A stretch of DNA of 63,065 nucleotides, the filler included, from Basidiobolus ranarum (lineage: Eukaryota): NCBI GenBank assembly GCA_040143965.1. It is 41 parts of 41 records of this genome, joined end to end, with 100 filler letters (N's around TTAATTAATTAA, not from the genome) between each part and the next. Parts side by side here need not be neighbours in the genome. Positions count along the whole stretch, not along the records: positions 37,036 to 38,474 come from JASJQH010012062.1; positions 38,575 to 40,013 come from JASJQH010012063.1; 39 more parts are not named here. One strand, given 5' to 3'. The notes below the pieces were generated by a model. That model had not been told where the DNA came from. It saw only the letters and a program-made list of their open reading frames with translations, and did not search any database. Shown in pieces: positions 1 to 63,065 of the stretch (position 1 is the first letter of the stretch; each line of letters begins with the position of its first letter). The position numbers were made by a program, and so were the translations under genes.

Positions 1-175
1 ATGATAGCTCATTTTACTCCCACAGATGTTCTGATCACAACCCCAGTGTTAGTTTTCTGTATTTCCACCAAAAAGTATAAATGCGTTATTTCTGGACAGT
101 AAAAAATTATCTCACAAAGCTATTCACAACTCCACTTTTCTAAAGTTCCTCCAAACAGCCCATATTTTCCCAATA
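1..175 (+). mobile_element. 3' part of LTR family A (copia-type)
   Basis: Matches the 3' half of the near-complete copy at 37751-38129 (ttttactcccacagatgtt...ttcctccaaacagc...caata). Confidence 0.7.
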
Positions 176-464
176 TAGGCTATGCTAATCTCAACAATTA
201 ACAAGCCCCAGAAATGGGCCTATGCCTACACAGCTCAAGTATGTGAGCCCATTCTTGGTATTTTTTGATTCAATGATATCCTAATGAGTGATGTGACTTT
301 GTTTGCCCAAGCTATTTCTGGCTTTTAGAGTGGCTTGATACATGCACTATTGTTCTATTGTGTTGGATGTTCCTGATATATCTGCAGAAAAGGAAGTGTT
401 AATGTCTGAAAGGCAGTCAATGATACCAAATATGATGCCATCTAACCTTCAGTAACTGCTAATC

Positions 465-1200
465 CCCTGACAGAGATTCCAGAATTAATAGCAAAACAAA
501 ATCATCACAAATTTAATCTCTTTGTGTCATACTATCTAAATACCACCTTAGTATTATCAAGCCCAATTTGAATTTAATCAAATTTTTTTCTTTGAGAGTT
601 GATATTCTCATATGTTGCAAAACAGTAGCTTGTCATTGGCCACAACAATGGACAACTCAGAATCAAGCAATATTCAAATATTTACTCAAGTTTAGCTCAT
701 TTATTACTTGGTACTAGAAGTTCTTGTTTTAAAGTCTCTAGTTCCTTTCCTATATTCTGCTGAGTGCTGTAATAAAGTGCATCATAACCCAAGTTTAGTC
801 CATATCCAACACAGCTTTGCTTCAGATGCTCCTTCAAACACCACCAGTGCTATAATGCTGTAATGCTAATAATCTTTCAGTTTTCTGCTGGGTACCCTGC
901 AACATGGTGCCACTTTCCATCAAGCCCTTTGCAGATATCTGCATGGGGAGCTTCTGAAGTAATATCAAATTGAATATCATTTTTGAGAAGCAACTTTAAA
1001 AAGTAATATTATTCCCTTTATACATCCTTCTATTTTGCTATTACTCACTTTGATTGAAGATGTTTCAGTGGTTTTTTGTTTGCTTTTATGCTTACTGCAA
1101 GCATCACATTGTGAAAAGCCCCAGTTAAGTTTGGAGAGCTTTGAATCCTAGATTCTTGTGTTTTAAACCATTGAGATGTCTCAAGATCTGACAAGTTATC
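465..1200 (-). mobile_element. Divergent CACTA/CMC family B: left end plus relic of the accessory ORF C-terminus
   Basis: CCCTGACAGAGATT at 465 resembles the family A left TIR (CCCTAACAGAAATT). Minus strand ~995-720 translates to NDIQFDITSEAPHADICKGLDGKWHHVAGYPAEN*...HWWCLKEHLKQSCVGYGLNLGY, homologous to ORF 34755..35231. Confidence 0.75.
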
Positions 1201-1446
1201 TTTGGAGTTTGTGGTAGCAAGACTAATGGATCAGCACCTCAAAAGTAAGAATTTGGAAAAAGAATCTGAGGGAGTGGCTCTTTTTGGAGATGGAAAATGT
1301 AGCTTTGGCTAGTACAAAGGTTACAAAAGAAGGAAACCAGGTTCATGCTATGGTTGTAACAAGCCAGGACACCAGTTAAAAGATTGCAAATCAAGAAATT
1401 ACAACAAAAATGAGAAGTCCAAACAAGCAAATCATGTTTCAACCAA

Positions 1447-1546
1447 NNNNNNNNNNNNNNNNNNNNNNNNNNNNNNNNNNNNNNNNNNNNTTAATTAATT
1501 AANNNNNNNNNNNNNNNNNNNNNNNNNNNNNNNNNNNNNNNNNNNN
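1447..1546. other. Artificial contig spacer (44 N + TTAATTAATTAA + 44 N); first of 40 such spacers
   Basis: The same 100-bp block recurs about every 1540 bp; TTAATTAATTAA gives stops in all six frames; contig lengths fall monotonically from 1446 to 1435 bp. Confidence 0.98.
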
Positions 1547-2992
1547 TAGGGCTCAGATACAGCTGGAATTTCTTTAGACACTTTTTAATAGTGCTGATTG
1601 TGTTTTCTGGATCAAGAACTGTGATTTAGGTTGAAAAATTTGCTTTTTCATCAAAAATCACATCTCTGCACTGGATTAACTTCTGTTTCTTGGTATCGAG
1701 CAGTCTGTAGGCCTTGGATCCATCACAGTAACCAAGAAATATGCATTTTCTGCTTTTGGGTTCCAATTTAGAGCATTTTTGAGCTGGAATTAGGCAGTAT
1801 GCAGTGCAACCAAAGATCCTGAGATAATCTACACTTGGTTTTGATCCATATAGGGCTTCAAATAGAGTAGAATTTTATAGCAATCTTGTTGGGCATCTGT
1901 TTTTAATGTCTACTACAGGGGAGACAGATTCAGCTCATTATTGGTAATCTAACTTTTGATCACGTAACATGGATCTTGCCATCACCATTAAGGTCCTATT
2001 ACCATGTTCTGTAACTGCATTTTGCTGTGGAGTATTAGGTACAGTGGTTTGTTGCTTAATTCATGTTTAGAGCAAAAACTAGCAAAGTCTTTAGAGCAGT
2101 ATTCTCAACCTTTATCCCCACTGCATACCCTTATTCTTTCTGCTGATTCTTTCTCCACCATTGCTTTGTAGTGCTTGAACATAGCCAAGGCTTCAGATTA
2201 AGATTTGAGAAAGAATACCCTAGTATATCATGTTTTGTCATCAACTAACGTCATAGAGTACCTTTTCCCCTCTAGTGAGACATTTTTCATGGGCCCACAT
2301 AGGTCAGAATGAATCACGTTGAAATTTTGAGTGGTTTGAACACTCTAGAGCTTGAAAATGGCTGTCTGTGATGTTTTCCATTTATGCAACCTTCACACAG
2401 ATCTAGTTTAGTGATATTTCCAATTTTCAAGTATGAATCAAGCTGATTTCTGATCTTTTCAGGTCACTTTTGTTCCCAGTGTGGCCAAATCTTTTATGCC
2501 ATGATTGCCAACTTATTTCATCAGTTTTGGCCGCATTTACATGCTCAGAATGCAATTTGCTGACTTTTAGCTTGTATAAGTTTTGAGAATTGATCCCAGT
2601 AGCTAATTTGGTATTATTCTGATATGTGTTAGTACATCCAGCCTTAGTGAAGATGAAATTTAGTCCTTGAGTTCTTGCTTGGCTTACAGAGAATATATTT
2701 GTGGCCATAATTGGCACATAGAGTACTTTGTCTGATTTTGCAGAAGGTGTACCTAAATTTTGGTCTAACTTGAGTACAACTGTACCCTTAGCAACTGCAT
2801 CTAGTGCATTGTCATCACCCAAGTAGACTTTCCTAGTTTGGATTAGTTTTAAGCTGGAAAACCAATCATTCCTGTTTGATATATTTTGGGAAGCTCCTGA
2901 ATCAATATACCATGTTTCTGAGTCTTCTTTAGTGGTTACTGATCAAGCAGACACACATAGATGATCTCTATCAGGGCTTACTTGATTTGCTT
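1547..2992 (-). mobile_element. Degenerate Ty1/copia pol (protease, GAG-pre-integrase, integrase core)
   Basis: WYIDSGAS protease motif, WHKRFGH motif (ORF 2427..2822), IHSDLCGP and TPQQNAV integrase motifs; stops and frameshifts. Confidence 0.9.
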
Positions 2993-3092
2993 NNNNNNNN
3001 NNNNNNNNNNNNNNNNNNNNNNNNNNNNNNNNNNNNTTAATTAATTAANNNNNNNNNNNNNNNNNNNNNNNNNNNNNNNNNNNNNNNNNNNN

Positions 3093-3646
3093 CTTTCCAT
3101 ACTATACAGTTGACTCTTTAGGCTTTGGTATGTACGACTACACACTAATGCTATGAATACTCTTACTAGATAGAATCCTTAAAAGTACCAGGCCTCAATA
3201 TTGAAGACAGGAGATCTACAACATGGTACTCATTTCTTTGCTGTAATGGAGCTATTTCTTGGAATTCAAAGAAACAACATACCATAGCACTTGCAACAAC
3301 AGAAGCAGAATACATGGCTGCCTGCAAAGCAACAAAAGAAGCAATCCGGCTAAGAAAACTCTTAATAGATTTAGGTTATTCTCAAAATTCACTAATTACA
3401 ATATTTCAAATAATCCAAGTTGTATGAAATTGGCTAAAAATCCCTCATTCAATGATAGAAGCAAACATATAGATGTTACGCATCACTTCATTAGAGAGAC
3501 TAGAAAGTAGGTTTATTGACTTGACTTATTGTTTTACTGAAAACATGATTACTGATATATGAACTAAACCATTAGCTAGACAGAAATTTGAGAAATATAG
3601 ACCTTTCTTAGAATTTATTTTATATGACTATTTAGTTGAGGGAGAG
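3093..3646 (+). mobile_element. Ty1/copia RNase H relic and polypurine tract
   Basis: TTEAEYMAA and NPSFNDRSKHIDV motifs; GAGGGAGAG directly precedes the LTR. Confidence 0.9.
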
Positions 3647-3993
3647 TGTTGAAATTAGCTTTTCCTCAACATCTATGTTGTTGTACAGAGCTTAGTACTT
3701 AGTTATCATATATCTCACTAAAATATTATCTATTGTTTGCAATCCGAATTTACCTTGAATATTTTACCAACTTGGAATTGCTACAATATATAGATTTTTC
3801 AAACTTGTGCTATAAGCCCCAGACTTGGCCCACATATTCCTGGGACCTTCCCTAACACATTCTACATACTGGTTTGCTCACATCTTGACAAAACTATGAA
3901 TGTCAACTTTCTACTCAATAAATAACAAAGTTAAAGCCACCATTATCTCTAATTCTCCTAACAACCTTTAACAGGCTGCCAAATACTTTAGCA
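3647..3993 (+). mobile_element. 3' LTR, family B (~346 bp)
   Basis: TGTTGAAATTAG...TACTTTAGCA; homologous to 7730-8045, 13695-13808, 39058-39403 and 61182-61527. Confidence 0.88.
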
Positions 3994-4420
3994 GATATTA
4001 TATTCTGGGCAATATCTGGAACATGTAGTACATCCTTAAGAGTATACACTTTCTCTTCAGAAGCATCAGTTACACTAACTTTAATTGTTCTCATTCCAAT
4101 GGCATCCAATGTATAGTTCCCTCCCATGAAAATCTTTCTCATTGCCATTTCTTCATAATCAGCAAACCAATGATTTTCATTTGTGAAATGTTGGGAGGCT
4201 CCAGAATCAATATACCTTGGCTGAGAATCCTTGTTGGTAGTCATAGATAGTACAGATATGAACAAGCAATCTTCTGTTGTAATCACATCTCCAGATTCAG
4301 TAAGTTTTCTCCTTTTGCAATTCTATTAATGCAATCTTTGTTTATATGGCCAGTTCTTTGACAGTAATCAAAGAATTTGTTACTTTTGTTCTTAAAGTGC
4401 TTTTGACCTTCTCTGTTATA
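3994..4420 (-). mobile_element. Copia gag zinc knuckle/protease relic, interrupted by an oppositely oriented copia
   Basis: ORF 3915..4286 contains YIDSGASQHFT and LKDVLHVPDIA; homologous to 12365-13167. Confidence 0.88.
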
Positions 4421-4759
4421 TCTTATTACACAAACTCCTGAATATCTCAAACAAATGATTTACTCTTCTACTATATAAGACACCATATACTCTAAAGATT
4501 AAAGTGACTAAAACACACTATCATAAGTTGCATCTAATNNNNNNNNNNNNNNNNNNNNNNNNNNNNNNNNNNNNNNNNNNNNTTAATTAATTAANNNNNN
4601 NNNNNNNNNNNNNNNNNNNNNNNNNNNNNNNNNNNNNNCTAAAATTTATGTGGCACAATTTGGCACTATCCATCACCCTCTAGCATGATCAATTTCAATC
4701 ACATATACTTTAATATATTGATCCTAGGTCTGATAGGTCCAGGCACAATGGAACAAGTC

Positions 4760-5669
4760 CAATGGGTTAAGGAGACTCCTGATGATACTAACCTTCCAAC
4801 AAAGGGCTCTGTTTAATGTGCTCATGGGTTTTCACATTGTTCAAGCACATTGACATCAACAAAGCCCAATCCATGGACACAGAGTGAGTACCTCTATTAT
4901 TGGGACTAATTTATTTGTGTAATAATCTGATGGTGTTTCTAGGTAAGCGGCAAGACAGACTTCTTGGTGATATAGATAAAGATACACAGTATTATTGTTT
5001 TAGCCATGGGATAATCTATGCAAGCAATGACACATCTACTTGTACCAGGACATTTATTGACTGCAAGTTAGGGATGTATTGGCTGAATTCTTCATGGAAT
5101 GGTATACATTGGCTGAATTCGATATGGAACTTTGCAAAAATTCAAGAGCTTATTCTCATTGTGACTGGTAACAAGAGTCAGCTATTTGGCAAGTGTGAGT
5201 GCTATTCAAAATTTCAGATGTTTAGCAATTTTTCCACCATTAACTAGCTGGTAAATCAAATTGATGTTATTGAGTTATGTCTGATGAGTCAAGTATGTTC
5301 TTCTATAGGGACAAAAAACAACAACATTCCTGTATCTTTTGATTCTCATCATGGCTGGAATACAATGCTTAAAATATCTAAATAAAGGCATGCATATTAA
5401 TTCAATATCCTACAGCAGTAAACCCAGTAATTTGCCATTTGAAAATGGTATTTTGCAAAGATTGTTGGAAATTAATGAAGCATGCCAAATGTGAGGATCA
5501 GTGTTTTAACATATATGAATACCATCATAATTCCATCAAGAAACCACCATCACGCCATCAAAATCCCCGGCAAAATGCAAGCTACCAATATTGTGATTGT
5601 TCTCTGACAGTTTTGCAATATAGAAGGGTGGATTTAATCCAGATCAAATTGATTTTATTTTTGTTAGGG
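4760..5669 (+). mobile_element. CACTA family A: transposase 3' region and right end
   Basis: Homologous to 43192-44121; ends TTTTATTTTTGTTAGGG at 5669. Confidence 0.85.
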
Positions 5670-6084
5670 TAAGTTCTTCCCAGATATCTGCATTGTCAGT
5701 ACCAGCCAGAATGCCAGGTGGAATGATCTTCTTCTGAATCCACTTTGTGCATGCTTGCACTGCGTATTTCTCTTGGCACTTTTGAAAATACTCCTCAGGC
5801 ACTTTGACAATTATTTAAATGTACTTGTAGTGTCACACTACTCAGGGTGCTTTGCAGTGTTTATGTGGCATTTTGCTTGCCTTTAAGTTTGGGGCTAATT
5901 TTAACACTTTGAAAAGTCCCAGTTGCAGTAGGAAAGCTGAAAGTTTTATTTGCTGGTGTTTTGGCTTGTTGGGAGGTGCCAGGTGATGGATTAGCAACTG
6001 AATTTAGCACTCTTGCAACCAATGTGCCCAGTTACATGATTAAAATCAGTCTCTTTACAAGTATATCAGCTGGTATGTTTGATG
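5670..6084 (-). mobile_element. CACTA family A accessory ORF fragment
   Basis: Homologous to 34890-35310. Confidence 0.8.
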
Positions 6085-6184
6085 NNNNNNNNNNNNNNNN
6101 NNNNNNNNNNNNNNNNNNNNNNNNNNNNTTAATTAATTAANNNNNNNNNNNNNNNNNNNNNNNNNNNNNNNNNNNNNNNNNNNN

Positions 6185-6904
6185 GTAAGCATGTTCCTGA
6201 TCTACCTGCACCTAGTATGGCCAGGTTCTTATAAATGCTTTTGCTTTCAGCCATAAGTTGCTTTTCTATTGGTAATGGTCGAGTCTTCTCACCATTACTG
6301 TGAACAAGAATATCATCGAATCTACCAATATACATCCACTTCCCAGATCCAACTGGAGTCTCAGCGAAAAGATCCCCGGTGTGAAACGCGTTCGTTTCCG
6401 GGTTGATGGGTACATCGTAGGCAAGTGCTGGTTGGGAGACAAGTTCGGAATATAGGAAGATAAATCGGACTCTGGTTCTACGATATTGAATATCTGAATA
6501 TGAGGCAACGCTTGCTGTATGGCTTTAGCAGTCTCAATCAATAGAGGATGCACGACTAAGACACTAGCTTCTCCCTCTTCCAAAAGGTGGGTCATTCCAT
6601 CAGAGGAGTTTTTCAAACTTAAGAATAGGGGGATAGCCCGGGTTGTTATCAAAGTATATAACAGCGTACAGTATTCAACACAATTGAGTGAAAGAACTCC
6701 TACCACAGTTTTTTCTTTGATTGGAATTCCATTTTTAGGCCACAAATAGTAACTGTTGTAGATTGTTGAATCGCGGTATTGTTTATATGTGATCTTCTGC
6801 TCATGTCCTTGTGTATCGGTGTAAACGAGCGCCGTTTTGGTAGGGGTATGCTTAGCATGAAAATCCAGAAAAGTATTCAAATTAGTCGGTTGGATACTAG
6901 GCAT
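6185..6904 (-). pseudogene. NRPS-like (A-T-R, carboxylic acid reductase type) adenylation domain with internal deletion and frameshift
   Basis: N-terminal A-domain sequence (TALVY..ITYKQY, RAIPLFLSLKNS) runs, in another frame, straight into late motifs FHTGDLF (A7) and GRFDDILVHSNGEKTRPLPIE (A8); A3-A6 are absent. Confidence 0.75.
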
Positions 6905-7069
6905 TATTTGTCAAGCTAACACTCTCCAAAAAGGAATGCATCTGATATTTATATACTTTTATCTCCTCTCTGGGTTTACAATAATTAATACTGAAATTCA
7001 TTTATTTTCCTAAGAAAACGAAGTGCTACGAAGTAGGAAACCAGAAAATGCACATAGACGTCAGCAGAT

Positions 7070-7629
7070 CTAATTCCGAATTGTCAGAAGATCTGAATCC
7101 TTCAGGAATCCAACATGCTTCCAATATGTAATATAACGGGAAATGATTGACTCATCAATGATTGGGCATTCTTTAGACAGAGTAGGGGACCTTTCACAAG
7201 TTATCTTTGTGTCTAACCTGATCTCCATTGAATTCGAGGGTGAATTCGCCACCTTCTCCAAATATGGCAGTAACATATAGATTGGATCTTCACCTCGAAG
7301 CTCATCATTAGTTTCCCCAAGATGTTGGAGGTTCGTCCACCATTCTTGCAATGGTATCATTTTGATGGCACGCCCAGTATTGTGAGTGACATACTTCATC
7401 AACTCAGTCCATGGCTCTGCTGGATGCGGATTTACTTGATGATAAACATGGATTCCCTCTTGCTGATCCTTTGGATATGTGATCAGTTCAACTAAACTTC
7501 TAGCCCCAACGTTCACCGGAATCCAGTCAGTCGGCATAGTTACAATCGGTGAAAGTCCCGTATTAATGGCATTACGGATGAGGATAGGAAACTGCTCACG
7601 GGTGTTCCGGGCACCAGTCTCACTATGAC
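7070..7629 (-). CDS. C-terminal thioester-reductase (NAD_binding_4-like) domain of an NRPS-like enzyme, 5' truncated by contig end
   Basis: Open frame SETGARNTREQFP...TDWIPVNVGA...VYHQVNPHP..W...YITYWKHVGFL, typical of the end of fungal A-T-R enzymes; normal CpG content. Confidence 0.8.
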
Positions 7630-7729
7630 NNNNNNNNNNNNNNNNNNNNNNNNNNNNNNNNNNNNNNNNNNNNTTAATTAATTAANNNNNNNNNNNNNNN
7701 NNNNNNNNNNNNNNNNNNNNNNNNNNNNN

Positions 7730-8045
7730 AGTCATATATAGCTTAGTACTTAGTTATCTTATAATTCACTAAGATATTATCAATTATTCTCAATCGGAAT
7801 TTACTTAGAATATTTTTACCAACTTAGAAGTTCTCAGATATATAGATTTTTCAAACTTGTGCTAGAAGCCCCAAACTTTGCACACATGTTCCTGGGACCT
7901 TCCTTAACATATTCTACATGTTAGTTTGTTTACATCTTGACAAAACTATAAATGTCAACTTTCTACTCAATAAATCAATAAGTGAAAACCACCAATTCCT
8001 CTAATTCTCCAAACCACTTCCAACAGGCTCCCAAATACTTTAACA
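7730..8045 (+). mobile_element. LTR family B, 5' truncated
   Basis: Highly similar to the corresponding part of 39058-39403. Confidence 0.85.
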
Positions 8046-9013
8046 AGCACTACCTGCTCAAGCAAAGAGTGCTTGAAAGAATTGCAAAAGAAGGAAAATG
8101 AACTAAATCTGCAAATGGTTTACAATAAATACTCATTTGTTCATGTCTGCTCTGTCTGTGACAATCAACAAGTATGCTCACATGTGATATATTGATTCTG
8201 GAGCTTTCCAATATTTTACAAATGAGAACTATAGGTATGAAAATTGTGAAGAAATCCCTATCAGAAAGTTTTTTATGGGAGATAACCATACATGGATGCC
8301 ATAGGAGTGGGAACAATTTAAGTCAATTTAACTGGTGCTTCTGAAGAGAAAGTTCATACTCTTAAGGATGTAATTAGTAGGTATGAGCTTAAAACACACT
8401 TATTCTGGATCAAACTTTGATCTGATAGAATATGCCTATAATAATAGAGGAAGATATAGTGAAGGCAGGAGACCTACAACAAGATATATGTTTCTAAACC
8501 ATGATGGAGCCATTTCTTGGAACATAAAGAAACAAGCTACCATAGTACTCTCAACAACAGAAGCAGAATACATGGCTGCTTGTGAAGTAACAAAGAAGCA
8601 ATCTTGTTAAGAAAGCTCTTAACAGATTTGGACCATTCTTAAAATTCCCTAACAGCTATATTTCAAGATAATGAAAAAAGGTGCAACTTAGCTAGAAGTC
8701 CCATGTTTCATATTAGAAGCAAACTTGTAACATTAGACATCATTATATTGATAGCAACCATAATGTTGGCTAGGCAGAAGTTTGAGAAAGTTACACTATC
8801 CTTAGGATTAGTTTATGTGCATATTTAGTTGAAGGAGAAAATGAAGATTAGCATTGCCAAACACCTATATAGTTATATATAGCTATACTGATTTGTTTAC
8901 ATCATGATCAAATCATAACCATCCACTCTCTAAGCCATAAATGACTAAGAGAAAGTCACTAATGTCTCTGTTTCTCCAAGCCATTTCCAACAGGCACTCA
9001 AAATACTTTAACA
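8046..9013 (+). mobile_element. Internally deleted copia (gag knuckle/protease joined to RNase H) with short LTR relic
   Basis: YIDSGA near 8190; ORF 8383..8610 has ISWNIKKQATIVLSTTEAEYMAACE; AGTTGAAGGAG tract then an LTR-like segment ending tactttaaca. Confidence 0.75.
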
Positions 9014-9274
9014 TGACATACAACTGGCCTCTTTCATATTTTACCATGCAACTTGGTAGAGGTTACGGCAAAGGTTGCGTAAGTTACCGTTATCAATGAG
9101 GGCCCGATTCCAGTCAATCAACCTACTTCTAATAAGAGTGTCATACTGTGGCAACAAATCGACAAATAAATAATNNNNNNNNNNNNNNNNNNNNNNNNNN
9201 NNNNNNNNNNNNNNNNNNTTAATTAATTAANNNNNNNNNNNNNNNNNNNNNNNNNNNNNNNNNNNNNNNNNNNN

Positions 9275-10500
9275 AGTGGCAAATTGTGAGGGTTGTATAT
9301 ATGGAAAACAGGCCAGGCTACCATTCAAGAGATCTAGTTTAATTCAATCTGTGAAAAAAATTGGATCTAATTGGTTCAGATTTGTGTGGACCTACACAAG
9401 ATTTATCCTGAGGTGGAAAAAGATATTTAATAGCATATATTGAAGATTATACAAGATACACTTGGGTCTACTTTATGAAAAGAAGAGAAGAAGCTCTCTC
9501 TATCTTTGGCAATTTTAAAACATGTGTGGAGACTGAAACTGCAACTAAAATCAAGAAAAAATCAAGAAAATATATACCAATAATGGTGGAGAATTTACTT
9601 CAACAATATTTAAGCTCATTTGCAAAGTTCATGGGATTAAACAAGAAACTGCAGCCTCCTATTCACCTCAACAAAATGTAGTTGCTGAAAGAGCTAACTG
9701 GACTATAATAGAAATGGCAAGATCTATGATAAATGCACAAAATTTCTCTCATAACTTTTGGGCAGAATCTGTTGCTACAGCTTTACATCTGAGGAATAGA
9801 AGTTTTACTAGAAGTCTGTCTAACTCTACACCATATCAAGCCTGGTTTGGAGCTAAACCTGCTGTAAATCATTTGAGAATCTTTGGATGCATTGCTTATG
9901 TCAAAATTATGACCAAAAATTGGTCTAAACTTGCACCCAAAAGCAAAAAATGCATATTTCTGGGTTGTTGTACACAAACTAAGGCCTACAAACTCAATGA
10001 TACCAAAATATCAAAGTTAATCAAGTCCAGGGATATTTTGCTTAATGAAAATGAAATATTTTCACCTAAAATGACCTCAGATGAGGACAAAAATCAAATT
10101 TCTCCTGATCCAATCATTGAAGTTGATCCCAAACAAAAAAATTGCATTCCTGTGGACTCTTCAACCAAAAATATGCCTACTAAAGTTCCCAATACAATGC
10201 CAGAAGCTGTGTAACCTTTATCCCAAACCAGGAGATCAAATTGGATCAGAAAGAGCCTTGATTGCTATATCAATGAGTCCCAAATTGGACCTATGCCAGC
10301 ACAACTCAAATACATGAGCCTCAGACTGTAAAAGAGGCCTTCAATGGCCCTCACACAAAATTTTGGAGATCTGCAACGGCTGATGAGTACCAGGCTTTGA
10401 TTGATAATCAAATTTAGACTTCAACCAACTAACCTGATGATAGAATATTGATTGGCAGCCAATGGGTATTTAAAGTTAAGCACAAGCCTATCCAGAAAAA
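9275..10500 (+). mobile_element. Degenerate copia integrase to start of RT
   Basis: ORF 9714..10214: MARSMI..FWAESVATALHLRNR..HLRIFGCIAY..KCIFLG; WVFKVK near 10465. Confidence 0.92.
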
Positions 10501-10545
10501 CCTGGCCCTATGATGTCTAGAAGCCATCACTAAAGAAGGAGATAC

Positions 10546-10719
10546 TGTCATGATCCTGATCTTGGCATACTGATCCACTACGAATAGAACTCCTCTATTA
10601 TTAGATTATGACACCATATCTGCTGTGCCATCTCTTCATGGCAATCTTGTGTTAGTTTGTCCAGATTACTTTATATGGAAGTCATGTTCTCTGGAACATT
10701 CGAAGCAAATCAGCATGTA
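10546..10719 (+). mobile_element. 5' part of a TGTCA-starting LTR (probably gypsy), preceded by a polypurine tract
   Basis: AAAGAAGGAGA-TAC-TGTCATGATCC; same sequence at ~15180-15240 and, inverted, at 57025-57157. Confidence 0.65.
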
Positions 10720-10819
10720 NNNNNNNNNNNNNNNNNNNNNNNNNNNNNNNNNNNNNNNNNNNNTTAATTAATTAANNNNNNNNNNNNNNNNNNNNNNNNN
10801 NNNNNNNNNNNNNNNNNNN

Positions 10820-11841
10820 GCCAAGTGTCAGTGCTACTCAAAATTTCATAAGGTGCACACGTTTTCCGCCATTAATTTTCAAGTAAAGTGTATTGATCTT
10901 GTTCAGTGATATTGGATCAGTAAACTAGGTGCATGTGTGGCAACTAGACACAACAAGATCCTTTACCTTTTGATTCTCATTAAGACTGGAATACAGAGCC
11001 TAAAATATCCCTAACAAAAATTTGAGGATTATTATTGAAGGAAAACCAACACAATTTTAATCCTTTGTTGATTAACCATTTACTTACTGTTATAAAATCA
11101 TAAAGTAATATTTGATTTTGATCAATTTTTTTGGTTTCAGGAGTGAAATTTCAAGATCTTGCAAAATAGTTGCACATGATTGGCTACTATCTAAAGAGCT
11201 ATGGATCAACACATGTGGAAAAATCATAACTCAAATATTAAACATTTACCCCTTGAATGCTAATTTGTCACCTTCAAAATACCTAGTTTCTTTGATATAT
11301 TCTCCTGAATATTTTTATAGTGTTATTCATAGCCAAGGTTTAGCTCATATCCAACACAGGTCTGTATTAATATCTACATCAAAGCCCACCATTGTATTAA
11401 CATTGTTGAATTAACATTCCTCCCACTATCTGCCAGATACCCTGCAATACTATGCCACTATGTATTAAGTTCATCCCAGTTATCAGAATGGTCAACACCA
11501 GACTGAGTATCAAGTTGAATATACTTCTTCTGATGCCACTTTCTGCATACTTGCACTGAGTTTTTCCCTTCATACTTTCAAAAAATACTCCTCAAGCACT
11601 TCCACTATTTTCATACATCCTTGTAGTATGACATTAATGAGGGTGCTCTGTGGTGTTTGTGTGGCTTTTTGCTTGCCTTGAAGTTTGGGGGTAACTTCAA
11701 CACTTTGAAAAGTACTAGTTGAGGTTGGAGAGCCATGAGTTTTATTAACAAGTGTTTTAGCTTGTTGACAGGTGCCAGGTGTTGGGTAAACTTCCAAATT
11801 TATCACTCTCCCAATTAGTGTTCCTGCTTGCATGGTGCAAT
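10820..11841. mobile_element. CACTA family A mosaic: transposase 3' piece, left TIR at 11009, accessory ORF 3' end
   Basis: CCCTAACAAAAATTTGAGG at 11009; ORF 11570..11869 homologous to 34755..35231. Confidence 0.85.
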
Positions 11842-12264
11842 TGTTGAAATTAGGTAAATAGCAACTCATTAGTTAGTAGTTAGTTTATTCATATTCTGAT
11901 TATTTAGCATTCAATTCTTTCATTGAAAAATGTATGTTTATTGCTCTAATTGATAGAAACATCAATAAAATCACTTTCACCAATTTTCCCTATTTTCTTA
12001 AAACTTCTCCAAATCACCTCAAATTTTGACCCATGCTTAACAGGCATGTTTGTTATCATCTAAGCATGTCTAATAGTCCTGTTTCATAGCAAACTATAAA
12101 TAGGACATATTCAATTCAATAAAACTTAAGTATATAATTCACAAATCCAAATCTTGTCCAAAACACTTCCAAATCCCCTAAATACCTTTATCAGGTTATG
12201 AGCCCCAAGCTAGCTATTAAAAGAATGTCTACCAGTACTATTACCAATGTTTTTACAATCACAG
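11842..12264 (+). mobile_element. Copia 5' LTR (family D, 11842-12193), PBS (12194-12206) and probable gag start (ATG 12225)
   Basis: TGTTGAAATTAGG...CCTTTATCA directly followed by GGTTATGAGCCCC; homologous LTRs at 29370-29720 and 54598-54947. Confidence 0.85.
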
Positions 12265-12364
12265 NNNNNNNNNNNNNNNNNNNNNNNNNNNNNNNNNNNN
12301 NNNNNNNNTTAATTAATTAANNNNNNNNNNNNNNNNNNNNNNNNNNNNNNNNNNNNNNNNNNNN

Positions 12365-13808
12365 TAGGCAATTTTTGATCATTTTGCTTAAATAATGAAG
12401 TCCAGTATGGCCAAATCCCTTATGCCACAATTGAATAGTTTCTTGATTGGAATAACTTATATTTACACATAAACCTCTTGGATTATATGTAAGTTTGTAT
12501 AAGTTCTGATCCTTTTCTCCCAAATCTAAATAATTCCCATTTTGATCAGTGATGGTGCATCCTGACTTATCATAATTGAATTTTAGCCATTCTGAGGTGG
12601 CCTTGCATACAGATATTAAATTCCAGGCAATATCTGGAACATGTAGTACATCATTAAAAGTATATACTTTCTCTTCAAAAGCTCCAGTTAAATTGACTTG
12701 AAATGTTCCCATTCCAATAGCATCTAATGCATGGTATCTCCCATGAAAACCTTTCTGATTGGGATTTCTTCATAATCCACAAACCAATGTGTTTCATTTG
12801 TGAAATGTTGGGAAGCTCCAGAATCAATATACCACATCTGAGAATCCTTATTGGTAGTCATAGATAGAACATATATGAACTAGTGATCTTCTGTTGTAAC
12901 CACATTTCTAGATTCAGTACGTTTTTCTTCTTTTGCAATTCTTTTAAAGCAATCTTTGCTTAAATGGCCACTTCTTTTACAGTAGTGACAGAATGTGTTA
13001 CTTTTCCTCTTATAGTGCTTTTGATCTTTGTAGGAAGGTTTCCCATAGCCCATGTAATCATTTTTTTCCTTCTTTTGGTTGAGTCCTGATTTGCATAAAT
13101 CTTCATCCAGAAGTCTGCCAAATACATAATTTAAGGACAAATTTTCAGGTCTTGATTCTAGAGCCATTACTAGGCTCTAAAACTCGTGTTGCAGGCTAGT
13201 CAGGACTGTAACTATGATATCTTGATCAGTGGTAGGTATTCCAATGCATTCCATTTCAACCACTAAAGTAGTGACTACATTAATTAGTTATTTAATGTCT
13301 TCTGGTGGCTTCATCTTTAAGTTAAAGAATTGTCTTCTTAGATGCATCTTGTTGGCAGCAGAACTTGTTTGGTAGGTGTCTTCCAAGGCATTCTATACCT
13401 TCTTGGCAGTTTTAGCTCTTGAACATTGAATTAGAAATTTGTCTGTAACATTAAGACAAATTGTGCAAAGGCACTTTGTTGTTTTTTAATCTGGAGTAAA
13501 ACTTTAGTTTCAGATAGTTTTGCATTGTTTTCTTCTCCTGCAACAATGTCCCAAAGTCCTTTTTCTTGCTGCAGCATTTTCATTGTAATTTTCCAAACTT
13601 GATAATTGGTTCTATCTAATTTTCCAAAAAGGGAAAAGTTCCAAAAATTTGAGAAGTAGACATTACAGAGAGTGCAAGCTTGGGGCCCATAACCTGCTAA
13701 AGTATTTGGGAGCCTATTGGAAGTGGTTTGGAGAATTAGAGGAATTGGTGGTTTTCACTTATTGATTTATTTAGTAGAAAGTTGACATTTATAGTTTTGT
13801 CAAGATGT
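12365..13808 (-). mobile_element. Copia 5' end: LTR-B (13695-13808), PBS (13682-13694), gag (ATG 13663), CCHC knuckle, protease, GAG-pre-integrase
   Basis: GGTTATGGGCCCC after the LTR; KLDRTNYQVWK, CHYCKRSGHLSKDC, WYIDSGAS, LWHKGFGH. Confidence 0.93.
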
Positions 13809-15024
13809 NNNNNNNNNNNNNNNNNNNNNNNNNNNNNNNNNNNNNNNNNNNNTTAATTAATTAANNNNNNNNNNNNNNNNNNNNNNNNNNNNNNNNNNNN
13901 NNNNNNNNAGGTTCACGCCTTTGTTTCCCTTTTCCTTCCGATTCATTCAATAAAGAAAGTTCATGAACATTAACTTTAGTAAAGACTGTACATTGGTTCA
14001 ATTAGACCCGGTTAATAGATTTATTGTTAAGCTAGCTCAGTATTTCCATATTAGGATTTCTACATTAGTAGCAAAAGTTATGGTATCCGCGGATTAAGCG
14101 TTTAATCAACACAGTTTCTTGATAATACCACAGAGGGAGGATTCGCCCAAAGCATTAACTACCATTTATTTATCAAATATGTCTAGCGTTCACAATTCTA
14201 TATTTGAATAAACCTGTATTTCTTTACTATTCAAAGCTGCTATAATTCTAATACATAAAGCACTAAATTTCTTATGTCAAGTGCTCATTCAAACACTATC
14301 TTAGCAACAGCTCTTATTGGAGATACAGTGATTTGAAACTTGAGAATTGCTAGTTTCTTAAATTCTAGCAATAGAACCCTCTATTTTTGGCTTGTGAATA
14401 TAAAGATCTGTTAAATATTATGCCTCATATATAGCATACATTGATTTCACTCATCTATTTGCAATGCACACTACACCCACAACATTACTATTGGCAAATA
14501 TTCTCTTGTTTATGCAATAAAATCAAGCCATGCACATTTAAAGAGACCAACTTTGGCCTTACTTTCTGACAATTCTGCTCTACTACAGCAGCTGTATAAC
14601 TTCATCTTTGAACTCTGATTGAAAAACCCCTTATGTAAGGCAGGCATGACAGGTATAATCTATTTTGGGCTTGCTGTCCACTTTTGAGCACCAGGTTAGC
14701 AACTTAGATTGGAGTTGAATGATGTCTTTCACTTTGAGGGTTAAAACTTTTAGATAATGCAACATAGCAACTGGTGGTTGACAACATCAATAGACTACTC
14801 CAGATCAAACAAAGTTGGAGTAAAACAACTCTAATTTTGACTTTTCATTACCTAAGAGCACCTGTTTCTTTTTTATCTTTTGCTGAATACCATAATAAAG
14901 TGCTTCACAAGACAATGTTAGTCCATTTGCAATTCAATTCTGTATCAGAACCTCCAGTAATGATCACTAATATAGGAATGATATTATTTCTTTATCATCT
15001 TAGGAGCAACTACAGAAGCAGTAT

Positions 15025-15178
15025 CACTGACAAAAATAAAATCAATTTGATTTGAATCAGATCCACCCTTCTGCAGCACACAACCATCAAAAGGCCATTG
15101 CAATATCAATGCCCTGTATTCTGTCAGAGATTTTGATTGCATGATGGCAGCTTCTTAATAGCTCTGTGATGGTAATTC
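15025..15178 (-). mobile_element. Divergent CACTA right end (CACTG terminus), possibly family B
   Basis: CACTGACAAAAATAAAATCAATTTGA...ATCCACCCTTCT, colinear with but diverged from family A right ends. Confidence 0.65.
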
Positions 15179-15241
15179 TCATGATTCTGATCTTGGCATA
15201 TTCATCTACTGTAAATAGAACTCTTCTATTGTTAGATTATG

Positions 15242-15352
15242 TGTTGGAGGATCTTGACATAATGGGGGTAGACTTTGAGTATTAGAAGCAACTTATGATA
15301 GTGTGTTTTAGTTACTTTATTCTTAAGAGTATATGGTGACTTATATAGTAGA
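15242..15352 (+). mobile_element. LTR family E fragment
   Basis: TGTTGGAGGATC...; inverted copies at 30875-31000 and ~4445-4538. Confidence 0.6.
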
Positions 15353-15452
15353 NNNNNNNNNNNNNNNNNNNNNNNNNNNNNNNNNNNNNNNNNNNNTTAA
15401 TTAATTAANNNNNNNNNNNNNNNNNNNNNNNNNNNNNNNNNNNNNNNNNNNN

Positions 15453-16895
15453 CATGTGAGATCTTGAAATATCAAGCCTGAAACTGAAAAAATTGATTAA
15501 AATCAAGTCTAACTTGACAATTTTATGATGGTAAGTAAATGGTCAATCCCAAATGGATGGAAATTGTGATGGTCTTCCTACAATAAGAATCCTCAAATTT
15601 CTGCTAGTGGAACAAGCAGATGTGTCATTGCTTGAATAGAAAAACCAATAGCTGATAAAAATAACTACATGTATATCTATCTATCTTACCAAGAAGTCTG
15701 TCTTGCAGCTTTCCTAAAAATACCATTAGATCATCACACCAACAAATTAGTCTGAATTATAGAGGTACTTTCTCCCAAACAAAAATAAAATTGATTTGAT
15801 CTGGATTAGATCCACCCTTCTAAATTGCAATACTGTCAGAGAGCCACCACAATATTGGTGGCTAGCAGTCTGCCAGGGATTTTGATGGTGTGATGGTGGC
15901 TACTTGATGGTATTTTGATGGGTTTCATACATGTGAAATATTGATCCTCATATTTGGCATGCATAATTTAATATCTGGCAATTTTTGCAAGAATCTAATT
16001 TTTGAATATCTAATGACTTGGTATACTGCTAAAGGAATTTCATTCAATATGCATGCCTTTATTTAGATATTTTTGGCTTTGTATTCCAGCCATAATGAGA
16101 TTCAAAAAATACAAGAATCTTGTTATGTTTAGTCTCTACATATGCACATACTTGACTGATCAGACATAACACGTAAACATCAATATGCTACCAGCAAACC
16201 AATGATTAGAAAATTGCTCAACATCTGAAATTTTGAATAGCTCTGACACTTGGCAAATAGCTGACTGTTGTTACTGTTCACATTGAGAATAAGCTCTTGG
16301 ATTTTAGCAAACTTCCATAAAGAATTCAGCCAAGATATCCCCAACTTGCTATCAACAAATATCATGCCACAAGTAGATGAGTCATTGCTTAAATAGATTA
16401 CTCCATGGCTAAAGCAATAATACTGTATATCATGATCTATCTCACCAAGAAGTCTGTCTTGCAGCTTTCTTGAAATACTGTCAGAATATCACACAACCAA
16501 ATTAGTCCACATTTTAGAGGTACTTACTCTGTGTTCATGGATTGGGTTATGTTGCTGTTATTGTTCTCAAACAATGCAAAACCCATTTGCACATTGAAAA
16601 GAGCCCTTTGTTGGAAGGTTAATAAACTTTGGAGTCTCCTTAACCCATTGCATCACATCCATCACTGACTTTGCTGATACATTGTTAATCAGATTAGAAT
16701 ATGGTAATACTGACAATTTTACACCAAATATCAACTCACCACAGGTGCACTCCATTGGGAACTCCCAGAATGTATAGCAAGGGCCTATAATCTCCATGCA
16801 TTGTGAAAGATGCAGTAGGGAATGTATTGAATACTGGTATAGATTCTATTTATCTTCTTTAAACCTGTAATAAAGTTTTGCATGTCCAATTACAC
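15453..16895 (-). mobile_element. CACTA family A mosaic (left end at 15609, right end at 15774, transposase C-terminal part)
   Basis: ORF 16567..16797 IGPCYTFWEFPMECTCGEL matches the GP....W.FPMER..G.L motif of CACTA transposases. Confidence 0.88.
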
Positions 16896-17035
16896 NNNNN
16901 NNNNNNNNNNNNNNNNNNNNNNNNNNNNNNNNNNNNNNNTTAATTAATTAANNNNNNNNNNNNNNNNNNNNNNNNNNNNNNNNNNNNNNNNNNNNGTGGA
17001 ATAAAGATTAATTATCCAACACCTTCATGTAATTC

Positions 17036-18240
17036 TTATGCAGCATTCTGCTTAAACCCATGAATGACTATGCCTGCTCTTAACTTTTCAACACTAGTAA
17101 TTTTGGATTGTTTTGTTAGTTTCTCTGCAATCATGTTTATAGTGTTCCAACAAACAAAGTTCTCTTCTTTGCCTTGAAATTTCTCTTCTGTAAAATAATG
17201 ACTTGTGCAAATATGTTTCATCCTTCGGTGATGTTCAGGATCATTGGCAATCTCAATATAGCAAATATTTTCTTGATGCTACAGGGTAGGATTAACTTGA
17301 GTATATCTTGCTTCCTTGAGGAAACTTCTTAGCCATGTAGCTTCTTGCACCACCATAGGGCTTCCCATATGTTCTGCTTCTGTAGCTGATAATACCACAG
17401 CTTGTTGTTCCTTAGTAATCCAGCTAACTGGTCCACTAGCTAGCTTAAGCATACATCTAGTTTTTGGCTTTCAGTCTTCTGTACAATTAGCCCAGATTGC
17501 ATAAGCATATCCTTCCATATTGTCAGACATGGTGTACTACTTGCTAAGTTGAATTTGATGAAGTCTTGTTCCTTTAAGATAGTGTACTATCTGTTTCACA
17601 GCTATCTAATGTTTATTGAAGAATTTTCCATATATTTGCTTTCCATGCTTACAGCTTTAGCAACATCAGGCCTTGCATCAGCTGTCTCATTTACAAGACT
17701 TCCAACTGCACCATGCTCAGGAATTTGTTTTCTGACCTCACTATTCTCTCAGTTATTTGGTACCATATTGTTAGTGGCTTTCAGCATATGCAGTAGATTT
17801 GAATATGCTTTACATCAGACCCTATTGAATCAGTTCAAGAGAACTTTGATGTATTTTTCTTATGCAATATGGAGTGTTCAAATACCAAATTGGTGATATA
17901 TCTACATTCCAAGACAATATACCAGTGATTCAAGGACTTGCATATCTGACTTTGAAGACATCTTGGTTTTGATTTGTTGTATCAGATATTAGCAATTACC
18001 AACTATTGTGATATCATCAAAATAGAGAGTAATTATGTTTGTTCATTTTGATGGCCTTGACATATATGTTGTGATCAGCTGTGCTACATTGGAAAAGATG
18101 CTTCATGAAGAAATAATCAATTTTAGTGTTCTACATGCAAGAGGCTGGTTTGATACTTTGTGAACTTCAATGTAGTTTGCATATGTGATGTTTTCTCCTT
18201 TGGCAATTTATCTCTCTGGTTTAGCCATGTAATAGTGTCT
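17036..18240 (-). mobile_element. Heavily decayed copia RT/RNase H
   Basis: ITLYFDDI (YVDD site) near 18020; HHRRMKHI and MIAEKLTK at the RNase H end. Confidence 0.75.
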
Positions 18241-19547
18241 TAGCATCCATTTGTTTAACCAGCATTGGCTTGATTGGGCACTATCTGGCATAAGGTTATT
18301 TACCATTTTGGAAACAGTTTACTTTAATTATGTTGTATATTTAGAAAAAGTACATTTAGACATTGTTCCACATTCAAAAGATGATGAAAGCTTTATTCAT
18401 AGTGTCTTAAGTCTAGAGCTCTCAATGGATATCTTTGANNNNNNNNNNNNNNNNNNNNNNNNNNNNNNNNNNNNNNNNNNNNTTAATTAATTAANNNNNN
18501 NNNNNNNNNNNNNNNNNNNNNNNNNNNNNNNNNNNNNNCCAATCTGATCCTTCAGTGACATTGATTTCAATGTGCTTGCCCACTTGAGACAAGGTATCTG
18601 CTCCTACATTGATGTTTCCAGAGCAATATGTGATAACCAAATCAAACTGTTGCAAATAGTTTTTACAGATTGGGGGCCATTAAATAATTTAGAAATGGGG
18701 CCACTAAAGTTGCCAATCACAATGCCAAAGGACCATTGTTAAAGATTGAATCCTCCTCTGGCAATGCATGGATAAAATGGGAGGACAAGAGTTAGTAATC
18801 AAGCAGTTGGGGAAGAATTAGATTTCAAGCTGCAGGAACTAGAGTTAAAATATCTCTTGCAAGACTGTGAGGGCCTGATCCTTGGTCAAATACAGTGGGG
18901 GGACACACTCTTTCCTCTGATGGTACAATATGACCAACCAAGCTTGTGGAACCTCTCATTGAAGTGGAATACTTGGGGGCCCTTTGCCAGAGTAGGTAGA
19001 GGGGTTGGTCTATTAGGCTAATGTACTGGAAGTAGTTCAACTCATTTCCAATCTGTGTGGGGAATATTCTTAGCCAATAACCAACAAGTAATAATTCTGT
19101 CTCAAATTTCACTAAAAGCACTGAAATCAAGCAGAACAACCTATTATAAGGTACTCTGAAATCAAGTAGCTATATGTATTTTGAAACATTAGGCAACACT
19201 GGACCAATTTGAACCTCAAAACCTGATTATAACTCTCAGGATACTGATGATTTCAACCCGCTGCTGGAGATCAGCATTTCATCTCTGGCAATGAAAAATA
19301 TGGTAATCAGAGAGTGGATATTTTTCTAGCCAATTGAGAATTGAGAAGTTAAGCTCCAAAACAAGACATAACTTACTCACCAATCATGTGCCTTTGAAAA
19401 ATCTTACTCTCAATATTGCTGATGTTGGATGCAATCAATCATTGGATACAGGCAATCAATTGCACCAATTACTCAATCAATCACTAAACTCAGGTAATCA
19501 GGTCTCAGAAATCCTACCAAGTGGAAATTGGAAACATTCCATAAGTG

Positions 19548-19868
19548 ATTATCAAACAAGCAAATTAGTCCAATTATAGAAGTACTTACTCTGTGTCCAT
19601 GGATTAGACTTTGTTGCTGTTATTGTGCTCAAACAATGCAAAAACCCAGGAGCACATTGAAAAGAGCCCTTTGTTGGCAGGTTAGTATACTCTGGAGTCT
19701 TCTTATCCTTCACATTACAACCATCACTGATTTTGTTGATACATTGTTATTCACATTAGCATACAGTAATACTGACAATTTCACACAGAGCATCATTTCA
19801 CCACAGGTGCACTCCATTGGGAACTCCTAGAATGTATAGCAAGGGCCTATAATCTCTAAGCATTGTGA
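19548..19868 (-). mobile_element. CACTA family A transposase fragment
   Basis: Homologous to 16490-16805. Confidence 0.85.
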
Positions 19869-19872
19869 CAGA

Positions 19873-19981
19873 ATTTTATTTTTCAAACCCAATTACGGAC
19901 TTTACGAAATTTTAATTCCAATCTTTCGGATTTTATTTCTCAAACCCAATTACGGACTTTACGAAATTTTAATTCCAATCT
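19873..19981. repeat. 57-bp tandem repeat, about 2 copies, cut by contig end
   Basis: aaacccaattacggactttacgaaattttaattccaatct starts at 19885 and 19942. Confidence 0.9.
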
Positions 19982-20081
19982 NNNNNNNNNNNNNNNNNNN
20001 NNNNNNNNNNNNNNNNNNNNNNNNNTTAATTAATTAANNNNNNNNNNNNNNNNNNNNNNNNNNNNNNNNNNNNNNNNNNNN

Positions 20082-21524
20082 CTACCATTGGTACTGGAAT
20101 AACCAAGGCCAACATCTAGCAGCAAGTCCTCAAAGTTGTCTGGAATTACTGGTTGGACCAAATTTCCATTTTGACCTACATCATTCTGGTCATATAACTG
20201 TGGTAACTCCATGGTATCTTGACTTTTGGCAGTATTATCAAAACTTTGAGGCAAACTACAATCAGTGGACTCAATGGGCAAAACTAAAGTCAATTTAGTA
20301 TACTTATTAATATTGTTGTACACCAGGCTTTCTACAGCTGGTGGCTTTGTACAGTGACCATGCTTGTGATTATTTTTCCAATGAAGCCTCTGGCTTACAT
20401 AGCACAGAATTTGCAACAATAATAGCAGGGCTTCTTGAAATATTTGTGTTGCAGTGTCAGAAGGGTATTGTAAAAAAAAAAATACCTCCCACTTATGGGT
20501 GGTATTTTAGGTATAGCCCATCAACATCATCAGCTGATTCTGAGAGGGTGTCACAGATGAGTCATCAGGGGATTTACAAGATATTTCCGGTAATGGATGG
20601 CAATTGTGGTTTATTATAAGCTGTGTCTAAGCAATTTCATTACACCAAGTTTACCATCTGAAAATTTCAATACCATTCAAAAAGCATTCAAAATTTAAGT
20701 CAAAATTGACTTCCAAGCTAAAGCCTGCTGGCACAAAAGGAAAAAAACCAGCAAGAACAGAGGACTTAATTGATGAGCAGTCTAGCAATCCACCTTCCAC
20801 TTTGGAAGGCATTAACCTGCCGGAAACTTACTCAGGTTATGACAAATCATTATTCAATTTACCAGATGTGTTTCTTTCCAGCAATAGTACATGTGAAGAT
20901 ATTGCAATCCTCCAATTCTGTAGTAAAACAATAGTTGAGCAAAGTTCAACAAAAACACCATCAAAACCATCAACTTCTAAAATTGCTACTTTGCCTACTA
21001 CTGAAGAACCCTCCATAGAAAATTTGGATAGAATTATTACAACAAGGGAATTGCCACCAGAACACCATAATGATTTGTATGCAATGATAAGCAAAAACTA
21101 TGAAGTTGCTATACATGCCATGACAAGCAATAATGCCACAATATTACAATTAATGCAGTGTTCAGAAGCAACTAGTCAATAGTTAGAGAGTCACTCAACA
21201 ATGATAGAGACCTTCAGAATGCTGTACTTGAGCTACAGCAACATGCTGCTCCCTCCGTCTGTTCTCATATGGAATTTCAATCCATCCCAGACCATACATA
21301 TGAATGTCACCATAACAATCTAGCAGAGCAGAATATGTGTTGGACCATTAAGCCTATACAACAACCCAAAATTGCTTGGGCACATAAAAGTAGAAATCTC
21401 ATAGGAAAACTGGCAAACCAAAAGACTCTTAATGTCAGAGCTGCCATCACTTGCTTGGATGATGAGTGGATTAACATTCTGGAAACTATGCAGGATCTTG
21501 CCCAATATCACCTGGATTTGAGCC
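20082..21524. mobile_element. CACTA family A centre: transposase N-terminus (-) and accessory ORF N-terminal half (+), head-to-head
   Basis: ORFs 20030..20419(-), 20706..21182(+) and 21269..21580(+) are homologous to those at 44678-45747 and 49726-50517. Confidence 0.88.
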
Positions 21525-21624
21525 NNNNNNNNNNNNNNNNNNNNNNNNNNNNNNNNNNNNNNNNNNNNTTAATTAATTAANNNNNNNNNNNNNNNNNNNN
21601 NNNNNNNNNNNNNNNNNNNNNNNN

Positions 21625-21874
21625 ACCCATTCCCTGGATGTTGATGCCCGAGCTCATTCCTACCTATGCTATCGGAGCTGCTAGTTCCACAGCCACTGCC
21701 GTCAACTGGTTGTTCAACTTTGTCATTGGCCAAACGTTCCCCCCAATGAAAGAAGGTCTTGGAGACTACTCCTTCCTTCCATTCGCTATCATCTGTGCTG
21801 TTGGTGTCGCATTCACTTTCTTCCTTGTCCCAGAGACCAAAGGTCGTAATCCTAATGAAATGGTCAAGCAGTAA
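21625..21874 (+). CDS. MFS sugar porter, C-terminal helices (5' truncated)
   Basis: PIPWMLMPELIP..A.S.ATAVNWLFNFVIGQTFP...VPETKGR is the sugar-porter C-terminal signature. Confidence 0.93.
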
Positions 21875-22648
21875 ATGTTATATTTAGCTAGTAGCCCCAT
21901 ATTCAAATATCCCAGGTGCTAAACATTAACGCTGAATAATAAAAATGTAAATACTGTTATTAATAAATAATACATTTAAATGAATCAAGGAGATTAAATT
22001 TTATCTAAAGTATGAAACACTAAGTTTATTACTACACACTTTGTAATCAATAATCGTGCATCAAAATAGCTTTTTAACTGAGGAACGACCTAAAAGATGA
22101 ATTAAATGTATAGAATAAACGCTTTTCATTGAAGATTAACCAAGTTTATTGGATTTTTTATTTAAGTTCATTGATGTAGCAGTATCAAATTGTTACTGTT
22201 GTATTTTCACTGAATTATTGCATCCCTCTAAGATATTTGTTGAAATTCGACCTGGTTGATACCGGGTAATAATTGGTTCCATGGAACTGCTAATAATATA
22301 CTCCCGTCTGGTAATGATTGGGACAAATCTGGAATGTATAATTTTGATCACAACATAGAGCAATATACAAAATCCATGAGAAACCTAGCCAAGAAACTAG
22401 CCTATGGATGAAGTCGGAAATGGATTTCTGCAATTGTAGAATTACAGTCAACTTTCCAGTAAAACGGGGTTTATCCAATGAGGATGGTTCAAATACCATA
22501 TTGAGGTAAAAATTAAGAATGGAATAAGCGGAACTCTTCTTTTAGTATTACTAGTATATTTTTATTTTCTTGAAATATGGTACATATGAAAGTCTATATT
22601 CAACACTGAATATTTGGTAACTACATAGAAATGATGAATTCGCTAGTA

Positions 22649-23066
22649 TTAATTGGCTAGCTTCTTGCAAGCCATCATAGCAGTCAAGGCAGCGCCTACA
22701 CCACTACCGTCTTGAGCCATAACGATGTTGATGTTAGATGCAACATCATCTCCCAACAAAAGAGCTACACATTTGGTCAAAGAATCGGAAAATCCTGGTA
22801 AGAATTGGTATACGCTACCATCAACACCGATTGTGACGCGCTTGGTCAAAAGATCCTTTCTTTTAAGAAGAACAGCTGATAAAGCAGCACCACTAAGTTG
22901 GGCAGCACGTTCAGCTACCAATTGGGCTACACATTTTACCAGAGCACGATCACCAGCCGATGTTTCGGGAATTCCCATAGTATTCTCCAAAATCAACTTA
23001 ATTTCTTCCAAATCTGCACTTTCATCAGATATGATGGATGACACATAGGCAGTGTCGAAGTTGAAT
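22649..23066 (-). CDS. Hexokinase/glucokinase, C-terminal part (5' truncated)
   Basis: FDTAYVS, VAERAAQLSGAALSAV, IGVDGSVYQFLPGF, AQDGSGVGAAL motifs. Confidence 0.95.
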
Positions 23067-23217
23067 NNNNNNNNNNNNNNNNNNNNNNNNNNNNNNNNNN
23101 NNNNNNNNNNTTAATTAATTAANNNNNNNNNNNNNNNNNNNNNNNNNNNNNNNNNNNNNNNNNNNNTGACAAGTATTTTCCATCTGTACCAGTTTACTCT
23201 ATCAGAAATACATATTA

Positions 23218-24608
23218 CCCTAACAGAAATTTGAGGATTGTTATTGTAGGATAACCATCACCATTTTAATCCATTTGGGATTGACCACTTACTTACCTTC
23301 ATAAAATTGTCAAGTTAGATTTGATTTTAATCAATTTTTTCAGTTACAGGAGTGAAATTTCAAGATCTTGCAAAATAGTTGCACATGAATGGCTACAATC
23401 TCTGAGAACTATAGATCAACATATGTGAAAAAAACTTAACTCAAATCTTACAAAATTACCACATGAATGATAATTTGTCACCTTCAAAATCCCTAGTCTC
23501 TTGGATATATTCTCTTGAATACTTTTATAGAGTTCTTCATACCCAAGGTTTAGCTCATACCCAACACAAGTTTGTATCAATATCTCTATCAAAGCCCACC
23601 ATTGTATTAATGTTACTGAATCAACATTCTTCCAGCTATCTGGCAGATACCCTGCAATATTGTGCCACTCTATATTAAGTTCTTACCAGATATCTGCATG
23701 TCAACACCGGACTGAATGTCAAGATCAATGTTCTTCTGCTGAACCCACTTTCTGCATACTAGCACTGTGTTTTTCCCTTTGTACTTTTGAAAATACTCCT
23801 CAAGCACTTTTACTATTTTCATACATCCATGTAGTACAACACTACTAAGGGTGCTTTCAGTGTTTATGTGGCTTTTTGACTGCCCTTAAGTTTGGGGCTA
23901 ATTTCAACACTCTGAAAAGTACCAGTTGAGGTTGGAGAGCTGTGAGCTTTATTTGCTGGTGTTTTGGCTGATAGAGAGTTGCCAGGTGTTAAATAAACTT
24001 CCAAATTTAGCACTCTTCCAATTGAAGTACCTGGTTCCATGGTAAAATAAAGCTTTTTTGCCATTAAATCTGACTCTAGAAATGCAAATCTTTGTAATGC
24101 CCTAACAAAAATAAAACCCATTTAATGTAGATTAGATCCACCCTTCTAGATCACAATATAATCAGAGAACCATCACAATATTGGTGGCTTGCATTCAGCC
24201 AGGGATTTTGATAGTGTGATGGTGGTTTCTTGATGGTATTTTGATGGTATTCATACATGTTAGAATATTGATCTTCTTATTTGGCATGTGTTATTAATTT
24301 CCAGCATTCTTTGCAAAAATAAAATTTTTGAACGGCAAATTACTAGGTTTACTGCTGCAGCAATTCAAATTAATACACATGCCTTTATTTAAATATTTTT
24401 GGCTTTGTATTCCAGCTATAATCAGAATCAAAAAATAAAAGAATTTTGTTTTGTTTAGTCTCTACATATGCACATACTTGACTGATCAGACATTGCTCAA
24501 CAACATTAATATGCTTTACCAGCAAACTAATGGTGGAAAAATTGCTAAACATCTGAAATTTTGAATAGCACTGACACTTGGCAAATAGCTGACTCTTGTT
24601 ACCATTCA
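23218..24608. mobile_element. CACTA family A: left end (23218) with accessory ORF 3' part, interrupted by an inverted right end (24100)
   Basis: CCCTAACAGAAATTTGAGG at 23218 and CCCTAACAAAAATAAAA at 24100. Confidence 0.88.
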
Positions 24609-24708
24609 NNNNNNNNNNNNNNNNNNNNNNNNNNNNNNNNNNNNNNNNNNNNTTAATTAATTAANNNNNNNNNNNNNNNNNNNNNNNNNNNNNNNNNNNN
24701 NNNNNNNN

Positions 24709-26150
24709 AAAGAAGTCAAGAACCTTCCAAGTAATGCCTGGTTTTTGGTTTTTCCACAATTGGCTCAAATCCAGGTGATTTTGGGCAAGATTCTGCACAG
24801 TTTCCAAAATGTTAAACCACTCATAATCAGAGCAAGTGATGGCAGCTCTGACATTCAGAGTCTTTTGGTTTGCAGGTTTTCCTATGAGATCTCTACTTTC
24901 ATGTGCCCAAGCAATTTTGGGTCATTGTGTAGGCTTGATGGTCCAACACATATTCTGCTCTGCTAGAATGTAATGGTGATCTTCATATGTATGGTGTGGG
25001 ATTTATTGAAATCCCATATAAGAATGGATGGAGGGAGCAGCATGTTGTTGTAGCTCAAGTACAGCATTCTGAAGATCTTGTATCAATGTTGAGTTACTCT
25101 CTAACTGTTGACTAATAGCTTCCAAATGCTGCATTAATTGCAATATTGGGGCATTAGTGCTTGTCATGGCCTGTATAGCAACTTCATAGTTTTTACTTAT
25201 GATTGAATACAAATCATTATGGTGTTCGGCCTCCAAATTCCTTATTACAATAATTCTATCCAAATTCTCAATAGTGGGCTGTTCAATAGTGGGCAAAGTA
25301 GCCATTTTGCAAGTTGATGGTCTTGATGGTGTTTTGATTGAACTTTGCTCAACTATTGAGTTACTATGTATTTGGGGGATTATGTTCTCTTCACTTGTAC
25401 TATTGATAGAGAGGAACACATCTGCTAAATTGATTTATGCTTCATCATTACTTGAGTTAGTTTCCGGCATGTTAATGCCTTCTAAAGTGGATAGTGGATT
25501 GCTACATGGCTCATCAATCAAATCCCCTGTTCTAGCTGGTTTTTTTCCTTTCATGCCAGCAGGATTTGGCTTGGAAGCCAATTTTGATTTAGATTTTGAA
25601 TGCTTTGTGAATGGCATTAAAATTTTCAGATGGTAAACTTGGTGTAATGAAATTTCTTAGAAACAGCTTATAATAAACCAAAGTTGCCTTCCATTACCGG
25701 AAATATTTTGTAAATCCCCCAATGACTCATCTGTGACACTGTCTCAGAATCAGCTGATGATATTGATGGGCCATGCCTGAAATACCACCCTTATGCAGGA
25801 GGTGTTCTTTTTTCTACAATATCCTTTGCATGCCACAACACAAATGGTTAAAGAAGCCCTGCTATTATTGTCACAAATTCCTGTGCCATGAAAGCAGGAG
25901 GCTTCATAGGAAAAATAATCACAAGCACAGTCACTGTAAAAAGCCACCAGCTGCACAAAGCCTGGTGTTTAACAACAGTAAAAAGTGTACTAAATCAACT
26001 TTAGTTTTGCCCATTGAGTACACTGACTGTTGTTTGCTCAAAGTTGTGGTAACACTGCCAAAAGTCAGGTTACTCTGGGGTTACCACAGTTATATGACCA
26101 GAATGATGTACGTCAAAATGTAACTTTGGTCAAACCAGTAAGTCCAGACA
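24709..26150. mobile_element. CACTA family A centre (accessory ORF -, transposase +)
   Basis: ORFs 25435..25617(-), 25003..25419(-) and 25773..26123(+) match 44678..44914, 20706..21182 and 45127..45747. Confidence 0.88.
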
Positions 26151-26250
26151 NNNNNNNNNNNNNNNNNNNNNNNNNNNNNNNNNNNNNNNNNNNNTTAATT
26201 AATTAANNNNNNNNNNNNNNNNNNNNNNNNNNNNNNNNNNNNNNNNNNNN

Positions 26251-27135
26251 ATGTATTGAGAATTAATCAAGATTTTGACTACTTTGCCTAACTTTGATTG
26301 AGGCCCACAAAATGATTTTCCTCTATACTTTCCTGCTACAATGCTATATCTCTTTAGGAAACCAAAGCTATATTCTACTCTTGCTCTAAAATGGGAAAAA
26401 ATGTCATTATAAAGCTTTTGCCTCTCTGTGAGTATCCCTCCTCTGGGCCTCTTGTTGGCAGTGACACATCCTAGCCTCTGTATTCTTCCCCAACATATTC
26501 CAAATCAGCCATAGTCTTCTCATTTCTTACAAATGGTGCATGCCTCTCAACCCAAAGCCTTTTGCCATGGTGTCTCCCTGGATGTGACCCACTAAACCAA
26601 ATGATGTTTCCTTCCAAATCTGTCAAAGCCTGGAATTTTACACAGTGGGCTTTGTACTTGCCAGAATAGAACAGCTTCCAGTTGCTTTTGGGCCCATTAA
26701 TTCTGACTGGAAATATGGCAAGAATACTTCTCATATGAGCTATATTGGGAAATACTCCAGGAAATGGAAGGAAGTTAGAGTCTCTAAATCATTTGTCCCT
26801 GGCACCATCAACATAATTCAGCACTGAAGCTAGATAATTCGCACTTTCTTGAAGCCTGGTATGGAAGCTTCTCCCACTTTTGCTACCATTAATAGTGCAC
26901 TGAAATATGATTGGGCCATAGTTTTTGTAGTCACAAAACAAATTGACTAGCTGCTTTCTGGTAGGTATTGGAATATATTAGACACAGTATTTCTCAAATT
27001 TAGCTTCTAAGGTGGTGATAGGAAAGCCAGTAGTTGCTTTTGGATTAATGAGGAATAACCATTTAGAGTAGATAGAGAGCATGATAGTGATTTTGTATTG
27101 AGCTGGCACAATACTGATTGATCTGGCATGCACAA
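26251..27135 (-). mobile_element. IS5/PIF-Harbinger-like (ISL2EU-like, DDE_Tnp_4) transposase relic
   Basis: FYSGKYKAHCVKFQALTDLEGNIIWFSG..PGRHH, MADLEYVG, then FRARVEYSFGFLKRY; other copies of the 3' region at 53953-54290 and 18255-18438. Confidence 0.85.
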
Positions 27136-27792
27136 GTTATTTATCTAAGAATTTCAATTATCATGGTAAAATTCCCTACATTCTGAATAATAACATTTCT
27201 GTTAGCGTTTCTTATCCTAATTATTTCAATTATGTGTAAATGCATGGAAATTATATAATAAACTGCATTAGCAAAGGTAATCATGGTTCAATCTGAATCA
27301 ATTTATTTAGCATACATATTGAAATGGCTCAAAGCGGAATGCATTATGCTTGATCACACTATTGAAAGTTAACTTTGACATTTTAACCAATATTATAAAA
27401 AGATCTCTAATTCTGATTGAAACCAATAAAGTCTAACATCATAGATTTATATGGTAGGTATGTATCATGTCAAAACATATTCTTCCTGAATCCCAACCTA
27501 CTTTGGTACAGCAAACCACCACTTCAAAAATTTTGTGCATGCAGTTGAATGAAGGTGTGGGTGGTGCAAAGCAGCACATGCCTAATGATTTTACAGATGC
27601 CCAGGTATCCACTATGAATTCTTGCTTGGATATATGGGAGTTATTGATAAACTTGACAGAAGCTGGGGAAGGGGACATTAGACAAAAGTGGANNNNNNNN
27701 NNNNNNNNNNNNNNNNNNNNNNNNNNNNNNNNNNNNTTAATTAATTAANNNNNNNNNNNNNNNNNNNNNNNNNNNNNNNNNNNNNNNNNNNN

Positions 27793-29233
27793 ATATCTTG
27801 ATGGCAAGATGGTGGCATCCTAATGGTATTATGATGATTATGATACAAGGTGAAATATTGATCCTCAAATTTGGTCTGCATTAGTTAATATCCAATAATT
27901 TTTTGAAAAGACCAATTTTCAAATGGAAAATCAATGGGCTTGCTGCTATAGGAGTTCTTTATTTAGATATTTTTGGCTTTGTATTCCAGCCATAATGAGA
28001 AATAAAAAATACAAGAATCTCAATGTGGATAGTCTTGATATATTTAAATACATGACTGACCACACATAGCTTAACAACATTGGTATGCTTTACCAGCAAA
28101 CTAATAATGCAAAATTGCTAAACATCTGCAATTTAGAGTAGGGCTGACACTTAGCAAATAGAAGACTCTTGTTACCATTGATAATGCAAATAAGCTGTTG
28201 GATTTTGGCAAATTTCCATGAAGAATTCAGCTAAAATATCCCCAACTTGTAGTCAACAAATGTCCAGCCACAAGTAGCTATTTCACTTCTTCAAAAGATT
28301 ACCCCATAGCTAAAATAATAATATTTTGTTTCTCAATATATCCTGCCAAGAAGTCTGTCTTGCAGCTTTCCTAAAAATACTATCAGATTTTCACATCAAC
28401 AAAATAGTCCAAATTATAGAGATACCTACTCTGTGTCCATGGATTAGGTTTTGTTGCTGTTTTAGTGCTCAGACAATGCAAAAACACATGGGCACATTGA
28501 AAAGGGCCTTTTGCTGGAAGGTCAATAAACTCTGGAATCTTGTTAACCCATTGCATTAAATCTATCACTGATTTTGTTGCTACATTGTTAATCAGATTAG
28601 CATATGGTAATACTGATGGCCCTACCAGAAATTTGAGGATTGTTATTGTAGGAAAACTGTCACAATTTTAATCCATTTGGCATTGGCCATTTACTTACCA
28701 TCATAAAATTGTCAAGTTAGATTTGATTTTGATCAATTTTTTCAGTTTCAGGAGTTAAATTTCAAGATCTTGCAAAATAGCTGCACATGATTGGCTACAA
28801 TCTCAGCAAACTATTGATCAACCCATGTGCAAAAAACATAACTCAAATTTTACACATTTATCACTTGAACCCTAATTTGTCACCTTTGAAATTTATAGTT
28901 TCTTTAATCCCTAACAAAAATACAATCAATTTGATCCAGATTGAATCCACCCTCCAAAATAGCAAAACCATCAGAGAACCATCACAATATTGGTGGCTTG
29001 CATTCTGCCAAGGATTTTGATGGTGTAATGGTGGTTTCTTGATGGTATTTTGATAGTATTCATATATGTTAAAATATTGATCCTCAAATTTGGCATGCAT
29101 TATTCAATAACTGGCAATTTTTGCAAAAAATAATTTTTTAATGGCAAATTACTGGGTTTACTGCTGAAGGAATTTGAATTACTATGCATGCCTTTATTTA
29201 GATATTTTAGGCATTGTATTCCAGCCATAATGA
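27793..29233. mobile_element. CACTA family A mosaic with left end at 28620 and inverted right end at 28909
   Basis: TIR motifs and homology to other copies. Confidence 0.85.
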
Positions 29234-29333
29234 NNNNNNNNNNNNNNNNNNNNNNNNNNNNNNNNNNNNNNNNNNNNTTAATTAATTAANNNNNNNNNNN
29301 NNNNNNNNNNNNNNNNNNNNNNNNNNNNNNNNN

Positions 29334-30774
29334 GGCATTCTGTTAGCAGCTAACTGAGGGCTCATAATCTGGTAAAAGTGTTTGGGGCTTTGGAAGTGTT
29401 TGTGACAAGTTTAAGATTTGCAAATTCAACACTCAACTTTGTCTGAATTGAATTATTAATATTGCAAGCTTACTATCAAATAGGATGATTGGATGGGCTT
29501 AGATTGCAACAAACATGCCTGTAAAGCATGAGTGAAAATTCAAGGTGATTTGGGGAGGTTTTGAAAAAATAGTGAAAATTGGAACAAGTGATTATATTGC
29601 TGCTTCTACCAATTAGAGCAATAAACACATGTTTTTTAATGGCAGACTTTAGTGGTAAATATTATGAATATGAAAAAGCTAACTACAAAATAATGCCTTG
29701 CTATTTATCTAATTTCAGCATTCTCACCTAACTAATAATTTTTATATCTTTTACAATAACTTATTTCTTAATAACAAGTTTAAGCTTCAGCTAAAGGTTT
29801 CGTCAAGAGTTTGGTAATGATTTCTCAAGTAGGGCCATAGACAAGTTCAAATATGTCATTCTCTCTTGCTCCTCTAACCAAATGCAGCCTAATATCTATA
29901 TGTTATGTACTAGCATGAAATTTAGGGTTTTAAGCTAATGAAAAACAACTTGGATTATCTTCAAATACAGTAATGGCACATTTTGGCATGTCTCCTAAGT
30001 CTGTAAATAACTTCCTTAGCCACATAGCTTATCATGTATTTGCAGGGGCAGCCTTACACTGTGCTTTTGCTTTGGATAGTGATATGGCTGGTTGCTTCCT
30101 GCAATTCCAGGTCAGTGTCCTATTACCATACAGAGAAGTGTACCAATTTGTTGCTCTATTACCATTAAGGCTCCTTCCCGAGTCAGCATTTCTGTAGCCT
30201 TCAAAATTTTGTGCATCTGGAGTGCCAAAGTTTTCCAGAGCTAGATCTACAGTCCCTCTCAAAAACCTGAATATCTGTTTTACTGCAGTTTTGTGCTTGG
30301 ATCCTGGATCTTTGAGAATTTGGCTTACAGTTCCCTTTGCCACAGCAATGTCTGAATGCGGTCCAAGCATTGTAGACATTGATTACAAACCATGGAGTGA
30401 TAAGGCAACTTCTACTTTGATATGAGTCATTTTGGGCCTTAGCAGGTGAAAATAAGATTACTTTTGCATTGGGCCTCATTGGTATTGATACAGGCTTGCT
30501 TTTCTCCATGATGAAGCATTTTGGAATGTCAAGAACACATCTAGACTAATGCATCATGATTTGCTAATAGAGTTTGTTTCTCTTGATTTGGATTACAAGG
30601 AAAATGCTTAATTCACCTTTATAGGTTGTCTGAATTTGGTTTGATAAGCTGCTTTTTGTCTGATTAAGTGCTTCAGGAGCATTTGTGGCTATGTTCAAGT
30701 CATGCCCATATAGTGCCAAGATAAGGATCCTATTTCTGGTTGTTTTGATGTAAATACTGTGATCTGCTATGCAT
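29334..30774 (-). mobile_element. Copia RT/RNase H relic, PPT, LTR-D (29370-29720) and PBS (29358-29369)
   Basis: KHKTAVKQIFRFLRGT and TWNCRKQPAISLS in ORF 30032..30379; AGTTAGGTGAGAA precedes TGCTGAAATTAG; GATTATGAGCCC follows the LTR. Confidence 0.85.
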
Positions 30775-33104
30775 NNNNNNNNNNNNNNNNNNNNNNNNNN
30801 NNNNNNNNNNNNNNNNNNTTAATTAATTAANNNNNNNNNNNNNNNNNNNNNNNNNNNNNNNNNNNNNNNNNNNNCAATTGATTTACTTTTCTACTATATA
30901 AGTCACCATATACTCTTGAGAATAAACTAACTAAAACACACTATCATAAGTTGCTTCTAATACTCAAAGTCTACCCCCATTATGTTAAGATCCTCCAACA
31001 GGAACAAGTCTGTAGTCTAGGTAAGTTATAATTAAGACTAATTACTGATATCTTAGTGAAATATAGGATATCTAAGCACCAAGCTATATGTTACTATATA
31101 GGTGCTTAGGCAGTATTAATCTCAATACTCACTAGTGAGCAAAAAATATTTGATTTTCTTTATCTTTAACTCACTACTTGTAACATTTTATATTTTTAAC
31201 CTTGCATTGCAAATAAGTATAAGTCTGCAAAAAAACTATAAGCTCTGTTTTAATAGTATCTTGATAAGGAGCTAAACATCAAAACAATTTCTTTCAGAAT
31301 CAAAGTCACTAAGTTGTATTTTGATTTGGATACTGCAGGAATATTTTTGTTGCTAAGGTTTATGTGCCAAATATTGAATGATTTAACTTTATAGATATAT
31401 AGATATTACTTTGCCAGGTCTTCTCTTACTTGAAAAAAAAAATCATAAAATGGTCACTTTAAAAGACATTTGGCTTTTTCAAAATGTTACCAAATTTGCA
31501 AGCCACTCCATAGTTTTATCATTATATATGTTATTATGCTTTTGTTTATAAATTATGAAGTGCAAATAATATACTTCTGGTTATTGAATAATCATCTCAT
31601 ACTTGAATGAACACCAAGACACCATTTGTAATACATATATGTCATACTTCGATATATGACACAAATGCTTATAATTAATATTTCATACGCGGGAATTACC
31701 ACTAACTTATAGTTAATCTTTGAGAGGAGAATATTCGCACATTTCAGGTATAGGTTTTTTGTCACTTTGCGTTTAATGTATTCCTCTACCCTTGCTTATG
31801 AACATGTGTAACTAAATTAAATGGTACCGGATAAGATATTGAAGTACTGTTCTACAATTCAGTTAGTGAATACGAAGATAAATTCGTACAATGTATTATT
31901 TGAGAATACCAACATCTCAGGCGTGTATTTCTTCAGGATTGACAATAGAAATTTAAATTACTAAGCTAATCAAGGTAACTTATAAATATCCTAAATGAAT
32001 TTTTGTTACCTTTTACATGCATGAAACAATGAAATTGTTCCTATCGAGTTACTCTACTTGGTCACCATATATTGAGCTTATAACCATTGGAAATGGCCAC
32101 ACCAGAGGATGTTGCACGATTCCAGATTAGGATAGCAGTTAAATTATCATATCAAGTCTGGAGTAATACACGTGACAGCACCATAGTCAAGATAATGAAA
32201 TATATATGGTATTAATTATTTGTTTATTTTACAGACGCTGATTCATATCCTAGAGTGAAGATTGGTTAGTCATTGATGCTAGCATTTATGGATTTCCCTT
32301 AATGATCAATCTTTANNNNNNNNNNNNNNNNNNNNNNNNNNNNNNNNNNNNNNNNNNNNTTAATTAATTAANNNNNNNNNNNNNNNNNNNNNNNNNNNNN
32401 NNNNNNNNNNNNNNNAGTATATGGGAAGAATTGGGCTTGCCCAAATTTTCCAAAGGTCAGATCTCTGACCTTTGACACCTCTGAGGAAGAGACACTGTTT
32501 CCAACAGTATAACACAGCCTATTCTAGCTTTCATAATTTTTATGCATTTAGAGAAATTTCTCAGATATTGAATATTTTTTTAATTTTTGTAAATTTGCAA
32601 GTCTCTGGGAAATTGAAGTGCAGATCTTTTCCTTGAGACTCTGAAAGCTTTTAAGTATTATAATTTTACCATAGGTAAACTGGCTACTTTTTAGCTTAAT
32701 CATTCATAAATTACTTATCAAGAATATCCTTTATATACTATTGAGAGTAATGAGGAAACTTGATTAACATTATGAATTAGTAATATTTGTAAGAACTTTG
32801 TGATGTTTGCAAGATTAAATAGAGAAGAAAGTGAATATTAGATATATCATAATTATATTACAAATCTAGAAATATTAAAAGTGTTGATAAAAGCTTTCTA
32901 CTCATATTTTACAAATATTGACAAACTACTAGCACTAAGCTCCATACATGTTTATTTATATATAAAACAACAAAATAGGCATTAAAATAAACTTTTGGGC
33001 TATGTAACTTGCACAGCCAAAGGTGCTACAAATTTAAAAAATTGTATAAAATGCAAAGTATTTGTAACTAAGATATTCCATATAATATAAATAAAAGCAA
33101 TGCG

Positions 33105-33656
33105 CACTACAGAACCATCTATAATTTCAAAAACCTACTAACTTTTGAGCTGCATAGTACTAGAAACATGCCTTTATGCATTGCCCCTGATTTTATAGGG
33201 GCTACGTTGGTGGTAGACTGTCAATTCACACTACAAATGTAAGCCTCTTTCTAAAAACTTGTTTACTTCTGTAGTGCATATAACTGTTACCACATCATTA
33301 TATTGTATCTCTGACTTTACAGGAGTCATAAAGACCACTCATCCCTTGACATGCACTACAAATGTGAGTCTCTTTTTAAAAACATATTCACTTTTGGCAT
33401 GTATTTAACTGATACCACATCATTATTTTTTACCTTTGACTTTATAGGAGTTACAAAGACCACTCATCCCTTGACACACACTACAAACATGAGCCTCTTT
33501 TTAAAAACATATTTACTTTTTGTGTGCGTATAACTTAGACCACATCATTATTTTTCCACTATGATTTTATAGGAGTTACAAAGACTGCTCATCCCTCAAT
33601 GCACACTACAAACATGAGTCTCTTTTAAAAAACATATTTACTTTTGGTGTGTGTAT
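33105..33656. repeat. ~125-bp tandem repeat, about 4.4 copies
   Basis: CACTACA starts at 33105, 33229, 33354, 33479 and 33604; units share aaaaac..acttttg, ccacatcatta and tttataggag; the first unit is the most diverged. Confidence 0.9.
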
Positions 33657-33855
33657 TGTTGAAGTTTATTGTCTTTATCATATTTGTTACCACTATCTTT
33701 ATACACCCAACTATTTCATATATCACATATAAGTTAGTTAACATTACTTAGTCAAATATCACTTAGCTGAAAATTGGAACATATGTTATATATCTGTGAA
33801 TGATGTGAGAATTAGCAATTCCATAATGGAAACTTCAAACTTGTCTAAATTGCCC
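33657..33855 (+). mobile_element. 5' part of LTR family A interrupting the tandem repeat
   Basis: TGTTGAAGTTTATTGTC..., matches 37751-37950. Confidence 0.8.
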
Positions 33856-33955
33856 NNNNNNNNNNNNNNNNNNNNNNNNNNNNNNNNNNNNNNNNNNNNT
33901 TAATTAATTAANNNNNNNNNNNNNNNNNNNNNNNNNNNNNNNNNNNNNNNNNNNN

Positions 33956-34110
33956 TGTCTCCACCTGTGATACTTGTCCTTGAGTGAAGTCTCCTATACA
34001 TCAGCTCTATGGCCTCCTACAGCCACTTTCAATTGCTGATTTGCAGTGGAAATCCATATCCCTGGATTTCATAACTGATCTACCCTTGTTGCCTAATATG
34101 ATTCAATGCA
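33956..34110 (+). mobile_element. Gypsy integrase N-terminal fragment
   Basis: YGLLQPLSIADLQWKSISLDFITDLP; matches 55530-55670. Confidence 0.8.
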
Positions 34111-35395
34111 AATTTATGTTACATTTTTTGCACATGCATTGATTGATAGCTTGCCAAGATTGTAAAAATCATGTACAACTATTTGGCAAGATCCTGAAAT
34201 TTCACTCCTGAAACTGAAAAAATTGATTAAAATCAAATATAACTTGACAATCTTATGATGGTGAGTAAACAGTCAATCCCAAATGGATTAAAATTGTGAT
34301 GGTTTTGCTACAATAACAATCCTCAAATTTCTGTTAGGGATACTGTTTACTCAGCTATATAGTGGAAAATTCAATCTGAATGAGCCATTGGAGATAGAAT
34401 CAAAGTTTGAATTAATTGGGAAAATGCTTGAAACCCTAACAGAAATTTGAGGATTGTTATTGTAGGAAAGCCATCACAATTTTAATCCATTTGGGATTGA
34501 CTGTTTACTTACTGTCATAAAATTGTCAAGTTAGATACGATTTTAATCAATTTTTTCAGTTTCAGGAGTGAAATTTCAAGATCTTGCAAAATAGTTGCAA
34601 ACGATTGACTAAAATCTCAGAGAACTATGGATCAACACATGTGCAAAAAACATAACTCAAATTTTACATAATTACCACTCAAACACTAATTTGTCACCTT
34701 TGAAATCCCTAGTCTCTTTGATATATTCTCCTGAATATTTTTATAGAGTTTGTCTTACCCAAGGTTTAGCTCATACCCAACACAAGTTTGTGTCAATATC
34801 TCCATCAAAGCCCACCATTGTACTAACATTGCTGAATCAACATTCTTCCAGCTATCTGGCAGATACCCTGCAATATTGTGCCACTCTGTATTAAGTTCTT
34901 CCCAGATATCTGCATGGTCAACACCAGACTGAATGTCAAGTTGAATGTTCTTTTTCTGAAGCCACTCCCTGCATACTTGCACTGAATTTTTCCCTTCATA
35001 CATTTGAAAATACTCCTCAAGCACTTTGACTATTTTTGTACATCCTTGTAGTATGACACTACTTAGGGTGCTTTGCAGTGTTTGTGTAGCTTTTTGCTTG
35101 CCTTTACCTTTGGGACTAATTTCAACACTTTGAAAAGTACCAGTTGAGGTTGGAGAGCCATTAGTTTTATTTGCTGGTGTTTTGGCTTGTTGAGTGGTGC
35201 CAGGTGTTGGATAAACTTCCAAATTTAGCACTCATCCAACTAGTGTACCCAGTTCCATGTTGAGATTAAGCTTTTTTGCCAGTTTATCTGACTCTGGAAT
35301 TGCAGATCTTTGTAATGGTGTCAAGAATTTGGTAAGTGGGACAGTAGAGCCTAAACTCACTGGCTCCTTTGCTTTTCCCTTGGTTTTACTAACTT
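34111..35395. mobile_element. Two back-to-back CACTA left ends (34339 inverted, 34434 direct) and accessory ORF C-terminal half
   Basis: TTTCTGTTAGGG ends at 34339; CCCTAACAGAAA starts at 34434; ORF 34755..35231. Confidence 0.88.
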
Positions 35396-35495
35396 NNNNN
35401 NNNNNNNNNNNNNNNNNNNNNNNNNNNNNNNNNNNNNNNTTAATTAATTAANNNNNNNNNNNNNNNNNNNNNNNNNNNNNNNNNNNNNNNNNNNN

Positions 35496-35831
35496 TTTTT
35501 TGATTCTCATTATGGCTGGAATACAAAGCCTAAAATATCTAAGTTAAGGCATGCATATTAAATTGAATTCCTACAGCAGTAAACCCAGTGATTTGCCATT
35601 TGAAAGTTATATTTTTGCAAAAATTGCCAGATGTTGAATAACACATGCCAATTTGAGGATCAATATTTTAACATATATGAATACCATCAAAATACCATCA
35701 AGAAACTGCCGTCACACCATCAAAATCCCTGGCAGAATGCAAGCTATCAATATTGTGACAGTTCTCTGATGGTTTTGCTCTTTTGGAGGGCGGATCTGAT
35801 CCGGATCAAATCAATTTTATTTTTGTTAGGG
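35496..35831 (+). mobile_element. CACTA family A right end
   Basis: Ends TTTTTGTTAGGG. Confidence 0.85.
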
Positions 35832-37035
35832 GGATTGAGGGCTTAAGTACACAAATGAATGCTAACATGAGAGTGTGGTGTGTATATGATCAGACCAGAC
35901 TCTTTCCAAATTGAAACTAAGCATACAAATTCACTTTCCATGAGAGAAAATAAGAATTTATGTCAATCAAGCATAGACATAAGAATAAAATGAACCAATA
36001 CCTCTGTACCAAGAGCTATGTATGTCTAAGTTCAATCAAATTCTTATGTGTTTTGCCGGTCACTATTTTATTTGGACACTCTGCCAAGTATGCTGTGCCA
36101 ACTCTTTAGATAGGTATTCATTAGAGCTGCTTAAAAGTGGTGATTGCAAGATTAGCACTGGCACAGACGTAGACTGAATTGACCAACAATGGGCACTTTG
36201 AGGAGTTCTTATTATATCAGTCAATGAGTTTGCCCTCTGTGGTAGCAACTATTAAAAGGCATTAGGGAGATGTCAAGTGATTCTAACTTAGTTTGATCAT
36301 CGCCAAGCCACATCATTCCTATTCAGAGTAAGAATCTAAGATTCTTGGACAAAAAGAACTGCTATGGTTAGGAAGCAGCAGTCAACCAACAAAAAAGTAG
36401 ATAATCATGTGTAGTTATGGCAACACTAAACTTTTGATAAAGAGTAAGTCTTTTAACACATTTTCTTTTGCCATGTGTCTTCACTTATCTCCAATGTATT
36501 GTAATCCTACCGCTTACTCAATGAAATGTCTAATTAATTGCTTTAATTCGTCTCATTTTAGATTAAAACACTGTACAATCTGCATAGGCTTGTGCATTGG
36601 TGAGGAATAAGGACTGGAATGGCAACAATGATGTGGCTTTTGATAATTTCAATTATTTCGAGAGGATGATGAGATGAATGTAGAATCCTGTTGAAATACT
36701 ACTAAGGCAAAAAAAAGGTATGGGGTTGTTTTGGAAAAATAATTAATTAGAACAATCTTATCCTGATGATGCCTTCGCCGATTGTACTACTAACAAGCTA
36801 CCTTTACAACCATTGTGCAACATCGCTTCAGCTACATTGCCAAGGCATCTGTGGCGATCGGTGTTTGAAGTTGGTAATACATCTTTATAGTTCATGTCTA
36901 CACCATGGTTCCAATGGGCAGCAGGCTGAAGACGCNNNNNNNNNNNNNNNNNNNNNNNNNNNNNNNNNNNNNNNNNNNNTTAATTAATTAANNNNNNNNN
37001 NNNNNNNNNNNNNNNNNNNNNNNNNNNNNNNNNNN

Positions 37036-37620
37036 GAAATCTTTTCAAAATTCCACTTGAATATATACAAATCCAATACTTCCAGTCTTTGCATTTGAAT
37101 AAACGCCTAGATGAGTGGATATTGATGGGAGTCCTGGTAAAATATGCTGGTATCTTGATGTTTTCAAGCATTTTCCCTGTTAATTCAAATTTTGCTCCAA
37201 TCTCAAATGGCTCATTCATATTGAGTTTTCCACTATATAGCTGAGAAAGTAGTATTTCAATGTTGTTGAATAGTAAGTGCATAGTGCTTAATGGGAAGCT
37301 CTGGCTCCAGCTGATCCTGTTTAGCAATATAATCTTAGTCTTACGGCTAATACCAACCTTGATTTTAGACTGACTATTTGGTGAATTGATATCAGTGATC
37401 ATATTGAAATCTGACCAGGCTCTCAACAGTAAAATCATGAAGTTTAGTGTTGTATTTGGATAGTTGTAATGCATATGCCTGTTAGAGTAAACTCCATTGA
37501 TTTGACAAAATCTACAGCAAGAAAGTGCATTGTGCCTGCAAAAACCTCCAAGTTTACTGATGGCAGGAGTGTCACCAATATATACAACAATATTAGCTTT
37601 AATGAAATATTTTATTGTCC
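37036..37620 (-). mobile_element. CACTA (tnp2-type) transposase core fragment
   Basis: IGDTPAISKLGGFCRHNALSCCRFC, FPLSTMHLLFNN and IPAYFTRTP..FKCKDWKYW match the GD.PA..K, D.MH and P..F.R.P/FK..EW motifs. Confidence 0.9.
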
Positions 37621-37750
37621 CACTTACCAAATTCTGCACATCATCGCAAAGATCTGTATTTCCAGAGCCAGATATACTGGCAATAAAGCTTAATTTTACC
37701 ATCCAACTGGGTGCACCAGTTGGAAGAGTGCTAAATTTGGAATCTCATCC

Positions 37751-38129
37751 AGTTGAAGTTTATTGTCTTTATCATATTTGTTACCTCTATTGTTATACAC
37801 CTAACTATTTCATATATGACACCTAACTTAGTTAAAATTACTTAGTCAAATATCACTTAACTGCAAATCAGAAAATGTATATTCTATATATATGTGAATA
37901 ATATGAGAATTAGCAATTCCATATTGCAAATTTCAAGCTCATCCAAATTGCCCCAAAAATAGCTTGTTTTACTCCCACAGATGTTTTGAACACAACCCCA
38001 GTGTTATTTTTCTGTATTTCCACCAAAATGTATAAATTCTTTATTTCTGGACAATAAATAATTACCTCAAAAAGCTATTCACAACTCCACTTTTATAAAG
38101 TTCCTCCAAACAGCTCATGTTTGCCAATA
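37751..38129 (+). mobile_element. LTR family A, near full length (~380 bp)
   Basis: Covers the partial copies at 33657-33855, 1-175 and 47807-48060(-). Confidence 0.8.
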
Positions 38130-38752
38130 AAATATGCTGAAGAAGAAAATTTTTCAATGAAAACAATCCAGGATCAAGAAAAACAACCAGAAATTGATGA
38201 AATTTTTCTTTCTCTCACCAGATCCTAATGAGTGAGAAAAACATTGAAAAACCCTCACCTGCAGTCTTCTCAACCAAGCCTGAAGTGGTTTCATTACCTA
38301 AATTGGTACCTGAAGTTGTAGTGCCAGTTTCCCATCTTATGAGATCTAATTGGATGAGATCTCCACCTGATTACAACTCTCACACTAGCCAAAAGGAGTC
38401 TAGTGCTAATATAGCCTTTTCTGATGAACCCAAATCAGTACAGGAGGCTATGGAGAGTCCCAACATGAAGTTTTNNNNNNNNNNNNNNNNNNNNNNNNNN
38501 NNNNNNNNNNNNNNNNNNTTAATTAATTAANNNNNNNNNNNNNNNNNNNNNNNNNNNNNNNNNNNNNNNNNNNNGAAATACAGATCTTTGTAACAGTGTG
38601 AAGAATTTGGTAAGTGGGACAGTAGAGCCTAAACACACTAGCTCCTTTGCTTTTCCTTTCGGTTTACTAACTTCCTGCTCCTTGAGTACTTTGTTAGCTG
38701 CTTTTCTTTCTTTTCCAAGTTGATATTATTGAAATTATTTAGGGAGAAAAAT

Positions 38753-38825
38753 TGCTCTGGCCAGGATTTGAACCTGGGACCTCCTTCACTCTAGCATGGT
38801 GGTCTTACAACTGAGCTACCAGTTC
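38753..38825 (-). pseudogene. tRNA-like sequence in the 3' LTR
   Basis: GAACTGG TAGCTCAGTTG...AGGTC CCAGG TTCAAAT CCTGG CCAGAGC A followed by ATTTTT; intact B box and T arm. Confidence 0.8.
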
Positions 38826-39057
38826 TTGTATGCTATGCCCATATTGCTAGCAAGCCTTAACCTAGTCTGTCAATGTATGGTACTCTGGCATATCAGCTAC
38901 ACAAGCAACTGACTGGCCTTAGACTTTGTGTTCAGATGCAGTCACCATACTCCATATTTTCCTCTTTGGGAATTACTGCTTGTACCACCAGCCACCAAAC
39001 TTTCAACATTCCCCTTCAAGCAGTTTTTCAGATTTAGCACTAACTGGGGCTCATAAC

Positions 39058-39403
39058 TGTTGAAATTAGCATTGCCTAAACACCTATAGAGTCATATATA
39101 GCTTCGTACTTAGTTATCTTATAATTCACTAAGATATTATCAATTATTCTCAATTGGAATTTGCTTAGAATATTTACCAACTTAGAAGTTTTCAGATATA
39201 TAGATTTTTCAAACTTGTGCTAGAAGCCCCAAACTTTGCACACATGTTCCTGGGACCTTCTTTAACATATGCTATATGTTTGTTTGTTTACATCTTGACA
39301 AAACTATAAATGTCAACTTTCTACCCAATATGTCAATAAGTGAAAACCACCAATTCCTCTAATTCTCCAAACCACTTCCAACAGGCTCCCAAATACTTTA
39401 ACA
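39058..39403 (+). mobile_element. Solo LTR family B with exact 5-bp TSD (ATAAC), nested in the PBS of the miniature element
   Basis: ATAAC at 39053-39057 and 39404-39408; TG...CA termini. Confidence 0.93.
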
Positions 39404-39435
39404 ATAACCTATTGAAGTTATTTAGGTAAAAATAT

Positions 39436-39508
39436 TGGTCTGGCCAGGATTTTAACCAGGGACCCCCTTCACTCTAGCAAGGTGCTCTTACCATTGAGCT
39501 ACCAGTCC
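39436..39508 (-). pseudogene. tRNA-like sequence in the 5' LTR
   Basis: GGACTGG TA GCTC AATGGTAA GAGC A CCTTG CTAGAGT GAAGG GGGTC CCTGG TTAAAAT CCTGG CCAGACC A, then ATATTTTT; intact A box and D stem. Confidence 0.8.
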
Positions 39509-40113
39509 TTGTATGCTACACCTTTATTGCTAGGGAGCCTTAACCTAGTCTGTCAATGTATGGTACTCTTGCATATCAGCTACACAAGCAACTGATTGGC
39601 CTTAGACTTTGTGCTCAGATCCAGTCACCATATTCCATATTTTCCTCTTTGGGAATTACTGCATGTACCAAAAGTCACTAGACTTTCAACAGATAATTGT
39701 ATACATCTTTGATATGTTTCATGAATAGGCCTATACTAGCCTAATTACAATTTGCTTGCAAAAACCCTGGATACACCACATGAAAAAAGTCTAGAATCTT
39801 CAGAGTAATGCTTGATTTTTGGTTTTTCCACATTTGCCTCAAATCTAGATGATTTCAGACAAGATTCCACATGGATTCCAAAATGTTAAAATACTCATCA
39901 TCAGAGCAAGTGATGGCAGCTCTGACATTAAGAGTCTTTTGGTTTGCCGGTTTTCCTATGAGATTTCTACTTTCATGGGCCCAAGCAATTTTGGGTTGTT
40001 GTGTAGGCTTATTNNNNNNNNNNNNNNNNNNNNNNNNNNNNNNNNNNNNNNNNNNNNTTAATTAATTAANNNNNNNNNNNNNNNNNNNNNNNNNNNNNNN
40101 NNNNNNNNNNNNN

Positions 40114-40626
40114 ATAAATGCCAGTGTGGCTGAGCGCTCCTATGACCCAAGCTATAAGGGAGTAGGATATGGTGGCGATGGTGGAGGAAGAACAAAGAAA
40201 TACGGGGGTGGTGGTGGTGGTGGTGATTACGACGAATACGATGGGGACGGTCATGGAAGAGGAAAGAAGTATGGTGGTGGTGGTGGCGATGACTATGATG
40301 ATGATGAGTACGATGGGGATGGTGATGGAGGCGACTACAAGCATGGAGGTGGAAGAGGAAGAAAATATGGTGGTGGTGGTGGTGACTATGATGATGATGA
40401 ATACGATGGGCATGGTGACGGAAGTGACTACAAGCATGGAGGTGGGAGAGGCAGGAAATATGGTGGTGGCGGTGGTCGCGGCGATTATGATGATGATTAC
40501 GACGGTGATGACTATCATCGTGGAGGTGGAAATGGAAAGAAGTACGGTGGGGGTGGGGGTGATGATTATGATGGCAAGAAATACGGTGGTGGTCATGGCG
40601 GAAACAACGATTATAACAAATATTAA
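40114..40626 (+). CDS. Secreted Gly/Tyr/Asp/Lys-rich repeat protein, copy 1 (5' truncated)
   Basis: Open frame with six (K/R)K-YGGG units; the missing N-terminus is supplied by the identical sequence at 41391-41552. Confidence 0.88.
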   Translation: MNASVAERSYDPSYKGVGYGGDGGGRTKKYGGGGGGGDYDEYDGDGHGRGKKYGGGGGDDYDDDEYDGDGDGGDYKHGGGRGRKYGGGGGDYDDDEYDGHGDGSDYKHGGGRGRKYGGGGGRGDYDDDYDGDDYHRGGGNGKKYGGGGGDDYDGKKYGGGHGGNNDYNKY

Positions 40627-41344
40627 CTATGTCGATGTGATACAAATTCCCTTTAGACATGCTTTACCATTGATTATACCCAGAGCTCTACTCATACGAA
40701 TAAATCCTTTTTTGGCGTTTAAGTTTAGCTACATCAGTTTACTTATTTGAGGGTCACTCTAACGTTTATCGATTGTCACAAAGCTGTCATTTCTACACTC
40801 TCAAATTATTAAGCAGAAAAGAGGTTTTCTAATCTTATGAATCAGAGTGCATAATCTTGCGTAAATAACTGAAGATATAGGCATAATATAAAATGATAAA
40901 TAACACGCGTTTTCTATATACTCGGGCTATTTCCCACCATCATTGCCATTAAATTCTGGATTATATTGTTTCTTGAATAAATCTGACAGGAATGAGCCAC
41001 GACTAGATGGAATCGTGAATATTGCCAAAACTAACGCTATCAAAAACAATGCGATCTAAACTAACTAGATCCACAATTATAACATCACTCAAGCACTGCA
41101 TTAAATCCAAACACTGAAGCATACTTATTTGTAAATCGGTTGTGTCATGCACCGCAATCATCAAGATTTTAATTAGGGATAGCTTTCTAAGGTATTCTTT
41201 AATGTATGTCTAACTTTGATATTATCATATTGCAGCCGTAGGCACGAGAGTTCAACGTGATATCTGACTGGTTTCTTATTATCACTACCTCAATATGCAG
41301 AGGTTTACTTTCCAATGCTTCTGAATGAGTGACTTCTCTGGAGG

Positions 41345-41352
41345 TATAAATA
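41345..41352 (+). promoter_or_regulatory. TATA box of the Gly-rich gene
   Basis: TATAAATA begins 46 bp upstream of ATG 41391, which has an ACAATG context. Confidence 0.65.
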
Positions 41353-41390
41353 GCAAATCGTACCCAGTAACTCAATTACTTCTATCAACA

Positions 41391-41552
41391 ATGAAATACT
41401 CAGCTGCTCAACTACTCCTTGTTCTCTCTGCTGTTCTAGCTATAAATGCCAGTGTGGCTGAGCGCTCCTATGACCCAAGCTATAAGGGAGTAGGATATGG
41501 TGGCGATGGTGGAGGAAGAACAAAGAAATACGGGGGTGGTGGTGGTGGTGGT
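41391..41552 (+). CDS. Secreted Gly-rich repeat protein, copy 2 (3' truncated), with signal peptide
   Basis: MKYSAAQLLLVLSAVLAINASVA-ERSYDPSYKG; 41442-41552 is identical to 40114-40224. Confidence 0.88.
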
Positions 41553-41740
41553 NNNNNNNNNNNNNNNNNNNNNNNNNNNNNNNNNNNNNNNNNNNNTTAA
41601 TTAATTAANNNNNNNNNNNNNNNNNNNNNNNNNNNNNNNNNNNNNNNNNNNNACTTGCATTCTTGGCTCAATGGCATTTACTAGTACGTCTCCCGAACTT
41701 CTAGATGCCGCTTTGAATGCTGCACACTGGGCCATAATCG

Positions 41741-43091
41741 TCATATGGCTAATTCCCCACTGGCTCTTTCACGAGCTCCCGGTACCAATTTCTCATATTT
41801 AACTGTCTGGTCCTGTAGAATCTTTCCATGCTTCCACTTTACACCGCACGCGTTACAAAGTGTTCCAGGACCTGCTGGACCTCTACGCCACATGGGAGTG
41901 CTTTTGCATCCACAATAGGCACACTTCTTAACATTGCCACCGGAGTTGGCAGTGACCGAAATACCTACACGCTTCGGCGTGATCGATACTTTCGTAGGCG
42001 TTTTGTCTATTGCAATATAATTAGAATACAGTGCCAATATATTGATTTGAAATTATCGAATAAGGCTTACCTGTCAGGCTAGCATTGGTCTTCTGATACT
42101 TGTGAGCACGAGTAGTTGAGCCCCAAGGATCGCTAACAAAATCCGAATCATATTGATCCGAATCAGACTGCGAAAGGCTATAATACCTATCATAATCAGG
42201 TTTGTTGATTTTGGAGCTCCTAGGATGCTTGAGCATAATTTTGGGCCGATTGCTATAGGTTTCATATTGCTCATCAGCATAAAAATCGATCAAAGCTAGT
42301 TGCAGTTCGGCCCAAAGTTCTTTTTGGACACCAAAAATATAGACAATAAAGGATTGATTCATTTGCTGATACACTGAATCTGGCAGAGCATTAGTGGAAT
42401 GCTGCGGAAATGTGACTGAAACCTACGATTAAATGGATACAGTTAATATATTATATTGATGTACTTATCAATATCAATGAATATGTAAGTACCTGATATG
42501 GCTCTTTCAGAGATTGGGTTTTGAGTTTAACATCTCTAGGAAACAACCACCGCGATGAAAGGTTGTCCTGAAGTTCAAAGACGATATCAAATTTATCATT
42601 TGTAGGTGATATGGGAGACGTGGGCGGTGTAGACACTTGCGTCACATCTTTAAGTGGCGAATAGGGTAGACCGTTGAGCTCTTTACTTAATTCAGCGTTG
42701 GATTTGGCTCTCACTTTATAGAATTGACTACCAGCAAACACGTGAGGGCCAATCATGATTGTACAGCTTCCCAAGTATGTGTGAACATTGTTATTGTGAG
42801 AGGACGCGGGTTCAAATAACGTGGATATACATTGTTTCCTAGATTTTTCAAAGCTATCTAGTATATCACTACAAAGAAAATGTTAACTTTCATGAAATAA
42901 GCAACTGGAATTGAGGGCGGTACTTACGCGCTGGAACAGTTTACGGAGTTGAATGTGGACTCCAGATTAATCGAAGCATATCTTGAGGTGTCAAATAAAT
43001 TCTTGTCACTAGTAATTACAAGAGGCTCCATTTCGAAATTCAGTGAACGGGAGTGTTGGAAAATTATGTTGGAACGGAGACTTCAGTAAAG
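41741..43091 (-). CDS. GATA zinc-finger transcription factor (C-X2-C-X18-C-X2-C), multi-exon, 5' truncated
   Basis: [30 protein letters not shown] introns at about 42870-42927, 42423-42492 and 42007-42070 link the ORFs; 3' end uncertain. Confidence 0.85.
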
Positions 43092-43191
43092 NNNNNNNNN
43101 NNNNNNNNNNNNNNNNNNNNNNNNNNNNNNNNNNNTTAATTAATTAANNNNNNNNNNNNNNNNNNNNNNNNNNNNNNNNNNNNNNNNNNNN

Positions 43192-44629
43192 ATATGCTAA
43201 TCTGATTAACAATGTATCAGCAATATCAGTGATGGATGTAATGTGATGGGTTAAGGAGACTCCAGAGTATATTAATCTGCCAACAAGAGAGTTTTTTAAA
43301 TGTGCTGATGGGTTTTTGCATTGTTTGAGCACAATAACAGCAACAAAGCCCAATCCATGGACACAGAGTAAGTACATCTACAATTGGACTAATTTGCTTG
43401 TGTGATAATCTGATGGTATTTTTAGGAAAGCTGCAAGAGAGACTTCTTGGCAAGATAGATTAAGATATGCAGTTTCATTGTTTTTGCTATGGTGTAATCT
43501 ATTCAAGTAATGACACATCTACTTATGGCAGGACCTATGTTAACTGCAAGTTGGGGATATATTGGCTGAATTCTCTATGGAAATTTGTCAAAATCAAAGA
43601 ACTTATTCTTATTGTGAACAAGAACAAGAGTCAGCTGTTTGCCCAATGTCAGTGCTATTCAAAATTTCAGGTGTTTAGCAATTATTCCACCATTAGTTAG
43701 CTGGTAAACCATATTGATGTTGTTGAGTTATATCTAATCAGTCAAGGAAGTGCATATGTAGAGACTAAACACAACAAGATTCTTGTACTCTTTGATTCTC
43801 ATTATGGCTGGAATACAAAGCCTAAAATATGTATATAAAGGCATGCATATTAATTCAAATTCCTACAGCAGTAAACCCAGTAAATGCCAGTTGAAAATTA
43901 TATTTTGCAAAAATTGCCAGATATTGTATAATGCATGCTGAATTTGAGGGTCAATATTTTAACATATTGGATACCGTCATAGTACCATCAAGAAACTGCC
44001 ATCACATCTTCAAAATCCCTGGCAGAATGCAAGCCACCAATATGGTGATGGTTATCCAATGGTTTTGCTCCTTTGAAGGGTGGATCCAATCCGGTTCAAA
44101 CCAATTTTGTTTTTGTTAGGGTTACCATCATAAAATTGTCAAGTCAAATTTAACTTGAATCAATTTTTTCAGTTTCAGGAGTGAAATTTCAAGATCTTAC
44201 AAAATACCTGTACATGATTGGCTGCAATCTCAGAGAACTATGGATCAACACATGTGCAAATAACATAACTCAAATTTTACACAATTACCACTGGAATGCT
44301 AATTTGTCACCTTGAAAATCCCTAGTCTATTTGATATATTCTCCTGAATGATTTTACAGAGTTCTAAATACCCAAGGTTAAGCTCATACCCAATATGAGT
44401 TTGTATCAATATCTCCATCAAAGCCCACCATTGTATTAATGTTGCTCAATCAACATTCTTCCAGCTATCAGGCGGATACCTTGTGATATTGTGCCACTCA
44501 GTATTAAGTTCTTCCTGAATATCTGCACAGTAAACACCCAACTGAATGTCAAGTTGAATGTTCTGCTTCTGAAGCCACTTTCTGTAAACTTGCACTGCAT
44601 TTTTCCCCATCATAATTTTGAAAATACTC
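43192..44629 (+). mobile_element. CACTA family A transposase 3' end and right TIR (44121), joined to the left subterminal region of another copy
   Basis: TTTTGTTAGGG ends at 44121; homology to other copies. Confidence 0.85.
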
Positions 44630-44729
44630 NNNNNNNNNNNNNNNNNNNNNNNNNNNNNNNNNNNNNNNNNNNNTTAATTAATTAANNNNNNNNNNNNNNN
44701 NNNNNNNNNNNNNNNNNNNNNNNNNNNNN

Positions 44730-44914
44730 ATTAATGCTTCATCATTACTTGAGTTAGTTTCCGGCATGTTAATGCCTTCCAAAGTGGATAGTGGATCGCT
44801 AGACTGTTCATCAATTAAGTCCGCTGTTCTTGCTGGTTTTTTTCCTTTTGTGCCAGCAGGCTTTGGCTTGGAAGCCGATTTTGACTTAGATTTTGAATGC
44901 TTTTTGAATGGCAT
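44730..44914 (-). CDS. CACTA accessory ORF N-terminus (unknown function), best-preserved copy
   Basis: MPFKKHSKSKSKSASKPKPAGTKGKKPAR; same start recurs at ~20670, 25617, ~48885 and ~53150. Confidence 0.7.
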
Positions 44915-45126
44915 TGAAATTTTCAGATGGTAAACTTGGTGTAATGAAGCTGCTTAGACACAGCTTATAATAAACCAAAATTGCCATCCATTACTGGAAA
45001 TTTCTTTTAAATCCCCTCATGACTCATCTGTGACACCATCTCAGAATCAGCTGATGATATTGATGGGCTATACCTAAAATACCACCCTTACGTGGGAGGT
45101 GTTCTTTTTTCTACAATATCCTTCTC

Positions 45127-46167
45127 ATGCCGCAACACAAACGTTTAAAGAAGCCCTGCTATTATTGTCGCAAATTCTTGTGCTATGAAAGCCGGAGGCT
45201 TCATAGAAAAAATAATCACAAGCATGGTCACTGTACAAAGCCACCAGCTGCACAAAGCCTGGTGTATAACAACAGTAATAAGTGCACTAAATCAACTTTA
45301 GTTTTGCCTATTGAGTCCACTGACTGTAGTTTGCCTCAAAGTTTTGGTAACACTGCCAAAAGTCAAGATACCGTGGAGTTACCACAGTTATATGACCAGA
45401 ATGATGTAGGTCAAAATGCAACTTTGGTCAAACCAGTAGGTCCAGATGACTTTGAGGACTTGCTGCTAGATGTTGACCTTGGTTATTCCAGTACTGATGG
45501 TAGTATATCAGAAGTTGAGGAAGACATTGATGTTGTTATGGACTCTTTGTTATTGGCAAACATTGGTCCACTCATAACACTTACAGGAAAGGAAGCAGCT
45601 TTGATTATTGAGGAGTGGAGAGTTCAATCCAATCTTAGCAACCAGGAGTTTATTGGTTTTCTTACACTTTTACCACAGCTGATTGGCAACTGTTGCTTGC
45701 CACAGACCTGGTACAAGTGGAAAACACTTGTCAATTGTATGACTTAAAATCCTTCAGTTATTAAACTGCCTTCATGTCCAAATGGTTGTTTGGCTTTCAC
45801 CCATGATCTCAAAAAAATGTAGTCATATACTGTTTGCACCCAATTGGCAATCACTGAATCAGGTAAATATTGTTCATATTTAGCTTACATACCATTGATT
45901 CCACATCTTAAAGTTTTGATGAAATCACCCAAATAAAGATCATTGATACAATACCAAAGTACTCATTGTAAAGCTGATGGTATTACCAATATACTTGATG
46001 GATATCACTACCAGAATCTGAAAAGTCAAGGTTTCTTTGAGAACACATATGATCATGCATTTGCATTGGCTCTGGATGGTTTCTTGCTAAACAAATATAC
46101 TGTTGGAAAGGCTTGCTGGCCAATAATTTTAATCAACTTAAATCTTCCTCCTTTTGAATGGTATAAG
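45127..46167 (+). pseudogene. CACTA transposase N-terminal half, best-preserved copy (some stops)
   Basis: CYYC..H N-terminus, acidic linker, CPNGCLAF, YIPLIPHLK, DGYHY, ALALDGF and CWPIILINLNLPP (tnp2 family motif). Confidence 0.9.
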
Positions 46168-46267
46168 NNNNNNNNNNNNNNNNNNNNNNNNNNNNNNNNN
46201 NNNNNNNNNNNTTAATTAATTAANNNNNNNNNNNNNNNNNNNNNNNNNNNNNNNNNNNNNNNNNNNN

Positions 46268-47705
46268 AAATTAGTCCAAATTATAGAGATACTAACTCTG
46301 TGTCCATGACAAGGATATTGTAACACATTGTTAATCAGATTAGTATATGGTAGTACTGACATCTTCACATGGAGCATCATTTCACCACAGGTGCACTGCA
46401 TTGAAAACTCCAAGAATGTATAGCAAGGGCCTATAATCATCTAAGCATTGTAAAATATGGAGCAGGGAATTTATTGAATAGAGGTGTAGATTCAGTCTAT
46501 CTTCTTTGAACCTGTAATCAAGTTCTCATATCCAATTACAAAATCTTTGCACAGTTGCTATATCTGCCTGAGATCTGCCAATGTGAGTTGATGCCATAAG
46601 AATATATTAACAATCTCCACAAACAACTCCCAATGTTCCCAATACTTATCAGGCAGAAGTCTTTTCAGAATTCCACTTGAATTTATATAAGTCTAATACT
46701 TCCAGTCTTTGAATTTGAATAAATGCCTAGATGAGTGGATATTGATGGGAGTCCTGGTAAATTATGATGGCATCTTGACCTTTTCAAGCATTTTCACAAT
46801 AGATTCAAACTTTGATCCCATCACAGATAGCTCATTCATGTTGAATTTTCCACTATATTGCAGAGCAAGTAGTATTGGAATGTTCTTGAGCATTTAGTGC
46901 ACAGTGCCTAATGGGAAGTTCTGGTGCCGGCTGTTCCCCTTTAGCAATATAATCTTTGGCTTATGGCTAACACCAAGTTTCATGTTGGACTGACTATTTG
47001 GCAAGTTGATATCAGGGATCATGCTGAAATCTGACCAGGCTGTTGATGGTCAAAGCATGGAGTTTAGTCTTGTATTTGGATAGTACCCTAACAAAATTAA
47101 ATCAATCTAATCTGGATTGGATCCACCCTTCTAAATTGCAAAATGTCAGAGAACCATCACAATATCAGTGGCTTGCATTTTGCAAGGGATTTTTATGGTG
47201 TGACAGCAGTTTCTTTATGCCATTATGATGGTATTTGTACATGTTAAAATTTTCATCCTCTTATTTGGCAGGTGTTATTAATTTCTGGCAATTTTTGCAA
47301 ATAAATATAATTTTTGAATGGCACATTACTAATAGCTGACTATTGTCACCACTCCCAATCAGAATAAGCTCTTGGATTTTGGCAAATTTCTGTAAAGAAT
47401 TCAGCCAATATATCCCCAACTTGCAGTCAACAAATTTCTTGCCGCAAGTAGATGTGCCATTGCTCAAATAGATTACCCCATGGATAAAACTATAGCACTG
47501 CATATCTTGATCTATCTTGCCAAGAAGTCTGTCTTGCAGCTTTCCTAAAAATACTCTCAGATTATTACACAAAAAAATTAGTCCAAATTATAGAGATACT
47601 AACTCTGTGTCCATGACAAGGATATTGTAGTACATTGTTAATCAGATTAGTATATGGTAGTACTGACATCTTCACATGGAGCATCATTTCACCACAGGTG
47701 CACTG
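46268..47705 (-). mobile_element. Head-to-tail duplicated truncated CACTA unit (~1307 bp), right TIR at 47086
   Basis: 46268-46398 and 47575-47705 differ at 2 of ~131 bases and share a private deletion. Confidence 0.8.
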
Positions 47706-47806
47706 NNNNNNNNNNNNNNNNNNNNNNNNNNNNNNNNNNNNNNNNNNNNTTAATTAATTAANNNNNNNNNNNNNNNNNNNNNNNNNNNNNNNNNNNNNNN
47801 NNNNNC

Positions 47807-48060
47807 TATTGGGAAAATATGGGCTGTTTGGCAGAACTTTAGAAAAGTAGAGTTTTAAATAGCTTTATGATATAATTATTTATTTTCCAGACATAAAGCA
47901 TTTAGATATTTTGGTAGAAATACAGAAAACTAACACAGGAGTTGTGTTCAGAACATCTGTGGAAGAAAAATGAGTTATTTTTGGGGCAATTTGGACAAGT
48001 TTGAAATATCCAATATGGTATTGCTAATTGTCACAGTATTCACATATATATATACTATGT
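47807..48060 (-). mobile_element. LTR family A, partial
   Basis: Reverse complement of about 37880-38129. Confidence 0.75.
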
Positions 48061-48074
48061 GATTTCAGGTTTTT

Positions 48075-49242
48075 CAGATCACTGGTGAAAGCCAAACAGC
48101 CATTTAGATATTAAGGTAATTTAATTACTGAAGGATTACAAGTCATATGATTGACAAGTGTTTTCCACTTGTACCAGGTCTGTGGCAAGCAACAGTTGCC
48201 AATCAACTGTGGTACAAGTGTAAGAAAACCAATCAATGCCTGGTTGCTAAGATTGGATTGAACTCTCCACTCCTCAATAGTCAAAGCTGCTTCCTTGACT
48301 GTTAGTGTTATGTGTGGACTGATGCTTGCCATCATCAAAGGGTCCATAACAAAACCATTGTCTTCTTCTTCAACTTCTGATATACCACCATCAGTACAGA
48401 AATAACTAAGGTCAACATCTAACAGCAAGTCCTCAAAGTTGTCTGGACTTACTGGATTGACCAAAGTTGCATTTCTATATACATCATTCTAGTCATATAA
48501 CTGTGGTAACTCCACAATATGATGACTTTGGCAGTATTACCAAAACTTTGAAGCAGAGTACAGTCAGTGGACTCAGGGGGCAAAACTTAAGTTGATTTTG
48601 TGCACTTTTTACTGTTGATATTCACCAGGCTGTGTGCAGCTGGTGGCTGTGACGGTGACCATGCTTGTGATTATTTTTTTTATGAAGCCTCTGGCCTTCA
48701 TACCACCAGAATTTGTGACTATAATAGCAGGCCTTCTTTAAATGTTTGTGTTGTGGCATGAGAAGGATTTGTAGAAAAAAGAACACCTCCTACTTGTGGG
48801 TGGTATTTTAGGTATAGCGCATCAATATCATCAGCTGCTTCCAAGTAATTTCATTACACCAAGTTTACCATCTGAAAATTTCAATGCCATTCAAAAGGTT
48901 TTCAAAATATAAGTCAAAATTGGCTTCCAAGCCAAAACCTGCCGGCACAAAAGGAAAAAAACCAGCAAGAACATAAGACTTAATTGATGAACAGTCTAGT
49001 GATCCACTATCCACTTTGGAAGGCATTAATATGCCCAAAACTAACTCAGGTACAGATGAAGCATTAATCAAGTTACTAGATGTGTTCCTTTCCAGCAATA
49101 GTGCAAGTGAAGAGATTGTAATCACCCAATTGTGCAGTAAATCATAGATGAGTAAAGTTCAACCAAAACACTATCAAGACCATCAACTTCCAAAATGGCT
49201 ACTTTGACCACTATTGAACAACCCTCTGCAGAAAATTTGGAT
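48075..49242. mobile_element. CACTA family A centre (transposase -, accessory ORF +)
   Basis: ORF 48111..48464 matches the second half of 45127..45747. Confidence 0.88.
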
Positions 49243-49342
49243 NNNNNNNNNNNNNNNNNNNNNNNNNNNNNNNNNNNNNNNNNNNNTTAATTAATTAANN
49301 NNNNNNNNNNNNNNNNNNNNNNNNNNNNNNNNNNNNNNNNNN

Positions 49343-50779
49343 TAGTTTGCTGGTAAAGCATATTGATGTTGTTGAGTTATGTCTAATCAGTCAAATATGT
49401 GCATATGTAGAGACTAAACACAACAAGATTCTTGTATTTTTTGATTCTCATTTCTGGCTGGAATACAAAGCCTAAAATATCTAAATAAAGGCATGCATAT
49501 TAAATCAAATTCCCACAGCAGTAAACCCAGTAATTTGCTATTTGAAAATTGTATTTTTGCTAAAATTGCTGGATATTGAATAATGCATGCCAAATTTGAG
49601 GATCAATATTTTAACATGTATGAATACCACCAAGATACCATCAAGAAACTGCCGTCACACCATCAAAATCCCTGGCAGAATGCCAGCCAGCAATATTGTG
49701 ATGGTTCTATGATGGTTTTGCTATTTTGGAGGGTGGATCCAATCTGGATCAAATTGATTTTATTTTTGTTAGGGATAGTTGCTGCTTACACCCTAGATCA
49801 ACTACACTGTCAAGACCATCAACTTCCAAAATGGCTACTTTGCCCACTATTGAACAACCCTCCACAGAAAATTTGGATAGAATTATTAAAACAAGGGCAT
49901 TGCAGGCAGAACACCATAATGATTTGTATGCAATCATAAGTAAAAACTACAAAGTTGCTATACAGGCAATGACAAGCAATAATGCCTCAATGTTGCAGTG
50001 CTTTGAAGCAACTAGTCAACAGTTAGATAATCACTCAACAATGATACAAGATCTTCAGAATGCTGTACTTGAGCCACAGCAGCATGCTGCTCCCTCCATT
50101 CATTCTCATATGAGATTTTAATCAATCCCACACCATACATATGAACATCACCATGACAATCTAGCAGATCAGAATATATGTTGGACCATTAAGCCTACAG
50201 AACAACCCAAAATTGCTTGGGCACATGAAAGTAGAAATCTCATAGGAAAACCAGCAAATTACAAGACTCTAAGTATCAGAGCTGCTGTCACTTGCTCTGA
50301 TGATGAGTGGCTTAAAACTTTGGAAACTGTGTGGAATCTTGCCCAAAATCACCTGGATTTGAGCCAATCATGGAAAAACCAAAAACCAGGTGTTACTCTG
50401 AAGGTTCTTGACTTATTTCATATGGCTTATCTTGGGTTTTTGCTAGCAAATGGCAATTGGGCCAGTATAGGGCTATTCATGAAACATTTCAAAAATGTAT
50501 TCAATTGTCAACTTTGAAAAGAAAGAAAAGCAGCTAAAGAAGTACTGAAGGAGCAGGAAGTTAATAAACTGAAGGGAAAAGCAAAGGAGCTGGTGAGTTT
50601 AGGCTCTACTGTCCTACTTACCAAATTCTTCACACCATTATGAAGATCTGCATTTCCAGAGTCAGATATACTGGCAAAAAAGCTTAATTTCACCATGGAA
50701 CCAGGTATACCAGTTGGAAGAGTACTAAATTTGGAAGTTTATCCAACACCTGGCACTTCTCAACAAGCCAAAACACCAG
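49343..50779 (+). mobile_element. CACTA right end (49774) and middle of the accessory ORF
   Basis: TIR motif; ORFs 49726..50121 and 50320..50517. Confidence 0.85.
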
Positions 50780-50879
50780 NNNNNNNNNNNNNNNNNNNNN
50801 NNNNNNNNNNNNNNNNNNNNNNNTTAATTAATTAANNNNNNNNNNNNNNNNNNNNNNNNNNNNNNNNNNNNNNNNNNNN

Positions 50880-51075
50880 AATAACGCATGCCAAATTTGA
50901 GGATCAATATTTTAACATGTATGAATACCGCCAAGATACCGTCAAGAAACCGCCGTCACACCATCAAAATCCCTGGCAGAATGCAAGCCAATGATATTGT
51001 GACGGTTCTCTGACGGTTTTGCTATTTCGGAGGGTGGATCCGATCCGGATCAAATCGATTTTATTTTTGTTAGGG
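50880..51075 (+). mobile_element. CpG-retaining (young) CACTA right end
   Basis: Has CG where other copies have TG or CA; ends TTTTTGTTAGGG. Confidence 0.9.
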
Positions 51076-52316
51076 ATCCACATGCAAATGGGATTGGATA
51101 TAATCTTTTTATCAGGTCATTCTCAAGTGATGTTGAAACCAGTATATGCTTTTGGCAGGCACCAGCATATTTTCAATAGAAAGCTGGACATTGCATTATG
51201 GTTTATCAGTCCTTAGACATTTCTAGAGGCTAGATTCCCTTTCACAAAGACCCAAGAGGCAAGAGACAGACCTATATTACAGTACATCCCAGAGTTATTC
51301 AATCATGGTTATTGCACCCTTTGAACACCTCATAAAACTCTTAGGATATTGCTGTTATAGTTGCTGCTTACACCCTGAAAAAATAACACTAGACAATGAA
51401 AAGTGGTTTAAAAAACCCTGTTATGGTGTATCAACTACAAAAATAACTGTATAGACTAAGTAAGCACCAAGGGTATGTTACAACAAGAGAGTCACTTATT
51501 TGGAAAAAATAAGTGTGGAGATGTGATTTTTCATGAAAAAGCAAATTCTTCATCTCAAATAACAGTTTTTGATATAGAAGGCACAATCAGCACTTTTCAG
51601 GAAGAGTCTGACAAGATTCCAGTGATATAAGAGCCCAATTGAACCAAAACCCCAGCCCCAAATACATTGAAGGCTGATTTAGGACCCAACATATTAATCA
51701 TATGGAGAAATCAGCCAGTGAACTGGTGGAACACTATCAATAATAATATATATACTTATGCAGCATTCTGTAACAAACTACAGACTCTAGATAAAGCTCT
51801 GGAGTGTCCAGAATAGAAATTATGGGGAAAAGCCATGACTAATTTGTTTTCTTCTACCCAGGACAATAAAAAATGTGTTTGAAGTCCACTATCTTTAAGG
51901 AGAAAGCCAATACATTGCAAATGGGTCTACTAAGTCCAAAACTTAGCTGATTAAAGCATAGAAAGTTACAGAATATGATCAGTAGCAAAAGGTAAATCCC
52001 AGACTCAAGGAGGTAAAATTATAAGTCATTTGCTCCAGTAACTATGCTCAGCTCCATTAGGTCAACCCTGGTACTCTCAGCTATCCATAAACTTGCCTAG
52101 CATCAGATGGATGTAAAAATAGACTTTCTTACTAGAAATCTAGAAGAGATATATACGGAGCAACCAGATAGATTTGTTGACCCAAAACACCCCATATGCT
52201 CTGTAAACTGCAAACATCACTGTGTGGACTCAGCAAGTGCCCAGGGCATAGTACAAAAACTTAGGTACCTATGTTGACTCACTGAAATTCCAAAATTGCA
52301 CTGCAGATTAAAGTAG
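51076..52316 (+). mobile_element. Heavily decayed copia integrase to RT
   Basis: KPIHCKWVY and HQMDVKIDFL..LEE motifs. Confidence 0.75.
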
Positions 52317-52416
52317 NNNNNNNNNNNNNNNNNNNNNNNNNNNNNNNNNNNNNNNNNNNNTTAATTAATTAANNNNNNNNNNNNNNNNNNNNNNNNNNNN
52401 NNNNNNNNNNNNNNNN

Positions 52417-52500
52417 AAGTACAAAGTTCTTGATTTTCTTGCTGAAGCTGAGTAAGAGCTTGCATAATATCTTCCATTGTGGGGGCTGGTGTAGACATAA
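52417..52500 (-). mobile_element. Possible gypsy gag N-terminus
   Basis: MSTPAPTMEDIMQALTQLQQENQEL, coiled-coil start typical of fungal gypsy gag; CpG-poor; no diagnostic motif. Confidence 0.4.
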
Positions 52501-52799
52501 TACTTACTATGCTGGGAGGGGGAAGTTTTTCAAAACCACTTGTTTCTCTAGGAAGTATTACCACAATGCAATGTCCAACTTTCTGTTGAAGAAATGATTG
52601 GCGCCTTAACAAAAGAATATGCTGGTATCAATATCCTTTGATCTTGATCAAGTACTAAAGCTTCTTTGATCAAAAACAACTGTAAACTCAACCAGTAGTG
52701 TCTTGACAAGGATGCACTGCAAGCAATTATCCAAAGGTGGAAGGTTCCTTTGCCTTAACAGGGTAGCTTGTCAATTTTGTGCACTTATTACTGATGATG

Positions 52800-53852
52800 T
52801 TGCCCAGGTTTTATTCAGCTGGTGGCTTTATACAGTGACCATGCTTGTGATAATTTTTTCTATGGAGCCTCTGGCTTTCATAGCACAAGAATATGTGACA
52901 ATAATAGCAGGGCTTCTTTAAGTGTTTTGGTTGTGGCATCAGAATGATATTGTACAAAAAAGAACACCCCCTACATAAGGGTGGCATTTTAGATATATCC
53001 CATCAATATCATCAACTGACTCGGAGACAGTGTCACAGATGAGAAATTAAGGAATTTACAAGATTTTTTTGGTAATGGAAGGCAACTTTGATTTCTTATA
53101 AGCTGTTTCTAAGCAATTTGATTGCACCAAGTTTACAATCAAAAATTACAATGCCATTCAAAAAGCATTCAAAATCTAAATCAAAATAGGCTTCCAAGAA
53201 AAAGCCTGCTGGCACAAAAGAAAAAAACCAACATGAATGGAGGACTTAATTGATGAGCAGTCTAGCAATCCACTATCCACTTTAGAAGGTATTAACAAAC
53301 CAGAAACCAACTCAAATAATGAGGAAGCATTAATCAATTTACCAGGTGTGTTGCGTTCAGCAATAGTGCAAGTGAGCAGAATGTAATCTCCCAATTACAT
53401 AATAACTCAATAGTTGATCAAAGTTGGGTAGAAACAATGTCATTACCATCAACTTCCAAAATGGCTACTTGGCCAACTATGAAACAACCCTCCATAGAAG
53501 ATCAGGATGGAATTATTACTACAAGGGAATTGCAGGCAGAACACTGTAACAATTTGTATGCAATCATAAGTAAAAGCTTCAAAGTTGCATTACAGGCCAT
53601 GACAAGCAATAATGCCACAATATTGCAATTAATGCAGCATTCAGAAGCAACTATTCAACAGTTAGAGAGTCACTCAACAATGATACAGGACCTTCAGAAT
53701 GCTGTACTTGAGCTACAGCATCATTCTCCCTAACAACAATAAAGTCAATTTGATCCAGATTGGATCCTCCCTCCAAAAGTGCAAAACCATCAGAGAACTG
53801 TCACAACATTGGTAGCTTGCATTCGGCCAGGGATTACGGCAGCTTCTTGATG
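52800..53852. mobile_element. CACTA family A centre plus inverted right end at 53728
   Basis: ORF 53437..53733; CCCTAACAACAAT at 53728. Confidence 0.85.
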
Positions 53853-53952
53853 NNNNNNNNNNNNNNNNNNNNNNNNNNNNNNNNNNNNNNNNNNNNTTAA
53901 TTAATTAANNNNNNNNNNNNNNNNNNNNNNNNNNNNNNNNNNNNNNNNNNNN

Positions 53953-54292
53953 CATAGCTTTGGTTTCCTAAAGAGATATAATATTGTAGCAGGAAAGTAA
54001 AGAGGAAAATCTTTTTGTGGGCCTCAATCAAAGTCAGGCAAAGTAGTCAAAATCTTGATTAATTCTGAATACATTCATACTCAAATAAGTCCATTGAGAG
54101 CTCTAGACTTAAGACACTACGAATAAAGCTTTCAGCATCTTTTGAATGTGCAGTAATGTCCAGAAGTACTTTTCCTAAATATACCTCATAAGTAAAACTA
54201 CTGTTTCTGAAATGATAAATAACATCAAGCCAGATAGTGCCCAATTGTGCCAATTTGTGCTGGCACACTTTTTAGCTGGCCTGATCTGGCTC
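53953..54292 (+). mobile_element. 3' part of the IS5/Harbinger-like element
   Basis: 53953-54070 is the reverse complement of 26251-26370; the remainder matches 18255-18438 inverted. Confidence 0.7.
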
Positions 54293-54597
54293 TATGAAAT
54301 GGAGTCAGTCTATTCTCCTGAATAATTTTACGGAGTTCTTCATATGCAAAGTTTAACTCATAAAACACAAGTTTGTATCAATATCTTCATCAAAGCCAAT
54401 CAATGTATTATCATTGCTGAATCAACATTCTTCCAGCTATTTGGTAAATTTCCTGCAATATTGTACCACTCTGTTTTAAGTTCTTTCCTGGTATCTGCAT
54501 GGTCAACACCAGACTGAGTCTCAAGTTGAATGTTCTTTTTCTGAAGCCACTCTCTGCACACTTGTACTGTGTTTTTCTCTTCATACTTTTAAAATAC

Positions 54598-55388
54598 TGA
54601 TAAAAGCATTTAGGGGATTAGGAAATGTTTTGGACAAGATTTCAATTTGTCAATAAAATACTTAAGTTTTATAGAGTTGAATATGTCTTATTTGTAGTTT
54701 ATTATGAAATAGGACTATTGGATGTGCTTACATCATAACAAACATTCCTGTTAAGCATGGTTGAAATTTGAGATGATTTGGAGAAGTTTTGAGAAAATAG
54801 TGAATGGTGGTAAAAGTGATCTAGTTGATATTTCTATCAATTAGAGCAATAAACAAACATTTTTCAATGACAGAATTGAGTGCTAAATAATCAGAACATG
54901 AGTAAGCAAACTTGTAAATATTGAGTTGCTATTTACCTAATTTGAACTTTCCCACTAAACTAATTATTTTGTATTTCTTTTAAAGCTAACTTAAATTTTC
55001 ATAATTCAAATTGTGCTTTAGCTAAAGGTTTGGTTAGAATGTCACAGTCATTTCTTCTGTACGGCAATAGACAAGTTTAATTATATCATTCTCTATGGTT
55101 TCTCTAACAAAACAATTCTTAATATTCAAATATTTTGTTCTAGCATGAAATGTAGGATTTTTAGCTAATGAAATACAACTTTGATTATTTTCAGCTACAG
55201 TAACAGCACATTTTGCATGTATCCTAAGTCTGTATATGACTCCCTTAATCACATAGCTTCTTGCGTAGTAGCAGAGGCAGCCATATACTCTGCTTCTGTA
55301 GTGGAAAGTGTCACAGTTGGTTGCTCTTACTATTCTAAGATATAGTTCCATTACAATAGAGAAAAGTGTACCTAGTTATAGATCTCCT
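54598..55388 (-). mobile_element. Copia RNase H and 3' LTR-D, adjoining a CACTA fragment (54305-54597)
   Basis: NNQSCISLAKNPTFHARTKY; LTR homologous to 11842-12193. Confidence 0.85.
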
Positions 55389-55488
55389 NNNNNNNNNNNN
55401 NNNNNNNNNNNNNNNNNNNNNNNNNNNNNNNNTTAATTAATTAANNNNNNNNNNNNNNNNNNNNNNNNNNNNNNNNNNNNNNNNNNNN

Positions 55489-56890
55489 GTGGGCCATCTT
55501 TGTTAGATGGTCAACAATTACCAGAATTGAATCATATTTGGCAGACAAGGGTAGATCAGTTATGAAATCCAGGGATATGGATTTCCACTGCTGATCAGGG
55601 ATTGGAAGAGGCTGTAGGAGGCCATAGGGCTGATGTCTTGGAGTCTTCACTCAAGCACTAGTATCACAAATCAAAACATACATCTTGACAAATGCAAACA
55701 TTTTGGGCCACCAAAAATCCCTGGATGCCAACATATATGATTTGGCAACACCAAAGTGTCCTGCCAGTGGTGAGTCATGTCTTTCCTGCTTGATTTTGAG
55801 TCTAGAAGTGTGGTCTGGAATGTAAAGTCACTTCTTATAAAATAAGATATCATTGATGATGGAGAAATGGCAGTACAGGTTCAAGCTTGAGAGGTCTTTG
55901 GGTGTTTCCTGGGCTTTCTTGATTGATATTACCAATGCATCTTCAGACTGAAGTATGTGGATGTTTTCATGGAATGTGCTTGAACTAGACAGAGAAAGGG
56001 CAGTTGTACTAATTTGAAGTTGGTGGGACTTCAGTAAGGAAGTATTTTGTTGGCCAAAGGCCTCATCCCCTTCTTCAGGCTGATATACTGCTCTAAGTGA
56101 TACAGCATCAGGCTTTCCTTGCTGGCTACCTGGTCAATATGTGATCACAAAATCAAACTGGCAAGAAATAATGACCATCTTGCTTGACTATGGTTTAGAA
56201 CTTTGGTAGTACTAAAATACTGAAGATTCTTGTGATCACAATAAACTATGATTTTGTGATTTGCTCCATCCAAGTATTGTTGCCATTGTTCAAACACAGC
56301 AATAATTGCTAATAGTTCCTTGTCATAGATGTCATAGTTGATTTCTGTGGCAGAGAACTTTCTTGAGTAAAAGGCAACAGGGTGTAGTAAGTTGTCATCA
56401 TCAAACTGTGATAATACTGCTCCTAGAGCAAAGTTGGATGCATCAGTTTCAGCAATAAATGGCTTGTCTAGCCTGGGATATGCCAGTATTGGTGCTGAGA
56501 TAAAAGCACCCTTTAAACTTACAAATCCATCCTTTCTCTTAACAAACAAGATTGGAGAGCCTGCTGGGGACTTTGAATGTTGGATGAATCCTTTCTCTAG
56601 ATTTTCTGCAATATACTCTTTCAGAATCCTGAGTTCTAGCTGGGTCAGCCCATGTATAGGCCCTAATGGTGGTTGTTTTCCTTCTTGTAGATCTATAGTG
56701 CAATCATATGGGTGGTGAGCTGGGAGTATATCAGATTTCTTCTGGTCAAAGACATCAGCAAAGGCTTGGTATTTGGGTGGGAGCTGATGAACCATAGGGT
56801 TTGTTGGTTTCAGCTCTTCAGCAATACTGTCAACGGATATTGGCTTTATAGATGTTTTTAGGAGTTGGGCTGGTGATGAGTTGAATACTT
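55489..56890 (-). mobile_element. Ty3/gypsy pol relic (RT start, internal deletion, RNase H, integrase)
   Basis: SKSPAGSPILFVKRKDG fused to APILAYP..ETDASNFALGAVL..YDKELLAI..DHKNL; GLLQPLPIP..WKSISLDFITDLP. Confidence 0.93.
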
Positions 56891-57157
56891 TGCCCCTAAC
56901 AGAAATTGGAGGATTGTTATTGTANNNNNNNNNNNNNNNNNNNNNNNNNNNNNNNNNNNNNNNNNNNNTTAATTAATTAANNNNNNNNNNNNNNNNNNNN
57001 NNNNNNNNNNNNNNNNNNNNNNNNCCATATAAGGTAATCTGGATGAACTGACACCAGATTGCCAAGAAGGGATGGCACAATAGATATGATGCCATAATCT
57101 AATAATAGAAGAGTTCCATATGCAGTGGATCAGTAAGCCAAGATCAGGATCATGACA

Positions 57158-58460
57158 ATGAGCACATTGAAAAGTGCTCTTTGCTGGAAGGTAAATATAC
57201 TTTGGAGTCACCTTAACCCATTGAATTACATCCATCACTGATTCAGCTGATACATTGTTAATCAGATCAGAATATGGTAACACTGACAGTTTGACATGTA
57301 GCATGATTTCTATATAGGTGTGGTCCATTGGGAACTCCTAGAATGTATAGCAAAGGCCTATAATCTCTAAGCATTGTGAAACATGTAACAGCAAATATAT
57401 TGAATAACAGCAAATATTCAGTCTATCTTCTTTAAACCTGTAATAAAGTTTTTCATATCAAATCGCAAAATCCTTGCACAGCTGCTGTATCTGCCTGAGA
57501 TCTGCTAATGTGAGTTCATGCCATAAGAATGTATTGACAATATTGATAAATAACTGCCAATGTTGCCAATACTTATTAGGCAGAATTCTTTTCAAATTCC
57601 ACTTGAATATACACAAATCCAATACCTCCAGTCTTTGCTTTTGAATAAGTGCCTCAATGAGTGGGTCTTGATGGAGGTACTAGTAAAATATGATGGTATC
57701 TTGACATTTTCAAATATTTTCCCATTGATTCAGACTTTGATTGTCTGTTGAATGGCTGATTCATATTAATTTTCCACTAAATAACTGAGTAAGTAGTATT
57801 GGAATGTTGTTGAATAGCAAGGGCATAGTTCCTCCTAACAGAACTTTGAGGATTGTTATTGTAGGAAAACCAACACAATTTTAATCCATGTGGGATTGAA
57901 TGTTTACTTACCATCATAAATTCTTCAAGTTAGAATTGATTTTAATCAATTCTTTCAGTTTCAGGAGTGAATTTTCAGGAGCTTGCAAAATAGTTGCAAA
58001 TGATTGGCTACAATCTCAGAGAACTATAAATCAACACATGTGCAAAAAACTTAACTGAAGTTTTACACAATTACTGCTTGAATGTTAATTTGTCACCTTT
58101 GAAATCCTTAGTCTTTTGATATATTCTTCTGAATATTTTTATAGAGTTCTTCATACCCAAGGTTTAGCTCATACCCAATACAAGTTTGTATCAATATCTC
58201 CATCAAAGCCTACCATTGTATTAATGTTGCTGAATCAACATTCTTCCAGCTATCTGGCAGATACCCTGCAATATTGTGCCACTCTGTATTAAGTTCTTCC
58301 CTGATATCTGCATGGTCAACACCAGAGTGAATTTCAAGTTAAATGTTCTGCTTCTGAAGCCACTTTCTGCATACTTGCACTACATTTTTCCCTTCATACT
58401 TTTGAAAATACTCCTCAAGTACTTTTACTATTTTCATATGTCCTTGTAGTGTGACACTAC
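57158..58460. mobile_element. CACTA transposase fragment (-) interrupted by a left end at 57833
   Basis: Homology to 46300-46910 and 34434-35060. Confidence 0.85.
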
Positions 58461-58560
58461 NNNNNNNNNNNNNNNNNNNNNNNNNNNNNNNNNNNNNNNN
58501 NNNNTTAATTAATTAANNNNNNNNNNNNNNNNNNNNNNNNNNNNNNNNNNNNNNNNNNNN

Positions 58561-59995
58561 CACCATCGACTCAGGGCAAACGCCTAACTGGATCAAATGG
58601 TGAGCCAACTGGTTAGCTCTCCTATTGAGTTGGCTGTAAGTGACATATTCAGAGGTCATAAACTGCAATGCTATATTATCCGGATGAAGGTTTGCCTGGA
58701 CTTCGAACGTTTGATGGAAACATGTTTCATTAACTTCCTTATAGTTAGTTAATTGCGATGGGTAAAAAGAGGTTGCGAGATCATCATTCACAGAAATATC
58801 AATAGACTCAAGTTTTGCATTGATTTCGGAGTTTACTAGGCCCTCAAATAGAATTTTGAAGGAGCGGGATAGGTTTTCAGCATGCTCCATTGTTGCCACC
58901 TTTCTGCTTATCGTTAAAATGTAAGACAAATTGGAATCGTTAGAATCCGCTAATAGACCTAGTGGATACTAAATAACTGATTAATTACAGGTTCAAAAAC
59001 ATTCTTAATATATAATCTCCAACTGATCATAAATTGTTTACATACCTCCGTTCTTTCATTACCAGCAAGTGGTATGAGTTGTAAGTTAGTAGTTTTATCC
59101 GGTGATTGAATACCCGTTTTTACACTCTCACTCGCGGCATCAGTTTTGTAGTCCAAAAGTGAATCAATAAGTGGTGATATTCCCGCCCAGCCTTGAATTT
59201 CTCGCAAGCTACTTTGCTGATAAGATAGAGATGAGATGTAATCGCTATGAATGCTCTGAATCCATTCACCTATAGTGGCGCTACCGTCATAACGGACATG
59301 GCATGGTAGCGTGTTAATACAGGGCCCAATCATAGAGGAAACTCCTTCAAGTTCACTGCTTCTTCCACTCACCGTGTAACCAAAGACAACCTCCTCACTT
59401 TGGGTATACTTTCTCAATAGCATGGCCCAGACCGCTTTAAGAAGAGTGAAAATGGTCACCTTGTTCATTTGAGCAAACTGTGTTATGATTTGGATTGGTA
59501 TCTCTATAAATCCGGGGAGGCGAATCATTCCAGACTCGTCATTTGACGCCTCAAGTTTAGGGAAAGATTCAACATCCAACTGTGAAAGTCGATTTTTCCA
59601 GTAAGCCTTCTCTCCAGCAATAAAAGCAGGCGTGCGACTGTGCAGGCTTGCTATGAAGTGTTTGTAAGGGTATGTTTTGGGGCGAGTTTGTTGATTATAA
59701 ACTGCATGAACATCATCAAGAACTAAGTTCCATGAGATTGCATCTAGAATTCCATGATGCCAGCTGATTACAAGCATACTCTTATTCGTGTCTGTTTCCA
59801 TCAGTGCTAATCTCATGTTGGGTTGACCCAAACTGAAATGATTTTGTTTATCCGTGGTCAAGCATGTAGCAGTGGCTTCCGCGATAGAGTCCTCAGTGCA
59901 GTTGATGTGCAACCATTGAGGAGTGTAATCTCTGATAACCACCTGAAAAAAGGCGACACTACTCTCATTCATCACTGGATTCTGAACAAAGACTG
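58561..59995 (-). CDS. Multimodular NRPS fragment: condensation domain and start of the next adenylation domain; one intron at about 58959-59045
   Basis: WHHGILDAISW, VVFGYTVSGRS, IGPCINTLP; FHQTFE..P...A and TYSQLNRRANQLAH (A1); intron GTATGT...CTAG. Confidence 0.93.
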
Positions 59996-60095
59996 NNNNN
60001 NNNNNNNNNNNNNNNNNNNNNNNNNNNNNNNNNNNNNNNTTAATTAATTAANNNNNNNNNNNNNNNNNNNNNNNNNNNNNNNNNNNNNNNNNNNN

Positions 60096-61181
60096 TCCAA
60101 ACAAGGAAAGTCTATTTAGGTATTGACTTTGCACTAGATGCAGGTGGTAAAGGCACAGTTGAACTCAATTTAGACCAAAATTCAGCTACACCATCTGCAA
60201 AATTGGATGATGAACTCTATGTACTAAATATAGCCAAGAATCTACTTGCAGTAAGCCAAGCAACAACTCAAGGACTAAATTTTGTGCTTAGAAAGGCTGG
60301 ATGCACTATCACAGATGAGAATACATCCCAATTAGTCACTGGGATCAAAGCCTAAAGCCTCTACAAGCTAGATATTAGCAAATTGCATTCTTAGCACGCA
60401 AACTTAACCACACAGGTAAAATAAGTTGTCAAACATGGCATAGAATATTATGCCGCTTTAACAAAAAGAAACCAATCCAAATGATATGAAATTAGCCTGT
60501 TTCAGGCTCAGAAATTGAAATATCACCAAACTGGATATGTGGGAAGTTCGGGTATATGAAAAACATCACAGACAGCCATTTTCAAGCTGTGGCAATCAAA
60601 TCTATGCAGAATCTTGCCCTGACTCATTCTGACCAATGTGGGTTTATGAAAAAATCCCACTAGTTGGCAAAAGGTACTTTATGTCCATAACAGATGACAA
60701 AACTAGATATACTTGGGTATTCTTTCCCATATAAAAATCTGAGGCCTTAGCTACATTAAAGCACTATAATAAAATGGTGGAGAAGAATTGAGCACAAAAA
60801 ACAAGGGTACTAAGGAGTAACAATGGCAGAGAATATTGCTCCAAAGACTTTGCTAGTAATTGTTATAAACATGGAATTAAGCAACAAACTGATCATTGAT
60901 ACTCCAGAGCAAAATTGAGTTGCAGAATGTGCTAAAAGGACCGTAGTGGAGGTAACCATATCAATGTTTCATGATCAAATGTCAGATTACCAATATTGGG
61001 CTGAATCAATCCCCACTGTCTATGTCTAAAACATATGCCCAACAAGATTGCTACAAAATTCTATTCCATTTGAAACCCATTAAGGATCAATACCAAGTGT
61101 GGGTCATCTCAGGATCTTTGGTTGCCCAGCATGATGCCTAATTACAGCTCAAACAACTCTAAATTAGAACCTAGAAGAAGA
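60096..61181 (+). mobile_element. Decayed copia protease to integrase
   Basis: Same family as 1547-2992; TDDKTRYTWV and HLRIFGC motifs. Confidence 0.88.
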
Positions 61182-61527
61182 TGCTGAAATTAGGATTGCC
61201 TAAACACCTATATAGTCATATATAACCTAGTACTTTGTTATCTTACAACTCACTAAGATATTATCAATTATTCTCAATTGGAATTTACTTAGAATATTTT
61301 TACCAACTTAGATGTTCTCATATATAGATTTTTCAAACTTGTGCCAGAAGCCCCAAACTTTGCACACATGTTCCTGGGATCTTCCTTAACACATTCTACA
61401 TGTTAGTTGGCTTACATCCTGACAAAACTATAAATGTCAACTTTCTACTCAATAAATCAATAAGTGAAAACCACCAATTCCTCTAATTCTCCAAACCACT
61501 TCCAACAGGCTCCCAAATACTTTAACA
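61182..61527 (+). mobile_element. LTR family B, probably solo, inserted in a copia integrase
   Basis: TGCTGAAATTAG...TACTTTAACA, 346 bp, homologous to 39058-39403. Confidence 0.88.
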
Positions 61528-61989
61528 GATNNNNNNNNNNNNNNNNNNNNNNNNNNNNNNNNNNNNNNNNNNNNTTAATTAATTAANNNNNNNNNNNNNN
61601 NNNNNNNNNNNNNNNNNNNNNNNNNNNNNNGGCCTAAAAACATGTGAATGTCTTGGTTATACATTTGATTGGGTAAGTTACAGTATAAATTGTTTATTGT
61701 TACACATTCATTAATTTGTAAGTTACTAACTAGGGGATAAACTTTCTTTGTTAGCTACCCAAAATCTTAATTTGGCAACACTAAATTGGGTGACTTAGTA
61801 TGGGCTGGCACAATATCTCCAATAAAATCATCATGTCCAAATATGGTGGGATAGTGCCATATTGTTCCTTATAGTGTCCAATCAAGTGTTATAGGACCCA
61901 GCCATGGTAATTGACAGATTGTGCCAGATGGTGTACTAGCAGGCTGGATCAAGTGGCACAATCTGACCTGGTCTAATGGAACAAGTCTA

Positions 61990-63065
61990 ATGGAATTAAA
62001 ATCACAAAAATACTTACTGATAGATGTGGAGAACATACTTCAACACTATAAGCACTTTTGCAAAATTCATGTATTAAGCAAGAAACTATGGCCCCCTATT
62101 CACCTCAACAAAATTGAGTTGCTGAAAGAACTAACAGTACTATAATAGAAGTGGTAAGATCTAGGATAAATGCACAAAATTTGCTTCATAACTTTTGGGA
62201 GGAATCTGTTGCTACAGCTGTATGTCTGCAGAATAAGAATTTACTAGAAGTGTGTCTAACTCTTCACCATATGAAGCTTGGTTTGGAGTTAAACCTGATG
62301 TAAAACATTTGGATGCATTGCTTATGCCACAATTATGACCAAAAATTGGTCTAAATTTGGTCCAGAAAGTATGCAATGTATATTTCAGGGGTGTTGTACT
62401 CCAACTAAGGCCTACAGACTCTATGCTACCAAAATTTCCAAGTCAATCAAGTCCAGGGATGTTTTGTTCAATGAAAATGAAAAATATTTACCCAAGATGA
62501 CCCTAGATGATGACCAAAATCATTTTTCTCCTGATTCAATCTTTCCATTTACTTCAAGCCAAATCAATATAAAAAATAGCATTCCTGTAGACTCTTCAAC
62601 TAACATTTTGCCTTCTGATGTGGCCAATTCAATGTCAGAAGTTGTAGTACCTTTATCCCAAACAGGATATTAAATTGCATCAGAAAGAGCCCTGATTACT
62701 CTAACAATGAGTCCCAAAATTGGGCCTATGCCTGCACAGCTCAAATACACAAACCCCAGACAGTAAAAGAGGCCCTTTATGGCCCTCACATGAGGATTTG
62801 AAGATCAGCAATGGCTGATGAGTACCAGGCTTTGATTGATAATCAAACTTGGATTTTAACCAACTTTCCTGATGATAGAAAATCAATTGGCTGCCAATAT
62901 ATGTTTAATGTTAAATACAACTCCGATGGCAATATAGAAAGGTATAAGGCTAGACTAGTAGCCAAAGACTATTCTCAATGCTAAGGACTAGATTATACGG
63001 AAATGTTTGCTCCTGTAGCAAAATTTAATTCAATCAGATTGATTTTAGCATTTTTAGCTTGATAT
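61990..63065 (+). mobile_element. Decayed copia integrase to RT
   Basis: Homologous to 9550-10490; DGNIERYKARLVAK and MFAPVAK. Confidence 0.9.

Follow-up and report, generated by a model that had tools for sequence, protein, structure and literature searches.

Structure of the element and its insertion site

What kind of retroelement carries a complete tRNA-like unit in each of its LTRs, and what was that unit for? The question is raised by a short element that lies wholly within contig c26 (38575–40013) of the window, the 63-kb stretch of DNA analysed here, which consists of 41 unlinked contigs of 1435–1446 bp each, joined by N44-TTAATTAATTAA-N44 linkers. Its two LTRs form a direct repeat (38727–39008 and 39410–39691) with 89% identity and no gaps, 30 of the 282 columns being different. 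The features of the element, which is read on the minus strand, of the LTR nested within it and of the corresponding empty site are the following:

39410–39691 (−): 5' LTR, 282 bp, TGTTGAAAGT...AACTTCAATA, from repeat comparison
38727–39008 (−): 3' LTR, 282 bp, from repeat comparison
39692–39696 (−): upstream copy of the target duplication (TSD), TTATC, from the junction alignment against the empty-site paralogue
38722–38726 (−): downstream TSD copy, ATATC, from the junction alignment against the empty-site paralogue
39404–39409 (−): part 1 of the PBS, GGTTAT, of which 39404–39408 doubles as one GTTAT copy of the nested insertion
39047–39052 (−): part 2 of the PBS, GAGCCC, the rest of this site; the second GTTAT copy is 39053–39057
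39018–39046 (−): leader or spacer, the first ~13 nt of which resemble the leaders on contigs c20 and c8, where they follow the same PBS
39009–39017 (−): PPT, GAAGGGGAA, abutting the 3' LTR
39058–39403 (+): nested solo LTR of a Ty1/copia family, 346 bp, on the strand opposite to that of the TRIM
50505–50509 (+): unoccupied target with a single TTGTC, in the host-repeat paralogue on the unlinked contig c33

As found, the element measures 965 bp. When the nested LTR and one GTTAT are read out, 282 + 50 + 282 = 614 bp remain, in which the PBS adjoins the 5' LTR, the PPT adjoins the 3' LTR, and the 50-bp internal region is made up of PBS, leader and PPT. The longest stop-free frame in the 965 bp (six frames) is 59 codons, which leaves no coding capacity, and with two LTRs around a short non-coding interior the element is TRIM-sized. 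Its LTR terminates in TA instead of the usual CA. The 614-bp minus-strand miniature element with 282-bp LTRs, a PBS, a PPT and no coding capacity that a first-pass annotation had proposed was thereby reproduced.

The two TSD copies are identical at four of five positions and differ at one. The sequences on either side of the element align at 84–89% identity to a contiguous stretch of c33, which runs uninterrupted across the insertion point; a 5-bp duplication with a single copy in an uninterrupted paralogue (TTATC/ATATC versus TTGTC), also claimed earlier, is therefore borne out. The host repeat itself had been labelled a CACTA transposon, and none of the five ORFs taken from this repeat family matched Pfam. 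The nested 346-bp solo LTR is bordered by a perfect 5-bp GTTAT duplication, and its insertion splits the PBS of the element. Copies of this LTR with 76–96% identity are present on contigs c6, c40, c3, c9 and c21, and the copy on c9 is followed by the same type of PBS and then by a copia gag.

Each LTR carries a tRNA-like unit

In the sense orientation of the element, each LTR contains a tRNA-like unit and a T5 run after it:

39436–39508 (−): tRNA-like unit of the 5' LTR, 73 nt, LTR positions 184–256, Rfam RF00005 49.3 bits
39428–39432 (−): T5 run after the 5' LTR unit, 4 nt downstream, Pol III terminator-like
38753–38825 (−): tRNA-like unit of the 3' LTR, 73 nt, Rfam RF00005 30.0 bits
38747–38751 (−): T5 run after the tRNA-like unit of the 3' LTR

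The unit is placed 183 nt from the start and 26 nt from the end of the LTR, and both copies exceed the gathering threshold of RF00005 (29 bits), in agreement with the earlier report of a 73-nt unit and a T5 run in each LTR. These were the sole matches to the tRNA model in the 63-kb window (E up to 10), and no stand-alone tRNA-like copy was found elsewhere in it by the same search. The 5' LTR unit has an intact box A (TAGCTCAATGG) and a box B with a C56-to-A lesion (GGTTAAAATCC), and the 3' LTR unit has an intact box B (GGTTCAAATCC) together with a damaged box A and D stem. Non-canonical pairs affect 3 of 21 positions of the cloverleaf in the 5' LTR unit and 5 of 21 in the 3' LTR unit; the copies share two broken pairs (acceptor-stem A3.A70 and anticodon-stem G31.G39), and the remaining lesions are private to one copy. 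The two shared defects were therefore already present at insertion, and boxes A and B were both intact at that time, because the box lesions are private to one copy. As the copies have just 2 of 21 disrupted pairs in common, the element was closer to an intact tRNA when it inserted, as had been claimed. Since the unit is found in both LTRs, it was part of the LTR during the last round of reverse transcription at the least.

ARAGORN called one of the two units, that of the 5' LTR, as tRNA-Ser(AGA) and left the 3' LTR unit uncalled. Cytosolic tRNA-Ser has a long extra arm, whereas the variable loop of the unit is 5 nt long. The minimum-energy fold was a cloverleaf for neither unit, with energies no better than those of shuffles (z = −1.06 and +0.21). 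Between the two LTRs the unit differs at 9 of 73 positions and the rest of the LTR at 21 of 209 (Fisher p = 0.66), a comparison that rests on two LTR copies of one decayed element. The unit is thus no better conserved than its surroundings, and as equal divergence is what neutral decay after insertion predicts, this result is uninformative on function. The c26 copy is inactive, since its LTRs have diverged by 10.6%, its PBS is split by a copia LTR, and lesions affect box B in the 5' LTR and box A in the 3' LTR.

The PBS, leader and LTR tips resemble those of copia elements

The restored 12-mer PBS, GGTTATGAGCCC, is the exact complement (0 mismatches) of positions 29–40 of the Escherichia coli initiator tRNA metY, anticodon CAT included, this reference being bacterial and not the host's own tRNA. 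The PBS motif (at most one mismatch) occurs four times in the window, where 0.27 occurrences were expected and 0 of 100 shuffles reached four. Each of the three other sites (c8, c9 and c20) follows directly on an LTR end (...CA) and precedes an ATG by ~20 nt, and downstream of the c9 site lie ORFs with DUF4219, zf-CCHC, Pol_BBD and gag_pre-integrs domains, which identifies the c9 element as Ty1/copia. The leaders after the PBS on c20 and c8 are similar to that of the c26 element. The resemblance to 29341–29363 that the first-pass annotation had pointed out was found again, although this leader, like the host-repeat paralogue on c33, sits on a contig unlinked to c26. The tips of the element's LTR (TGTTGAAA... 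and ...CCTAAATAAyTTCAATA) are similar to the tips of the copia LTRs in the window, and comparison of its LTR body with these LTRs gave no BLAST match at E 1e-3.

The element probably replicated as a parasite of such a copia element, which would have supplied Gag, RT and integrase in trans. An initiator tRNA truncated at its 3' end would have served as the primer, the mode known from Ty5 and Drosophila copia, and the LTR tips may mimic the copia LTR tips that are read by the integrase.

The element matches the described features of Helenus TRIMs

The first-pass annotation had presented the element as a tRNA counterpart of Cassandra and had suggested its mobilisation by a copia element. The structure on which this rested stands and mobilisation in trans by a copia element is probable, but the novelty that was implied for a fungal TRIM with a tRNA unit does not, as TRIMs with tRNA-derived LTR sequence have been named 'Helenus' and described as the twin of Cassandra by Kojima 2024 (Biology 13:119, PMC10886601), who reports 113 families from rust fungi and further ones from a few Agaricomycetes, from animals and from Selaginella, in a description that includes the same PBS type, TSD length and dependence on copia. 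Because the design was published in 2024, the c26 element is not a new class; it is very probably a dead copy of a Helenus-type TRIM ('TRIMp3' group, Kojima 2024), a 614-bp non-autonomous LTR retrotransposon.

According to Kojima 2024 (PMC10886601), fungal Helenus elements produce 5-bp TSDs and have a PBS that matches the complement of the anticodon loop of a tRNA, usually tRNA-iMet-CAT, and Helenus and Copia have the PBS region and internal sequence in common but not the LTRs. The tRNAs predicted in Helenus show an isotype conflict in most cases, and tRNA-Ser-AGA calls are common, with predicted tRNA-Ser-AGA genes in Helenus-9_PSt, Helenus-2_UVF and Helenus-6_CroRib. The criteria given there are a screen for elements below 1000 bp (311–1263 bp reported), a box A of the form TRGCY...YGG and a box B with GGTTC. 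In line with this description, the c26 element shares with Helenus (e.g. LTR-1_PTrit) the short gene-less form, boxes A and B in each LTR, a PBS and a PPT, the 5-bp TSD, a PBS and leader in common with Copia but not the LTR body, and a pseudo-tRNA with conflicting anticodon and isotype, AGA calls included; its 614 bp fall within the reported range of lengths. The likeness is one of described features, not of consensus sequences, and the c26 element differs from the published fungal Helenus in its probably Basidiobolus-like host (Basidiobolomycota) and in being a single decayed copy.

Among the other elements with a Pol III promoter in their LTRs, Cassandra of vascular plants (Kalendar et al., PMC7215508) follows the same TRIMp3 logic, with an LTR-borne copy of a small-RNA gene that has a Pol III promoter and terminator. 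It differs in its plant host, in a PBS that, as printed, is of the tRNA 3'-end type whereas that of the c26 element is of the anticodon-loop type, and in its 5S rRNA sequence (box A / box C), whereas 38000–40500 (E up to 1) and the whole window (E up to 10) gave no match to 5S rRNA. Ajax of nemerteans likewise has a Pol III promoter fragment in a TRIM LTR and 5-bp TSDs, but the promoter is a partial 5S rRNA one, the PBS is of the tRNA-Leu 3'-end type and the host is an animal (PMC10886601). SINE2 elements share the tRNA-derived head with boxes A and B as internal Pol III promoter and have been proposed as the origin of the unit, one having inserted into an ancestral LTR (PMC10886601); they are copied by LINE machinery and have no LTRs, PBS or PPT, whereas the c26 element has the full cis kit of an LTR retrotransposon. 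Ty5 of Saccharomyces cerevisiae and Drosophila copia use the anticodon region of initiator tRNA-Met as primer, not its 3' end (PMC10886601), and the c26 PBS is of the same type, but both are autonomous, coding elements and the c26 element has no ORF.

The host is probably Basidiobolus-like and not a rust, and would then lie outside the fungal range given for Helenus in the text and Table 1 of Kojima 2024 (PMC10886601), namely the Pucciniales together with three Agaricomycetes named in the text, of which two appear in Table 1. Literature on Basidiobolus retrotransposons, tRNA and LTR/transposable elements yielded no such elements, judged from titles and abstracts. If the host is indeed Basidiobolus-like, the range of Helenus/TRIMp3 extends beyond Dikarya, which bears on single versus multiple origins of these chimeras.

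Possible roles of the tRNA-like unit

By analogy with SINEs and Cassandra, the unit may have served as an internal Pol III promoter, a reading to which we give slightly less than an even chance. In its tidiest version, the RNA would start at the 5' LTR unit, pass a weak T5 and end at the T5 of the 3' LTR, so that the ~80-nt tRNA-like unit would correspond to R, the last ~20 nt to U5 and the first 183 nt to U3. Between the T5 of the 5' LTR and that of the 3' LTR there is no T4 run. Depletion of T runs was considered as a signature of Pol III and rejected, as 17% of background 233-nt windows are also without T4. The first-pass annotation had further offered a TFIIIC-bound barrier against silencing and a source of tRNA-like RNA, which may be other roles of the unit.

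The strongest alternative, which we consider a serious one although somewhat short of an even chance, is that the TRIM was driven by Pol II and the unit was a passenger: a tRNA-derived SINE or tRNA retrocopy would have landed once in the LTR of a copia-dependent TRIM, with no role as a promoter, and the genomic RNA would have come from a Pol II promoter in U3. The T5 directly after the unit is in line with this, since, if it is not leaky, it would end a Pol III transcript inside the 5' LTR at ~80 nt, a weakness of the model of a Pol III-made genomic RNA. The unit is also no better conserved than the remaining LTR between the two copies, and Kojima 2024 (PMC10886601) presents Pol III activity of Helenus as lacking experimental validation and proposes an origin by insertion of a SINE2 into an LTR. 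Against a mere passenger, both boxes were intact in the unit at insertion, the LTRs of Cassandra likewise bear a Pol III promoter with terminators (PMC7215508), and Cassandra is the one validated TRIMp3, with transcripts from its Pol III promoter (Kojima 2024, PMC10886601).

It is improbable that the c26 element is a one-off, in which a lone copia derivative with an internal deletion, or an LTR-like duplication formed by accident, happened to include a tRNA pseudogene, with no propagating family behind it. No second copy of the 282-bp LTR was found in the 41 contigs (59.5 kb, repeat-rich), and two exact patterns, a 22-mer of U3 and one of 25 nt from the tRNA-like part, each had 0 matches in a metagenome and in a viral contig collection. 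As a single copy was seen, a multi-copy propagating family is an assumption. The silence of the scanned collections is, however, weak evidence for a one-off, as the fungus is not expected in them; moreover, the LTR body shows no relation to the window's copia LTRs (no BLAST match at E 1e-3), which argues against a simple deletion of those, the insertion is bordered by a clean TSD of 5 bp and its empty site is preserved in a paralogue, and the interior consists of no more than PBS, leader and PPT (50 bp), like that of established TRIM families. That the LTRs disperse functional tRNA genes and thereby expand a tRNA-Ser(AGA) or tRNA-Thr-like gene family is scarcely credible and was rejected: ARAGORN and Rfam recognise the 5' LTR unit and tRNA-Thr or tRNA-His are possible products of a few Helenus families (Kojima 2024, PMC10886601), but the unit, with a cloverleaf mispaired at A3.A70 and G31.G39 since insertion, an AGA anticodon that implies Ser beside a 5-nt variable loop, and a minimum-energy fold that is not a cloverleaf and is no more stable than shuffles, is non-functional as a tRNA.

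Returning to the unit as a Pol III promoter in a Helenus-type TRIM, a broader proposal, which we advance tentatively and consider on balance unlikely, is that Basidiobolomycota, an early-diverging phylum distant from the Basidiomycota in which fungal Helenus were described, have Helenus-type TRIMs that arose independently when a Pol III unit derived from a tRNA became fused to the tips by which integrase recognises a local copia LTR. The unit would be R, and Pol III would transcribe through the leaky T5 of the 5' LTR to the T5 of the 3' LTR, giving a Pol III-made genomic RNA of the retroviral style. If this were true, the tRNA-LTR chimera would be a solution that evolves repeatedly and convergently wherever there are active copia elements with anticodon priming. 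The element provides a compact case for a question that concerns Helenus as a whole, namely whether these elements are transcribed by Pol III or not, and how a full-length template is made despite a terminator after the unit in both LTRs.

The locus also holds a warning for annotation, as a tRNA that is predicted in such a genome can be a pseudo-tRNA borne by an LTR. The same applies to rust fungi, where most of the 'extra' tRNA genes are LTR-borne pseudo-tRNAs (Kojima 2024, PMC10886601).

Other ORFs of the window

Two ORFs on other, unlinked contigs of the window, on which the assignment of the host is based, have close matches in Basidiobolus ranarum only. With a copia integrase fragment, the ESM Atlas gave no more than generic eukaryote/Streptophyta clusters, and the 236-aa ORF of c25 had one unnamed match. 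An ORF with an NRPS condensation domain on c39 had its best matches in Basidiobolus ranarum (69% and 52% identity), followed by bacterial matches with at most 31% identity. The AMP-binding ORF on c5 had a single match, to B. ranarum, with 61% identity.

Structure and genomic setting of the c26 element

The window is not one genomic stretch: it consists of 41 contigs of 1435–1446 bp, placed in order of descending size with linkers (N44-TTAATTAATTAA-N44) between them, and the adjacency of contigs is without biological meaning. The gene-less miniature LTR retroelement (TRIM) lies wholly within contig c26 (38575–40013, 1439 bp), and both the leader at 29341–29363 and the uninterrupted copy of its host repeat are on other contigs of the same assembly, physically unlinked to c26. 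Since the nested LTR and the host repeat are common to many other contigs of the window, c26 is part of the assembly's dominant genome. A repeat search returned a direct repeat of 282 nt (38727–39008 and 39410–39691, 89% identical), and the two LTRs align without gaps, with 30 differing columns (MAFFT).

Features of the c26 element and its empty site
c26, order on the minus strand: TTATC; 5' LTR (TGTTGAAAGT...AACTTCAATA); GGTTAT; 346-bp insertion (39403–39058); GTTAT GAGCCC CAGTTAGTGCTAAATCTGAAAAACTGCTT GAAGGGGAA; 3' LTR; ATATC
39058–39403: nested insertion of 346 bp, a solo LTR (TGTT...AACA) with a perfect GTTAT duplication on both sides
50505–50509 (c33): empty site, a single TTGTC where c26 has TTATC...ATATC

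Without the nested insertion the element measures 614 bp (282+50+282), and its longest open frame does not exceed 59 codons. Its two flanks match contiguous c33 sequence (84% and 89% identity), and the nested solo LTR has copies on c6 (96%), c40 (92%), c3 (81%), c9 (95%) and c21 (79%). The c26 insertion is thus a textbook LTR retrotransposon with a 5-bp target duplication, and the first-pass annotation described it accurately: repeats, target duplication, nested solo LTR and empty site were all recovered. The host repeat around the TRIM (38575–38726 and 39692–40013) also occurs on at least five other contigs (c33, c17, c14, c23 and c25; 84–90% identity); none of five ORFs of this repeat family matched Pfam, and "CACTA" is the label of the first-pass annotation.

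The c26 copy is dead and old. The LTRs have diverged at 10.6% of sites, the copia LTR interrupts the priming site (PBS), and each LTR has one damaged box (B in the 5' LTR, A in the 3' LTR). Between the two LTRs of this one copy, the tRNA part and the other LTR sequence have decayed at the same pace (9/73 vs 21/209 sites differ, p = 0.66). No second copy of the LTR was found in the window's 41 contigs, nor did exact-pattern searches match anything in the metagenome and viral collections, which are not expected to include this fungus.

Each LTR carries a tRNA-derived pseudogene

With the Rfam models, Infernal placed exactly two tRNA matches in the whole window, each LTR having one at the same position (184–256 of 282).

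tRNA-like units (Rfam tRNA, gathering score 29)
39436–39508, minus strand: unit of the 5' LTR, 49.3 bits
38753–38825, minus strand: unit of the 3' LTR, 30.0 bits

ARAGORN called one of the two, as tRNA-Ser(AGA). Scored on the standard cloverleaf of 21 pairs, the 5' LTR unit has three non-canonical pairs and the 3' LTR unit five, of which only A3.A70 and G31.G39 are common to both, bearing out the earlier remark that most lesions differ between the copies. The remaining lesions are private to one unit (among them C56 to A in box B of the 5' copy, and changes to box A and the D stem of the 3' copy); at insertion, therefore, the A and B boxes were intact and the tRNA was already imperfect. In both LTRs the unit is followed, 2–4 nt on, by a T5 run. 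Cytosolic tRNA-Ser typically has a long extra arm. A functional tRNA was rejected on these grounds: the broken pairs in both copies, a variable loop of only 5 nt against an AGA anticodon that would imply serine, and a minimum-energy fold that gave no cloverleaf in either unit and was no more stable than shuffled sequences (z = −1.06 and +0.21). The unit is a tRNA-derived pseudogene rather than a tRNA. Reverse transcription builds both LTRs of a new insertion from a single template, and so a unit found in both must have been in the LTR before the last transposition.

The priming site is shared with local LTR elements, and leader and LTR tips resemble theirs

The PBS 12-mer just after the 5' LTR (GGTTATGAGCCC) is the exact complement of positions 29–40 of metY, the initiator tRNA of E. 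coli, taken as a bacterial stand-in for the host's initiator; these positions take in the G-rich strand of the anticodon stem, the CAT-bearing anticodon loop and a further two bases. Eukaryotic initiator tRNAs generally have the same stem-loop. With up to one mismatch the motif occurs four times in the window, compared with 0.27 expected, and four was reached in none of 100 shuffles.

Other PBS sites, each immediately downstream of an LTR end (...CA), with an ATG about 20 nt further on
12194, plus strand: c8
13683, minus strand: c9
29358, minus strand: c20

The frames downstream of the c9 site encode DUF4219, zf-CCHC, Pol_BBD and gag_pre-integrs, the start of a Ty1/copia gag-pol, and the c9 LTR and the nested solo LTR belong to one family. 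The TRIM leader past the PBS (CAGTTAGTGCTAA) is similar to those of c20 (TCAGTTAGCTGCTAA) and c8 (CAAGCTAGCTATTAA), so the resemblance noted earlier to 29341–29363 is real, though c20 is unlinked to c26. The bodies of the TRIM and copia LTRs are unrelated, with no BLAST match between them, but their tips resemble each other, opening with TGTTGAAA and closing with CCyAAATAnyTT..A. Together, the shared PBS and the similar leader and tips point to probable mobilisation in trans by an anticodon-primed copia of the same genome; a copia helper acting in trans had also been proposed in the first-pass annotation.

On c20 (29334–30774, minus strand) two pol-like ORFs, neither with a Pfam match, are followed by a polypurine tract, an LTR of about 350 bp, PBS, leader and ATG. 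This single LTR has internal sequence on either side, which leaves two readings of c20: a tandem LTR-internal-LTR array, or an assembly path that runs via a shared LTR.

Possible routes of transcription

The cis kit of a gene-less LTR retrotransposon is present, and in each LTR a T-run accompanies the tRNA-derived unit and its A and B boxes. The initiator-anticodon-type PBS recurs in other LTR elements of this assembly, of which one was shown to be copia. Copia proteins would package, reverse transcribe and integrate the element's RNA in trans, with a 3'-truncated initiator tRNA as the putative primer. A usable template would need to span the 5' LTR into the 3' LTR. Judged from its sequence, the unit may itself drive Pol III transcription, a tentative reading that we place just short of an even chance; with a start at the unit and an end at T5, the unit would be R and the last ~20 nt U5, and the first T5 would have to be read through. 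In yeast, T5 is a weak terminator for Pol III. The RNA path has no other T4 run, but this carries no statistical weight, as T4 is also missing from 17% of background windows. In the main rival reading, a serious possibility that falls short of probable, the unit is carried along as a passenger while the element is transcribed from a Pol II promoter in U3.

The element belongs to a published class

Kojima 2024 (Biology 13:119, PMC10886601) describes Helenus, TRIMs with tRNA-derived sequence in their LTRs, as a "twin brother of Cassandra", and its "TRIMp3" unites Helenus, Ajax and Cassandra. According to that paper, Helenus comprises 113 families in Pucciniales and a few more in Agaricomycetes, resembles Copia in its PBS and internal region though not in its LTRs, yields tRNA predictions mostly with isotype conflict, including many tRNA-Ser-AGA calls, and is proposed to have arisen from a SINE2 inserted into an LTR; Ty5 and Drosophila copia are known to be primed from the tRNA anticodon region (PMC10886601). 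The LTRs of Cassandra combine Pol III promoters with Pol III terminators (PMC7215508). The c26 element is like Helenus in every structural feature compared and like Cassandra in its LTR-borne Pol III-type unit with a terminator-like T-run. Its reading as a tRNA counterpart of Cassandra was therefore correct, whereas the implied novelty of the design was not borne out, the class having been published in 2024 (PMC10886601). Table 1 of that paper contains no fungi outside Basidiomycota; because the search started from relatives of hosts already recognised, early-diverging fungi were probably outside the screen. Judging by the closest relatives of two NRPS gene fragments, the host here is probably a Basidiobolus-like fungus. 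Basidiobolus is a member of Basidiobolomycota, and among the Basidiobolus papers listed no title or abstract mentioned such an element. The new part is probably the first sighting of a Helenus-type element in a Basidiobolus-like fungus, a modest novelty of host lineage.

Other features of the contigs

An open frame on c27 (40166–40750, plus strand) consists of repeated units of 58–126 nt in which GGT and GAT/TAC codons abound, giving Gly/Asp/Tyr-rich repeats, and has no Pfam match. A 236-aa open frame on c25 (37037–37744, minus strand), also without a Pfam domain, has one relative in the protein collection (352 aa, 54% identical). Two NRPS gene fragments were found, a Condensation domain on c39 (58962–59993, minus strand) and an AMP-binding domain on c5 (6269–6910, minus strand). 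The two best matches of the c39 ORF are from B. ranarum (69% and 52% identity); all others reach at most 35% identity, or 32% where more than half of the query is covered, and are nearly all bacterial or unnamed. The c5 ORF has a single match, from B. ranarum (61% identity), and both contigs have a G+C content of 41%, compared with a window average of 36%.
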